NCBI GenBank assembly: GCA_003345555.1 | Contig: PRDJ01000042.1 | Coordinates: 44,678-76,677, forward strand | Direction: 5' to 3' | DNA: 32,000 nucleotides | Source of the DNA: Candidatus Thorarchaeota archaeon | GTDB lineage: Archaea; Asgardarchaeota; Thorarchaeia; Thorarchaeales; Thorarchaeaceae | Shown here: piece by piece, positions 1-32,000 of the stretch | Layout of the letters: every line of letters begins with the position of its first letter | How positions within the stretch are numbered: the stretch's first letter is position 1 | Made by a program: the position numbers and the translations under genes | The notes under the pieces: generated by a model | The model's database searches: none | Told to the model about the DNA's origin: nothing | What the model saw: only the letters and a program-made list of their open reading frames with translations

Positions 1-447
1 TTCAGGCATATGCTCGAAGTTCTGAGCCGCGTTGACAGTCCTGACGGTTTCGAGACTGCCAAGGCTCAGATTCGTGAGGTCGTCAATCAAGTCATCGACA
101 GGCTGGAAGGTAGGGGTGAACCTTATACTCCCGACGATGTAGCCTTCAGAGTACAGATTACCAAGCCGCTTGAGCAATATGGGAAGACGAAACCACAACA
201 TGTGCGCGCTGCTCTCATGATGAGGAATGCGGGTTATGATGTCCCTGCAGGGACCATAGTGAGTTACATCAAGACAAAGGGCGAGGACGGAGTACTGCCG
301 GTCGAGCTTGCTCAAGGAACGAGCTACTGGTTGGACAAGGACAAGTACATTGAGACACTGCACTCTGTGTTCGAACAGGTACTTGATTCCGTAGGGCTTG
401 AGTTTGAAGAGCTCATGGGTTTCACAACGCTTGATCAGTTCTTCTAG
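1..447 (+). CDS. polB: Family B DNA polymerase (PolB1-like), C-terminal part; 5' truncated by the window edge
   Basis: Frame is open from position 1. Thumb-region motifs PQHVRAA, GVLPVELA and KYIETLHSVFEQVL resemble crenarchaeal PolB1 C-termini. It ends in a PIP-box-like TTLDQFF. Confidence 0.88.
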   Translation, partial: FRHMLEVLSRVDSPDGFETAKAQIREVVNQVIDRLEGRGEPYTPDDVAFRVQITKPLEQYGKTKPQHVRAALMMRNAGYDVPAGTIVSYIKTKGEDGVLPVELAQGTSYWLDKDKYIETLHSVFEQVLDSVGLEFEELMGFTTLDQFF

Positions 448-688
448 GTGTCCGCAGAGGGAAGTTGGCATCCTCAATAACCTAGAGTCAGTATTGTCGG
501 TGATAATGATGATTTGCCGCGCGCGTCTTGATTCAGACATTGACGAGAATGGCCTTCTGTATGTGTCTGAGCCTTCTGCCAAAACCGATTGGCGCATGAA
601 GTCCGACCAAGAAACTCTTAATATGTCCGACAGGTCAAGAGCCAATGGACAGACATCAGTCAGACCACAAATGATGGGGCCGCATTAG

Positions 689-1723
689 ATGAAGCTGAAC
701 TACCGAGAGCTCTTCATGGAAAAAATGGGAATCCTTCTCCGACCAGATGACATTGAGGCGACTGCGCGAGACTTCCTTTCGAGCTATGCATCTTACATGA
801 AGGAAGTTGGGATTGTTGCTAAGGATCCAAGTGGCAAGACACTCTACTCAAGTCGAACCGCTCCAGTTGATGACAAGTACACACAATTCTTCGAACAATG
901 GGTGAGTCTGACACGTGCACTTGGAATCGATTCTGCTGTTGCGATGGACTTCTACACTGATGGATGGTTCGGCCGTGACCCCAAGTACCAGACAATTGGA
1001 TTCAAGGGTCAAACATTGACACATCAGATCTGTCCTAATCGGGAGGAGTTCTGGCAATACGGGGCCGAAATCATCAAGGAGCTAGGAGCTTATCCTATTG
1101 ATGAGATTCTGCTATTTGGCGCCGGGTACGTTCGAGACGAGTTCTGTTTCTGTGAACGATGCAGGAAGGAATTCGCTCCGATGGTTGACCAGGAACCCAA
1201 ACGTCTGACGTATCTCTACATTTCTGAGAACCCTGACCACCTGGCAAAGTGGTACAAATGGCGCACCGACAAGGTCAATCGAGGTCTCCAAGTCCTTCAA
1301 GACGCCGCTCGTGAGGTCGATAAGAAAGCAGGCCGATCAAAGCCCCTAACAATTGCTGTCGAAGTTCTGATTGACCCGGAGACCGGGCTGTCTGACGGCG
1401 CTATGAAGAGATGCGGTTATGACTACACGAAGATAGGCGAGATAACCGGCAATATTCTCATCAATCTCTTTCCATGGTCTCCTCTGTTGCCAAAGAAGGG
1501 AACAAAGCAATACAACGACTTGATTGAGTCTCTCTACTTCACGACTGAGTTCAAGCGACGCGGCGGCAGGGCCTCTCTCTTTCGATGGGGGGTGAAGACG
1601 CTTGACCAATTCAGGGAACTCAAGGCCTTCGGCAAGGACGCCGGAATAGACAGGTTTGTTGTCTCTCTCCACTACCCCAATGATTACTCAACTCGACGTG
1701 AGAGTGCCATAACCAGCTATTGA
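689..1723 (+). CDS. Glycoside-hydrolase-like TIM-barrel protein (GHL6/GHL10/DUF187-like) with a CFCxxC metal cluster; possibly inactive
   Basis: QICPNREEFWQYGAEIIKEL-GAYPIDEILLFGAGY-x4-FCFCERC and WYKWRTDKV follow the pattern of GHL10/GH42-like barrels. The start could be the ATG at 716. Confidence 0.6.
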   Translation: MKLNYRELFMEKMGILLRPDDIEATARDFLSSYASYMKEVGIVAKDPSGKTLYSSRTAPVDDKYTQFFEQWVSLTRALGIDSAVAMDFYTDGWFGRDPKYQTIGFKGQTLTHQICPNREEFWQYGAEIIKELGAYPIDEILLFGAGYVRDEFCFCERCRKEFAPMVDQEPKRLTYLYISENPDHLAKWYKWRTDKVNRGLQVLQDAAREVDKKAGRSKPLTIAVEVLIDPETGLSDGAMKRCGYDYTKIGEITGNILINLFPWSPLLPKKGTKQYNDLIESLYFTTEFKRRGGRASLFRWGVKTLDQFRELKAFGKDAGIDRFVVSLHYPNDYSTRRESAITSY

Positions 1724-1736
1724 GACGCGGTTCGTT

Positions 1737-2666
1737 TCATCGCGAAGAACCACAATAAGGACAGACTCTTGTCCCTTCCCTTAGGCTTCTGCCGCATGAG
1801 AAGCAAAAGCTTCTCTTGGGTTCTTCAGTACGCTTGTCTTCGGCGAAGGGACTGAGTTCTCCCTGCGCAAACAAGCTGCCTAGGCCTTCAACTGAGTCTC
1901 CAGAACAGCTCCGACAAGCAGTACTAGAGGATTTGTCGCGGGTAACGGGCCGACGCTGGTCACCACGATAGTCTTCTTCGCGATCGTCGTTGAAAGGACC
2001 GGCTGTCCTTCCTTCCGAGAACGGGCTCTCTTGCTGTTCCAATGAATACCCTTGTCCGGCTGACCATCGGTCTTGGCCTTGGGCTTGAACCGGGCTGGGT
2101 CGACTGGACTGCATGCTCCTATCTAGAGTTTCGAAGTCTCCTCGGTAGTCATCAGAACTGTAATCCCCCCCTGTCGAAGGTCGATTCGCACTTCTCTGAC
2201 CTAGATCCTCCCTTGGCTCATAGTCTTCTTGGGATGAGAGTCCTCGCGAGGCATCGATGAAATGAGTGTGGGACTCTGCCTTGAGCCGCTGATAGTCATC
2301 TTGTGTTAAGCCAAGCATCTCAAGCGATCTGTCTCTGTCGGCGCATCTCTTTGAAAGGGGACAACAGTAGGCTAGGCTGCCATGACATAAGGATGCCATG
2401 GCTCTCTCTTGACGTGACTTGAATATCGGCGTAATCCTCCGATTTCCGAAGATGAGCGAATCCCCGACGGCCTTCAGCTGAGTATAGCCGCTTTGCGCCA
2501 TTGCCTCAACAATCTCTCTTGCGGGATAGGGCTTGCCCTCTATTATCACGTAGCCCTCAGTCTTTTCCAGTCTGATGGGCCTTTCAGCGCCCCTATCATC
2601 ATAGCTCGAATCGTATCTCGTCTGAGCCCACCTCAGGTCGATGTCTATGTCAGGGATTGGGGTCAC
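1737..2666 (-). CDS. Hypothetical protein: N-terminal domain, single methanogenesis-marker-9-like Cys repeat, long disordered linker, C-terminal zinc ribbon
   Basis: CHGSLAYCCPLSKRCADRD..LGLTQDDYQRLK, a Ser/Asp/Arg/Gly-rich linker and terminal FCFSCG-x9-CPYCG. Confidence 0.7.
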   Translation of the reverse strand: MTPIPDIDIDLRWAQTRYDSSYDDRGAERPIRLEKTEGYVIIEGKPYPAREIVEAMAQSGYTQLKAVGDSLIFGNRRITPIFKSRQERAMASLCHGSLAYCCPLSKRCADRDRSLEMLGLTQDDYQRLKAESHTHFIDASRGLSSQEDYEPREDLGQRSANRPSTGGDYSSDDYRGDFETLDRSMQSSRPSPVQAQGQDRWSAGQGYSLEQQESPFSEGRTAGPFNDDREEDYRGDQRRPVTRDKSSSTACRSCSGDSVEGLGSLFAQGELSPFAEDKRTEEPKRSFCFSCGRSLREGTRVCPYCGSSR

Positions 2667-2862
2667 AACAATAGAACGGTGAGTATTACAGGGATAACTC
2701 TAATCCGTGTGCCGCATACTGCCGGGTCTTGTTATATAGAAGGACAGACTCCGTTTCACTGCTTATCGGAAAGTATATTATCTCAGGGAAGGCCCCTTGT
2801 TGACGGTAGAGGACCGAACGGCCCGCTATGCGTCGGTCGTCTTGTACTAGGATGGAGATACT

Positions 2863-3231
2863 ATGGGTTGTAAGGCAGAAGGAGCTGCCCAGGGCTATAC
2901 CGTTCTTGGTGGAATAGTGCTGTTGATTTTCGCCATCAACGACCTGCGCAACGGAATAGGTCAGGCTCTGGAAGGTAGCTTCGAAGGCACCATCACTGTA
3001 GTCTTGGCAATAGTGTTGATTCTGCTGGTGGTTCTGTCTTTTGATGCATGCGGATTTACGCACTTCAAATTGCGGCGCAGCGGGCTCTTGCTGGCAGTCT
3101 TCGGGTTCATAGCGATCGTCATAATCGGACGAGGCCTGAGCTTCGACATTTTGGGCTGGCTTATGAACCTGGGAACGCTGGCAGGTCTGATGATACTGAT
3201 AGCAGGCATTTTGATAATGGTGAACAAGTAA
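2863..3231 (+). CDS. Small multi-pass (about 4 TM) membrane protein, unknown function
   Basis: Four hydrophobic segments, an SD-like GGAGA upstream and similarity to the next ORF. Confidence 0.72.
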   Translation: MGCKAEGAAQGYTVLGGIVLLIFAINDLRNGIGQALEGSFEGTITVVLAIVLILLVVLSFDACGFTHFKLRRSGLLLAVFGFIAIVIIGRGLSFDILGWLMNLGTLAGLMILIAGILIMVNK

Positions 3232-3251
3232 GTTGAGGTGAAAGAGAGAAA

Positions 3252-3593
3252 ATGCCAAAGAACACTCAAGCAAACAAGATTGGTCAACTCCTCGTCCTCT
3301 TGGGTGGAATAATAGGACTTCTGTTCGGGATAATGGATGTACTCCTGATTGCCAACCCGTTGCATGCATACTTCCCGACACTCGAGTTTGGAATCGGAGC
3401 CGTGATTGTAGGGGCAATCCTCATTATCTTGTCATTGGCCGTACTCGCGACCAGTGGTGCAGTCAAGATCAAGTTCCTGACATTCGACAACAACTGGATT
3501 GTTCTTCTGATTCTCGGCATACTGATGTACATATTCGCCGGAGGCATCGGAGCAATCCTAGTAATCCTAGGCGCAATCCTGATGCTTCTGTAG
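3252..3593 (+). CDS. Small multi-pass (about 4 TM) membrane protein, apparent paralog of the upstream gene
   Basis: Gly/Ile/Leu-rich TM segments and an SD-like GAGGTG upstream. LLGGIIGLLFGIMDV parallels VLGGIVLLIFAINDL. Confidence 0.78.
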   Translation: MPKNTQANKIGQLLVLLGGIIGLLFGIMDVLLIANPLHAYFPTLEFGIGAVIVGAILIILSLAVLATSGAVKIKFLTFDNNWIVLLILGILMYIFAGGIGAILVILGAILMLL

Positions 3594-3605
3594 AGGGCAA
3601 CTGGT

Positions 3606-3674
3606 CCAGAGAGAGGTTAGTGTAACAGTCGGCAGGCATGTTCTCACAGCCTGCCGGTCTCACCCTTTTTCTGG
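3606..3674 (+). terminator. Long imperfect hairpin ending in a T-rich tract; putative terminator or structured RNA
   Basis: Perfect inner stem CGGCAGGC (3630-3637)/GCCTGCCG (3649-3656). Outer pairing of CCAGAGAGAGG (3606-3616) with CCTTTTTCTGG (3664-3674) needs two G-U pairs. It lies just downstream of the membrane-protein pair. Confidence 0.4.
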
Positions 3675-3799
3675 GTTTTCGCAATCGCCCCAAAGAAGTC
3701 GGGTTCAGTGGGGATTAGGCTGACTCGCACGGCATGCATCGCAAATTAGATAACGGCTTAGTGTCTGGGCCAGCTTGCCCGAACCGGGGAGGCGTTATC

Positions 3800-5152
3800 A
3801 TGGACGATAAGCACATCCAGATTCTTAAGGACTTGGGCTTTGGCGACATCAGCTCAAAGACAATGAGTAATGAGTACTGGAAGAATAGGGCGGCAGAAGC
3901 CCTTGCCATCACGACTCAAGAAAGAGATGTCTTTGGCTGTCTTGACCACACTCGCGGAGATGGCGTGAGGATCTATGACATTGAAGGCACAGAGTATCTT
4001 GACGTGACTGGCGGGGTCGCAGTACGTGCCTTCGGGCTAAGATACAAACCGTTCTTAGACTTCGAAGCGAGCATCAGCGACGTCGTAAGCGAGTTACCGG
4101 GGATGGACTTCGACGCTATTCCACAGACACTGCTTGCAGAGAGGGTAGCTAAGATTACTCCGGGCACCTTCAAGAAGCGGGTCGTCTTTACAACTTCAGG
4201 AGCACGCGCTGTCGAGGGCTGCATGAAATCAGCAATGGATCTCTCTAGTAGGCGCAGATTCGTCGCGTTTAGACCGGCATTTCATGGTCGGACCGGCTAT
4301 GCACTGGCATTGACTGCCTCGAATGCAATGCACAAGTCAGGTTTTCCTCAAGGAGTTGATGTCATCAGGGTTCCTTACCCATACTGCTACCGTTGTCCCT
4401 ATGGTCAGGAGGTTGAGAGCTGCAACCTCGAGTGCGTCGAAGGTCTTGTGTATGCTCTCCAAGTTGAGGGAAACGACATTGTGATGACCGTGATGGAGCC
4501 AATCTGCGGTGAGGGTGGACTGATTGTGCCTCCGGCCAAGGCCGTGAAAGGCATGTACGATGTCACAAAAGAAGTCGGTGCCTATTTCATGTCTGATGAA
4601 GTGCAGGCGGGGATGGGTCGCACTGGTAAGTGGTGTGCCATCGAGAATCATGGTGTTGTTCCCGATTTCGTTTCAATCGCGAAGGCGCTCGGCGGGGGTT
4701 ACCCGATGGGCGCGTCGATAGGGCCTGCCCCAATGTTCACAGGACCATCTCGGCACTCGGAGACATTCTCCGCTGAGCCGAAGCTCTCATTGCTTGCACT
4801 CTGGATAATCAAGCATATGGAGGATGGCGGGTTCCTTAAGAAGAACGCAGAAAATGGTGCCTACCTCATGAAGCGTCTGAACGAACTGAAGGACAAGTAT
4901 GAAGTAGTTGGCGACGTACGCGGAATAGGTCTGATGGTCGGTGTCGAGTTCGTGAAGAGCAAGAAGACTAAAGAAAAGGCAAGGGACCTCAGATACCGTA
5001 TTGTCAAGAATGCGGTGCAGAAGCAGAAGCTCTGGATGATAGGTGCAGGCCAGAACTGCGTGAGATTCACTCCGAGTTACATCATAACGAAAGCCAATAT
5101 CGATGATGCCGTCGATAGATTCGACAAGGCCATAGCCCAAAGCCTCAGCTAG
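3800..5152 (+). CDS. Class III PLP-dependent aminotransferase (GabT/ArgD-like)
   Basis: Motifs YLDVTGG, TTSGARAVEG, FHGRT, MEPICGEGG, DEVQAGMGRTG and SIAKALGGG (PLP lysine). Start moved to ATG 3800, which follows an SD-like GGGGAGG. Confidence 0.92.
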   Translation: MDDKHIQILKDLGFGDISSKTMSNEYWKNRAAEALAITTQERDVFGCLDHTRGDGVRIYDIEGTEYLDVTGGVAVRAFGLRYKPFLDFEASISDVVSELPGMDFDAIPQTLLAERVAKITPGTFKKRVVFTTSGARAVEGCMKSAMDLSSRRRFVAFRPAFHGRTGYALALTASNAMHKSGFPQGVDVIRVPYPYCYRCPYGQEVESCNLECVEGLVYALQVEGNDIVMTVMEPICGEGGLIVPPAKAVKGMYDVTKEVGAYFMSDEVQAGMGRTGKWCAIENHGVVPDFVSIAKALGGGYPMGASIGPAPMFTGPSRHSETFSAEPKLSLLALWIIKHMEDGGFLKKNAENGAYLMKRLNELKDKYEVVGDVRGIGLMVGVEFVKSKKTKEKARDLRYRIVKNAVQKQKLWMIGAGQNCVRFTPSYIITKANIDDAVDRFDKAIAQSLS

Positions 5153-5304
5153 TGCGGTAGGAATCCGCAAGACAGCAGTCAATCCAGTTCTTTGAAGGAC
5201 CCCGTTCTTCTTGCTGACGTAGACAGGATTCCTTTTGGCGATGCTCGAGGAGCCAAGCTTACTAATCCTGTTCCTAGCATAGATGTCTCGTCCATAGATT
5301 GCTA

Positions 5305-6567
5305 CTAAGGTCTTCTCAGTATGACCAGATTCTCCGTAGCTGTTCTCCTGTCTTCGATCTTGGTTGCCGGATTCACATGATAGGAAAAGACTCTCCGAGC
5401 GACTATCGTGTCAATCAGTGTCTTTTCGTGAATCCAGCCCATCTGAGTGAAGTGCTCTGCGAAGATCGTGTCTATCGGAATCGGGCGTCCCCTGAGACTA
5501 GACCTTCCTACGAAGAAAAACAAACGCGACGTTATCTTGTCCTGCAGGCGACTGAGTGCTCCTAGGATGCCGTGAAAATAGCGGTCGTAGATCTTCTTTA
5601 TGTGCTCTTCCTCGATATCATCGCGAATGACTGAGAATGTGGGCGAGTTCACCGGCCTCGGAGGCAGGTTCCTGTAGGGAATCTCAAGTCTACTGAGATT
5701 CTTAATCTCCATTTCAGAGTGTCCCAACCAGAAGAGATCCATCTTGGCTTGGCGTATGTATTCTTGGGACTGTAGGTAAGGCGGAGAGGTTATGAGAATG
5801 TCCTTCTCCTCGTCGAGATTAGTAGACAGCGTATCAACTCCGCCTCTGACCACGGCCTTTGTCATCTTGGGCGCAAGACTCTGATATTCACTGAGTCTCT
5901 GAAGGACATTCTCAGTTTCACGTCTCACCGTTTCATAGAACCGCTTCTTCCAGTCTCCGGCAATTAGCTGCATAATCCTCTCTTTTGACTTCGGCGACTT
6001 AGACAACTTCATCCTTCCCATATCATCGAAGGAGAAGTTCCTGCTTGCCTTGAGGAGCGGTATCGTAAGGAGCAGTCTTGCATGCTCATCATCGAGTGAA
6101 TGGTAGAATCCCCAGGCTCTGGTCAGAATAGGCACGAATTCAGGAGGAAACCAATAATCGAACTTGGACCAGTCGGGCATGAATTCCTCCTCTGAAGAAA
6201 CCATCTTGTCTATCAGTTCTCTTGTGCGAATCTCTCGTGGCTCCAGCATAGTGATACGGTGAAGGACTTCTATGATTGGATTCAAATCCCACAGCTCGTA
6301 ATCACAATCGTATAATCGAGACACGACGCCCACCGTGCCATAACCGGCGAAGGGGTCGAATACCTTCGCTCTGGAGTGTGCGTAGTTTTTCAGAACGTAT
6401 GCTATGACGTGAGGGATGAACTTTGCCGGGTACCTGTAGATACCAAAAGCAGCATAGGTCGTGGAAGGGAAGTCAATCAAGTCCCTGAATGCAACTTGTT
6501 CTTCTGGCCCCAAGGTTTGTTCTTCTCGCGTGATTACGTCTGTGACATCTGGGTTGGTCGCCCACAT
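5305..6567 (-). CDS. Site-specific DNA methyltransferase, alpha-class, probably N4-cytosine
   Basis: YRYPAKF, then motif I DPFAGYGT, then a variable (TRD) region, then motif IV TSPPY. SPPY is typical of m4C enzymes. Confidence 0.87.
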   Translation of the reverse strand: MWATNPDVTDVITREEQTLGPEEQVAFRDLIDFPSTTYAAFGIYRYPAKFIPHVIAYVLKNYAHSRAKVFDPFAGYGTVGVVSRLYDCDYELWDLNPIIEVLHRITMLEPREIRTRELIDKMVSSEEEFMPDWSKFDYWFPPEFVPILTRAWGFYHSLDDEHARLLLTIPLLKASRNFSFDDMGRMKLSKSPKSKERIMQLIAGDWKKRFYETVRRETENVLQRLSEYQSLAPKMTKAVVRGGVDTLSTNLDEEKDILITSPPYLQSQEYIRQAKMDLFWLGHSEMEIKNLSRLEIPYRNLPPRPVNSPTFSVIRDDIEEEHIKKIYDRYFHGILGALSRLQDKITSRLFFFVGRSSLRGRPIPIDTIFAEHFTQMGWIHEKTLIDTIVARRVFSYHVNPATKIEDRRTATENLVILRRP

Positions 6568-6750
6568 TTCAAGTATTGCTATAACAAAGACAATACGTCC
6601 AGATGGCGGGAGTGGGACTCTCGTTCGTTTGCAGATGGCAGTTCCAGAGACCTACTTGACCGTGCCGCGAACGTGACCTCGTGATGCCAACGCTTATCAG
6701 TTGAATGTGTTTCTTTTGAGCCAGAACTACGAAGGAGGTAGTCAGGCAGA

Positions 6751-7009
6751 ATGGCAATAACCCAATGGGGGAATCGCGTTTGCGCGCCAGTCGATACTAG
6801 CTCTGCCTCCCTCTGCGAAGTTCGTCTACGTGCTTCTTAAGAGCCGGCACCAATTGTCCCGGCAGGATTTAATCTCGGCGACCTACATGCCCCCAAGAAC
6901 AGTGAACTATGGGATTAGTCGCTTAAAGGCATTAGGTCTGATTCAGGAAGAGAAGCATGGCGGCGATGCGCGGGAGAAGGTATACGTGCTGGTTTCGGCG
7001 CCGGTGTGA
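6751..7009 (+). pseudogene. Small winged-helix transcription regulator (archaeal MarR/TrmB-like LPPSAK family), absent from the ORF track; frameshifted or using a non-canonical start
   Basis: Frame 6761-7009 reads ...ILALPPSAKFVYVLLKSRHQLSRQDLISATYMPPRTVNYGISRLKALGLIQEEKHGGDAREKVYVLVSAPV*. It has no in-frame ATG/GTG/TTG upstream of LPPSAK. SD GGAGGT is at 6734-6739 and the ATG at 6751 is out of frame. Confidence 0.75.
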
Positions 7010-7047
7010 TTCCCGCTTAGGAATTCCGTATCGACTTAGCATCCCAT

Positions 7048-7073
7048 AGGTACTGCAGGCAACTGCAGTATCT
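7048..7073 (+). terminator. GNRA-tetraloop hairpin followed by a pyrimidine tract; putative terminator
   Basis: AGGTACTGCAG-GCAA-CTGCAGTATCT (11 bp, one G-U) followed by CCCTTTCTTTC, downstream of the wHTH gene. Confidence 0.5.
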
Positions 7074-7176
7074 CCCTTTCTTTCGGTTCATCCAAAAGCC
7101 TCATAATCGAGACGCGGGAACCTCGGATTGGCCAACTCTCAACATGGTGTAGTTGCACATGGCCAGTTGATGAGCG

Positions 7177-8565
7177 ATGAGCGATCGAGTAAGAGACGAA
7201 GGTAACTCAGACTTCTACGCAAGGCTCGGCGTAGAACCGATGGGCAAAGAAGGGCGCACGCATTTCAGTAATGAACTGACACCGGAGATAGCCGGAAAGG
7301 ATGTCGTGCTAGTCGGATGGGTTCACATACTCCGTGACAAGGGAAAGCTCAAGTTCCTCATTCTCAGAGATGAACACGGCACTGCTCAGGTCACAATATC
7401 GCAGGACAAGGTTCCACCAGACGTCTTTACTGTTTCCGGACAGCTGAAACCTGAGTCGGTTGTCGCTGTCAAGGGGCGGGTTGTGAAGGCCGGCCAAGTC
7501 GAGAGGGGCGTTGAGGTTGTACCCACCAGGATTCGTCTGATAAACACTGCAGAACGGCTCCCAATAGACGTTGTTGAGGGAAAGGTCGACATTGACCTAG
7601 AGACTCGTCTCAACAATCGTATTCTCGACTTACGCAAGCCAAGAGTGAATGCCATTTTCCATGTGCAGCATTGTCTTGTGAAATGGGCACGAGAGTATCT
7701 GGTCAAGAATGCATTCATCGAGATTCATACCCCCAAGCTCGTGGCTGAGGCCACGGAAGGGGGTGCAAACCTCTTTGAGGTCAAGTACTTCGAGAGAAAG
7801 GCGTACCTCGCGCAAAGCCCTCAGTTCTACAAGCAGCTTATGCTTCTGGCAGGATTCGGAAGAGTCTATGAGGTCGGGCCCGTATTTCGAGCCGAAAAGC
7901 ACAACACTCGTCGTCATGTCAACGAATACACATCATTCGATTTTGAAATGGCATGGATAAGTGGCGTCGAGGATGTCATGAACATGGAGGAGAGAATGCT
8001 AGAGTACGCATTCAAACAGACAATCAAGGAAGCATCTGCTGAGCTCGAGTTGGTAGGAGTAAAACTCCAGACGCCGAAGGTCCCGTTCAAGAGAATCAAA
8101 CATGCGGAAGCTATTGACCTAGTGAACGAGACGGGCATGCATCTGTCGTATGAGGACGACCTTGACCCGGAGTGCGAACGCATTCTCGGTGAGATCTTCC
8201 CGGAGAAGTACGGCACTGACATGGTGTTCATAACGCACTATCCACTTGGGCTGAGACCGGCATACACGATGCCAAGTCTAACTGATGAGGGAAAGACTGA
8301 GAGCTTCGACCTCACGTACAAGGGCATGGAGATCACAACTGGCGGTCAACGGATACATCTCTATGATCTTCTTGTTGAACGATTCAAAGCAAAGGGATTT
8401 GACCCAGCGCATTTCGCTTTCTATCTTGACCCCTTCAAGTATGGGGCGCCTCCACACGGGGGACTCGGTCTTGGAGTAGAACGTCTGACTATGCAGACAC
8501 TTGGAATTGAGAACGTAAGAGAAGCCACTCTGCTCCCCAGGGACCGCGACAGACTGACTCCCTAA
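7177..8565 (+). CDS. aspS: Aspartyl-tRNA synthetase, archaeal type, probably non-discriminating
   Basis: OB-fold GWVH..RDKG, YLAQSPQFYKQ, motif 2 FRAE...RH..E, EITTGGQRIH and motif 3 GGLGLGVERL. Confidence 0.97.
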   Translation: MSDRVRDEGNSDFYARLGVEPMGKEGRTHFSNELTPEIAGKDVVLVGWVHILRDKGKLKFLILRDEHGTAQVTISQDKVPPDVFTVSGQLKPESVVAVKGRVVKAGQVERGVEVVPTRIRLINTAERLPIDVVEGKVDIDLETRLNNRILDLRKPRVNAIFHVQHCLVKWAREYLVKNAFIEIHTPKLVAEATEGGANLFEVKYFERKAYLAQSPQFYKQLMLLAGFGRVYEVGPVFRAEKHNTRRHVNEYTSFDFEMAWISGVEDVMNMEERMLEYAFKQTIKEASAELELVGVKLQTPKVPFKRIKHAEAIDLVNETGMHLSYEDDLDPECERILGEIFPEKYGTDMVFITHYPLGLRPAYTMPSLTDEGKTESFDLTYKGMEITTGGQRIHLYDLLVERFKAKGFDPAHFAFYLDPFKYGAPPHGGLGLGVERLTMQTLGIENVREATLLPRDRDRLTP

Positions 8566-8576
8566 TGCTCACTCTA

Positions 8577-8604
8577 TAATGCTCTCTCAAAGCACGAGCC
8601 GCGG
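8577..8604. repeat. Direct repeat, left copy (TAATGCTCTCTCAAAGCACGAGCCGCGG)
   Basis: Shares an exact 13-bp core AAAGCACGAGCCG (8589-8601) with 8974-8986, and 26 of 28 nt align with one 2-nt indel. Confidence 0.8.
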
Positions 8605-8666
8605 GATTCAACGGACAGTATCAGCACACGCGAGTTTCTACAGGACATCTCGTAGTTAAACTAACT

Positions 8667-8747
8667 TCATCCCGGCGGCGTAGGTTTTCCTTGTTTAACT
8701 TCTTTCTTTACCTTTGGTCGTCTAATGCTCTTTCCTTTCTTTCCCAT
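8667..8747 (-). CDS. Candidate 26-aa basic small protein MGKKGKSIRRPKVKKEVKQGKPTPPG
   Basis: ATG at 8747 after a purine-rich leader, with a TTTTATA box at 8812-8806 on the same strand. It has 10 Lys/Arg against 1 Glu. No homology was recognised. Confidence 0.35.
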   Translation of the reverse strand: MGKKGKSIRRPKVKKEVKQGKPTPPG

Positions 8748-8767
8748 TTTTCATCTCTTCTTTCTAA

Positions 8768-8781
8768 TAGAACCGGTTCTA
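8768..8781. promoter_or_regulatory. Perfect 14-bp palindrome TAGAACCGGTTCTA, possible operator
   Basis: Self-complementary 14-mer about 25-35 nt downstream of the minus-strand TATA-like box, upstream of the sORF. Confidence 0.35.
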
Positions 8782-8959
8782 CAAACCTCAAACGCAACAT
8801 ACAACTATAAAACAGCACGGATATGAGACCTTGGGGAACTTATAAGGAAATATTCCTTAGAGTATTCTGTTGGCACGAGTGATATAGGAGGGGGAATAAC
8901 AAGACCCCCTATCTTGTGATTTCTAATTCCTTTCCTCTGAAGAATTCCAAGAGGCTCAA

Positions 8960-8989
8960 TAATACTCTCTCTTAAAGCACGAGCCGTGG
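8960..8989. repeat. Direct repeat, right copy (TAATACTCTCTCTTAAAGCACGAGCCGTGG)
   Basis: Second copy of the 8577-8604 repeat, about 385 bp downstream. Confidence 0.8.
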
Positions 8990-9043
8990 CAACGTGTAAT
9001 GGCCCAGCGACACTCATATCAACTCAAGAAGAGGTCCTAGGTA

Positions 9044-9781
9044 ATGGACGAACCACTGCAATCCGCGCTCTACGCATCAATCGCTACACTGGACCAGCTC
9101 AAGAAAATGTACGACATGGGCGTTGTTGATGTCAGGTCGTATGAAAGGGAGTCTGAAGCGCTAATAACAGAGGTTCGGAATTGCATCGAACAGATGCGGA
9201 GAACCGGTCTTGACGTTGGGAACTTCGTGGGTCAGGCCCGGATATCGGAGTCGTTTCCCGAAGCGTCGAACATGCTGGGGCTGTACGGACGAGACACGCG
9301 GCAGCCAGGTATAGGGATGACAACTGATCAGTACTTCGACTACATCGGACTTGCCGTCTTAGATGTGGCTACCGCGAATTCCTCGAAAGGGCTGATGGGA
9401 CTTGCGGAACTCATTGTCGAGGTCGTGCGCCTGCTGCCAGAGCTCAAGTCTGTCAGCTACAATGACGTGATCGAGGCAGTGAACCGCGTGTCTCAACATG
9501 GATTGATACCGGGCATTCGGACGCTTAGGGGCGGAGTCAAAGTTGTGGAACTGCGTCCGTTAGAGCTGCGTCGTGACCAAGCAGATGTAATCAATGCTGC
9601 CGCCACCAAGGGGTACGTTTCCATTGAAGAGCTCATGATGCAGCTCAAGTGGTCAGAGGACCATGCACGTCAAGTTCTCTCCAGTCTGGTCGATGCTGGC
9701 ATGGCAGTGGCAGACATACGGTTCTCGACGGGTGGCCGCTATTACTTCCCGGGTTTAAGACCTAGAGATAGTACAGTGTAG
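9044..9781 (+). CDS. ESCRT-I/II hybrid: Vps28-like N-terminal domain fused to the Vps22/36 (EAP30) tandem winged-helix region
   Basis: The N-terminus LYASIATLDQLKKMYDMGVVDVRSYERESEALI...NF...RI...FPEA parallels the Vps28 N-domain. The C-terminus YFDYIGLAVLDV..GLMGLAEL..VSYNDVIEAV..ELRRDQADVI..GYVSIEEL...LKWSEDHARQVL...GMAVAD...YYFPGL parallels SNF8/Vps22. Confidence 0.85.
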   Translation: MDEPLQSALYASIATLDQLKKMYDMGVVDVRSYERESEALITEVRNCIEQMRRTGLDVGNFVGQARISESFPEASNMLGLYGRDTRQPGIGMTTDQYFDYIGLAVLDVATANSSKGLMGLAELIVEVVRLLPELKSVSYNDVIEAVNRVSQHGLIPGIRTLRGGVKVVELRPLELRRDQADVINAAATKGYVSIEELMMQLKWSEDHARQVLSSLVDAGMAVADIRFSTGGRYYFPGLRPRDSTV

Positions 9782-9829
9782 AGGACTGTATTCGCTGTTG
9801 GCATTCGGGCTATGACAGGTCACATTGGA

Positions 9830-10543
9830 TCAGACCACTGCTAGTATTGCGCCTTTCTTCGAGTCAACCCATTTTGCCAATCCTTTGTCAACCATTATCT
9901 GCATGATTCGATGCAAGTCTCTTTCAGGGAGCTTCGAGAAGTCTTGGCCGGATTCCTGCACGACAATTGACTGCACATCTAGGCGCAGTTTTCCTGTCTT
10001 TATTGCCCAACGGTATATGATGTCACCCCATTCCTCGAGGGGTCGCCAGTAGACTCGAAGCTGTCTTTTCTTCTCGTCGAGCCATTCTCCAACGTCCTTC
10101 TTGACCAATGATTCACCTATGAATCTGAAGGCGTCGACCTTTCCAAGGATGTCACTGAACGGTTTCTCCTTCACGAAGGTTGACACTGAAAGAACATGTA
10201 TGCTTTTGAACTCGGTCCAAATCATAAGATAGTCTGACCACTCTTCCGCCCACATTTCTATGTCTTTTTCTGCAGGTGGAATATGATACATCCATTCAGC
10301 TTGGTTTACGTTTCCCCACTGCGGGGCCGGGAGCTCTAGGACCTGTGAGGGCGCAGACTCAGGGACGATTTCAGTCTGAATCGACTCGAGCTCCTGAGTC
10401 TGCGAATCCTCTTCAGCTTCAGTTTCGGTAACATCGACAAGAGTGTCGGTCTTAGGTGTCTCTTTGCCAACAGAAGCATCAGACGTTGGTTTGGGGGTTG
10501 GCTTCTGTCGCTCCTTTTCTTTCCGGCGTTCCTTCACTTCCAA
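9830..10543 (-). CDS. vps25: ESCRT-II subunit Vps25 with a charged, disordered N-terminal extension
   Basis: WAEEWSDYLMIW, GEWLDEKKRQLRVYWRPLEEWGDIIYRWAIKTG and FSKLPERDLHRIMQIMVDKGLAKW match the Vps25 winged helices. The TTG start is 3 nt after the vps4 stop. Confidence 0.86.
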   Translation of the reverse strand: MEVKERRKEKERQKPTPKPTSDASVGKETPKTDTLVDVTETEAEEDSQTQELESIQTEIVPESAPSQVLELPAPQWGNVNQAEWMYHIPPAEKDIEMWAEEWSDYLMIWTEFKSIHVLSVSTFVKEKPFSDILGKVDAFRFIGESLVKKDVGEWLDEKKRQLRVYWRPLEEWGDIIYRWAIKTGKLRLDVQSIVVQESGQDFSKLPERDLHRIMQIMVDKGLAKWVDSKKGAILAVV

Positions 10544-10546
10544 TCC

Positions 10547-11776
10547 CTAAGACGCCTCCCCCCATTCGATATACTTCCTTACGTCTTCTGGAGTTGTACC
10601 GGGTCCAATGTTCTCAATAGCCCGCAGAAAGTCGTCCCGTGAGACGGGCCGTAGTTCGAGTCGTGCGCGGTCGCTATCGAGCTTTCCCACGCGCTGTAGG
10701 TCTCTTATTGGTTCCATCGCGGCTTCCCGACATACCACACTAATATCCCGGCCACTATAACCGTCGGTCAAATCAGCAAGTTCTCCGAAGTCGACTTCCG
10801 GGGACAGTTCAATGTCTTCCATGTGAATCTCGAATATCTTTCTCCGTGAGGTTTTCCTTGGCAAGGGGATGTGAATCTTCTTCTCAAATCTTGATCGAAG
10901 AGCGAAGTCCAGTTCCCATGGAAGATTGGTAGCACCGATTACAGTAACCCTATCATCGGGATGAGTCGCCAATCCCTGCAGCTCAGTCAATAGCTGAGTC
11001 TTGAGTCGTCTCTCCCCGCCAACATCATGTCCCGTTCTTGAGATTCCAACAGAATCAAGCTCATCCATGAAGATAACGGAGGGCTGACTCCTCCTCGCCA
11101 TTTCAAAGAGGGTCATGACGAGCTTCTCTGACTCGCCGAGCCACTTGCTGACGATATTTGCGGCTGAGACATTGAAGAACGTTGCATGCACTTCAGAGGC
11201 CACAGCCTTTGCTATGAGAGTCTTACCACATCCTGATGGTCCATAGAACAGAATGCCCTTCCAGGGCTGCCTCGATTTTCCCTTGAAGAGTTCAGGATGT
11301 TTCATTGGAGACACAATGGCTTCTTGAATTACCTGCTTTGCATCGTCCAATCCTGCAACCTCGGACATTTTCAAATCCGGTCGTTCAGTAAGAATCGTGT
11401 CAGCAATCATATCCTGAAGGTGTCTCATGTCTTCGTTGTCGTCGCCTGTTTCCGAAGTCCTTCCGGATGGCAGTGATGGCTCTCCCCTGTCTATAGAAAA
11501 TGTGGCGGGAATACTTGGAATCGTCGGTCGTTCCGCTTGCCTTGTCTTAAGGCCTGAGATGTATCTTACCCGATCTACACACTCTTGGGCCCTGCTCAGG
11601 TAGTGCTTCTGCAAAGATGGAAGGGATGAGGAATTCGAGAGCTTGATGAGTATCATGCTTGCCTTTAGATAGTCACTACAAGCCTCTTTCTGGAGTCCTC
11701 TCCTGTCCAAATCTATTGCCTTTTCGAGCAAAGCCTTGACTCCAAGGTCGAGGCGGTCAGCGTCTGTTCCTGACAT
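10547..11776 (-). CDS. vps4: Vps4-type AAA+ ATPase with an N-terminal MIT domain
   Basis: MIT (LEKAIDLD...Y..A), Walker A GPSGCGKT, pore loop KWLGESEK, Walker B IFMDELD and GATNLPWELD. It lacks the eukaryotic beta-domain insertion and sits in an ESCRT locus. Confidence 0.93.
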   Translation of the reverse strand: MSGTDADRLDLGVKALLEKAIDLDRRGLQKEACSDYLKASMILIKLSNSSSLPSLQKHYLSRAQECVDRVRYISGLKTRQAERPTIPSIPATFSIDRGEPSLPSGRTSETGDDNEDMRHLQDMIADTILTERPDLKMSEVAGLDDAKQVIQEAIVSPMKHPELFKGKSRQPWKGILFYGPSGCGKTLIAKAVASEVHATFFNVSAANIVSKWLGESEKLVMTLFEMARRSQPSVIFMDELDSVGISRTGHDVGGERRLKTQLLTELQGLATHPDDRVTVIGATNLPWELDFALRSRFEKKIHIPLPRKTSRRKIFEIHMEDIELSPEVDFGELADLTDGYSGRDISVVCREAAMEPIRDLQRVGKLDSDRARLELRPVSRDDFLRAIENIGPGTTPEDVRKYIEWGEAS

Positions 11777-11965
11777 TCAAGGTCGCCAGTCAAGTGCGCT
11801 TGAATGGTTAAGAGTTTCTGTGTTTCGTAGCGCGATACTCCTTCAGTTGTCCTGCCCGCCAGAAAGGCACGTTTGTTACGAAGGCTTAAAGGCGGAGGTC
11901 TCGCACAACCCACAGAAGTTCATCATCAGGACATGGTGAGGTCGTTGGGTACATTCAGGAAGGCT

Positions 11966-12559
11966 ATGACTTGGGGTCGCAAGAAGCCGGACGTTGCAGA
12001 GGTAACCAGTCAGCTTAGAATCCTAGGCAAAGAGCTCGAGCGAGAGAGAAACAGGCTCGAGAAGGAAGAGACTGAGACCAAGGCTCGAGCGGTGCGGGCT
12101 CGGAAAGAGGGCCATGTCGACGCCTACAAGACCTACGCAGTAGAGATGATCCGGTTCAGGAAGTATGCTTTGTCTGTCGACAAATCGCGGCTTCACCTAC
12201 TGAGGGTACTCGGCCATATCGTTCATGCTCAGTCGGCCGCTAAGACGAGCTTGGCAGTAGAAAAGGTCGCCAAGATTCTCGGGATACTAGGTGATGCAAA
12301 AGACCCAACAAAGGTTGTTCGGAGTCTTGATGAGATTACTCGAAGACTGGACGCAATGGAAATCGAAAGCGGGATTTCTGACGAAGCCTTTGACTCTATG
12401 AAAGACAGCAAGGTGACGTCAGAAGAGCTGGCCGCAGCACTGCAGGAGATTGATGCCGAGGCTGGGGCTGCAAAGGTCGTCTCGCGGGCCGGTCCAGCTA
12501 CAGAGGCTGAGAAACTCGAAGAAGAGATCAAGTTGCTAGAGAAGGAACTTGGTGTCTAG
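11966..12559 (+). CDS. ESCRT-III (Snf7 family), Vps2/24/46 class
   Basis: Basic N-terminus, AYKTYAVEMIRFRK and the LDAMEIESGISDEAFD pattern of the CHMP1-3 class, plus an amphipathic C-terminal helix. Start moved to ATG 11966 after an SD-like AGGAAGG. Confidence 0.88.
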   Translation: MTWGRKKPDVAEVTSQLRILGKELERERNRLEKEETETKARAVRARKEGHVDAYKTYAVEMIRFRKYALSVDKSRLHLLRVLGHIVHAQSAAKTSLAVEKVAKILGILGDAKDPTKVVRSLDEITRRLDAMEIESGISDEAFDSMKDSKVTSEELAAALQEIDAEAGAAKVVSRAGPATEAEKLEEEIKLLEKELGV

Positions 12560-12560
12560 A

Positions 12561-14201
12561 CTAGCGCCCAAAGACCTGACGATTCCCAGAAGCCGTTTCT
12601 AGTCTTTTTCTCGTTTCAAATGAATCTCGCATGAGTCCCTTGTATCTCCTGATGAAATCCTCTGGGACCAGCTGACCGTTCCTCAATAGACGAACCGTTT
12701 CTCTAGCGGCATCCTCAATCGTTATCGCGTCTCTTCTGAGTCCCATTGTTTCTGCAGAGTCGGGAACCGGAGAAGGCATGCCACCTGCACCGAACAAGCC
12801 GCCGAGGTCTCGGCCGAGTCTGTCGTGATACTGCAAAGGAGCTGTGCGGGCTCCGTTGTCAGATGCGTTTCCGAATGGATAGTACGAAGCCGATCGCCGG
12901 TCGTATGGTCCGTATCCAGCAGATGCTTGTGTCCCGATGTCAGCTTTTCCACCTGAACACATGAGCGAGTAGGCGAGTTCTTCTACCTTGAGCCTGACAT
13001 CGCTAATGCTCACGTCGGTCTGTCCGAGCTTTCTCGTTCGCTGAAGGTCTGACTGCATATACTTGTCGAATTTTCTGGCGATTTCTACATAATCTGGCAG
13101 AACACTCTCTGTCTGATCGCTGCAAGTTATCTTGATATCGCCCTGCTTCATTCTCAGGACTGTTCTCTTTCTCAGCCTGCCATCCTCTTCTAAACCCTTC
13201 ATGTAAGCAAGGGGTATATCGAAGACTATGTCGGTTTTCTTTCGGAGTCTTCCGGTTTCAGCAATAAAGACGAGCCTCTTGTTGGTTATGTACAAGGTGC
13301 CAGTGGCCTTGTCATTCTTCACGAAGTCACTGCCTGCGATTCTGATGTCGGGTAACGCACAGACTGGCAGTTCGTTTACAGACAGTTCTGCAGTCTCATA
13401 GAACCCCGCGAATTGCTTCCTATAGTAGTCCAGTCCGTCCAGCTGCTGTTCGATATCTACTAATGTCAGCCTCGCCTCTTCGATTGCGTCATCAATATTC
13501 TTCCGGTATTGACCCACAAGATGGGTGACACGATTCGTTACTCCGCCTACAAAGGGGAACTGATCGGCAGACCATGCGCTGGAATCGAGGAGCCCCTTGG
13601 TCTCAGCAGCCATTTGCCTCGAGACTATCTCCGCTTGGCTTGTCACTCTGTTCTTGATGGCAGGGATCTCCATCTCGATGTTCTCAATCTTCTCTTCCAG
13701 CCAGCGATAGTGAAGGAAATTCGCCATCCTGAGAGAAACAAGAAGCCTCTTGGCTGACATCAGCTGGTTGGTGAAATCGCGCAGGCGTGTGTATCCATAG
13801 TGGAGTGTGATTATGGCATGACGCAGGTCTTGAGCCAGCACCTTTCTTTTGTCCTCTACAGACACCGTGTGTGTGGAATGGCACCTGGGACAGATTTCTT
13901 CGATTCGCTTCCCAGCACTCAGCTCTCGAGAGCCGCATTCCGGGCATTTCTCGAACTTCTGCCCTGGGGCGGGAGTGCCAAGGCCGTGGTGGCAATTACT
14001 GCATACAATGTGCTCGCTTGACTTGGTCTCAAGGCATTCCAAGCACAATACCTCTCCGCAATCCTCACAAAGATGCGTGGCTCTATTGCTCTTGCAGACT
14101 TTACAGAGCTGGGTAGAGGATTCGTTACTCAACTGGGTGCCTCCGAACATCTGGGCTTGCATATTGTACTGAGGAGTCATGGATAATTGGCTATGTATCA
14201 C
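12561..14201 (-). CDS. Multidomain ESCRT-I-like protein: B-box/Zn ribbons, coiled coil, PH-like (GRAM/GLUE) domain, low-complexity linker, Vps23/37 steadiness-box hairpin
   Basis: Six CxxC pairs at the N-terminus, a heptad-rich middle, GTLYITNKRLVF, and C-terminal IEDAARETVRLLRNGQLVPEDFIRRYKGLMRDSFETR. The true start may be one of the downstream Met codons. Confidence 0.75.
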   Translation of the reverse strand: MIHSQLSMTPQYNMQAQMFGGTQLSNESSTQLCKVCKSNRATHLCEDCGEVLCLECLETKSSEHIVCSNCHHGLGTPAPGQKFEKCPECGSRELSAGKRIEEICPRCHSTHTVSVEDKRKVLAQDLRHAIITLHYGYTRLRDFTNQLMSAKRLLVSLRMANFLHYRWLEEKIENIEMEIPAIKNRVTSQAEIVSRQMAAETKGLLDSSAWSADQFPFVGGVTNRVTHLVGQYRKNIDDAIEEARLTLVDIEQQLDGLDYYRKQFAGFYETAELSVNELPVCALPDIRIAGSDFVKNDKATGTLYITNKRLVFIAETGRLRKKTDIVFDIPLAYMKGLEEDGRLRKRTVLRMKQGDIKITCSDQTESVLPDYVEIARKFDKYMQSDLQRTRKLGQTDVSISDVRLKVEELAYSLMCSGGKADIGTQASAGYGPYDRRSASYYPFGNASDNGARTAPLQYHDRLGRDLGGLFGAGGMPSPVPDSAETMGLRRDAITIEDAARETVRLLRNGQLVPEDFIRRYKGLMRDSFETRKRLETASGNRQVFGR

Positions 14202-14327
14202 ACTGGTATTAGTCGATGCATGCTGGTGTTTGGCTAGCTAGTGCACTTGGTACTCTCCAAATGGATTGTCCCGTCCGGATTGGTTATATTACGGGAAGCA
14301 AGTTTCGGAACACAAGGCGAATCACGC

Positions 14328-15713
14328 ATGAAGACTCTCGCGCAGGCTGCAATTGAAGCCGCTCTCAAGACCGGAGCTGCTTTTGCAGACATCAGGATAG
14401 AAAACACAGTTACAACAATCATTGAAATCGATGATGGAGTCACAAAGAGGTCGATGGCCGCCCAGTTGAAGGGGGCGGGAATAAGAGCATTCTTCGACGG
14501 AGCTTGGGCATTCGGTCAAACCACGGACCTAACTCCTTCTGCAATGCGAAGTACTGCGGCATCTGTTGCCAAGATGGCTATTGCCACGCACGGCAGAGTC
14601 GCAGAGAAGTTCAGCATTGACGGACCTGCCTTCGAAGACAATGTCCGTCTCAAGGTGAAACGCCCACTCCAAGATGTGGGTGCGGCGGAGAAGGTTGCAT
14701 TGGTCAAGATGATAGATGAGCAGGCTCGAGGTTATGACAAGAGGATAGCAAATGCCCGGACTACGTATGGAGACCTGTGGACCGAGCTGTACGTAGCCAA
14801 TTCATTGGGTACGAGTGTTTACATCGAGAATTCGCTGCCGCGCATTGTCAGTATGGTAACAGCCAAGGACGGAGCCAACAGACAGCGGGCGTTCAAGTCA
14901 GCGGGGGCAAGGGGTGGTTTCGATGAGATGCAGACCGAACACGCTCAAACAATCGGCGAAGAGTCTTCCAAGTTGGCTGTTGAACTCCTGTCTTCTGTCG
15001 CTGCAAAGGGTGGAGTCTATGATGTCATCATGGATCCAGTTTTCAATGGAGTAATGGTGCATGAAGCGTTTGGTCATGCTTGCGAGGCAGACAACTGGCC
15101 AGCTCATACCACGGTACTAGAAGACAAGGTGGAGAAGGTTGTGGGGCCTGAACACCTGAATTTGAGTGATGATCCTACCCTTGAGGGGATGCGTGGTTCG
15201 TTTCCTTACGACTGGGAAGGGACTAAGACCCGAAAGAGACATCTTGTCAGACGCGGCGTACTTACGGATCTACTGCATGGCCTTGAGTCTTCCAGTCGGC
15301 TAAACATGGAACCAAACGGTGCGGCAAGGGCCCAATCGTTCATGAGTGAGCCGATTCCTCGGATGAGCAACACGTTCATGGAGCCCGGCGACTGGCGTGT
15401 TGATGAGCTGATTTCAGACACGCGCCAAGGAATCCTGCTTTGCGACTTCAACTATGGCTACACGGAGCCATCAAAGGGTCAGTTCATGTTTCAGGCGAGC
15501 TATGGATATATGATTGAAGGTGGAGAAGTTGGCCAGATTGTGCGCGATGTATCAGTTGCAGGACAGATTCTTGATGTACTTCCCAAGATAGATGCCGTGG
15601 CGAACGACTTCAGATTGGAAGCAGGGAGTTGCGGCAAGAACGCTCAGCTGGTTCCGGATATGAGTGGCGGACCTCACGCTCGGGTACGGTCAGTTCCGGT
15701 AGGAGGAATGTAA
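14328..15713 (+). CDS. tldD: TldD family metalloprotease
   Basis: HEAFGHACEAD zinc motif, YDWEG, GAARAQSF..PIPRMSNT and GSCGK. Start moved to ATG 14328. Confidence 0.93.
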   Translation: MKTLAQAAIEAALKTGAAFADIRIENTVTTIIEIDDGVTKRSMAAQLKGAGIRAFFDGAWAFGQTTDLTPSAMRSTAASVAKMAIATHGRVAEKFSIDGPAFEDNVRLKVKRPLQDVGAAEKVALVKMIDEQARGYDKRIANARTTYGDLWTELYVANSLGTSVYIENSLPRIVSMVTAKDGANRQRAFKSAGARGGFDEMQTEHAQTIGEESSKLAVELLSSVAAKGGVYDVIMDPVFNGVMVHEAFGHACEADNWPAHTTVLEDKVEKVVGPEHLNLSDDPTLEGMRGSFPYDWEGTKTRKRHLVRRGVLTDLLHGLESSSRLNMEPNGAARAQSFMSEPIPRMSNTFMEPGDWRVDELISDTRQGILLCDFNYGYTEPSKGQFMFQASYGYMIEGGEVGQIVRDVSVAGQILDVLPKIDAVANDFRLEAGSCGKNAQLVPDMSGGPHARVRSVPVGGM

Positions 15714-15714
15714 G

Positions 15715-17064
15715 ATGACGAAGCAGCTCACGGACCTAGCAGAGAAGACAGTCAAAGTCGCAGAACGATTGGGCGCTGAGCAGGCGGAGGTCTACATCGG
15801 TTCCACACGGTCTTTCTCGATTGATGTTGAGAACAATGCTATCAAGAGCGCCGCCGAAAGAAGAGACGCTGGGTGCGGCATTCGATGCGTGTTTGGAAAG
15901 AAGATAGGCTTCGCATACGTAACCACACTAAACGGTGATGACATCGAAAATGCCTTGCGCAGGTCCATTTCTTTGGCAAAGGCATCAGTCGCTGATCCCG
16001 ACTTCGTGAGTCTGCCCGGTCCTGAGTCACGCTACCCCGTTGTGAAGGACTTGTTTGACAAGGGCGTAGAAGGCTTGACTGCTGATGAAGCTGCTGACCT
16101 TATCGCAGGATGTCTAGATGCTGCCAAGGAGCCTCTGCATGGAAGGAAGTATGCCATTCAGGCAGACTTGAGCACTTCTTCGGGTAGCAGAGCAATCGCC
16201 AACTCTCTCGGAGTGTCACAGTCTGCAGAATCGACTTCTATAACAATGTACAGCGAGGTGACAATCAAAGAACAGGCGGACCAAACGTCAAGTTACGAGT
16301 ATCTGGTGTCGCGTGCACTGAGGGAGATTAATCCTGAGTGGATCGGCAGGACCGCTTCGGAGAATGCATTGCGCAATCTCGGAGCGAAGACTATCGAAGG
16401 CGGCGACATGTCAGTAATCATGACACCTCTGGCCGTAAGCATGGTTGTCGGATCAGGTTTTGCAGATGCCGTCAACGCAGAAGAGGTTCAACAGGGACGT
16501 TCCTACATCTCAGATGCAATTGGCTCGGAAGTTGCATCGGATGAATTACATATCGTGGATGATGGTTTGCTCAAGGGCGGAGTAGGGTCACGAGCATTTG
16601 ATGCAGAAGGTGCCCTTTCTCAACGGACTCAGGTGCTGAAACGCGGTGTGTTGCGGAGTCTGCTCCATAGCTCTTACACCGCTAACAAGGATCGGGTTCC
16701 CAATACCGGGAATGCTTCTCGGCCTTCCTACGCTGGCATACCAATGATTGCCACTACCAACTTCGTGATTGAGCCTGGGCGCGGCATGCTTGAAGATCTC
16801 GTCTCAGAAGTGAAGAAGGGCGTCCTCTGCATGAATACATTCGATCGACCGAACATGACCACGGGCGATCTGAGCGCAATGGTGAGCGAAGGTTTCTACA
16901 TAGAGGACGGCGAACTCAGACAAGGAGTCAAGAGTACTCTCATAGGCATCAACATGCGTGACCTTCTCAAGAGGGTCATTCGTGTCGGTGCAGACACGAG
17001 AGCAACAGGCCGCATGGTGACCCCTTCCATCGTGATTGATTCTGCCAAGATAACCTCCGGATGA
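15715..17064 (+). CDS. pmbA: PmbA/TldE family protein (non-catalytic partner of TldD)
   Basis: GAEQAEVY, GCGIR, RAFDAEG, TGNASR and TGDLS. No HExxH motif; starts 1 nt after tldD. Confidence 0.9.
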   Translation: MTKQLTDLAEKTVKVAERLGAEQAEVYIGSTRSFSIDVENNAIKSAAERRDAGCGIRCVFGKKIGFAYVTTLNGDDIENALRRSISLAKASVADPDFVSLPGPESRYPVVKDLFDKGVEGLTADEAADLIAGCLDAAKEPLHGRKYAIQADLSTSSGSRAIANSLGVSQSAESTSITMYSEVTIKEQADQTSSYEYLVSRALREINPEWIGRTASENALRNLGAKTIEGGDMSVIMTPLAVSMVVGSGFADAVNAEEVQQGRSYISDAIGSEVASDELHIVDDGLLKGGVGSRAFDAEGALSQRTQVLKRGVLRSLLHSSYTANKDRVPNTGNASRPSYAGIPMIATTNFVIEPGRGMLEDLVSEVKKGVLCMNTFDRPNMTTGDLSAMVSEGFYIEDGELRQGVKSTLIGINMRDLLKRVIRVGADTRATGRMVTPSIVIDSAKITSG

Positions 17065-17065
17065 A

Positions 17066-18982
17066 TCACATGCGTTCGACAGCTTGAATACCGAGTATTC
17101 TCAGACAGTTTGCCATAGTTGTTCTAAATGCTTTCACGAGTTCGAGCCGCGCTGTCGCTATGGCAGGCTCTGCCTTGAGTACGGGGCATGAGTCATAGAA
17201 CTTGCTGAAGAGGTTCGCAAGACCATAACCATAGGAGGAAATCTTGTTCGAGTAGAAGCTCGTCCCCCACATAGTTTTCTTCAGACTTCTCACGGTCTCA
17301 AGAATCTCTTCCGGGAACATCGCTATTGCTTTTGCTAGGGCAAATTCGCTTGCTGATGAGAGCATCGTCAGATCGGTTTCCGCCTGGGTCTCCTCGGCGG
17401 CTTTCTCGATAATCCTCTGAGCTCTTGCATGTGAGTACTGGAGGTACGGAGCGGCGTCGCCATCAAAATCGAGTGCTTCGCTCCATCTGAAAGTAATCTT
17501 TCTGTCTGGCGAGGCCTTCAACAGCATGTATCTCACAGCTCCAGTGCCGACCTGAGTCGCCACTTGTCCCTTGAACTCATCTGTTTCGTCTGGGTTTCTC
17601 TTCGCAACTTCATCGTGGGCCAGCTCAACTGCCCTGTCAAGGATTTCGTCTACTGTGTATCCGATCCACGTTCCCTTTCTCCCAGAGAAATCAGTATCCT
17701 CGAGGCCTACGAATTCATAAGCTACGTGATGAGAGTTCTCGCTCTGTGTCTTGTAACCCAAGAGATCAAGAATCGTGTAGACTAGCCTCTGAGGCTGGGC
17801 CTGTGAAGAACCCACAACGTTGAATACAACATCGAACTTCCCTATGTTCTTCTTCTTGCCCTTCACTGATGTTCTGAGGACTTCTTTCCCATTCGGCTGC
17901 TTGTCAAAGACTTGGTATCGGAACGGGTCTTGGACTATACCGAATTTCCACATCTGAAGTGCAACATCGGCCCCTGTATACGTCCTTGTTCCGTCTGACC
18001 TGAACAGGACCTTGTAGGGTTCCTGCATATCCTTGAATTCATCAATCGTGTCAAGTTTGACAACAATGCATCCTGCTTTGTCTCCTTCTTCGAGCTTGAC
18101 GACATTCTCGCATTCCAACATCATGTTTCTTGCTGCTTCAAGGAGACCGCTATGTGCAATGTCGCTTTCCCAGACTTGGTAGTCGTGATAGATGCCTAGG
18201 CGGTAAGATGTCTGACACTGTGCCAACAGACAAGCTGTTACCATGCTGATGCTCTTCTTCGATGCTTCGGAATCCGGGTCTTCTAGCTGTCTAGCGATCT
18301 CACGTATTTCGTTCTCAGCTTTCTCGTCTGTCTCGAATGCCTTTTGCACATCGACGTAGAGTCGTCCAAGATAGTGGTCATACTTAATGTTCGCGAGATT
18401 CTCCGTTTCCTGCAGAAGCTTCCATGCTAGCTGTGCGATCTGCAGCCCTAGATTGTTTATGTAATCGATTCTAGCTACCTTGTATCCAACCGTCTGAAGC
18501 ACGTTGCCGAGCATGTCGCCGATAACGGCATTTCTTGCATGTCCAATATGCCATGGCTTGGAGGGGTTGACTGCTGGGAACTCAATCAGGGCCCTATGAC
18601 CCTTGTAGACTGCAGTTCGACCATATTCTTGACCAAGCTGGTTCGCAGCTTCGATTGCGAATTTGACAAACCGACCACGATTGAGGAACAGGTTTACGTA
18701 GGATCCACGTGACTCAGCGCGTTCGAAGACCATTGTGGTCTCGAGCCGTGCATTGATTTTCTCAGCGATTTCATTGGCAATTTGCGCCGGGCTCTTCTTC
18801 AGCTGTTTAGCGAGCTGAAATGATACTGTTGAGGCGAGGTCTCCAAGATTCGGATCTGGTGGAATCTCGATTGATTCACGCACTCTGGTGACATCAAGTT
18901 TCGTCACGTCTGCCAGAAGTGACACGGCGAGATTCTTGACTGAGTCCCACGGGTTCACGAACTGGCTCTCTGTGGTTGCCAT
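17066..18982 (-). CDS. argS: Arginyl-tRNA synthetase
   Basis: PDPNLGDLAS, NPSKPWHIGHARN (HIGH motif), RSDGTRTY, FSGRKG and DALR-type APYLQYSHAR. Confidence 0.96.
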   Translation of the reverse strand: MATTESQFVNPWDSVKNLAVSLLADVTKLDVTRVRESIEIPPDPNLGDLASTVSFQLAKQLKKSPAQIANEIAEKINARLETTMVFERAESRGSYVNLFLNRGRFVKFAIEAANQLGQEYGRTAVYKGHRALIEFPAVNPSKPWHIGHARNAVIGDMLGNVLQTVGYKVARIDYINNLGLQIAQLAWKLLQETENLANIKYDHYLGRLYVDVQKAFETDEKAENEIREIARQLEDPDSEASKKSISMVTACLLAQCQTSYRLGIYHDYQVWESDIAHSGLLEAARNMMLECENVVKLEEGDKAGCIVVKLDTIDEFKDMQEPYKVLFRSDGTRTYTGADVALQMWKFGIVQDPFRYQVFDKQPNGKEVLRTSVKGKKKNIGKFDVVFNVVGSSQAQPQRLVYTILDLLGYKTQSENSHHVAYEFVGLEDTDFSGRKGTWIGYTVDEILDRAVELAHDEVAKRNPDETDEFKGQVATQVGTGAVRYMLLKASPDRKITFRWSEALDFDGDAAPYLQYSHARAQRIIEKAAEETQAETDLTMLSSASEFALAKAIAMFPEEILETVRSLKKTMWGTSFYSNKISSYGYGLANLFSKFYDSCPVLKAEPAIATARLELVKAFRTTMANCLRILGIQAVERM

Positions 18983-19401
18983 TCAGTCGCATCAGCTCTT
19001 GCCACTCATGACGAGTATCTGTTCATAAACACAGCGTTGCATCTGGATGAACTCTGGTCCATGCAGCAGAATGACTGTGGATCGTAGCCGCTAACCCGGG
19101 TCCGAACAACATGCTAGAATCCCTCAAGAAACTCACCGGGGCAATCAAATCAACAAAAGAGCAATCCATCAAAAGTCTGAGCATAAGGTTATAACCGTTC
19201 ACCTTGAGCGACAGCATACGCTCCCCGAAAGGAGTGCGTTCACCCTACCGCGCCCGCCATGTGTTCGTTCATACGCCGTGAAGGGACACCTCAGAGGTAA
19301 CCCCGACAGCTCTTACAGCGCAGCTACCTCATGGTAGTGACTGCACGGAGATGATTGGACTGGAACACGGACAATCAAAGACAAAGAAACATGGGGAGCG
19401 C

Positions 19402-20313
19402 ATGGGTACCACCACTTACGTTTGTTCTGCTTGTAGTTCTCGTGACATGTACATTGACTATACCCGCGGGGAAGTCATCTGTTCTAACTGCGGTCTTGTT
19501 ATATCTGACCGGTCTATAGACATGGGTCCAGAGTGGAGAGCCTTCACTGCTGATGAGCAGAGTGCTCGCCAGAGAGTCGGAGGTCCTACCGACTGGAGCA
19601 AGTTCGATCAGGGACTTACAACGATAATCGGCAGACAGAACGTCGATGCTTCAGGCAGGAAACTCAGCTCCACGCGGAGAGCTCAGATACACAGGCTGCG
19701 CAAGTGGCAAATCCGAACCAAGGTGCACTCCTCGGACAAGCGAAATCTTGCTGTTGCGATGACAGAACTTCACAGGATAAGCTCCCAGCTGAGCATACCA
19801 TACTCTATCCGAGAGACCTCTGCAGTTATCTACAGGAAGGCTTTGCGAAAGCGACTCACACGCGGAAGAACCATTCTCGGTATGATCGCGGCTTCTCTGT
19901 ATCTGGCCTGCAGGGTTCACAAGGTGCCTCGTCCTTTGGAGGAGGTCACAGAGCAGATACATATCACACGAAAGGAGCTCAGTCTCTGCGTGAGGTTGAT
20001 ACTCCGTTACCTGAACCTCAAGGTCCCTCACAGCAATCCGATAGAGTTCGTCCACCGGTTTGGCACAGAACTGGATCTTCCTGGCGAGGCCAAGAAGAAA
20101 GCCATTGATATTCTGGAGCAAGCCAGGGCTGAGAGACTTACGATTGGGAAGGACCCGAAGGGAATGGCCGCCGCAGCAATCTATGTAGCGAGTATTCTGA
20201 CCGGAGCACGGAGGACACAGCTCGAGATTGCACGAACCGCGAGGGTAACCGAGGTTACCGTAAGGAACCGCTACAAGGAATTAATCGCGAAGCTCAACAT
20301 CTCCACCATGTGA
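19402..20313 (+). CDS. tfb: Transcription initiation factor IIB
   Basis: Zn ribbon CSAC/CSNC, GPEWRAF, RLRKWQ, two cyclin repeats, GKDPKGMAAAAIY and TEVTVRNRYKEL. Start moved to ATG 19402 after GGGGAG. Confidence 0.97.
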   Translation: MGTTTYVCSACSSRDMYIDYTRGEVICSNCGLVISDRSIDMGPEWRAFTADEQSARQRVGGPTDWSKFDQGLTTIIGRQNVDASGRKLSSTRRAQIHRLRKWQIRTKVHSSDKRNLAVAMTELHRISSQLSIPYSIRETSAVIYRKALRKRLTRGRTILGMIAASLYLACRVHKVPRPLEEVTEQIHITRKELSLCVRLILRYLNLKVPHSNPIEFVHRFGTELDLPGEAKKKAIDILEQARAERLTIGKDPKGMAAAAIYVASILTGARRTQLEIARTARVTEVTVRNRYKELIAKLNISTM

Positions 20314-20482
20314 TACGTCGATTGGTCTCGGGTCTATCGTGACGGGTCATGGGTGCCAGAAGGTCACGAGCGGGCAATATCCACATCCCAGTAGTTGGCG
20401 GTAGCATAGCATCCATGAACGCATGCGGCATAGGCTTATTTTCGGAGGCTGGCTGCCATGCTAGTGGGAGCCAAGAACATTC

Positions 20483-21316
20483 ATGTCAGACCGCCTTTCC
20501 ATTCACGGCATCTGGTTAATTGAACGCCATACGGGTAGGAATCTGATAGCCCGGGCGTATACCGGTGTCTCCATCGATATGGACTTGATCGCACCATTTC
20601 TGTCAGCGACTCACACTTTCATAAACCGCGCAGCGAACGAGACTCTGAGAACAATCGACACTGATACACATAGGTACGTGTGGGCTGCAAATGATGAGCT
20701 GTTGTTTGTGATGGTAATATCCAAGGGCGCACGCACAGGACACATGCGGTTCCTTCTCGATTATGCACTGAATGAGTTCATGCACAACGAAGTCCCTGAG
20801 GGAATGGACCTGCCCACCTTCTTGAAACAATGGGAAGGAAACCCAGTGAGCTTCGAGCGGTTCGCCAGATTCGTGGATGAGCTGGTCTCTCAGTATGAAC
20901 AATCAGGCGATAGTCTCGTGGCCGGAAAGACGATGGACTGTCTTGAGGTGCACAATCATATCTTCAGGGCACTAATGGAAGTAAAGGTCGACAAGAGGAC
21001 CCGCAAGAAGATGGTTGAGGAAATCAAAGCACGACTTCGGCCGCTTGTAGAAACACACCCCTTCTTGGCTGTGGTGCCTGTGGATGATGCAGGCATTGAA
21101 GTTCTCAACATTGACGTATACAGTGTGGAGTACAAAGCCCTCCGAAGCGCGCTGGAGAGCGTGTTCCAGGTGGTCGCCGAGGTGATAAGGAACGTTGCGG
21201 GTGAGGAACCGTATCGGAACATGATCTTCGACCATGCAATGCCCTATGTCAAGAACGACATCGAACGCCTCCAGACCTATGCGATTCTCGACGATATTGT
21301 ACGATACCTATTCTAA
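20483..21316 (+). CDS. Longin-like domain protein with a C-terminal helical domain
   Basis: IHGIWLIERHTGRNLIARAY, DLIAPFLSATHTF, the RYVW..NDELLFVMVISK strands and the FARFVDELV helix give the beta-beta-alpha-beta-beta-beta-alpha-alpha longin pattern. Confidence 0.7.
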   Translation: MSDRLSIHGIWLIERHTGRNLIARAYTGVSIDMDLIAPFLSATHTFINRAANETLRTIDTDTHRYVWAANDELLFVMVISKGARTGHMRFLLDYALNEFMHNEVPEGMDLPTFLKQWEGNPVSFERFARFVDELVSQYEQSGDSLVAGKTMDCLEVHNHIFRALMEVKVDKRTRKKMVEEIKARLRPLVETHPFLAVVPVDDAGIEVLNIDVYSVEYKALRSALESVFQVVAEVIRNVAGEEPYRNMIFDHAMPYVKNDIERLQTYAILDDIVRYLF

Positions 21317-21412
21317 GAATCCACGCTCAATGGTCTAGTGGCTTGTTCGCAGGCACTTCGTATCGTCTAGACTGATATAGGAGTTCGGATGCACAGTAAG
21401 GAAGCGTGAAAA

Positions 21413-21892
21413 GTGTCTCTTGCGTTCCCTCCACATATGGACAGCTACACATTCTCGATGCATATGTGTCAGGACAAGCAGGATGCGGCGGCTGCCCAAA
21501 GCGGACTTTCCGTCATCTACTCTGGATTGGGCAACAATATCGTAGAGAAGACAGGCATCGCCGAGTTGGGTCGCCCCATATACATCTTCGTGCGGAACAG
21601 CCAGAAAGAGATCGTCGGAGGAGTTGTTGGGCAGGTATTCGGAGGGTGGCTGTACGTATCGCTTCTGTGGGTGGACAAATCCATCCGGGGAAGGGGCTAC
21701 GGAACGAGACTGATGCACATGGCTGAGGAGAAAGCGACAAGCATGGGTTGTACGGACGTTCACTTGGATACATACAGCTTCGAGGCAAAGCCCTTCTACG
21801 AGCGACTCGGATACGAGGTGTTTGCCACACTGGAAGACTACCCAAGAGGGCATCGCAAGTACTTCTTGAAGAAGAGGCTAGCTTTATCGTAG
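21413..21892 (+). CDS. GNAT family N-acetyltransferase
   Basis: LWVDKSIRGRGYGTRLM (acetyl-CoA motif A), LDTYSFEAKPFYERLGYEVF. The start may be at 21437 or 21458. Confidence 0.87.
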   Translation: MSLAFPPHMDSYTFSMHMCQDKQDAAAAQSGLSVIYSGLGNNIVEKTGIAELGRPIYIFVRNSQKEIVGGVVGQVFGGWLYVSLLWVDKSIRGRGYGTRLMHMAEEKATSMGCTDVHLDTYSFEAKPFYERLGYEVFATLEDYPRGHRKYFLKKRLALS

Positions 21893-21911
21893 GGGGCCAA
21901 GATAGAGTCGG

Positions 21912-23249
21912 TTATCTCGAGAGCATAATCACTTCGCGTTGTATAATCTGTCCTCTTTTCCTCTCGGGCAGACGAGGACGGTTGGTCTTGAGTCCGCTCT
22001 CATCATCGAGCAAGTCCCTATTTGTTATTGAGTCTCTGGGCAAGAATGGAATCACGTCGAACCCGGTGTTGTTCAGGAGGTTCTTGAGATCGATTCTGAC
22101 GACGCCACCTTTGGAGTTGACTACCGGGAGCGTCATGCCTACCCTCCCGTTAGTCTTGAGGCACAGGCCAATGCTGGATAGAGCATCACGGTATAGGATG
22201 GTCAAGTCCTTGATTGCCTTCTCGGCTTCCCCCTTGTTGGGTTGGCCCGAACAGACAGGACCCAGATATGGTTCGAAGGCGGCTGCATCAACTTTCCCTT
22301 GCACAAGCCTTGCCGCTTCCCGCGCGTCGCCTCTAAGTATCTCATACTTCAACTTGCGTCCTAGCTCATTCTCCAACCATTTCATGTTGCTTCTGCTGCC
22401 TTCGACAGCTTTCAGGTCAGTATCTATGCCCACGCAGTCCATGCCGAGCAGGGCCGCTTCCATCAAAATCGTACCCGTGCCGCAGAAGGGGTCGAGAATT
22501 GTGTCACCAGCCTTGGCACCAGAAAGATTGAGAAGTGTTCTGCATATTTTCGGGCTCGTACTGACCTCTGCAGAAACGTACGGTCTGGTTTCGTCTCTGT
22601 GCTGCTGCGAAATGGAATCATAGACTGCGACGGTTTTTCCTACGTATAGCGTCTTCTGACTGAAGACCATGAGTATCTCTGCGTTTGGAGAAGTCAGAAG
22701 ACCGTACTTGACGAGTGTTTGCGGCCAAAGAGCGGTGTTCGGCCTATCAGCTTTCCTTCTGTCGGGCCCTTCGTAGACGAAGTAGTCCACCTTCTTTGCT
22801 CCGAGTCCCACCAACCTCTCTTTGACTTCTTCGTCCATCGCTATGGTGAAGCGCTTCAGGTCAATGGACGTGTCATTCTGCATCGGATATGTGCTGATGC
22901 CAAACCGGATCCGCTGATTTCTCGCGGTGCCCCAGACCTCGGACACCCAAGGGCAGCCAAGCAGTTTCCTTCTATCCTTCTGGATGATCTTCCCTTTCTT
23001 TGGAAATGCGGCCAGTACGGTATTATGGTCGTACGTGAAGATAGCTGCACCAATCTTGAAGCATCCGCCCAGTGCAGTCTGAATGTCCTTGATTTGTCTA
23101 TCATTCAAATCATCGGTAATGCTCATGATCACTGCTTTTCGAGAGAAGTCCTTGACCACTGCGCTGACACCTTGGTCTCTAAGATGAACAACCAGCTCCG
23201 CTATGCTGAGGAGCCAGTTAGAGCCGAGAATGAATACGTAGTCCTTCAT
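21912..23249 (-). CDS. THUMP-associated SAM-dependent RNA methyltransferase (Trm11/UPF0020-like)
   Basis: N-terminal FILGSNWLLSIAEL, SPKICRTLLNL, ILDPFCGTGTILMEA, GDAR and FEPYLGP. It overlaps the upstream endonuclease IV stop (ATGA). Confidence 0.8.
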   Translation of the reverse strand: MKDYVFILGSNWLLSIAELVVHLRDQGVSAVVKDFSRKAVIMSITDDLNDRQIKDIQTALGGCFKIGAAIFTYDHNTVLAAFPKKGKIIQKDRRKLLGCPWVSEVWGTARNQRIRFGISTYPMQNDTSIDLKRFTIAMDEEVKERLVGLGAKKVDYFVYEGPDRRKADRPNTALWPQTLVKYGLLTSPNAEILMVFSQKTLYVGKTVAVYDSISQQHRDETRPYVSAEVSTSPKICRTLLNLSGAKAGDTILDPFCGTGTILMEAALLGMDCVGIDTDLKAVEGSRSNMKWLENELGRKLKYEILRGDAREAARLVQGKVDAAAFEPYLGPVCSGQPNKGEAEKAIKDLTILYRDALSSIGLCLKTNGRVGMTLPVVNSKGGVVRIDLKNLLNNTGFDVIPFLPRDSITNRDLLDDESGLKTNRPRLPERKRGQIIQREVIMLSR

Positions 23250-24091
23250 GAATTGGACTTCTCCAGTTCTTCAAGCAGGAACTTTGAGTAGATTGCACCT
23301 AGAATAGGTTCGGGTGTTTCCGATATGAACGTGGGCTTGTATCCCGCCTCTCTGACAACCTCCATGAGAGGCAGAATGTCTGGTCCCCACTTCTTTCCCA
23401 ATGGCCTATGAGCCTTCTCTCCCGAGGAAGTGAACTCGATACCGCTGACATGAAAATGCAGGTTGTTCACAAATCTGGAGCCAAGGTTGCGTTCGAAAGC
23501 CTCCAATACTTTGAGGTAATCCCCCTTGCTGTTCAAACCGCCTTGGGTTCTTGCATGGAGGTGAGCCCAGTCAATGGTCGGAATCAGTCCGTCTACGTTG
23601 CTGCAAAGTTTTATCAGCTCCTCGACCGAACCGAAGGCACCCAGCTTGCCTGCAGTCTCTGGAGCTAACAAGACTCCTTGATCCCGGTGACCGATCGTGT
23701 CCCAGACCTCTTCCAGGCTGCTTCTTACAATAGGGTAGGCCTCATCAGGTGTGAGTCCGCTGTATCCTCCTACGTGAAACACGATTCGTGTGACGTTCAT
23801 CAGTGGTGCGAATTGGAGCGACTTGACGAGCCTCGCAATCGAGTTTCGTCTTGTCTGCTTGCTCTTTGACACAAGACTGATGTAGTAAGCGGCATGCATA
23901 CTCATCACAATCCCGTATTCATTTGCAGCCATGCCAAGTTTTTCCGCCGTGTGCTCTCTCATCGTCAGACCGTAGACCGCGGCATACTCAAGAGCATCGA
24001 GACCCGCATCTCGAATAATCCTGAACGCTTTGCGGGGATTTCCGCTTGTATCAGTAGGATAGCCAGCTGGACCGAAGTGCATCTTCGCCAA
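23246..24091 (-). CDS. nfo: Endonuclease IV-like AP endonuclease (family 2 TIM barrel)
   Basis: FGPAG, SMHAAYYISL, VFHVG, PETAGK, IDWAHLHAR, HFHVSG and GEKAH metal-binding motifs. Confidence 0.87.
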   Translation of the reverse strand: MAKMHFGPAGYPTDTSGNPRKAFRIIRDAGLDALEYAAVYGLTMREHTAEKLGMAANEYGIVMSMHAAYYISLVSKSKQTRRNSIARLVKSLQFAPLMNVTRIVFHVGGYSGLTPDEAYPIVRSSLEEVWDTIGHRDQGVLLAPETAGKLGAFGSVEELIKLCSNVDGLIPTIDWAHLHARTQGGLNSKGDYLKVLEAFERNLGSRFVNNLHFHVSGIEFTSSGEKAHRPLGKKWGPDILPLMEVVREAGYKPTFISETPEPILGAIYSKFLLEELEKSNS

Positions 24092-24284
24092 ACAAGCTGT
24101 ATCCGATTTCGTGCTCAGCTAGCTTCCTCTCCTTTGCTCCGGGTCAACTATGACTACATTTGCTAGAGTCAACATGAATATCTTTCCCTTTCCCGTCTCC
24201 AGAGTGAGGCAGAACTCTTGACCTGTACTCCGGAAGCCTTTAATCATAGCCGCCACACGGCAGCTGAAAGGACGGGAATCGGGA

Positions 24285-25220
24285 ATGTCCGACAATACGA
24301 CCACAGCCCGAGGACAAGAGCGGCGAATCGATGCGAAGGCATTCTTGTCGATAATCCGACCTCAGAACTGCATCATCGGTGGTCTCACAGTTGTTGCTGG
24401 CGTGGCAATGGCATACCGCGTGAATCCAGTGGGGCCAATTCCATCCTACCTCTTTCTTTTCATCTTTGGATATATGACGTATTTCTTCGTAGCCGCGGGA
24501 GGAAATGTAGTCAACGATATCTATGACATAGAGGTTGACAAAATTAATCGTCCGCATAGGGCACTGCCTAGCGGCCGAATGACGGTCAACCAGGCTTGGG
24601 TGTACGTTGGAGTACTAAGTGCATTGGGAGTCCTTTTTGCGTGGTTGAATGGCACCTTCGGTACTCTCATCGTTGTGTTCTTTGAGAGCGCTGGGTACAC
24701 ATACGCTGCAAAAGTGAAGGCTCTTGGCATCGCGGGCAATCTCATGGTAGCATTCTCTTTTGCGTTCGGTGTCATCTACGGGTCTTTCATATACGCAGAA
24801 CGAGTCGAGGCCTATTCGATCCCCGTTCCATCTCTGCTTTTCTTTATCACTGCATTCATGATACTGCAGGCCCGAGAGACAATAAAGGGGGCAGAAGACG
24901 TTGAGGGTGACGCGCTGAGAAATGTCAGGACCATAGCACGGGTCTACGGTTATCGCGCCGCTGCCGCAACACAAGCTGTGCTGAATCTGATTGGCGTGTT
25001 ATGCTATTTTCTGATCTGGCAATTGGGCTATGCCAGTTACGACCTAGCATACCTCCTCCTCCTCTGTCTTGGGTCGATAGTCATAATTGCCGCGGCAGTT
25101 GCTCCTATAACGGGGCCTCGAAACAAGAAGAGACTCGTCATTGGCAGTACGTTGGACAAAGTCGGCGCTCTGATCGGGTTGATTGCGTTTGTCATAATTT
25201 CGTTCTATGAGATTGTCTAG
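24285..25220 (+). CDS. Digeranylgeranylglyceryl phosphate synthase (UbiA prenyltransferase family)
   Basis: IIRPQNC, NDIYDIEVDKINRPHRALPSGR, RETIKGAEDVEGD and multiple TM helices. Confidence 0.9.
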   Translation: MSDNTTTARGQERRIDAKAFLSIIRPQNCIIGGLTVVAGVAMAYRVNPVGPIPSYLFLFIFGYMTYFFVAAGGNVVNDIYDIEVDKINRPHRALPSGRMTVNQAWVYVGVLSALGVLFAWLNGTFGTLIVVFFESAGYTYAAKVKALGIAGNLMVAFSFAFGVIYGSFIYAERVEAYSIPVPSLLFFITAFMILQARETIKGAEDVEGDALRNVRTIARVYGYRAAAATQAVLNLIGVLCYFLIWQLGYASYDLAYLLLLCLGSIVIIAAAVAPITGPRNKKRLVIGSTLDKVGALIGLIAFVIISFYEIV

Positions 25221-25226
25221 GTGGAG

Positions 25227-26042
25227 TTAATGGGCCTGCCAGAAGGTCCAACCCAGGACTATCATACATGTCAGTGCGATTAGGAATGCCCACACCGTGG
25301 ACGTATCGTGCGCCTCTCTTATACCGAATGTCAGAAGGAAGCCCACCCAGACAAATGATGCCGTGGTCATATAATCCAAGATAAGCCAGACATCCGATCC
25401 ATAGATGGACGCAACTACATTAGGCAATACTGCCCCCGGTCCAATGTCATATGTCGGCAGGACTGCAAGCAAAACGAAGAATCCTATGACTCTGAAGAGC
25501 AACACTGGCATCATACTGTACCCAACTACTGAAAGCGTCTTGGTCATGCGCCCCGTGCCCCCTGCGACTTTGAAGGCGATATGGGCGAATAGGGTACCCA
25601 CGATTAGATAGATCATTCCAATCATGATGTTGGATACAATGCTTGCCAATGCCGTTGCATAGTACATGCCGGCATCTGTAGTATCCAAGATGGACACGGT
25701 CGCCGTGGCTCCCGAGGTAACATTGGTCACGACAACGACAGTGAGGTGCGATGATATCGCTAGGAAGAAGCCCATGAGCAACAGTGCATTCATCATTATT
25801 ATCATGAAGGGGCCAGCACCGTCGGGTCTCTGAGCGATATCTCGGTAGGTCAGTGCAGGTCTTCTGATTACCCCCCATAGACGCTCAATAGTTCCCATCG
25901 CACGGACTTCTGGTGCCTCAGGTCTCTTCAGCAGAGGCAACACTCTCTCTAGAGCCTCTTCAGAAATGACCTGTCTACACACTGGACACACTGTGGCGTC
26001 TGCAGGGACAGGCGAATCGCAGTACTCGCATCGTCTGACCGT
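25227..26042 (-). CDS. Zinc-ribbon plus Yip1-domain membrane protein; 5' end extended to a probable ACG start
   Basis: In-frame upstream of the track's GTG (25991) is TVRRCEYCDSPVPADAT, which completes a CxxC-x10-CxxC ribbon. Yip1 motifs are LWGVIRRP..TYRDI, GGTG...TLSVVGYS.MP and FGIREAH. Confidence 0.8.
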   Translation of the reverse strand, partial: TVRRCEYCDSPVPADATVCPVCRQVISEEALERVLPLLKRPEAPEVRAMGTIERLWGVIRRPALTYRDIAQRPDGAGPFMIIMMNALLLMGFFLAISSHLTVVVVTNVTSGATATVSILDTTDAGMYYATALASIVSNIMIGMIYLIVGTLFAHIAFKVAGGTGRMTKTLSVVGYSMMPVLLFRVIGFFVLLAVLPTYDIGPGAVLPNVVASIYGSDVWLILDYMTTASFVWVGFLLTFGIREAHDTSTVWAFLIALTCMIVLGWTFWQAH

Positions 26043-26145
26043 GGCCGATTCCTTCCCTAGAGGATGTCTCTACAGACAGGACCACTTGAGTCTATTTAAG
26101 CGATTCCCGATTGTTTACGTTGTCGTCTCTTCTCTTTGGCGAAAA

Positions 26146-26817
26146 TCACCACATCCTAGAGTGGTCGAAGAGCGAGGTGGGGTAAACAATCATGAGGGGT
26201 ACCAATGCGTCCCAGAGACTCTGGATTCCGTTGAGAATCAAGGCATAGGTGATAATGAAGTCTGTAGTAAGGTAGGGTGATATCAGGAGGGGAACAAGAA
26301 TCAGATTGGCCGGAACCATCAGAAGCAGCCTCACGCAGAATGCCACTATCATCAGAATCGTGTAATTGCCGTAGGGTAGTCTCCCTAGAGGTTGTGCGAG
26401 GTACTGTCCTCCGAATCTTGTTCCATACTTTCGTACTCCAAGCCATGGTACAACTATCATTGGCAGAGTGGCAAGGAATTTGAACATCGGACCGATGCCA
26501 GTCGGGTCGAAGAAGAACAGGCAGACAGTGCCTAGCGTAGTACTTAGCATTCCCACTCTTATGCCACCAATCAAAAAAGCGATGATCCAGAAAAGCGAAA
26601 CAGGATCGAAGAGCGCAATTCCCCACCCGGGGATTCTCGGAAGCATCGAGGCAATGGGTGTAATCGCTGCCGAGAGTGCCGCGAAGACAGCAGCAACAAC
26701 AAGCTGGATGACTCTGCTATGCTCCTTGGAAACACCCACAAGCTGAGTGTCCACAATGGCATGCTCTGCTTCCGGTTGCTGTGGCTCTGCAGGTGAGTCC
26801 GTGGGGGCTTGCGACAT
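26146..26817 (-). CDS. ECF transporter S-component-like membrane protein
   Basis: AAVFAALSAAI, FDPVSLFWIIAFLIGGIRVG and about six TM segments. Confidence 0.72.
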   Translation of the reverse strand: MSQAPTDSPAEPQQPEAEHAIVDTQLVGVSKEHSRVIQLVVAAVFAALSAAITPIASMLPRIPGWGIALFDPVSLFWIIAFLIGGIRVGMLSTTLGTVCLFFFDPTGIGPMFKFLATLPMIVVPWLGVRKYGTRFGGQYLAQPLGRLPYGNYTILMIVAFCVRLLLMVPANLILVPLLISPYLTTDFIITYALILNGIQSLWDALVPLMIVYPTSLFDHSRMW

Positions 26818-26873
26818 GCGTTTAGGGGCAGCGTCTCCATCTTAAGTAGATTACTCAGCGACTAAGAGCTTAC

Positions 26874-27341
26874 TCAATCATGAGTAGGACCGTCAGGGGG
26901 CGGAATCCGGGTAGAATGGATATCATCCACTCCGTGGTCCTCTGCCCCCATTGTTCGAACACGGCCCACCATTTGCAGTAGCTTTCGAGTTGGTTCCAGC
27001 CAGTCCGGGTTTATCCTCCAATCTGCCCAGTCTAGTCCTGATGATAGAGAGGCCCTACTGAGAATGAGCCTCGACGATACGAGTTCGTTCATTCCTTCCA
27101 GTATGGTGCCAATCGTCACAGCTCCTATGATGGATCTTACCTGCCGCGCAACTCTGAGCAGGTCACCGGTAGTAACCCATCCGCCGTCTTCTATCAAGAC
27201 TCTGAGTATTCTGGAGCGTACAGCGTCGGACTCAATAGTCCTCTTCAGTGGTGCCAGATTAATGGGCGGCGTGGGTCTGCTTGGCTCACGCGTATCCCAC
27301 GAAGCGGAATCCGGATCACCGACGAAGGGACTGAAGTCCAT
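26874..27341 (-). CDS. Putative winged-helix DNA-binding protein
   Basis: RSRILRVLIEDGGWVTTGDLL...TIGTILEGMNELVSSRLI...WRINP helix-turn-helix-wing pattern. Start placed at ATG 27341; the track starts at 27389. Confidence 0.55.
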   Translation of the reverse strand: MDFSPFVGDPDSASWDTREPSRPTPPINLAPLKRTIESDAVRSRILRVLIEDGGWVTTGDLLRVARQVRSIIGAVTIGTILEGMNELVSSRLILSRASLSSGLDWADWRINPDWLEPTRKLLQMVGRVRTMGAEDHGVDDIHSTRIPPPDGPTHD

Positions 27342-27465
27342 GTTCTGCCAACACCAGGACTGTTGACTGCCCGGGAGGATTTGAAACACAGTATTATGAG
27401 ACGCTCATCGAGTGTGCATAGTTATTGCACAACCCTTATTTTTCACTGAACTTCAGTACATCCAA

Positions 27466-27858
27466 ATGAAGACCAGAGATCCATTGGAAGGCCTTTTCAC
27501 AAGAAGCCTCCAAAAGCCCTCAGACCTATTGTGCTGTGCGTTTGGACTGCATGATAGCGAGATTGACGCATACTTCTGTCTCCTCACTGAACCCCAGACT
27601 GTTGAATCGATATCCTCTGCAATCGTGCGTGACCGCAGCACTACTCAGCGAATTCTCAACAAGCTCCGAACAAAGGGTCTAGTGGAACGTGAGGCAAGGC
27701 CGATTGAGAAGGGCGGATACTACTACATGTACAGAGCTATCTCAACGGAGACAGTGAGGAAGCAAATGCTCGCTCAGCTTGACAAATGGTACAATGAAAC
27801 CAGAAGATTCTTGTCGTCGGGCTGGCCGCAAAAGCCCGAGCGGATGTCAGTCTCTTGA
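27466..27858 (+). CDS. TrmB-like (COG3355-type) HTH transcriptional regulator
   Basis: LLCCAFGLHDSEIDAYFCLL, RDRSTTQRILNKL..KGLVER and GGYYYMYRA. Start moved to ATG 27466. Confidence 0.85.
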   Translation: MKTRDPLEGLFTRSLQKPSDLLCCAFGLHDSEIDAYFCLLTEPQTVESISSAIVRDRSTTQRILNKLRTKGLVEREARPIEKGGYYYMYRAISTETVRKQMLAQLDKWYNETRRFLSSGWPQKPERMSVS

Positions 27859-27868
27859 GGCAACGTAA

Positions 27869-28444
27869 ATGCTGTCAATGCCGATTCGGACGAACACCAT
27901 CACCGTCACGTGCATGGCAATGATTGCGGCCCTGGGAATTGCTGCACGTTTCCTAATCCGTATTCCGCTTGTGCCCAATCTAGTCGAACTCACACCTGGT
28001 TTTCTCTTCTCTGAGCTGAGTGGTGTCGTAGGTGGCCTTGCGGGCGGAATGCTAGTAGGAGCCGCTATTGGCGTAGGCGGAGCGATAGCTGGAGGTGAAT
28101 TCCCGCTTATGCCCATGATTGGCAACATCTTCCTGGGCGTCGGAACTGGTTATGCGATTCATTTCACAAAAGACCGAGACAGTCTCAGGTACGCGCTGAT
28201 GGTCGTATTGGGCGGCGGCTTAATTGGCGGCTTCGTGCCTGACATGACAGTGTTTCTTCCACTCACCGAATCGTTCCAAGCCGCTTTCCTGGCAGCGTTG
28301 GCGGACACTATTCAAGGGCTGTTCTGGGCACCAGTTGCCCTGTTCGTGGAGAGGGCCGTTATCAGGCCCCTGCTCGGGCACTATCTGTATGCTTATCCCC
28401 AGCAATTGACATTGGAAAGAACGGAACGTGACGAGAATGTCTAA
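27869..28444 (+). CDS. ECF transporter S-component-like membrane protein
   Basis: AMIAALGIAARFLIRIP, GVVGGLAGGMLVGAAIG and five or six TM segments; overlaps the hypB start. Confidence 0.68.
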   Translation: MLSMPIRTNTITVTCMAMIAALGIAARFLIRIPLVPNLVELTPGFLFSELSGVVGGLAGGMLVGAAIGVGGAIAGGEFPLMPMIGNIFLGVGTGYAIHFTKDRDSLRYALMVVLGGGLIGGFVPDMTVFLPLTESFQAAFLAALADTIQGLFWAPVALFVERAVIRPLLGHYLYAYPQQLTLERTERDENV

Positions 28445-29087
28445 CAAGACCGTATCAATCGACGTGCAAAAGGACCTGTTTGGTGCGAACAAGGGTGCTG
28501 CTATTTCCAATGCTGACGAATTCAAGAAGCACGGGATTCACGCTTTCGATGTCATGGGTTCCGTAGGTAGCGGGAAGACGTTGTTCATTGAAGCATTATG
28601 CGAAAAGATGTCAGGACGCTACAAGATTCTCATGGTCGCAGGTGACTTGGCTACTAGGATTGATGCCGATAGGGTTGCCTCTCACGGCATAGACACGGTG
28701 CAAATCAACACTGGCAATGCCTGTCATCTTGATGCAAGAATGGTCCGTTTCGCCCTGAAGGATGTTGACCTATCGAAGTACGAGCTCGTCTTCATTGAAA
28801 ATGTTGGCAATCTGATTTGCCCTGCAGGTTACTCTCTTGGAGTCGAGAAGCGAATAGTCCTCCTTGGAATCACCGAGGGCCCGTATATGGTTCGAAAGCA
28901 CCCTCTCACAATCAAGAGGGCGGATATTATCGTGATAAACAAGATAGACCTTGCCGAAGTGCTCGACTTTGACGTTGAGGCACTGGTTAGCGATGTTCGT
29001 GAAGTAGACTCAGATCTCCCGGTTTTCTTAGTGAGCTCAAAGACTGGCCAAGGTATTGACGAGGTCGTGCATGGTCTCGGTCTCTAG
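28437..29087 (+). CDS. hypB: Hydrogenase nickel-incorporation GTPase HypB
   Basis: MGSVGSGKT, GDLATRIDA, TGNACHLDA, ENVGNLICPA, EGP..V.KHP, NKIDLA and SSKTGQG. Confidence 0.93.
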   Translation: MSNKTVSIDVQKDLFGANKGAAISNADEFKKHGIHAFDVMGSVGSGKTLFIEALCEKMSGRYKILMVAGDLATRIDADRVASHGIDTVQINTGNACHLDARMVRFALKDVDLSKYELVFIENVGNLICPAGYSLGVEKRIVLLGITEGPYMVRKHPLTIKRADIIVINKIDLAEVLDFDVEALVSDVREVDSDLPVFLVSSKTGQGIDEVVHGLGL

Positions 29088-29770
29088 GAACCCGCCTGAG
29101 ACTCTAGCAACTTTGACAGGGCGTTTTGCACTCCTTCAATGTGCCCAGCACCCAGCACGGCGACGATCTTGCCCTTCACGTCGTTGAGTATCGTGCAAAG
29201 AGCATTTGCCACGTATTTGTCTCTCTCGTCAATCAATGCATTGCTCAGATGAGGGAACTCAGACCTAAACTCCTCCATTACCGCAGTCACCGCGCCCTCT
29301 TCCTTGAGCGTCGTCATCAAATCCTGAGCGTCACCATGTTGTATGTCGTCCGAAGCCCCCGGAATCATATTGAACATCCTATAGACCTCGTCCAGAGGAA
29401 CGGACATGATGGCCTGTGCTGTTGCTTGGATCGGTCTGTCTACAAGGGCTATCTTCGAACCGAGCTTCCTGCCTTCCTCGATTGCAGCCAGCATCTCCGC
29501 TCCAACATCGGAACCTGTTACATTTCCGAGTTTCTTTTCTAGTAGCGCAATCTGCTGGAACAAATCCTGAACAACTTCGCCCGTTGGAACTTGAGCCGTC
29601 ATTTCCTGCTCTGTCGGGGGGTGCAGGAGCTGCTGGTACCTATCACGGTCTAATTCGACGGCAACGACTTCTGGCTTTGTTTCTTTCACCGCTTTCCTGA
29701 CATGCTTCACGCTGTCTATATCAGTATGAATGACACCAACGAACAATACTCTGTCAGGGATTGCCTTCAA
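29084..29770 (-). CDS. TraB/PrgY/GumN family protein
   Basis: GVIH, KPEVVAVELD..RY, EMLAAI, ALVDRPI, LIDERD and VAVLGAGHIEG. Confidence 0.88.
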   Translation of the reverse strand: MKAIPDRVLFVGVIHTDIDSVKHVRKAVKETKPEVVAVELDRDRYQQLLHPPTEQEMTAQVPTGEVVQDLFQQIALLEKKLGNVTGSDVGAEMLAAIEEGRKLGSKIALVDRPIQATAQAIMSVPLDEVYRMFNMIPGASDDIQHGDAQDLMTTLKEEGAVTAVMEEFRSEFPHLSNALIDERDKYVANALCTILNDVKGKIVAVLGAGHIEGVQNALSKLLESQAGS

Positions 29771-29983
29771 TTTCAGAACCTGCGCTAGTATCTGCGAATC
29801 CTACCTTTTATGTTTCGTTTCAGATACATACTCAACTCGTGAACTGCTTGCACCAAGGCGATCGGTCTTGAATGGCCTGAACTACATGTCATCAGATCTG
29901 AGCAGAAAATCCGACAATCTCTCCATTGCTCTCTTGGCAACGCGTTTCCGCAATCGATATAGAAGTCTGTTTCAAATCACCCG

Positions 29984-30397
29984 TTAAGGGTGGGGAACAA
30001 AAATGATCTCGATTGTGCCTGATGTCATTCTTACTTCCATATTGCACGTCTCCGCGCTGATGGGCGCCCCGACAATGACAATGTTGTGAGCATAGGAGCT
30101 CGTCCAGACAATCGGCTCCTGAGTGCTCTTTTGGAACGATACTGCAAGGGTATTCCCTGTTGCAGTCACGGTAACACCGTTCGGGACGTATACATTAGAT
30201 ATGACGTTCGCAACAACCCCTAGATCAACCCGGTCAGTCGCATTCTGCACTTCTTGCGCAAACGTTCTGGCGAGTTCAAATTCGGATGCCGCATTCACAG
30301 TGTCGATGGCGTACAGAAGAACCGGCACGCCCACTATGACGGCAGTGGTCAAACCGACTGCAACAAGCATCATCTTCTCCAGCGAACGTGATACCAT
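29984..30397 (-). CDS. Single-pass, pilin-like membrane/secreted protein
   Basis: N-terminal SLE followed by a ~20-aa hydrophobic helix, an amphipathic helix and a beta-rich C-terminal part. Confidence 0.55.
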   Translation of the reverse strand: MVSRSLEKMMLVAVGLTTAVIVGVPVLLYAIDTVNAASEFELARTFAQEVQNATDRVDLGVVANVISNVYVPNGVTVTATGNTLAVSFQKSTQEPIVWTSSYAHNIVIVGAPISAETCNMEVRMTSGTIEIIFVPHP

Positions 30398-30456
30398 GGC
30401 TTTCTATCAGCCAGTTCCCCCAATAAAGCAACCCCGAACTTGCTCTTGCACCTGCT

Positions 30457-30486
30457 AGGGACGTTCCAAGCAGCTGAACGGTCCCT
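30457..30486. promoter_or_regulatory. Inverted repeat upstream of a putative selB promoter
   Basis: AGGGACGTTC-CAAGCAGCT-GAAC(G)GTCCCT (10 bp, one bulge). A TTTTAA box at about 30497-30502 lies about 25 nt before ATG 30524, consistent with a leaderless transcript. Confidence 0.33.
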
Positions 30487-30523
30487 CGGTGAAGGTTTTA
30501 ACGCGCTGAGGTTGGAGCATACA

Positions 30524-31930
30524 ATGAGCCTGAGAATGGAAAGCCTTGTCCCGATTCACGTTGGTCTGGTTGGTCACATTGACCATGGCAAGACGCAGCT
30601 AGCAAGGGCCCTCAGCCAGAAGGTGTCCACTGCCGGACTTGACAAGCATCCACAATCTCGGGAACGGGGTATAACCATAGATTTGGGCTTCACTATGTTT
30701 GTGCTCGGTAAGTATCTCGTGACGCTTGTGGACTCGCCGGGTCATGCAGACCTTTTCCGCAGTGTAGTTGCTGGGGCCGGGATTATCGATGCCGCCTTAG
30801 TAGCTGTTGCAGCCGACGAGGGTCCCAAGGTGCAGACCGGGGAGCACCTCTTGTTGCTTGAGTCAATGGGCGTTGATACGATTATAGTGGTAATCACGAA
30901 AACGGACATAGCCGACGAGAACCAGCAGACTCTGGTAGAGGACCGCATGAAGTCGATTGTAGGCGGAATGTCCTTTACAAAAACCGAGTTCGTCAGGGTC
31001 TCTGCACTTACCGGTCGCGGTATCGACACGCTTCGTGATGTAATGCTGCGCACGATTGTTCCGAAGGTGAGACAGAAAGAAGGATCTTTCCTTATGCCAA
31101 TCGATCACGCCTTTTCAGTGAAAGGCCATGGCACTGTTGTCACCGGCACGATCTTGAGGGGTCAACTCCAGACGGACGATATCCTTGAGCTATTACCTCA
31201 GGGCATGAAGGGGAAAGTCAGGTCGATCCAGACCTTCAGTGAGCCGCGGAGTCGAGCGAGCGCGGGCGACAGAGTCGGAATCAATCTCCCAGACCTATCC
31301 GACCGAGTAGTCAGCCGAGGTGACTACGTCTGCGAGCCTGGATCACTCAAGACGACCACTGGTCTCATTCTGGCGTTTCGAGCTAATCCACTATATCGTG
31401 GCCGTCTGGTCAAGAGAATGATTGTCAGTGCAACTGTGGGTATGCCCACTGTCACGGCCGAAATCATGCCATTTGAAATAGAGAACGGTGAGAAAGTAAT
31501 AGTCGACGAGGCTGATAGCAACGAATCGAACATTGCACTGCTACTCCAGAAGGAGATTGCCGCCGAGGTTGGCATGAGGGTGGTTCTGATGCGGACTGAT
31601 CTGTCTCCCACCCAAATGCGCATTGTCGGCTCTGGCCAAGTAGTCGAAATGCCCGGCAGCATCATCCTGAACAAGAGGAAACAGCGCTCTGGCAGGGTGT
31701 CTCGTGTCAGACAGAATGATGTTTTAGTGGAGGGTCTTGCTTCGACAAAAGAGCGCGCCGAGTCTATGGCCGGACTATCAGTAAGGACCGTAACTGGGCG
31801 TAAGGGCCAGCTCGGAGAACCTTTCGGCACCCGCGGAGTTATCACGGCTGTGTTCGACGGCCCTGTGGCCAATACTGAGAAGATCATCTACGAGAGACTC
31901 GTTGAGGAGGAGTATCACTTTGGACATTGA
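30524..31930 (+). CDS. selB: Selenocysteine-specific translation elongation factor SelB/eEFSec
   Basis: GHIDHGKT, RGITIDLGF, DSPGHA, AADEGPKVQTGEH, IDHAFSVKGHGTVVTGT, and an archaeal/eukaryotic-type domain IV (GQLGEPFGTRG). Start moved to ATG 30524 (or 30536). Confidence 0.93.
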   Translation: MSLRMESLVPIHVGLVGHIDHGKTQLARALSQKVSTAGLDKHPQSRERGITIDLGFTMFVLGKYLVTLVDSPGHADLFRSVVAGAGIIDAALVAVAADEGPKVQTGEHLLLLESMGVDTIIVVITKTDIADENQQTLVEDRMKSIVGGMSFTKTEFVRVSALTGRGIDTLRDVMLRTIVPKVRQKEGSFLMPIDHAFSVKGHGTVVTGTILRGQLQTDDILELLPQGMKGKVRSIQTFSEPRSRASAGDRVGINLPDLSDRVVSRGDYVCEPGSLKTTTGLILAFRANPLYRGRLVKRMIVSATVGMPTVTAEIMPFEIENGEKVIVDEADSNESNIALLLQKEIAAEVGMRVVLMRTDLSPTQMRIVGSGQVVEMPGSIILNKRKQRSGRVSRVRQNDVLVEGLASTKERAESMAGLSVRTVTGRKGQLGEPFGTRGVITAVFDGPVANTEKIIYERLVEEEYHFGH

Positions 31931-32000
31931 ACGCAAGTTGTTGGATCTTGTGCCCGAAAGCATGGCGGCGAGAGGGAAGGTAACTCTCGAGGCGCTCCTA
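31920..32000 (+). CDS. spcS: Probable O-phosphoseryl-tRNA(Sec) selenium transferase (SepSecS) N-terminus; truncated by the window edge
   Basis: A TTG overlapping the selB end gives MDIERKLLDLVPESMAARGKVTLEALL. This resembles the methanococcal SepSecS start (IEGLIPKNMEKRGELVLNEYL, recalled). Only 27 codons are visible. Confidence 0.62.
   Translation, partial: MDIERKLLDLVPESMAARGKVTLEALL

Follow-up and report, generated by a model that had tools for sequence, protein, structure and literature searches.

The 32,000-nucleotide stretch of thorarchaeal DNA analysed here (the window) holds a cluster of five ESCRT genes that is a conserved thorarchaeial gene set for membrane remodelling, and whose Vps22-like product, judged by its sequence, is a chimera carrying a Vps28-type hairpin domain in front of two winged helices. 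On balance, the cluster probably encodes a system in which the steadiness-box (SB) hairpin of a second protein pairs with the Vps28-like hairpin of this fusion, the PH and Zn modules of the SB protein become tethered to the winged helices, and Vps25, ESCRT-III and Vps4 act downstream. The five genes, in mixed orientation, are those named in a first-pass annotation made from the letters alone, with positions, strands and identities all correct (Table 1). They are flanked by housekeeping genes, one for an Asp/Asn-tRNA synthetase upstream and one for TldD/PmbA downstream, and thus form a discrete five-gene unit, whose spacing, as followed by locus tags, recurs across many Thorarchaeota records.

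Table 1. Features of the ESCRT cluster, in window coordinates.
Feature	Position	Strand	Evidence and remarks
Vps28-N/Vps22 fusion, 245 aa	9044..9781	+	Pfam EAP30 and VPS28; orthologue of ThorAB25_09030 'Vps22'
Vps28 N-terminal domain, fusion residues 1-84	9044..9295	+	hairpin H3-24/H30-54 plus short helices
Vps22 tandem winged-helix core, fusion residues 94-240	9323..9763	+	hhalign, Pfam EAP30
Vps25 (ESCRT-II), 237 aa	9830..10543	-	Pfam ESCRT-II, PDB profile
Vps4 AAA ATPase (MIT, AAA, Vps4_C), 409 aa	10547..11776	-	Pfam, NCBIfam
ESCRT-III, ESCRT-IIIA class, 208 aa	11933..12559	+	Pfam Snf7; orthologue of ThorAB25_09000
Znr_CC_PH_SB protein, 533 aa	12561..14162	-	homologues, AF2; orthologue of ThorAB25_08990 'SB'
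Three Zn-ribbon/B-box-like modules of SB protein	13860..14105	-	six CxxC/CxxH pairs
Three long helices (coiled-coil/helical bundle) of SB protein	13410..13859	-	AF2
PH domain, GRAM/GLUE type, of SB protein	13074..13367	-	Foldseek, weak Pfam GRAM
Steadiness-box hairpin, residues 470-526 (533-aa numbering)	12585..12755	-	AF2, weak Vps23-core profile matches

The locus is real and largely known, its architectures having been published (Makarova et al. 2024, PMC10936438) and its ThorAB25 orthologues examined in a reciprocal yeast two-hybrid (Y2H) screen (Hatano et al. 2022, PMC9192718). The thorarchaeote AB25, which represents a different MAG or genus from the genome of the window, carries the same five genes in identical order and with clearly orthologous sequences (ThorAB25_08990-09030), labelled SB, ESCRT3A, Vps4, Vps25 and Vps22. 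The fusion is there called simply 'Vps22', and its Vps28-N domain is not singled out in the accessible part of that paper. This wiring is no novelty: both the SB-bearing Vps22 and Znr_CC_PH_SB appear in Makarova et al., and a Y2H interaction between the Lokiarchaeal SB protein and Vps22 was reported by Hatano et al.

Evidence for the chimeric character of the fusion comes from both of its halves. Pfam recognises EAP30 at residues 92-224 (5.3e-13) and VPS28 at residues 7-64 (0.0026), PDB profiles return SNF8 (1e-19) and the yeast Vps28 core (0.08-0.14), and the AF2 model, with a mean pLDDT of 82, also leads to SNF8 by Foldseek (9e-9). Residues 1-84 align with Asgard Vps28 by hhalign (97.9%, E 3.8e-13, 92 columns, 32% identity), the Pfam-verified Vps28 proteins P0380 and P0389 match residues 5-84 at library-wide values of 2e-5 and 4.8e-5, respectively, and a Vps28 query run by phmmer against the genome of the window reaches the N-terminus at 1.3e-10. 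The winged-helix part aligns with canonical Asgard Vps22 (hhalign 99.9%, E 5.6e-37), confirming the proposed fusion of a Vps28-type N-terminal core hairpin domain to two tandem winged helices of the Vps22/EAP30 type. Ahead of the first winged helix, neither Pfam nor hhalign finds the N-terminal helical domain typical of Vps22: the match to the EAP30 profile is confined to positions 83-218 of 219, whereas canonical Asgard Vps22 matches from position 1-4, and canonical Asgard Vps22 aligns by hhalign from fusion residue 42 onwards, leaving residues 1-41 unaligned. The four-helix bundle of the Vps28 C-terminus is likewise absent, the winged helices following directly on the N-domain. By these comparisons, the Vps28 hairpin domain occupies the place of the canonical Vps22 N-terminal helices. 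Asgard Vps22 with an SB-like N-terminus has been described as cog.002769 (PMC10936438), an idea shared with the present fusion; however, that group takes in canonical Heimdall Vps22, while the N-domain found here is specifically Vps28-N-like and restricted to the thorarchaeial order.

The SB-protein reading frame extends over 12561-14201 (-) and 546 aa, but a database protein 99% identical to it begins 13 residues further in, which puts the start at 14162 and the length at 533 aa. Its AF2 model (mean pLDDT 78.5) places, in order, Zn ribbons, three long helices (102-146, 153-188 and 199-251 in the 533-aa numbering), a PH domain, a disordered linker of ~60 residues and a C-terminal helical hairpin with pLDDT >90. 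This succession of Zn ribbons, coiled coil, PH and C-terminal SB is that of asCOG cog.011556 (Znr_CC_PH_SB), the family to which the protein belongs by description and which, as Znr_PH_CC_SB, was suggested to be an ESCRT-I component (PMC10936438). The Cys columns of the Zn modules are conserved among homologues, and the region gives weak FYVE/RING profile matches, with a Pfam B-box on some orthologues. The modelled PH fold is GRAM/GLUE-like, as indicated by Foldseek matches to the EAP45/Vps36 GLUE domain (2hth_B, 4.4e-4; 2dx5_A, TM 0.65) and the MTMR2 PH-GRAM domain (rmsd 3.4-3.7) and by a weak Pfam GRAM match, which bears out the placement of a PH/GLUE-like module on the ESCRT-I-side chain. 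Membrane association, predicted for this domain in PMC10936438, would likewise apply here. Pfam finds no UEV domain, and neither Pfam nor AF2 finds winged helices, so that the Vps36 layout, with GLUE/PH and tandem winged helices on one chain, is not that of the SB protein. The hairpin family carries the SB annotation in PMC9192718 and PMC10936438. The assignment of this hairpin to the Vps23 type is tentative, as the matches to the yeast Vps23 core that consistently fall on it are weak (2p22_A 0.098, 2f66_A 0.29, 2caz_A 0.53; Pfam Vps23_core 0.6).

A single complex model of both hairpins gave an ipSAE of 0.72 (runs 0.65, 0.72 and 0.74), the best of 3 controls giving 0.00; among solved complexes 58 of 80 attain the mark used, and among mismatched pairs 2 of 110. 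Runs share at least 96% of their contacts, partner pLDDT is at least 75, and the alignments were unpaired and drawn from Thorarchaeota sequences only. Helix packs to helix at the modelled interface, whose residues are more conserved than the remainder of the hairpin on one partner (entropy 0.70 vs 1.23, p 0.03) and on the other (1.0 vs 1.83, p 0.0009), a significance that may be overstated, the test being built on related sequences. The favourable model may also partly reflect memory of the solved yeast ESCRT-I cores (2F66, 2CAZ, 2P22) rather than binding. The hairpin pairing proposed in the first-pass annotation is thus recovered as a predicted interface, and the SB hairpin most likely packs against the Vps28-like hairpin in the manner of the eukaryotic ESCRT-I headpiece. 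That headpiece consists of three hairpins, a count that leaves room for a possible third partner here.

Distribution was surveyed in 151 Asgard genomes from 27 Asgard families. The full-length fusion occurs in two of these families only (f1 and f2), both of the window's own order. In 24 of the 26 f1 genomes its gene lies on the same contig as that of the SB protein and within ~5 kb of it; in f2 the two genes are on different contigs. Relatives of the SB protein are found in 107 of the 151 genomes. A small SB-like ORF is also present at C57:3107-3445. The 93%-complete genome of the window yielded no free Vps28 or Vps28 C-domain (Pfam VPS28 and two Asgard Vps28 queries), no UEV, no ubiquitin and no Vps5-BAR, absences that are provisional at this completeness. 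The lack of a detected Vps28 C-domain, UEV or ubiquitin fits the covalent ESCRT-I-to-II link that had been proposed.

In the preferred reading, docking of the Vps23-like SB hairpin on the Vps28-like hairpin would attach the PH/Zn module, which may sense membrane or cargo, directly to the winged helices. These would bind Vps25, as family knowledge, the adjacent vps25 gene and the published orthologue Y2H data suggest; Vps25 would nucleate ESCRT-III, a recruitment proposed on the same family and Y2H grounds, and Vps4 would recycle it. The yeast headpiece formed by Vps23, Vps28 and Vps37 (2F66, 2CAZ, 2P22) offers a close parallel, with hairpins side by side, like the helix-to-helix packing predicted here, and with Vps28-N and Vps23-core profiles that match the window proteins at corresponding positions. 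By contrast, only two hairpin types are identified in the present system, which lacks UEV, Vps37, Mvb12 and the Vps28 C-domain, joins Vps28-N covalently to ESCRT-II winged helices, and has its SB preceded by a disordered linker instead of a stalk helix. Eukaryotic ESCRT-II (Vps22, Vps36 and two Vps25; 3CUQ, 1U5T) shares its tandem winged helices with the fusion and Vps25, and its GLUE-like PH fold is also present, although on the SB-bearing chain and not on a winged-helix subunit. Another Asgard one-chain fusion of ESCRT-I parts, the heimdallarchaeal UEV-Vps23-Vps28 protein HeimAB125_14070, has a Vps28-N segment resembling that of the fusion, but does not reach beyond ESCRT-I and has retained both UEV and the C-domain of Vps28, whereas the present fusion bridges ESCRT-I and ESCRT-II without either.

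A scaffold of two proteins, as first proposed, is made doubtful by a second complete Vps22 core in the same genome, contained in the 798-aa protein P0429. It is possible, if on the doubtful side, that fusion and P0429 form the ESCRT-II stalk as a heterodimer, the fusion providing a Vps36-like link to ESCRT-I within a scaffold of at least three proteins. Residues 570-783 of P0429 match residues 30-240 of human SNF8 at 2.2e-9, N-helical part included, its orthologues (about 780-857 aa) are confined to f1 and f2 like the fusion, and for MK-D1 a Vps36-like paralogue has been reported whose N-domain is divergent (10.1101/2025.11.01.685982). P0429 may thus be part of the stalk; nonetheless, its gene lies on a separate contig amid unrelated neighbours, and no family is recognised for its N-terminal 570 residues. 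Such a heterodimer is compatible with the hairpin pairing. As a tentative extension, likewise on the doubtful side, the thorarchaeial order might have rebuilt ESCRT-I and ESCRT-II as one ubiquitin-independent supercomplex, in which (i) the Vps28 N-domain would have displaced the Vps22 N-helices to create the covalent link, (ii) the Zn/CC/PH/SB protein, attached by a headpiece-like hairpin contact, would recognise membrane or cargo, and (iii) the lineage-specific ~800-aa Vps22-core protein would be the second, Vps36-like stalk subunit. If true, ESCRT-I/II would exist here in a naturally 'minimal' form, and the headpiece contact would predate, and work without, both the Vps28-CTD/Vps36 bridge and ubiquitin.

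It is rather unlikely that the Vps28-like hairpin mainly homodimerises the fusion, replacing the missing Vps22 N-helices while the SB protein works alone or with a different partner. Thor Vps22 does interact with itself in Y2H (PMC9192718), and the helical domain that supports the stalk in canonical Vps22 is the one replaced, but the heteromeric model clearly separates from its controls, conservation is concentrated on the very surface that the heteromeric model uses as its interface, the gene linkage of both proteins is conserved, and homomeric and heteromeric roles could coexist. Very improbable is an SB protein acting as a TRIM-like B-box/coiled-coil factor outside ESCRT, neighbouring the fusion by mere gene order, since the weak B-box/RING/FYVE-like matches, the weak SB signal (E 0.1-0.6) and the separate contigs in f2 are outweighed by the adjacency in f1, the ESCRT neighbourhoods of this widespread Asgard family (PMC10936438), the confident C-terminal hairpin with its passing complex model, and the Y2H binding of the Lokiarchaeal orthologue to Vps22 (PMC9192718).

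Downstream in the preferred pathway, the clustered ESCRT-III (Pfam Snf7 5.3e-13, with the Snf7 helical core) is an ESCRT-IIIA orthologue and not of the Vps25-binding IIIB class. Vps25 has been reported to interact with ESCRT-IIIB (PMC9192718), so that the proposed feeding of the clustered ESCRT-III by Vps25 is not borne out; ESCRT-IIIB is encoded on another contig, and a second ESCRT-III paralogue of this genome is located at C39:21481-21972. Translation of the clustered gene likely starts at the ATG at 11933, although the frame opens at 11873, a choice made by eye against the N-terminus of ThorAB25_09000 (Hatano Supplementary Data 1). Vps4 combines an MIT domain (0.0018, below its cut-off) with a single AAA domain (9e-39) and Vps4_C (8.5e-5), both above cut-off, and matches NCBIfam CdvC at 4e-76, under the equivalog cut-off. 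Vps25 shows the tandem winged helices of its family (Pfam ESCRT-II/Vps25 5.3e-11; 7pb9, Vps25 tandem WH domains, 2e-29; human VPS25 4.3e-9), carries an acidic N-terminal extension, and its gene begins with TTG 3 nt downstream of the vps4 stop.

Five ORFs in mixed orientation occupy window positions 9044-14201, as the first-pass annotation had described, and the assignment of ESCRT families to them by Pfam confirms that observation (Table). Housekeeping genes flank the cluster on both sides: one for a class II Asp/Asn-tRNA synthetase lies upstream, and a TldD/PmbA pair follows downstream. Within the cluster, the TTG of vps25 comes 3 nt after the vps4 stop. Comparison with its published orthologue indicates the ATG at 11933 as the probable start of ESCRT-III, while the protein with zinc-ribbon, PH and steadiness-box (SB) regions (Znr_CC_PH_SB, hereafter the SB protein) has its probable start at 14162, where a database protein of 99% identity also begins, and is then 533 aa long. 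Every close homologue of the first and last cluster proteins is labelled Thorarchaeota, and in several MAGs their locus tags are five genes apart. The host genome comprises 2.28 Mb in 82 contigs and is 93% complete.

Table. ESCRT-related features of the cluster and of other contigs of the same genome (G000).
Feature	Coordinates	Strand	Matches
245-aa protein (fusion)	window 9044-9781	+	EAP30/Vps22 Pfam 5.3e-13, residues 92-224; VPS28 N-terminal match 0.0026, residues 7-64, sub-threshold
237-aa protein		-	Pfam ESCRT-II/Vps25 5.3e-11
409-aa protein		-	Pfam AAA, AAA-lid, Vps4_C; MIT match weak
228-aa ORF		+	Pfam Snf7 5.3e-13
546-aa ORF (SB protein)	window 12561-14162 (533-aa form)	-	Pfam zinc-ribbon and GRAM/PH matches only, all weak
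Second ESCRT-III	G000:C39:21481-21972; locus L014:1378-2046	-	Snf7 2.3e-14; clear orthologue of ThorAB25_07240 'ESCRT3B'
798-aa protein P0429	G000:C39:63251-65647; locus L018:3252-5648	+	residues 570-783 vs human SNF8 residues 30-240, 2.2e-9
112-aa ORF	G000:C57:3107-3445; locus L016	+	C-terminal hairpin vs SB profile 3.8e-6 (genome ORFs); GvpG weakly

The AF2 model of the first cluster protein (mean pLDDT 82) displays a helical hairpin (H3-24 and H30-54) followed by short helices up to residue 78; two winged helices (94-240) lie beyond a disordered linker (82-88). Foldseek retrieved human and yeast Vps22/SNF8 as its top matches and then Vps36, and a profile of 47 orthologues matched SNF8 over positions 90-241 (1e-19) and four yeast Vps28-core entries over positions 6-57 (0.08-0.14). 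A word-indexed homologue search with residues 1-90 returned Thorarchaeota orthologues only; relatives of the Vps28 type surfaced in an exhaustive representative search, where two proteins, one of them from Jordarchaeales, matched residues 5-84 and 6-75 only (library-wide E 2e-5 and 4.8e-5). Pfam identifies the two as full-length VPS28 proteins (3e-17 and 1.4e-15), and their sole match among all ORFs of the window's genome is the N-terminus of this protein (1.3e-10 and 5.7e-10). In profile-profile comparisons, residues 1-84 align with Asgard Vps28 (probability 97.9%, E 3.8e-13), and canonical Asgard Vps22 aligns from residue 42 (99.9%), with no alignment before it; the EAP30 Pfam model, in turn, covers canonical Asgard Vps22 from the model start and this protein from model position 83. 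Therefore, the protein is a fusion of a Vps28 N-domain with a Vps22 winged-helix core, the former replacing the usual Vps22 N-helices.

In a survey of 151 Asgard genomes from 27 families, only the window's own family and a sister family of the same order match the fusion over its full length, all other families matching no more than the winged-helix part. The Znr_CC_PH family is widespread, being present in 107 of the 151, and in 24 of the 26 genomes of the window's family the fusion and SB-protein genes share a contig at a distance of ~5 kb or less. In one locus of the sister lineage (GCA_053940065.1, JBMXMN010000023.1), the upstream synteny is that of the window, with aminotransferase and Asp/Asn-tRNA synthetase genes followed by those for the fusion, Vps25 and Vps4; two multi-pass membrane proteins, both lacking an SB, precede the fusion gene instead, and neither an ESCRT-III nor a Znr_CC_PH_SB gene was found among its neighbours.

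The architecture of the SB protein is that of Znr_CC_PH_SB in asCOG cog.011556 (PMC10936438). Its AF2 model (mean pLDDT 78.5, 533-aa numbering) comprises zinc-ribbon strands (20-101), three long helices (102-251), a PH domain (266-363), a disordered linker (405-465), and a confident C-terminal hairpin (H470-494 and H500-526). The PH domain resembles the EAP45/Vps36 GLUE domain (2hth_B, 4.4e-4; 2dx5_A, TM 0.65) and also the MTMR2 PH-GRAM domain. For the hairpin, three PDB entries of the yeast Vps23 core (0.098-0.53) and Pfam Vps23_core (0.6) gave matches that are weak, though in the right position. Foldseek matches of the whole model to DH-PH proteins (TM ~0.2, rmsd 15-27 Å) reflect a likeness of helices plus PH only.

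The first-pass annotation had proposed a possible two-protein ESCRT-I/II scaffold, in which the hairpins of both proteins could pair and the winged helices of the fusion would lead to Vps25, ESCRT-III and Vps4. In one controlled complex prediction, fusion residues 1-88 were combined with the 72 residues at the C-terminus of the SB protein, with an alignment for each. The median ipSAE was 0.72 (runs 0.65, 0.72 and 0.74), and the best control out of three scored 0.00; the pair thereby reaches a mark that 58 of 80 solved complexes and 2 of 110 mismatched pairs reach. The runs share at least 96% of contacts, with a partner pLDDT of at least 75. Predicted contacts on the Vps28-like hairpin lie in helix 1 and where helix 2 begins (residues 3-40); on the SB side they lie where helix 1 ends and in helix 2 (residues 490-519, 533-aa form). 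These interface residues are more conserved than the remainder of each hairpin. Since solved yeast ESCRT-I cores look like this pair, the score may come partly from the predictor's memory of those structures, and the model speaks for likeness and plausibility of the hairpin pairing, not for binding. The proposed interpretation is plausible and gains one controlled model that passes, but most of it has been published before.

For the question of how the ubiquitin-ESCRT pathway of eukaryotes arose from simpler components, Asgard ESCRT systems offer the best model at hand, Thorarchaeota being the odd lineage out among them. If the Vps28-like hairpin does dock the SB hairpin, an ESCRT-I headpiece contact could join a membrane/cargo sensor straight to ESCRT-II, and a compact two- or three-protein system would be experimentally tractable for reconstitution.

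The wording of a two-protein scaffold is weakened by P0429, an additional paralogue encoded on contig C39. Its Vps22 core, at residues 570-783, is complete, N-helices included. The 570 N-terminal residues, among them a coiled coil and a segment rich in beta structure, matched no family, and atlas look-ups returned its own cluster only. Orthologues of ~780-857 aa were seen solely in the same two families as the fusion, and P0429 is a candidate for a Vps36-like second stalk subunit. The cluster ESCRT-III also requires correction, as it is the 'ESCRT3A' orthologue, the 'ESCRT3B' orthologue being encoded away from the cluster on C39; because Vps25 was reported by Hatano et al. to interact with ESCRT-IIIB (PMC9192718), the ESCRT-III recruited first is probably not the cluster copy.

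Searches of the window's genome revealed no UEV, ubiquitin, Vps5-BAR or Vps28 C-domain, in agreement with published remarks that Thorarchaeota are without ubiquitin and UEV-Vps23 (PMC9192718; 10.1101/2023.07.25.550441). The 112-aa ORF, which lies beside transporter genes in an unrelated neighbourhood, may supply a third, SB-like hairpin as a free-standing protein, or may be unrelated. Two ORFs with weak VPS28/Vps23_core matches, on C67 (186 aa) and C61 (172 aa), were discarded, showing only weak GvpG-, syntaxin- or Vps23_core-like likeness in unrelated contexts, as was C21:8081-8740, whose weak match to the Vps28 C-region (E 1.2) appeared un-Vps28-like on inspection by eye. A weak EAP30 match at C30:3065-6751 (-) (locus L019) corresponds to an MCM helicase rather than to Vps22; it surfaced solely through its C-terminal winged helix, and an intein with a LAGLIDADG endonuclease is inserted in its gene.

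Both the genes and their architectures have been published before. The yeast two-hybrid constructs of Hatano et al. 2022 include ThorAB25_08990 (SB), 09000 (ESCRT3A), 09010 (Vps4), 09020 (Vps25) and 09030 (Vps22), and self-interaction of Thorarchaeota Vps22 and interaction of the Lokiarchaeal SB protein with Vps22 were reported (PMC9192718). Makarova et al. 2024 described SB fused to Asgard Vps22 proteins and considered that Znr_PH_CC_SB, with its membrane-associated PH domain, is likely to be a component of ESCRT-I (PMC10936438). Within the accessible literature, no explicit statement was found that the N-domain of Thorarchaeota Vps22 is an order-restricted Vps28 N-domain. This identity and restriction are a refinement, not a new system, and the additions made here are a sharper assignment of domains, a survey across lineages and a single controlled prediction of the interface.

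Regarding the surroundings of the cluster, the 478-nt intergenic tract from the tRNA synthetase gene to the fusion gene holds a 23-nt direct repeat (8582-8604 and 8967-8989, 91% identical, 385 nt apart), whose 13-nt core has no other copy in the genome. An Rfam scan of the window, repeat included, gave no match, and sigma-70 promoter and terminator scans remained at chance level, the sigma-70 model not being applicable to archaea. A 70-aa ORF in the same tract (8805-9017), non-helical and matching no family, was ruled out as a free-standing SB. Finally, a 277-aa ORF at 20483-21316 (+) shows a sub-threshold match to a first longin domain of the Fuz/MON1/HPS1 type (1.8e-4), a further eukaryote-signature-like protein close to the ESCRT cluster.

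Follow-up and report, generated by a model that had tools for sequence, protein, structure and literature searches.

The gene at 9044..9781 encodes, in a single chain, the N-terminal headpiece domain of the ESCRT-I subunit Vps28 followed by the tandem winged-helix core of the ESCRT-II subunit Vps22. The gene is probably the Thorarchaeota-type Vps22, the winged helices of which would bind Vps25 while the Vps28-type hairpin docks on the steadiness box (SB) of a protein encoded close by, providing a lineage-specific, hard-wired link from ESCRT-I to ESCRT-II.

The gene and its ESCRT locus

The window, meaning the whole stretch of 32,000 nucleotides that was analysed, is part of an 82-contig genome of 2.28 Mb that is 93% complete, and its G+C content is about 50% along the whole length. 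It holds an Asgard-type ESCRT cluster, with the genes for a Vps25-like protein, Vps4, an ESCRT-III subunit and an SB protein all located less than 5 kb from the fusion gene. The genes and the parts of their products discussed below are as follows.

9044..9781, plus strand: Vps28N-Vps22 fusion gene, 245 aa, stop codon included (ORF list and translation)
9050..9277, plus strand: Vps28 N-terminal (headpiece/steadiness-box) domain, residues 3-78 (hhalign, phmmer, AF2, Foldseek)
9278..9322, plus strand: variable linker, probably disordered, residues 79-93, the domain junction (pLDDT, alignment)
9323..9553, plus strand: winged-helix domain 1 of the Vps22/EAP30 core, residues 94-170 (Pfam EAP30, SNF8 alignment, hhalign, AF2 secondary structure)
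9554..9757, plus strand: winged-helix domain 2, residues 171-238 (Pfam EAP30, SNF8 alignment, hhalign, AF2, Foldseek)
9830..10543, minus strand: Vps25-like ESCRT-II subunit, 237 aa (Pfam ESCRT-II PF05871, E 5e-11, residues 98-186)
10547..11776, minus strand: Vps4 AAA ATPase with MIT, AAA and Vps4_C (Pfam AAA 9e-39, Vps4_C 8.5e-5, MIT 1.8e-3)
11873..12559, plus strand: ESCRT-III (Snf7 family) subunit (Pfam Snf7, E 5e-13)
12561..14201, minus strand: protein of 546 aa with Zn ribbons/B-box, coiled coil, PH/GRAM-like region and C-terminal steadiness box (Cys pairs, conserved blocks in the alignment)
12597..12710, minus strand: C-terminal steadiness-box hairpin of the SB protein, residues ~498-535 (complex prediction)

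The fusion ORF begins with an ATG, a start common to all aligned homologues, and its product has the same length and architecture as the members of 137 homologous protein clusters. Nearly all of the named close homologues carry a Thorarchaeota label. The Vps25-like gene is convergent with the fusion gene, and its product bears an acidic, low-complexity N-terminal extension of ~95 aa. The start listed for the ESCRT-III gene is a TTG, and the true start codon of that gene may be further downstream.

Domain architecture of the fusion protein

The tandem winged-helix core of Vps22 makes up the C-terminal two thirds of the fusion protein. Pfam EAP30 (PF04157) matches residues 92-224 at profile positions 83-218 of 219 with 49.6 bits (E 5e-13), above its cutoff of 26.8 bits. 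When the fusion family was compared by hhalign with canonical Asgard Vps22, an alignment at E 1.2e-37 was obtained that was confined to residues 94-244. The earlier note had manually aligned residues ~95-238 with the C-terminal region of SNF8, and a profile search of PDB sequences confirmed this, matching residues 89-240 to human SNF8 at E 2.3e-19. The SNF8 chains 2zme_A and 3cuq_A also ranked first in a Foldseek search with the full-length model (7.5e-9). The winged helices dominate this full-length search and make it uninformative on the N-domain, which was therefore folded separately.

The N-terminal third is truly homologous to the headpiece hairpin at the N-terminus of Vps28. Folded alone (AF2, pLDDT 81), it has helices 3-24 and 30-54 paired in a long hairpin, with three short ones (58-78) behind them. 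An hhalign comparison of a 23-sequence alignment of the N-domain with a 9-sequence alignment of Asgard Vps28 returned a probability of 99.0% (E 4.3e-18) across 83 columns and residues 3-85, and the Asgard Vps28 profile matched the fusion ORF at E 3.1e-14. A phmmer search of 1.84 billion representatives recovered two proteins, both of them matched by the N-terminal part of the fusion only: P0252, of 222 aa and from a cluster labelled Jordarchaeales (query 5-84, E 2e-5), and P0261, of 303 aa (query 6-75, E 4.8e-5). Pfam identifies the two as full-length Vps28 (E 3e-17 over profile positions 3-188 of 188 and E 1.4e-15 over positions 2-187 of 188, respectively), and the fusion N-domain is 36% identical to each, without gaps, over 80 and 67 residues. 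In the search of PDB sequences with the family profile, the next four matches after SNF8/Vps22 were yeast Vps28 N-domain chains (2f6m_B, 2f66_B, 2p22_B and 2caz_B; E 0.14-0.26). The fold points the same way, as the best 11 of 350,542 PDB chains in a Foldseek search with the N-domain were all Vps28 chains from solved human and yeast ESCRT-I headpieces (6vme, 2caz, 2f6m, 2p22). The best of these attain a TM of up to 0.74 and an rmsd of 2.7 Å over 81 columns, whereas Vps23 and other shorter headpiece chains aligned across just 51-61 columns. The resemblance of residues ~7-80 to VPS28, which the earlier note had reported, is thus recovered by hhalign, phmmer and Foldseek alike.

That note had also described the Vps28 C-terminal bundle and the Vps22 N-terminal helices as missing, and the limits of the hhalign and Pfam matches agree. 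Matches to Vps28 stop near Vps28 position 100-106 and the remainder of the protein is winged helix, so the fusion protein is not a Vps28 orthologue overall; neither by hhalign nor with the Asgard Vps28 profile did anything align to Vps28 positions ~105-222, and the C-terminal four-helix bundle is absent from the fusion. The N-helices of canonical Vps22, which occupy positions 1-82 of the EAP30 profile, were not found in the fusion, where the Pfam match begins at position 83. Given that hhalign of the N-domain against 20 canonical Asgard Vps22 proteins gave a probability of 0.7%, that the alignment to these proteins covers residues 94-244 only and that other lineages have canonical N-helices, the helical domain of canonical Vps22 has been replaced.

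Predicted docking on the neighbouring steadiness-box protein

The 546-aa neighbour has 141 homologous clusters, and most of the named ones are labelled Thorarchaeota. It ends in a conserved hairpin with a consensus that resembles the Vps23/TSG101 steadiness box, and it corresponds to the Znr_PH_CC_SB family, cog.011556, described by Makarova et al. (PMC10936438). Pfam matches to GRAM, Vps36 GLUE and Vps23_core were weak (Vps23_core, E 0.18), and the best Vps23_core match across its own genome was at E 0.46. In a profile search of the PDB with the alignment of the neighbour's SB, yeast Vps23 appeared only at E 0.79, amid unrelated matches. Comparison of the Vps28-type N-domain with the neighbour's Vps23-type SB by hhalign gave a probability of 8%, at which kinship is not demonstrable at the profile level.

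A complex model of SB residues 478-546 with the fusion N-domain reached an ipSAE of 0.77, a pass that may stem from likeness to the solved Vps23-C:Vps28-N structures (2f6m, 2caz, 6vme) and, since such complexes exist, signifies likeness rather than proof of binding by these two copies. Of the three controls, the best scored 0.00. Among 80 solved complexes 58 attained the ipSAE mark, and among 110 mismatched pairs 2 did. The docking runs concurred in at least 98% of contacts, with a partner pLDDT of at least 80. The predicted interface is formed by residues 503-532 of the neighbour and by residues 3-40 and 65 of the fusion, that is, the first helix and the beginning of the second, and it includes residues that are invariant in the fusion (A11, A14, T15, E36 and L40) and in the neighbour (G509, E514, F516, I517, R525 and S527). 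Y520 of the neighbour is a further residue at this interface. The 112-aa ORF on contig 57 is a candidate for a third hairpin. On the strength of this model we propose that the fusion N-domain packs on the neighbour's SB as on an ESCRT-I-like partner.

A proposed hard-wired link from ESCRT-I to ESCRT-II

Within ESCRT-I, Vps23 offers its C-terminal steadiness box as the surface on which the N-hairpin of Vps28 packs, and the steadiness-box hairpins of ESCRT-I headpieces pack side by side. The link from ESCRT-I to ESCRT-II is non-covalent in eukaryotes and runs from the Vps28 C-domain to Vps36, while in published ESCRT-II structures the Vps22 winged helices (domain 2 in eukaryotes) bind Vps25, which nucleates ESCRT-III. 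By analogy, the winged helices of the fusion would bind the adjacent Vps25, which, as in the ESCRT-II of eukaryotes, would in turn recruit ESCRT-III and Vps4, and the Vps28-type hairpin is predicted by the complex model to pack on the Vps23-type steadiness box of the SB protein, giving an ESCRT-I-like headpiece. A headpiece hairpin would then lie inside a stalk subunit of ESCRT-II, and the link between the two complexes would be hard-wired. Such a link fits the lack of a detectable Vps28 C-domain, stand-alone Vps28 or canonical Vps22 in the genome of origin, as well as the lack of a detectable Vps28 C-domain or stand-alone Vps28 in 60 relatives (see below). The gene context, with vps25, vps4 and ESCRT-III genes directly downstream of the fusion gene, fits a role in ESCRT-II. 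Contacts between Asgard Vps25 and ESCRT-IIIB have been reported (PMC9192718), and a Loki steadiness-box protein binds Vps22 in yeast two-hybrid assays (Hatano 2022, PMC9192718).

A different use of the hairpin would be self-association of the Vps22 stalk, in which it would mainly substitute for the lost N-helices, which keep Vps22 paired with Vps36 or in a homodimer, rather than dock on an ESCRT-I-like partner. The side-by-side packing of steadiness-box hairpins in headpieces speaks for this, as do the view that canonical N-helices promote Vps22-Vps36 pairing (PMC10936438) and the self-interaction of Thor Vps22 in yeast two-hybrid assays (Hatano 2022, PMC9192718). However, the confident modelled interface with the neighbour's SB employs invariant residues of both proteins, and the SB protein is conserved throughout Thorarchaeota and sits in this very ESCRT locus, so that we regard self-association as an unlikely main function. 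The two activities are not exclusive, and a hairpin that self-associates could also dock on the SB.

Docking on the SB remains our preferred reading, and it leads to a broader one that we offer tentatively, namely that the early ESCRT pathway of Thorarchaeota may be simplified and ubiquitin-independent, with two proteins taking the place of the chain of Vps23, Vps28, Vps37, Vps36 and Vps22 that eukaryotes and other Asgards have. If so, membrane and cargo would be bound by the Zn-ribbon/coiled-coil/PH/SB protein, the SB of which would dock on the Vps28-type hairpin borne by Vps22, and Vps25, ESCRT-III and Vps4 would follow; the origin of the fusion would have brought the joint loss of the Vps22 N-helices and of the bridge formed by the Vps28 C-domain. 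No match to ubiquitin (PF00240) was found in the 93%-complete genome of origin. A search of the same genome for UEV (PF05743) also gave no match, but the control matched nowhere and the result is no evidence of absence. Thorarchaeota have been published as being without ubiquitin and UEV-Vps23 (PMC9192718), and the lack of Pfam matches to ubiquitin and UEV in this genome, the latter with an uninformative control, agrees with those statements.

Distribution and origin of the fusion

The full-length family profile was run against 251 Asgard genomes from 28 families. Matches over positions 1-247 were obtained only in the family of the window (59/59 genomes) and in one further genome of the same order (G112), the ORF of which displays the Vps28 motif. 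In other Asgard families, the profile matches started at about positions 71-111, with a few at 19-41. Five ORFs of the latter kind were read (L008, L009 and L011-L013); their N-helices do not contain the Vps28 motif and in four cases resemble those of SNF8. ORFs taken from other Asgard families have SNF8-like N-terminal helices in which the Vps28 motif is untraceable, and canonical Asgard Vps22 proteins, from clusters labelled Baldr/Odin, Sif and Hod/Heimdall, span the complete EAP30 profile (positions 1-219).

The missing Vps28 parts were not found elsewhere in the genomes of the window's family. In 61 family genomes, the Asgard Vps28 profile matched at positions ~17-100 only, always within the fusion ORF of ~250-280 aa, and detected neither a Vps28 C-domain nor a stand-alone Vps28; this profile is shallow (Jordarchaeales Vps28 with 9 relatives) and very divergent C-domains could escape it. 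Searches of the 93%-complete genome of origin with PF03997, PF04157 and the Asgard Vps28 profile gave the fusion ORF as the sole match above noise, with no stand-alone Vps28, Vps28 C-domain or canonical Vps22. Nor was a Vps36 with the eukaryotic GLUE-domain layout recognised in that genome, the other EAP30-like matches being weak and in much larger ORFs. Two kinds of stray match were set aside. A second PF03997 match in the same genome, in a 186-aa ORF of contig 67 (E 0.08), is a low-complexity coiled coil and was taken as chance. Vps28-profile matches in ORFs of ~1006-1028 aa, on contig 78 of the same genome (E 0.03) and in three relatives (2e-4 to 9e-4), were judged spurious because the ORF in the genome of origin is a UPF0182 membrane protein.

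Judged by its phyletic distribution, the fusion most likely represents a rearrangement that is derived and specific to this lineage, since among the genomes sampled the fused form was found in the Thorarchaeota order only and other lineages, like eukaryotes, keep the canonical N-helices. From the same distribution we infer by parsimony that it arose once, in the Thorarchaeota stem. The opposite order of events, in which a single ancestral ESCRT-I/II protein was later split into Vps28 and Vps22, would accord with the treatment of SB hairpins and of wH domains as old building blocks that became shuffled (Makarova 2024, PMC10936438), and fusions may come before fissions. We consider it very improbable. 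Among 251 Asgard genomes, full-length matches are restricted to one family and a single further genome of its order; the Baldr/Odin-, Sif- and Hod/Heimdall-labelled proteins and eukaryotes have in common the EAP30 layout in its canonical, full-length form; Jordarchaeales possess a complete two-domain Vps28; and parsimony points to one fusion event in the stem of Thorarchaeota. Of the two parts of the earlier note's interpretation, the structural one, of a chimera of complexes that are separate in eukaryotes, held in all respects tested, but its expected bearing on how ESCRT-I and ESCRT-II arose is less well supported, as the fused form was found, among the genomes sampled, in the Thorarchaeota order only and looks derived rather than a relic.

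Authenticity of the N-terminal assignment and of the junction

The N-terminal 90 residues might be taken for a diverged form of the helical domain of Vps22/Vps36 proteins or for a generic hairpin with a chance likeness to Vps28. Pfam VPS28 (PF03997) matches residues 7-64 at profile positions 2-61 of 188 with 18 bits (E 0.0026), under its cutoff of 24.5 bits. This low score is normal for an N-domain, because that of a bona fide Asgard Vps28 is equally subthreshold when scored alone (19.9 bits for residues 1-110 of the Jordarchaeales Vps28, compared with 20.1 bits for residues 1-92 of the fusion). The Foldseek E-values for the N-domain (0.07-0.7) are likewise weak, as expected of a small helical domain, and the weight rests on the ranking, in which Vps28-N holds the top 11 places with the best alignment over 81 columns. 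The Foldseek alignment to SNF8 takes in the whole model with its N-helices, but with an rmsd of 14-17 Å. Against a Vps22 or Vps36 origin stands, above all, the hhalign probability of 99% (E 4e-18) to Asgard Vps28 compared with 0.7% to canonical Asgard Vps22, together with the retrieval by phmmer of two full-length Vps28 proteins among 1.8 billion sequences and a published HHpred probability of 99 (PMC10936438). The match is Vps28-specific by both profile and fold, contrary to the generic hairpin that the earlier note had named as a refutation, and a chance likeness is hardly credible.

The junction between the two halves is genuine as well. The linker has a pLDDT below 50 at residues 82-90, and its columns are the least conserved of the family alignment and contain an indel. 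A 10.3-kb DNA contig that stems from a different study crosses it with one mismatch, metatranscriptome contigs covering 9018-9349 and 9013-9407 from two further studies cross it as well, and no joints or indels were seen in these DNA and RNA contigs across the junction. In runs X2, X7 and X8 parts of the stretch have no contig cover, and nothing was read into this. The frame is uninterrupted in the 137 protein clusters, which come from NCBI, JGI, ENA and Logan assemblies, and the fusion is present in 59/59 sampled family genomes, one-contig assemblies included. An assembly or gene-calling artefact that joined a small Vps28-N gene to a truncated Vps22 gene, for which the metagenomic origin of the 82-contig genome and the poorly conserved, predicted disordered linker might be cited, can practically be dismissed in the face of this unbroken frame in clusters from many sources and of spanning DNA and RNA contigs. 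This settles the check for an assembly chimera that the earlier note had called for. The presence of the fusion in RNA libraries is compatible with expression, short of proof.

Significance

Asgard ESCRT systems are the main source on how the eukaryotic ubiquitin-ESCRT pathway grew from helical hairpins and winged helices. With an ESCRT-I headpiece element and an ESCRT-II core on one chain, a covalent link between the complexes is possible, and the fusion together with the SB protein makes up a simple two-protein system for in vitro tests of headpiece assembly.

Comparison with known systems

The fusion protein is a member of the Asgard-specific Vps22 family ('Vps22#', asCOG cog.002769) that Makarova et al. 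(2024, mBio 15:e00335-24, PMC10936438) described as SB-wH-wH. Its architecture was therefore already published in 2024, and the observation of the earlier note is correct and not new. Table S3 of that paper lists a Thorarchaeota Vps22, KXH75178.1, residues 1-70 of which match PF03997 with an HHpred probability of 99 and are annotated as VPS28 N-terminal domain or SB; we infer that the fusion protein is orthologous to it, and the published result for residues 1-70 agrees with our independent finding. The two share the N-terminal Vps28-type SB and two wH domains, phylum, lineage and locus partners, and the fusion differs from the family in nothing essential. What differs is the scope of the claim, as the SB fusion was ascribed to the entire asCOG, whereas here the Vps28-type N-domain occurs, among the sampled genomes, in the Thorarchaeota order only and is probably derived. 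Further additions are that no Vps28 C-domain is detectable in 61 Thor genomes, that canonical Vps22 was undetected in the genome of origin and that the fusion hairpin is predicted to dock on the steadiness box of the neighbour. These additions are incremental, and no new kind of system is described.

With eukaryotic Vps22/SNF8/EAP30 (3CUQ, 2ZME, 1U5T) the fusion has the tandem winged-helix core in common, and it is nearer to Vps22 than to Vps36 or to Vps25, the gene of which adjoins. Eukaryotic Vps22 has an N-terminal helical domain that packs on Vps36, in place of which the fusion carries the Vps28 hairpin. With Vps28 (6VME, 2CAZ, 2F6M, 2P22) it shares the N-terminal hairpin and short helices, with a TM of 0.73 to human VPS28 and 36% identity to the 222-aa Jordarchaeales Vps28 over 80 residues, and its predicted packing on a Vps23-type SB would parallel the solved Vps23-C:Vps28-N complex. 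Where Vps28 continues into the C-terminal four-helix bundle that contacts ESCRT-II, the fusion has the ESCRT-II winged helices themselves. Heimdallarchaeota have a UEV-Vps23-Vps28 fusion (Hatano et al. 2022, Nat Commun 13:3398, PMC9192718) that is likewise an Asgard merger, on a single chain, of ESCRT subunits that are separate in eukaryotes, but it unites two subunits of ESCRT-I, whereas the Thorarchaeota fusion spans the boundary separating ESCRT-I from ESCRT-II.

Candidate ESCRT subunits outside the locus

Open-reading frames on other contigs of the 82-contig assembly may encode further ESCRT components.

L005:1-2091 (own genome contig 39), + strand: EAP30-like large open-reading frame, 800 aa, in a family with database proteins P0145 and P0146
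L017:1360-1698 (own genome contig 57), + strand: candidate free-standing steadiness-box protein, 112 aa

The contig 39 product, P0145 and P0146 form a family of ~770-805-aa proteins in which the EAP30-like region lies at the C-terminus and comprises a helical part and two winged helices. Pfam EAP30 matches in this family reach 3e-19 (P0146), the match of the own-genome copy being weak (E 0.0035), and this family could be a Vps36-like second stalk subunit. A second weak EAP30 match was found in a 1236-aa open-reading frame on contig 30.

The contig 57 product combines a coiled coil with a C-terminal segment similar to the steadiness-box consensus and was matched, within the same genome, by a profile of the steadiness box of the protein encoded at window 12561-14201 (E 0.0014). 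It could represent a free-standing steadiness-box protein and perhaps a third hairpin of a headpiece.

Surroundings and orthologue of the fusion gene

Window 8566-9043: 478-bp gap separating the fusion gene from an aspartyl-tRNA synthetase-like gene
Window 9830-10543, - strand: Vps25-like protein gene, ESCRT-II Pfam match at residues 98-186
G152:C13:104460-105196: fusion-gene orthologue in a genome of the same genus

No convincing open-reading frame and no tRNA was found in the 478-bp gap. Two metatranscriptome contigs start at 9013 and 9018, ~26-31 nt upstream of the fusion-gene ATG, contig ends that do not define a transcript start. The Vps25-like protein carries a ~95-residue acidic and low-complexity N-terminal extension before its Pfam match. 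The profile recovered the G152 orthologue as three successive segments (positions 1-77, 67-150 and 148-245), with changes of frame or stops, a pattern indicative of frameshifts or of errors in the assembly of that genome.

The steadiness-box protein and nearby genes

Window 12561-14201, - strand: steadiness-box protein, 546 aa, with Zn ribbons, coiled coil, PH/GRAM-like domain and C-terminal hairpin
Window 14241-17064, + strand: tandem pair of TldD/PmbA-family metallopeptidases, 490 and 449 aa
Window 20483-21316, + strand: protein with a weak longin-domain match, 277 aa

The TldD/PmbA pair directly adjoins the steadiness-box protein gene in divergent orientation. The 277-aa protein, which shows weak, below-cutoff similarity (E 1.8e-4) to longin domain 1 of FUZ/MON1/HPS1, is one more protein of eukaryote-signature type close to the ESCRT locus.

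The database version of the steadiness-box protein has 533 aa as opposed to the 546 aa called here, making the GTG start at 14201 uncertain. Homologous clusters numbered 141, and the majority of the named ones carry a Thorarchaeota label. The protein contains several CxxC pairs (Zn ribbons or B-box-like), a coiled-coil region that is both long and conserved, a PH/GRAM-like domain (Pfam GRAM and Vps36 GLUE matches, both weak) and a conserved steadiness-box hairpin at the C-terminus. It fits the published Asgard family Znr_PH_CC_SB (Makarova 2024, PMC10936438).

Follow-up and report, generated by a model that had tools for sequence, protein, structure and literature searches.

Which function is carried by a protein that joins a cysteine-rich N-terminus, a long helical region, a PH-type domain and a C-terminal helical hairpin, and whose gene lies beside ESCRT genes in an archaeal genome? 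This question is raised by an open reading frame (ORF) within a 32,000-nucleotide stretch of DNA from Candidatus Thorarchaeota archaeon (GCA_003345555.1, contig PRDJ01000042.1, positions 44,678 to 76,677), here called the window. An initial annotation, made from the sequence alone, had described the product as a TRIM-like B-box/coiled-coil protein with a GRAM/GLUE-like PH domain and an ESCRT-I steadiness box, and had read it as a membrane adaptor. The motifs and domain features quoted there are far beyond chance, and an ESCRT-I-like membrane adaptor is indeed the best reading in view of the PH fold, the steadiness box, the ESCRT gene cluster and the failure to find ubiquitin or UEV. We conclude that the gene is very probably the Thorarchaeal orthologue of Znr_CC_PH_SB (cog.011556) and that its product has such an adaptor role.

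The ORF comprises 546 codons plus stop, translates without internal stops and is confirmed as a genuine gene (Table 1). Its protein probably measures 523 aa, since orthologues begin with M/L-T-E-D-S at the position of residue 24 of the window protein, where a TTG codon is preceded by a GGAGG motif. The complete protein was modelled by AlphaFold2 with a mean pLDDT of 77. On its own, it yielded only sub-threshold Pfam matches (GRAM, E 0.057; zinc ribbons), and therefore family-wide Pfam scans were needed.

Table 1. Features of the candidate adaptor gene and of the neighbouring ESCRT genes, in window positions.
Feature	Position	Strand	Basis and remarks
Znr_CC_PH_SB protein, maximal ORF	12561..14201	-	Probable true CDS 12561-14132 (523 aa), judged from orthologue starts opposite residue 24
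Probable true start TTG (14130-14132) with Shine-Dalgarno-like GGAGG (14140-14144), 7 nt upstream	14130..14144	-	Sequence; orthologue starts
Zinc module, residues 33-107; six CxxC pairs, 12 invariant Cys	13881..14105	-	Orthologue alignment, Pfam and model
Helical stalk ("coiled coil"), residues 115-264, three long helices	13410..13859	-	AlphaFold2 model
PH-fold domain, GRAM/GLUE type, residues 266-382	13056..13406	-	Structure comparison and Pfam
Two short helices (386-418), then disordered Gly/Pro/Tyr-rich linker (419-482)	12756..13046	-	pLDDT and alignment
Steadiness box, Vps23-core-type helical hairpin, residues 483-543	12573..12755	-	hhalign and profile searches
Snf7/ESCRT-III	11873-12559	+	Pfam; convergent with the adaptor gene, one base between the ORFs
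Vps4	10547-11776	-	Pfam
Vps25	9830-10543	-	Pfam
Vps22/EAP30-type ESCRT-II subunit; N-terminal ~65 residues (9044-9238) Vps28-like hairpin	9044..9781	+	Pfam and PDB matches

The family to which we assign the gene has been described as Znr_CC_PH_SB or Znr_PH_CC_SB, asCOG cog.011556, and a place within ESCRT-I was proposed for it (Makarova et al. 2024, mBio, PMC10936438); cog.011556 is also listed as 'Steadiness/Vps23 box' in bioRxiv 10.1101/2023.07.25.550441. In the published proteins, three zinc modules are followed by a coiled coil, a PH domain and a steadiness box (PMC10936438); the window protein agrees with them in all four modules and in their order, and phylum and ESCRT linkage are shared as well. 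Nothing essential differs, apart from a length of about 520 aa for Thorarchaeal members as compared to 650-900 aa elsewhere, which results from a shorter linker. The listing in PMC10936438 includes the 650-aa protein As_004-p_01543 of Lokiarchaeum GC14_75. When aligned with a 649-aa Lokiarchaeal protein (P0164), the window protein gave a BLASTP E value of 7e-29 over the zinc, coiled-coil and PH regions, with all cysteines aligned. P0164 is encoded near L35Ae (upstream) and Snf7 (downstream), and by its length and this context it resembles the listed GC14_75 member. A survey of the distribution across Asgard genomes, as suggested in the initial annotation, detected family members in 292 of 400 genomes, including 82 of the 85 from the window's own taxonomic family. 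Nearly all Thorarchaeota carry the gene, mostly in a single copy, and the family is common in Asgard families outside this group. The architecture and its ESCRT-I interpretation are thus already published, and the novelty that the initial annotation had implied has to be withdrawn, the family having appeared in print as Znr_CC_PH_SB in 2024.

The presence of a steadiness box was borne out by transitive profile comparisons. AlphaFold2 places a hairpin of two helices (residues 483-507 and 513-543; pLDDT 95) at the C-terminus, with IEDAARETVRLLRNGQLVPEDFIRRYKGLMRDSF at residues 493-526. In Thorarchaeota this element is more divergent: the Thorarchaeal hairpin profile alone remained sub-threshold against yeast Vps23 (E 0.01-0.07), comparison with a single Lokiarchaeal C-terminus was not significant (hhalign probability 0.7%), and a Vps23_core search of the window's genome gave no match, the control genomes having no power to give a positive either. 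The same Thorarchaeal profile matched a 38-sequence profile of non-Thorarchaeal orthologue C-termini with an hhalign probability of 94.3% (E 1e-7). This orthologue profile in turn detected the yeast Vps23 core (E 4.3e-7, 5.8e-7 and 4.6e-6) and TSG101 (E 2.7e-4), its matches comprising 2P22_A, 2F66_A, 2CAZ_A and 6VME_B. Pfam scans agree, as Vps23_core matched 17 of 38 family members (best E 4e-7) and exceeded the cut-off of 26.8 bits in genomes G126, G127 and G123 (29.6, 29.5 and 27.3 bits, respectively), where the matching ORF also matches the Zn-CC-PH profile. The C-terminal hairpin is, as recognised through the family profile, a Vps23-type steadiness box. One protein, P0227, had been considered as a free-standing steadiness-box protein; it was rejected as a truncated family member starting inside the PH domain, and no match to it was found in the window's genome. 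A 175-aa Thorarchaeal ORF in genome G321 (L105) showed a weak Vps23_core match.

The middle domain, which carries GTLYITNKRLVF at residues 301-312, adopts a PH fold in the model, in line with the annotation. It is built from seven strands forming a beta sandwich (residues 279-359) and a capping helix (362-381), and its closest structures are of the GRAM and GLUE types: the GRAM-PH domain of MTMR2 (1lw3; Z 12.9, rmsd 2.9 Å over 107 residues), Lam6 (5yqr; Z 12.0) and the GLUE domain of EAP45 (2hth_B; Z 11.6). Foldseek returned GLUE and GRAM matches with a probability of 1.00 (target-length normalised TM scores of 0.62 for 2hth_B and 0.64 for 2dx5_A). The GLUE domains of Vps36/EAP45 and the GRAM domains of MTMR2 and Lam6/GRAMD share this PH fold with the window domain at 16-18% identity, but the GRAM/GLUE subtype is a soft assignment, since classical PH domains score within about 2 Z units. 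The domain was identified by fold comparison only, its sequence profile retrieving nothing useful from the PDB sequences. Across the family, Pfam gave weak matches to bPH_3 (22 of 33 members), GRAM (12 of 33) and Vps36_ESCRT-II. Basic patches are conserved (K298, R309, R320, K322, R342, R344, K345, R346). DH-PH RhoGEFs, which topped the Foldseek search with the whole model, were discarded: at an rmsd of about 20 Å they reflect an artefact of a long helix followed by a PH domain and not homology.

Between the zinc module and the PH domain, the stretch of about 150 aa annotated as coiled coil is modelled as three long helices within a single chain (residues 115-159, 166-201 and 212-264; pLDDT about 90), and orthologues show almost no variation in the turn that links the first two of them (SLRMANFLHY.W, residues 156-167). 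The Gly/Pro/Tyr-rich stretch is likewise present (residues 419-480); it is disordered in the model, with pLDDT values below 50 over residues 418-458 and 466-479, and poorly conserved except for one short helix (457-468) with the consensus FRDxLER.

All cysteine motifs quoted for the N-terminus exist in the protein, namely C33-x2-C36-x8-C45-x2-C48-x4-C53-x2-C56-x7-H64 and the further pairs CSNC (67-70), CPEC (86-89) and CPRC (104-107). In 25 orthologues, whose identity to the zinc region of the window protein is 37-73%, none of the 12 cysteines varies, and judged from the alignment they would be enough for three Cys4 zinc sites; in Pfam scans, DZR matched 23 of 33 family members. The annotated B-box-like motif holds for its cysteine spacing but not for its terminal histidine: H64 varies among orthologues, and the conserved fourth ligand pair would consequently be C67/C70. 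The zinc region extends over residues 30-114 in the AlphaFold2 model (pLDDT of the zinc-module model 87.5), in which residues 60-101 resemble a zinc ribbon.

These cysteines gave rise to two readings that leave ESCRT aside. A TRIM-like B-box/coiled-coil scaffold of the E3 or antiviral type, unrelated to ESCRT, would account for the C-x2-C-x8-C-x2-C-x4-C-x2-C spacing, which equals the first six ligand positions in the B-boxes of TRIM proteins and ANCHR (ZFYVE19), as well as for the long helical region that follows the zinc module here as in TRIM. It also draws on zf-B_box matches in 17 of 33 members at E up to 1 (best E 7.9e-6), on ANCHR-like_BBOX matches in 9 of 33, with P0134 attaining 26.6 bits at a cut-off of 27, and on B-box, RING and ZZ folds among the structural matches. 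However, almost all B-box scores lie below cut-off, the window protein itself has no B-box match at E up to 1, and the signature does not reach beyond the third CxxC pair (in residue-by-residue scans, 2-31 of the 42 profile positions), leaving the last two B-box ligand positions unmatched. Zinc ribbons lead the fold searches (Z 5.6, rmsd 1.4 Å over 42 residues) and B-box, RING and ZZ folds follow at Z 3.6-4.9, so that the fold evidence for a B-box is inconclusive (Z < 5); all Z values for this region are below 6 and hence within noise for small domains. SPRY/PRY is absent, and so is a RING domain, the protein starting about 9 residues ahead of the first cysteine. The modelled helices form three segments in one chain instead of a TRIM-type antiparallel dimer, the ubiquitin system was not found in the window's genome, and TRIM proteins offer nothing comparable to the steadiness box or the ESCRT context. 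The likeness to TRIM proposed in the annotation is therefore mere analogy, and we consider this reading, already disfavoured, very improbable. The least probable reading of all, likewise disfavoured, is a zinc-ribbon protein that binds nucleic acids or is related to transposases. It could invoke weak Pfam matches to Zn_Tnp_IS91 (E 0.015), zf-FPG_IleRS and Zn_Ribbon_TF, and the MCM zinc ribbon (Foldseek E 0.03) and ribosomal zinc ribbons as best folds, although the zinc-module fold search gave no match at E ≤ 0.001. Some JGI records even name orthologues 'transposase-like protein', a name we reject in the absence of a transposase catalytic domain. The Pfam matches are limited to the CxxC knuckles, the gene shows synteny and vertical conservation, with one copy in nearly all genomes, and the PH domain and the steadiness box would be left unexplained.

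A more serious competitor, though still an unlikely one, is a CdvA-like cell-division adaptor that labels the site of division and brings in ESCRT-III for cytokinesis rather than acting as an ESCRT-I-type sorting factor in vesicle budding. The hairpin does resemble that of CdvA (Pfam CdvA E 2e-4 for the C-terminus of P0125, and E 0.014 in a further case), a similarity to the steadiness box also pointed out by Makarova et al. (PMC10936438). Moreover, Snf7 and Vps4 adjoin the gene, whose near-universal, mostly single-copy occurrence would suit a core cell-cycle gene. Yet CdvA matches only 3 of 38 members as compared to 17 for Vps23_core, the PDB profile matches are Vps23 and TSG101, a PRC barrel and an E3B-like wH-binding tail are absent, and the predicted contact is with ESCRT-II and not with the winged helix of CdvB. 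This alternative differs from the ESCRT-I-like adaptor in the cellular process only, the molecular mechanism being the same.

The ESCRT-I-like adaptor reading gains from the surroundings of the gene, which adjoins a Vps22(SB)-Vps25-Vps4-Snf7 cluster with the same gene order in nearly all of 75 Thorarchaeota species/loci. As synteny across Thorarchaeota spans the whole region, including TldD/PmbA and AspRS, adjacency is weak evidence of a functional linkage in this group; at the Lokiarchaeal locus the family gene is only loosely linked to Snf7. The neighbouring Vps22 matches EAP30 (E 5e-13) and, at residues 7-64, VPS28 (E 0.0026) in Pfam, and the four best PDB matches of its N-terminus are all the yeast Vps28 N-terminus (E about 0.1). 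For the SMTZ1-45 orthologue of Vps22, a 99% HHpred match to Vps28 is given in PMC10936438. A weak VPS28 match was also seen for a 186-aa ORF in the window's genome (L077). Modelling the steadiness box in complex with the Vps28-like hairpin of Vps22 yielded a score of 0.70, a level that 58 of 80 solved complexes attained, as did 2 of 110 mismatched pairs, while the best of three controls scored 0.03. At least 85% of contacts recur between runs, the partner has a pLDDT of at least 77, and the modelled interface involves the conserved residues F516, R507, G509, E514, Y520 and R525 of the steadiness box and A11, S12, A14, T15 and L40 of Vps22. This score may merely echo Vps23-Vps28 headpieces whose solved structures (2F66, 2P22) the model had learned, in which case it would indicate likeness rather than binding. 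In yeast two-hybrid assays, a steadiness-box protein from Lokiarchaeota has been reported to contact Vps22 (Hatano et al. 2022). We cautiously lean towards docking of the steadiness box on the neighbouring Vps22.

Compared to its eukaryotic relatives, the protein shares with Vps23/TSG101 the C-terminal steadiness-box hairpin and, as we liken it, the role of an upstream adaptor next to ESCRT-II, ESCRT-III and Vps4. In contrast to Vps23/TSG101, it lacks the UEV domain and the PTAP-type linker, its N-terminus being a Cys-rich zinc module, and whereas the stalk of Vps23 runs straight into the headpiece, here the PH domain and the disordered linker stand between stalk and hairpin. Unlike in ESCRT-I, the Vps28-like hairpin is fused to Vps22 and not to a Vps28 C-terminal domain, and neither Vps37 nor Mvb12 was identified. 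Yeast Vps36 combines a PH domain with zinc fingers as well, but the zinc modules of the window protein lie N-terminal to the PH domain and are not inserted in it, they are of the Cys4 ribbon/B-box-like and not the NZF type, and winged-helix domains are absent. Concerning ubiquitin, the annotation had seen no ubiquitin genes in the window, and the search of the whole, 93%-complete genome agrees: neither ubiquitin (PF00240) nor UEV (PF05743; searched in the window protein as well) was matched, but the genome-search controls could not give a positive, and the absence hence rests partly on literature. According to the latter, Thorarchaeota are devoid of ubiquitin; it has been reported in Loki-, Hel-, Odin- and Heimdallarchaeota (PMC9192718). 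The suggestion of the annotation that the zinc fingers stand in for UEV and might read ubiquitin stays conjectural.

Taken together, the data suggest the following scenario. The basic GRAM/GLUE-type PH domain would put the protein on acidic membrane surfaces, and the N-terminal three-zinc module would bind a putative target, cargo or site marker; lipid binding and a zinc-module ligand are both what we purely infer. The helical stalk may act as a spacer or oligomerisation element, and the Vps23-type steadiness box on its flexible linker would dock on the Vps28-like hairpin of Vps22, a predicted contact that would link adaptor and ESCRT-II (Vps22/Vps25) directly. ESCRT-II would then recruit ESCRT-III (Snf7) and Vps4, leading to membrane scission, and in the window's genome this pathway would operate with neither ubiquitin nor a UEV domain. 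A tentative and rather doubtful extension is that in Thorarchaeota ESCRT-I and ESCRT-II have collapsed into a two-protein, ubiquitin-independent scaffold, in which the steadiness box on the Vps22-fused Vps28-type hairpin replaces the eukaryotic link of Vps28 C-terminal domain and Vps36 GLUE domain, and the B-box-like/zinc-ribbon module selects cargo or site in place of ubiquitin recognition by UEV.

The present analysis does not introduce a new kind of system; it adds the predicted contact between the steadiness box and the Vps22 hairpin, the phylum-wide count and the corrected start codon. The two-protein scaffold, if true, would make for a simpler ESCRT-I/II junction. Asgard ESCRT proteins are informative on the origin of eukaryotic membrane trafficking, and Znr_CC_PH_SB is the one widespread Asgard ESCRT-I candidate without UEV. 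Because this family is devoid of UEV and Thorarchaeota are devoid of ubiquitin, they offer a natural test of whether ESCRT recruitment is older than its coupling to ubiquitin.

The minus-strand ORF at 12561-14201 encodes 546 residues, and all motifs from which the initial annotation had read a TRIM-like B-box/coiled-coil protein with a GRAM/GLUE-like PH domain and an ESCRT-I steadiness box were recovered in its translation where they had been placed. The N-termini of orthologues align to residue 24, at which the window carries a TTG codon (14130-14132) with GGAGG seven bases upstream, and therefore the real adaptor product probably comprises 523 amino acids. Modeling with AlphaFold2 on 33 orthologues (mean pLDDT 77) provided the domain anatomy listed in the table. 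Apart from the PH core and the ligand Cys residues, conservation peaks in the turn between helices 1 and 2 of the stalk. The variable, disordered linker contains a short conserved helix with the consensus FRDxLER, a possible short linear motif recognised by a partner (Vps4 MIT, for example), but its spacing departs from the MIM1 consensus.

Segments of the adaptor protein (AlphaFold2 model) and features of the surrounding window
Feature	Residues	Window position (strand)	Remark
Zinc region	30-114		beta-rich
Three long helices (stalk)	115-159, 166-201, 212-264		
SLRMANFLHY.W turn	156-167	13701-13736 (-)	
Seven-stranded sandwich + capping helix	279-359 + 362-381		
Two short helices	up to 418		
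Gly/Pro/Tyr-rich linker	419-480		disordered
FRDxLER helix	457-468	12798-12833 (-)	
Helical hairpin	483-507 / 513-543		confident
Vps22/EAP30		9044-9781 (+)	weak VPS28 match at N-terminus
Vps22 N-terminal hairpin		9044-9238 (+)	begins ELYASIATLDQLKKMYD
Vps25		9830-10543 (-)	ESCRT-II domain matched by Pfam from residue 98
Vps4		10547-11776	
Snf7		11873-12559	convergent with adaptor gene; one base separates the two ORFs
TldD, PmbA			other side of adaptor gene from Snf7
TldD, listed GTG start		14241 (+)	
TldD, first internal Met		~14325	begins MKTLAQAAIEAAL
Longin-like protein, 277 aa		20483-21316 (+)	Fuz_longin_1, E 1.8e-4
SelB/eEFSec-like GTPase		30440-31930 (+)	GTP_EFTU + aSelB_III

Used by itself, the profile of the Thorarchaeota hairpin gave weak matches to yeast Vps23 core chains (E 0.01-0.07). 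A HMMER search for the family in 1.8 billion representatives returned 121 clusters, many of 600-900 amino acids, and a profile named A6 was built from the last 75 residues of 38 members from outside the Thorarchaeota. A6 aligned with the Thorarchaeota hairpin in hhalign (probability 94.3%, E 1e-7) and matched both the yeast Vps23 core (E 4.3e-7, 5.8e-7 and 4.6e-6) and TSG101 (E 2.7e-4). Pfam Vps23_core was detected in 17 of these 38 members (best E 4e-7). Moreover, in three Asgard genomes an ORF matching the Zn-CC-PH profile also scored 29.6, 29.5 and 27.3 bits for Vps23_core, exceeding the curated Pfam cut-off of 26.8 bits. At the sequence level, the wider family settles the identity of the hairpin as a Vps23-type steadiness box, with A6 providing the link to yeast Vps23 and TSG101.

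The middle domain adopts a PH fold of the GRAM/GLUE kind, as had been proposed. VIA-align placed MTMR2 (Z 12.9, rmsd 2.9 A over 107 residues), Lam6 (Z 12.0) and the EAP45 GLUE domain (Z 11.6) on top, their identities to the model being 16-18% as compared to 6-10% for classical PH domains. Foldseek likewise retrieved the GLUE domains of human and mouse EAP45 (Vps36) with TM scores of 0.62-0.64, normalised by target length, and the GRAM-PH domain of MTMR2 (rmsd 3.3 A), while Pfam assigned bPH_3 in 22/33 and GRAM in 12/33 orthologues. DH-PH proteins heading the Foldseek list superimpose with an rmsd of ~20 A and reflect nothing more than helices followed by a PH domain.

Among 25 orthologues with complete N-termini, whose zinc regions are 37-73% identical to that of the window protein, the twelve Cys of six CxxC pairs (C33/36, C45/48, C53/56, C67/70, C86/89, C104/107) are invariant, whereas H64, previously counted as a ligand, varies. 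It is safe to state that the module holds three Cys4 sites. That its first part is B-box-like is plausible: Pfam zf-B_box matched in 17 of the 33 orthologues (best E 7.9e-6), and ANCHR-like_BBOX reached 26.6 bits in one distant member as compared to a cut-off of 27. In those scans that were displayed at residue resolution, the B-box matches span the first three CxxC pairs only. When residues 28-118 were modeled separately (pLDDT 87.5), Foldseek gave no significant match, the best being MCM zinc ribbons (E 0.03). In VIA-align a zinc ribbon ranked first (Z 5.6, rmsd 1.4 A over 42 residues, protein residues 60-101), followed by RING, U-box, ZZ and B-box folds (Z 3.6-4.9), all these Z values lying in the range that the tool flags as possibly just a common arrangement. 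The term TRIM-like should be taken only as an analogy, since a RING is lacking and the model shows the helices as three segments of a single chain.

An Asgard family with zinc modules, coiled coil, PH domain and steadiness box, like the window protein, is known as Znr_CC_PH_SB (also Znr_PH_CC_SB; asCOG cog.011556; Makarova et al. 2024, PMC10936438). These authors define it by three zinc ribbons, a coiled coil, a PH domain and a steadiness box, report it from several Asgard lineages but not from eukaryotes, regard it as probably ancestral and as 'a likely ESCRT-I component', and expect its PH domain to bind the membrane. Their Table S2 lists a 650-aa member of Lokiarchaeum GC14_75 flanked by L35Ae and Vps20. 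Our HMMER search retrieved a 649-aa Lokiarchaeal protein encoded just downstream of L35Ae, with one gene between, and upstream of Snf7; the window protein matches it over Zn, CC and PH regions (BLASTP E 7e-29) with every Cys conserved. Therefore, the domain reading and the overall inference of the initial annotation, largely correct apart from the comparison with TRIM proteins and the conjecture that the zinc fingers read ubiquitin, correspond to a description already published, and the finding is not new. A 2023 preprint (bioRxiv 10.1101/2023.07.25.550441) calls cog.011556 the 'Steadiness/Vps23 box' family and describes Loki- and Thorarchaeia as devoid of UEV-Vps23, and ubiquitin is seemingly missing from Thorarchaeota (Hatano et al. 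2022). Searches of the window's own 93%-complete genome gave no match to ubiquitin, UEV or Vps23_core, the control genomes being unable to give positives.

The adaptor profile matched in 292 of 400 Asgard genomes, including 82/85 of the window's own family and 127/135 of another large family, while some other families were devoid of matches (0/31 and 0/22). The gene order PmbA-TldD-[adaptor]-Snf7-Vps4-Vps25-Vps22-AspRS is preserved, with few exceptions, among 75 species loci of Thorarchaeota. Synteny alone is weak evidence of functional linkage because the housekeeping flanks are conserved to an equal degree. The listed TldD start is probably too early; we consider the first internal Met the more likely start, in which case TldD and the adaptor gene would diverge from a common intergenic region of ~190 bp. 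Vps25 carries an N-terminal extension of ~95 residues, Lys/Glu-rich and then acidic, before its ESCRT-II domain; some Asgard Vps25 N-terminal subdomains are steadiness-box-like (PMC10936438). Judging by its weak longin-domain match, the 277-aa protein is a putative further eukaryote-signature-type protein near the ESCRT cluster. The SelB/eEFSec-like GTPase additionally matches the Tsr1/BMS1 C-terminal domain.

The N-terminus of Vps22 is a Vps28-type steadiness-box hairpin, nearly invariant in 31 Thorarchaeota orthologues. The four best PDB matches of its profile were all the yeast Vps28 N-terminus in ESCRT-I core crystals (E ~0.1), and such a hairpin has been reported for KXH75178.1, with a published HHpred probability of 99% for the SMTZ1-45 orthologue (PMC10936438). 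The ESCRT-I core crystals 2F66, 2P22 and 2CAZ also hold the Vps23 hairpin matched by the adaptor C-terminus. Complex prediction with Vps22 residues 1-95 and the steadiness box, each provided as alignment, scored 0.70, a mark reached by 58/80 solved complexes and 2/110 mismatched pairs; the highest score among three controls was 0.03. At least 85% of contacts agreed between runs, pLDDT of the partner was at least 77, and the predicted interface has conserved residues on either side. According to a warning of the tool, memory of an already solved complex may produce a pass of this kind, and the pass therefore demonstrates likeness rather than binding. The Vps22 hairpin is the predicted docking site of the adaptor steadiness box. 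Elsewhere in the same genome (contig C67, L077:1477-2037, minus strand), a 186-aa ORF has a C-terminal helical segment, GRIDKAEYERELEELIKRG, with a weak VPS28 N-terminal match (E 0.08), which may point to a further hairpin of the steadiness-box type or may have arisen by chance.

The analysis shows the domain identities of the adaptor, its membership of the family, its distribution and its genomic context, and a complex model supports the docking. We infer that the PH domain would keep the adaptor at the membrane while the zinc module binds a target. The flexible linker would let the steadiness box dock on Vps22, as the model suggests, and docking would feed ESCRT-II, ESCRT-III and Vps4 in turn without ubiquitin, in a process that may be sorting/budding or division.
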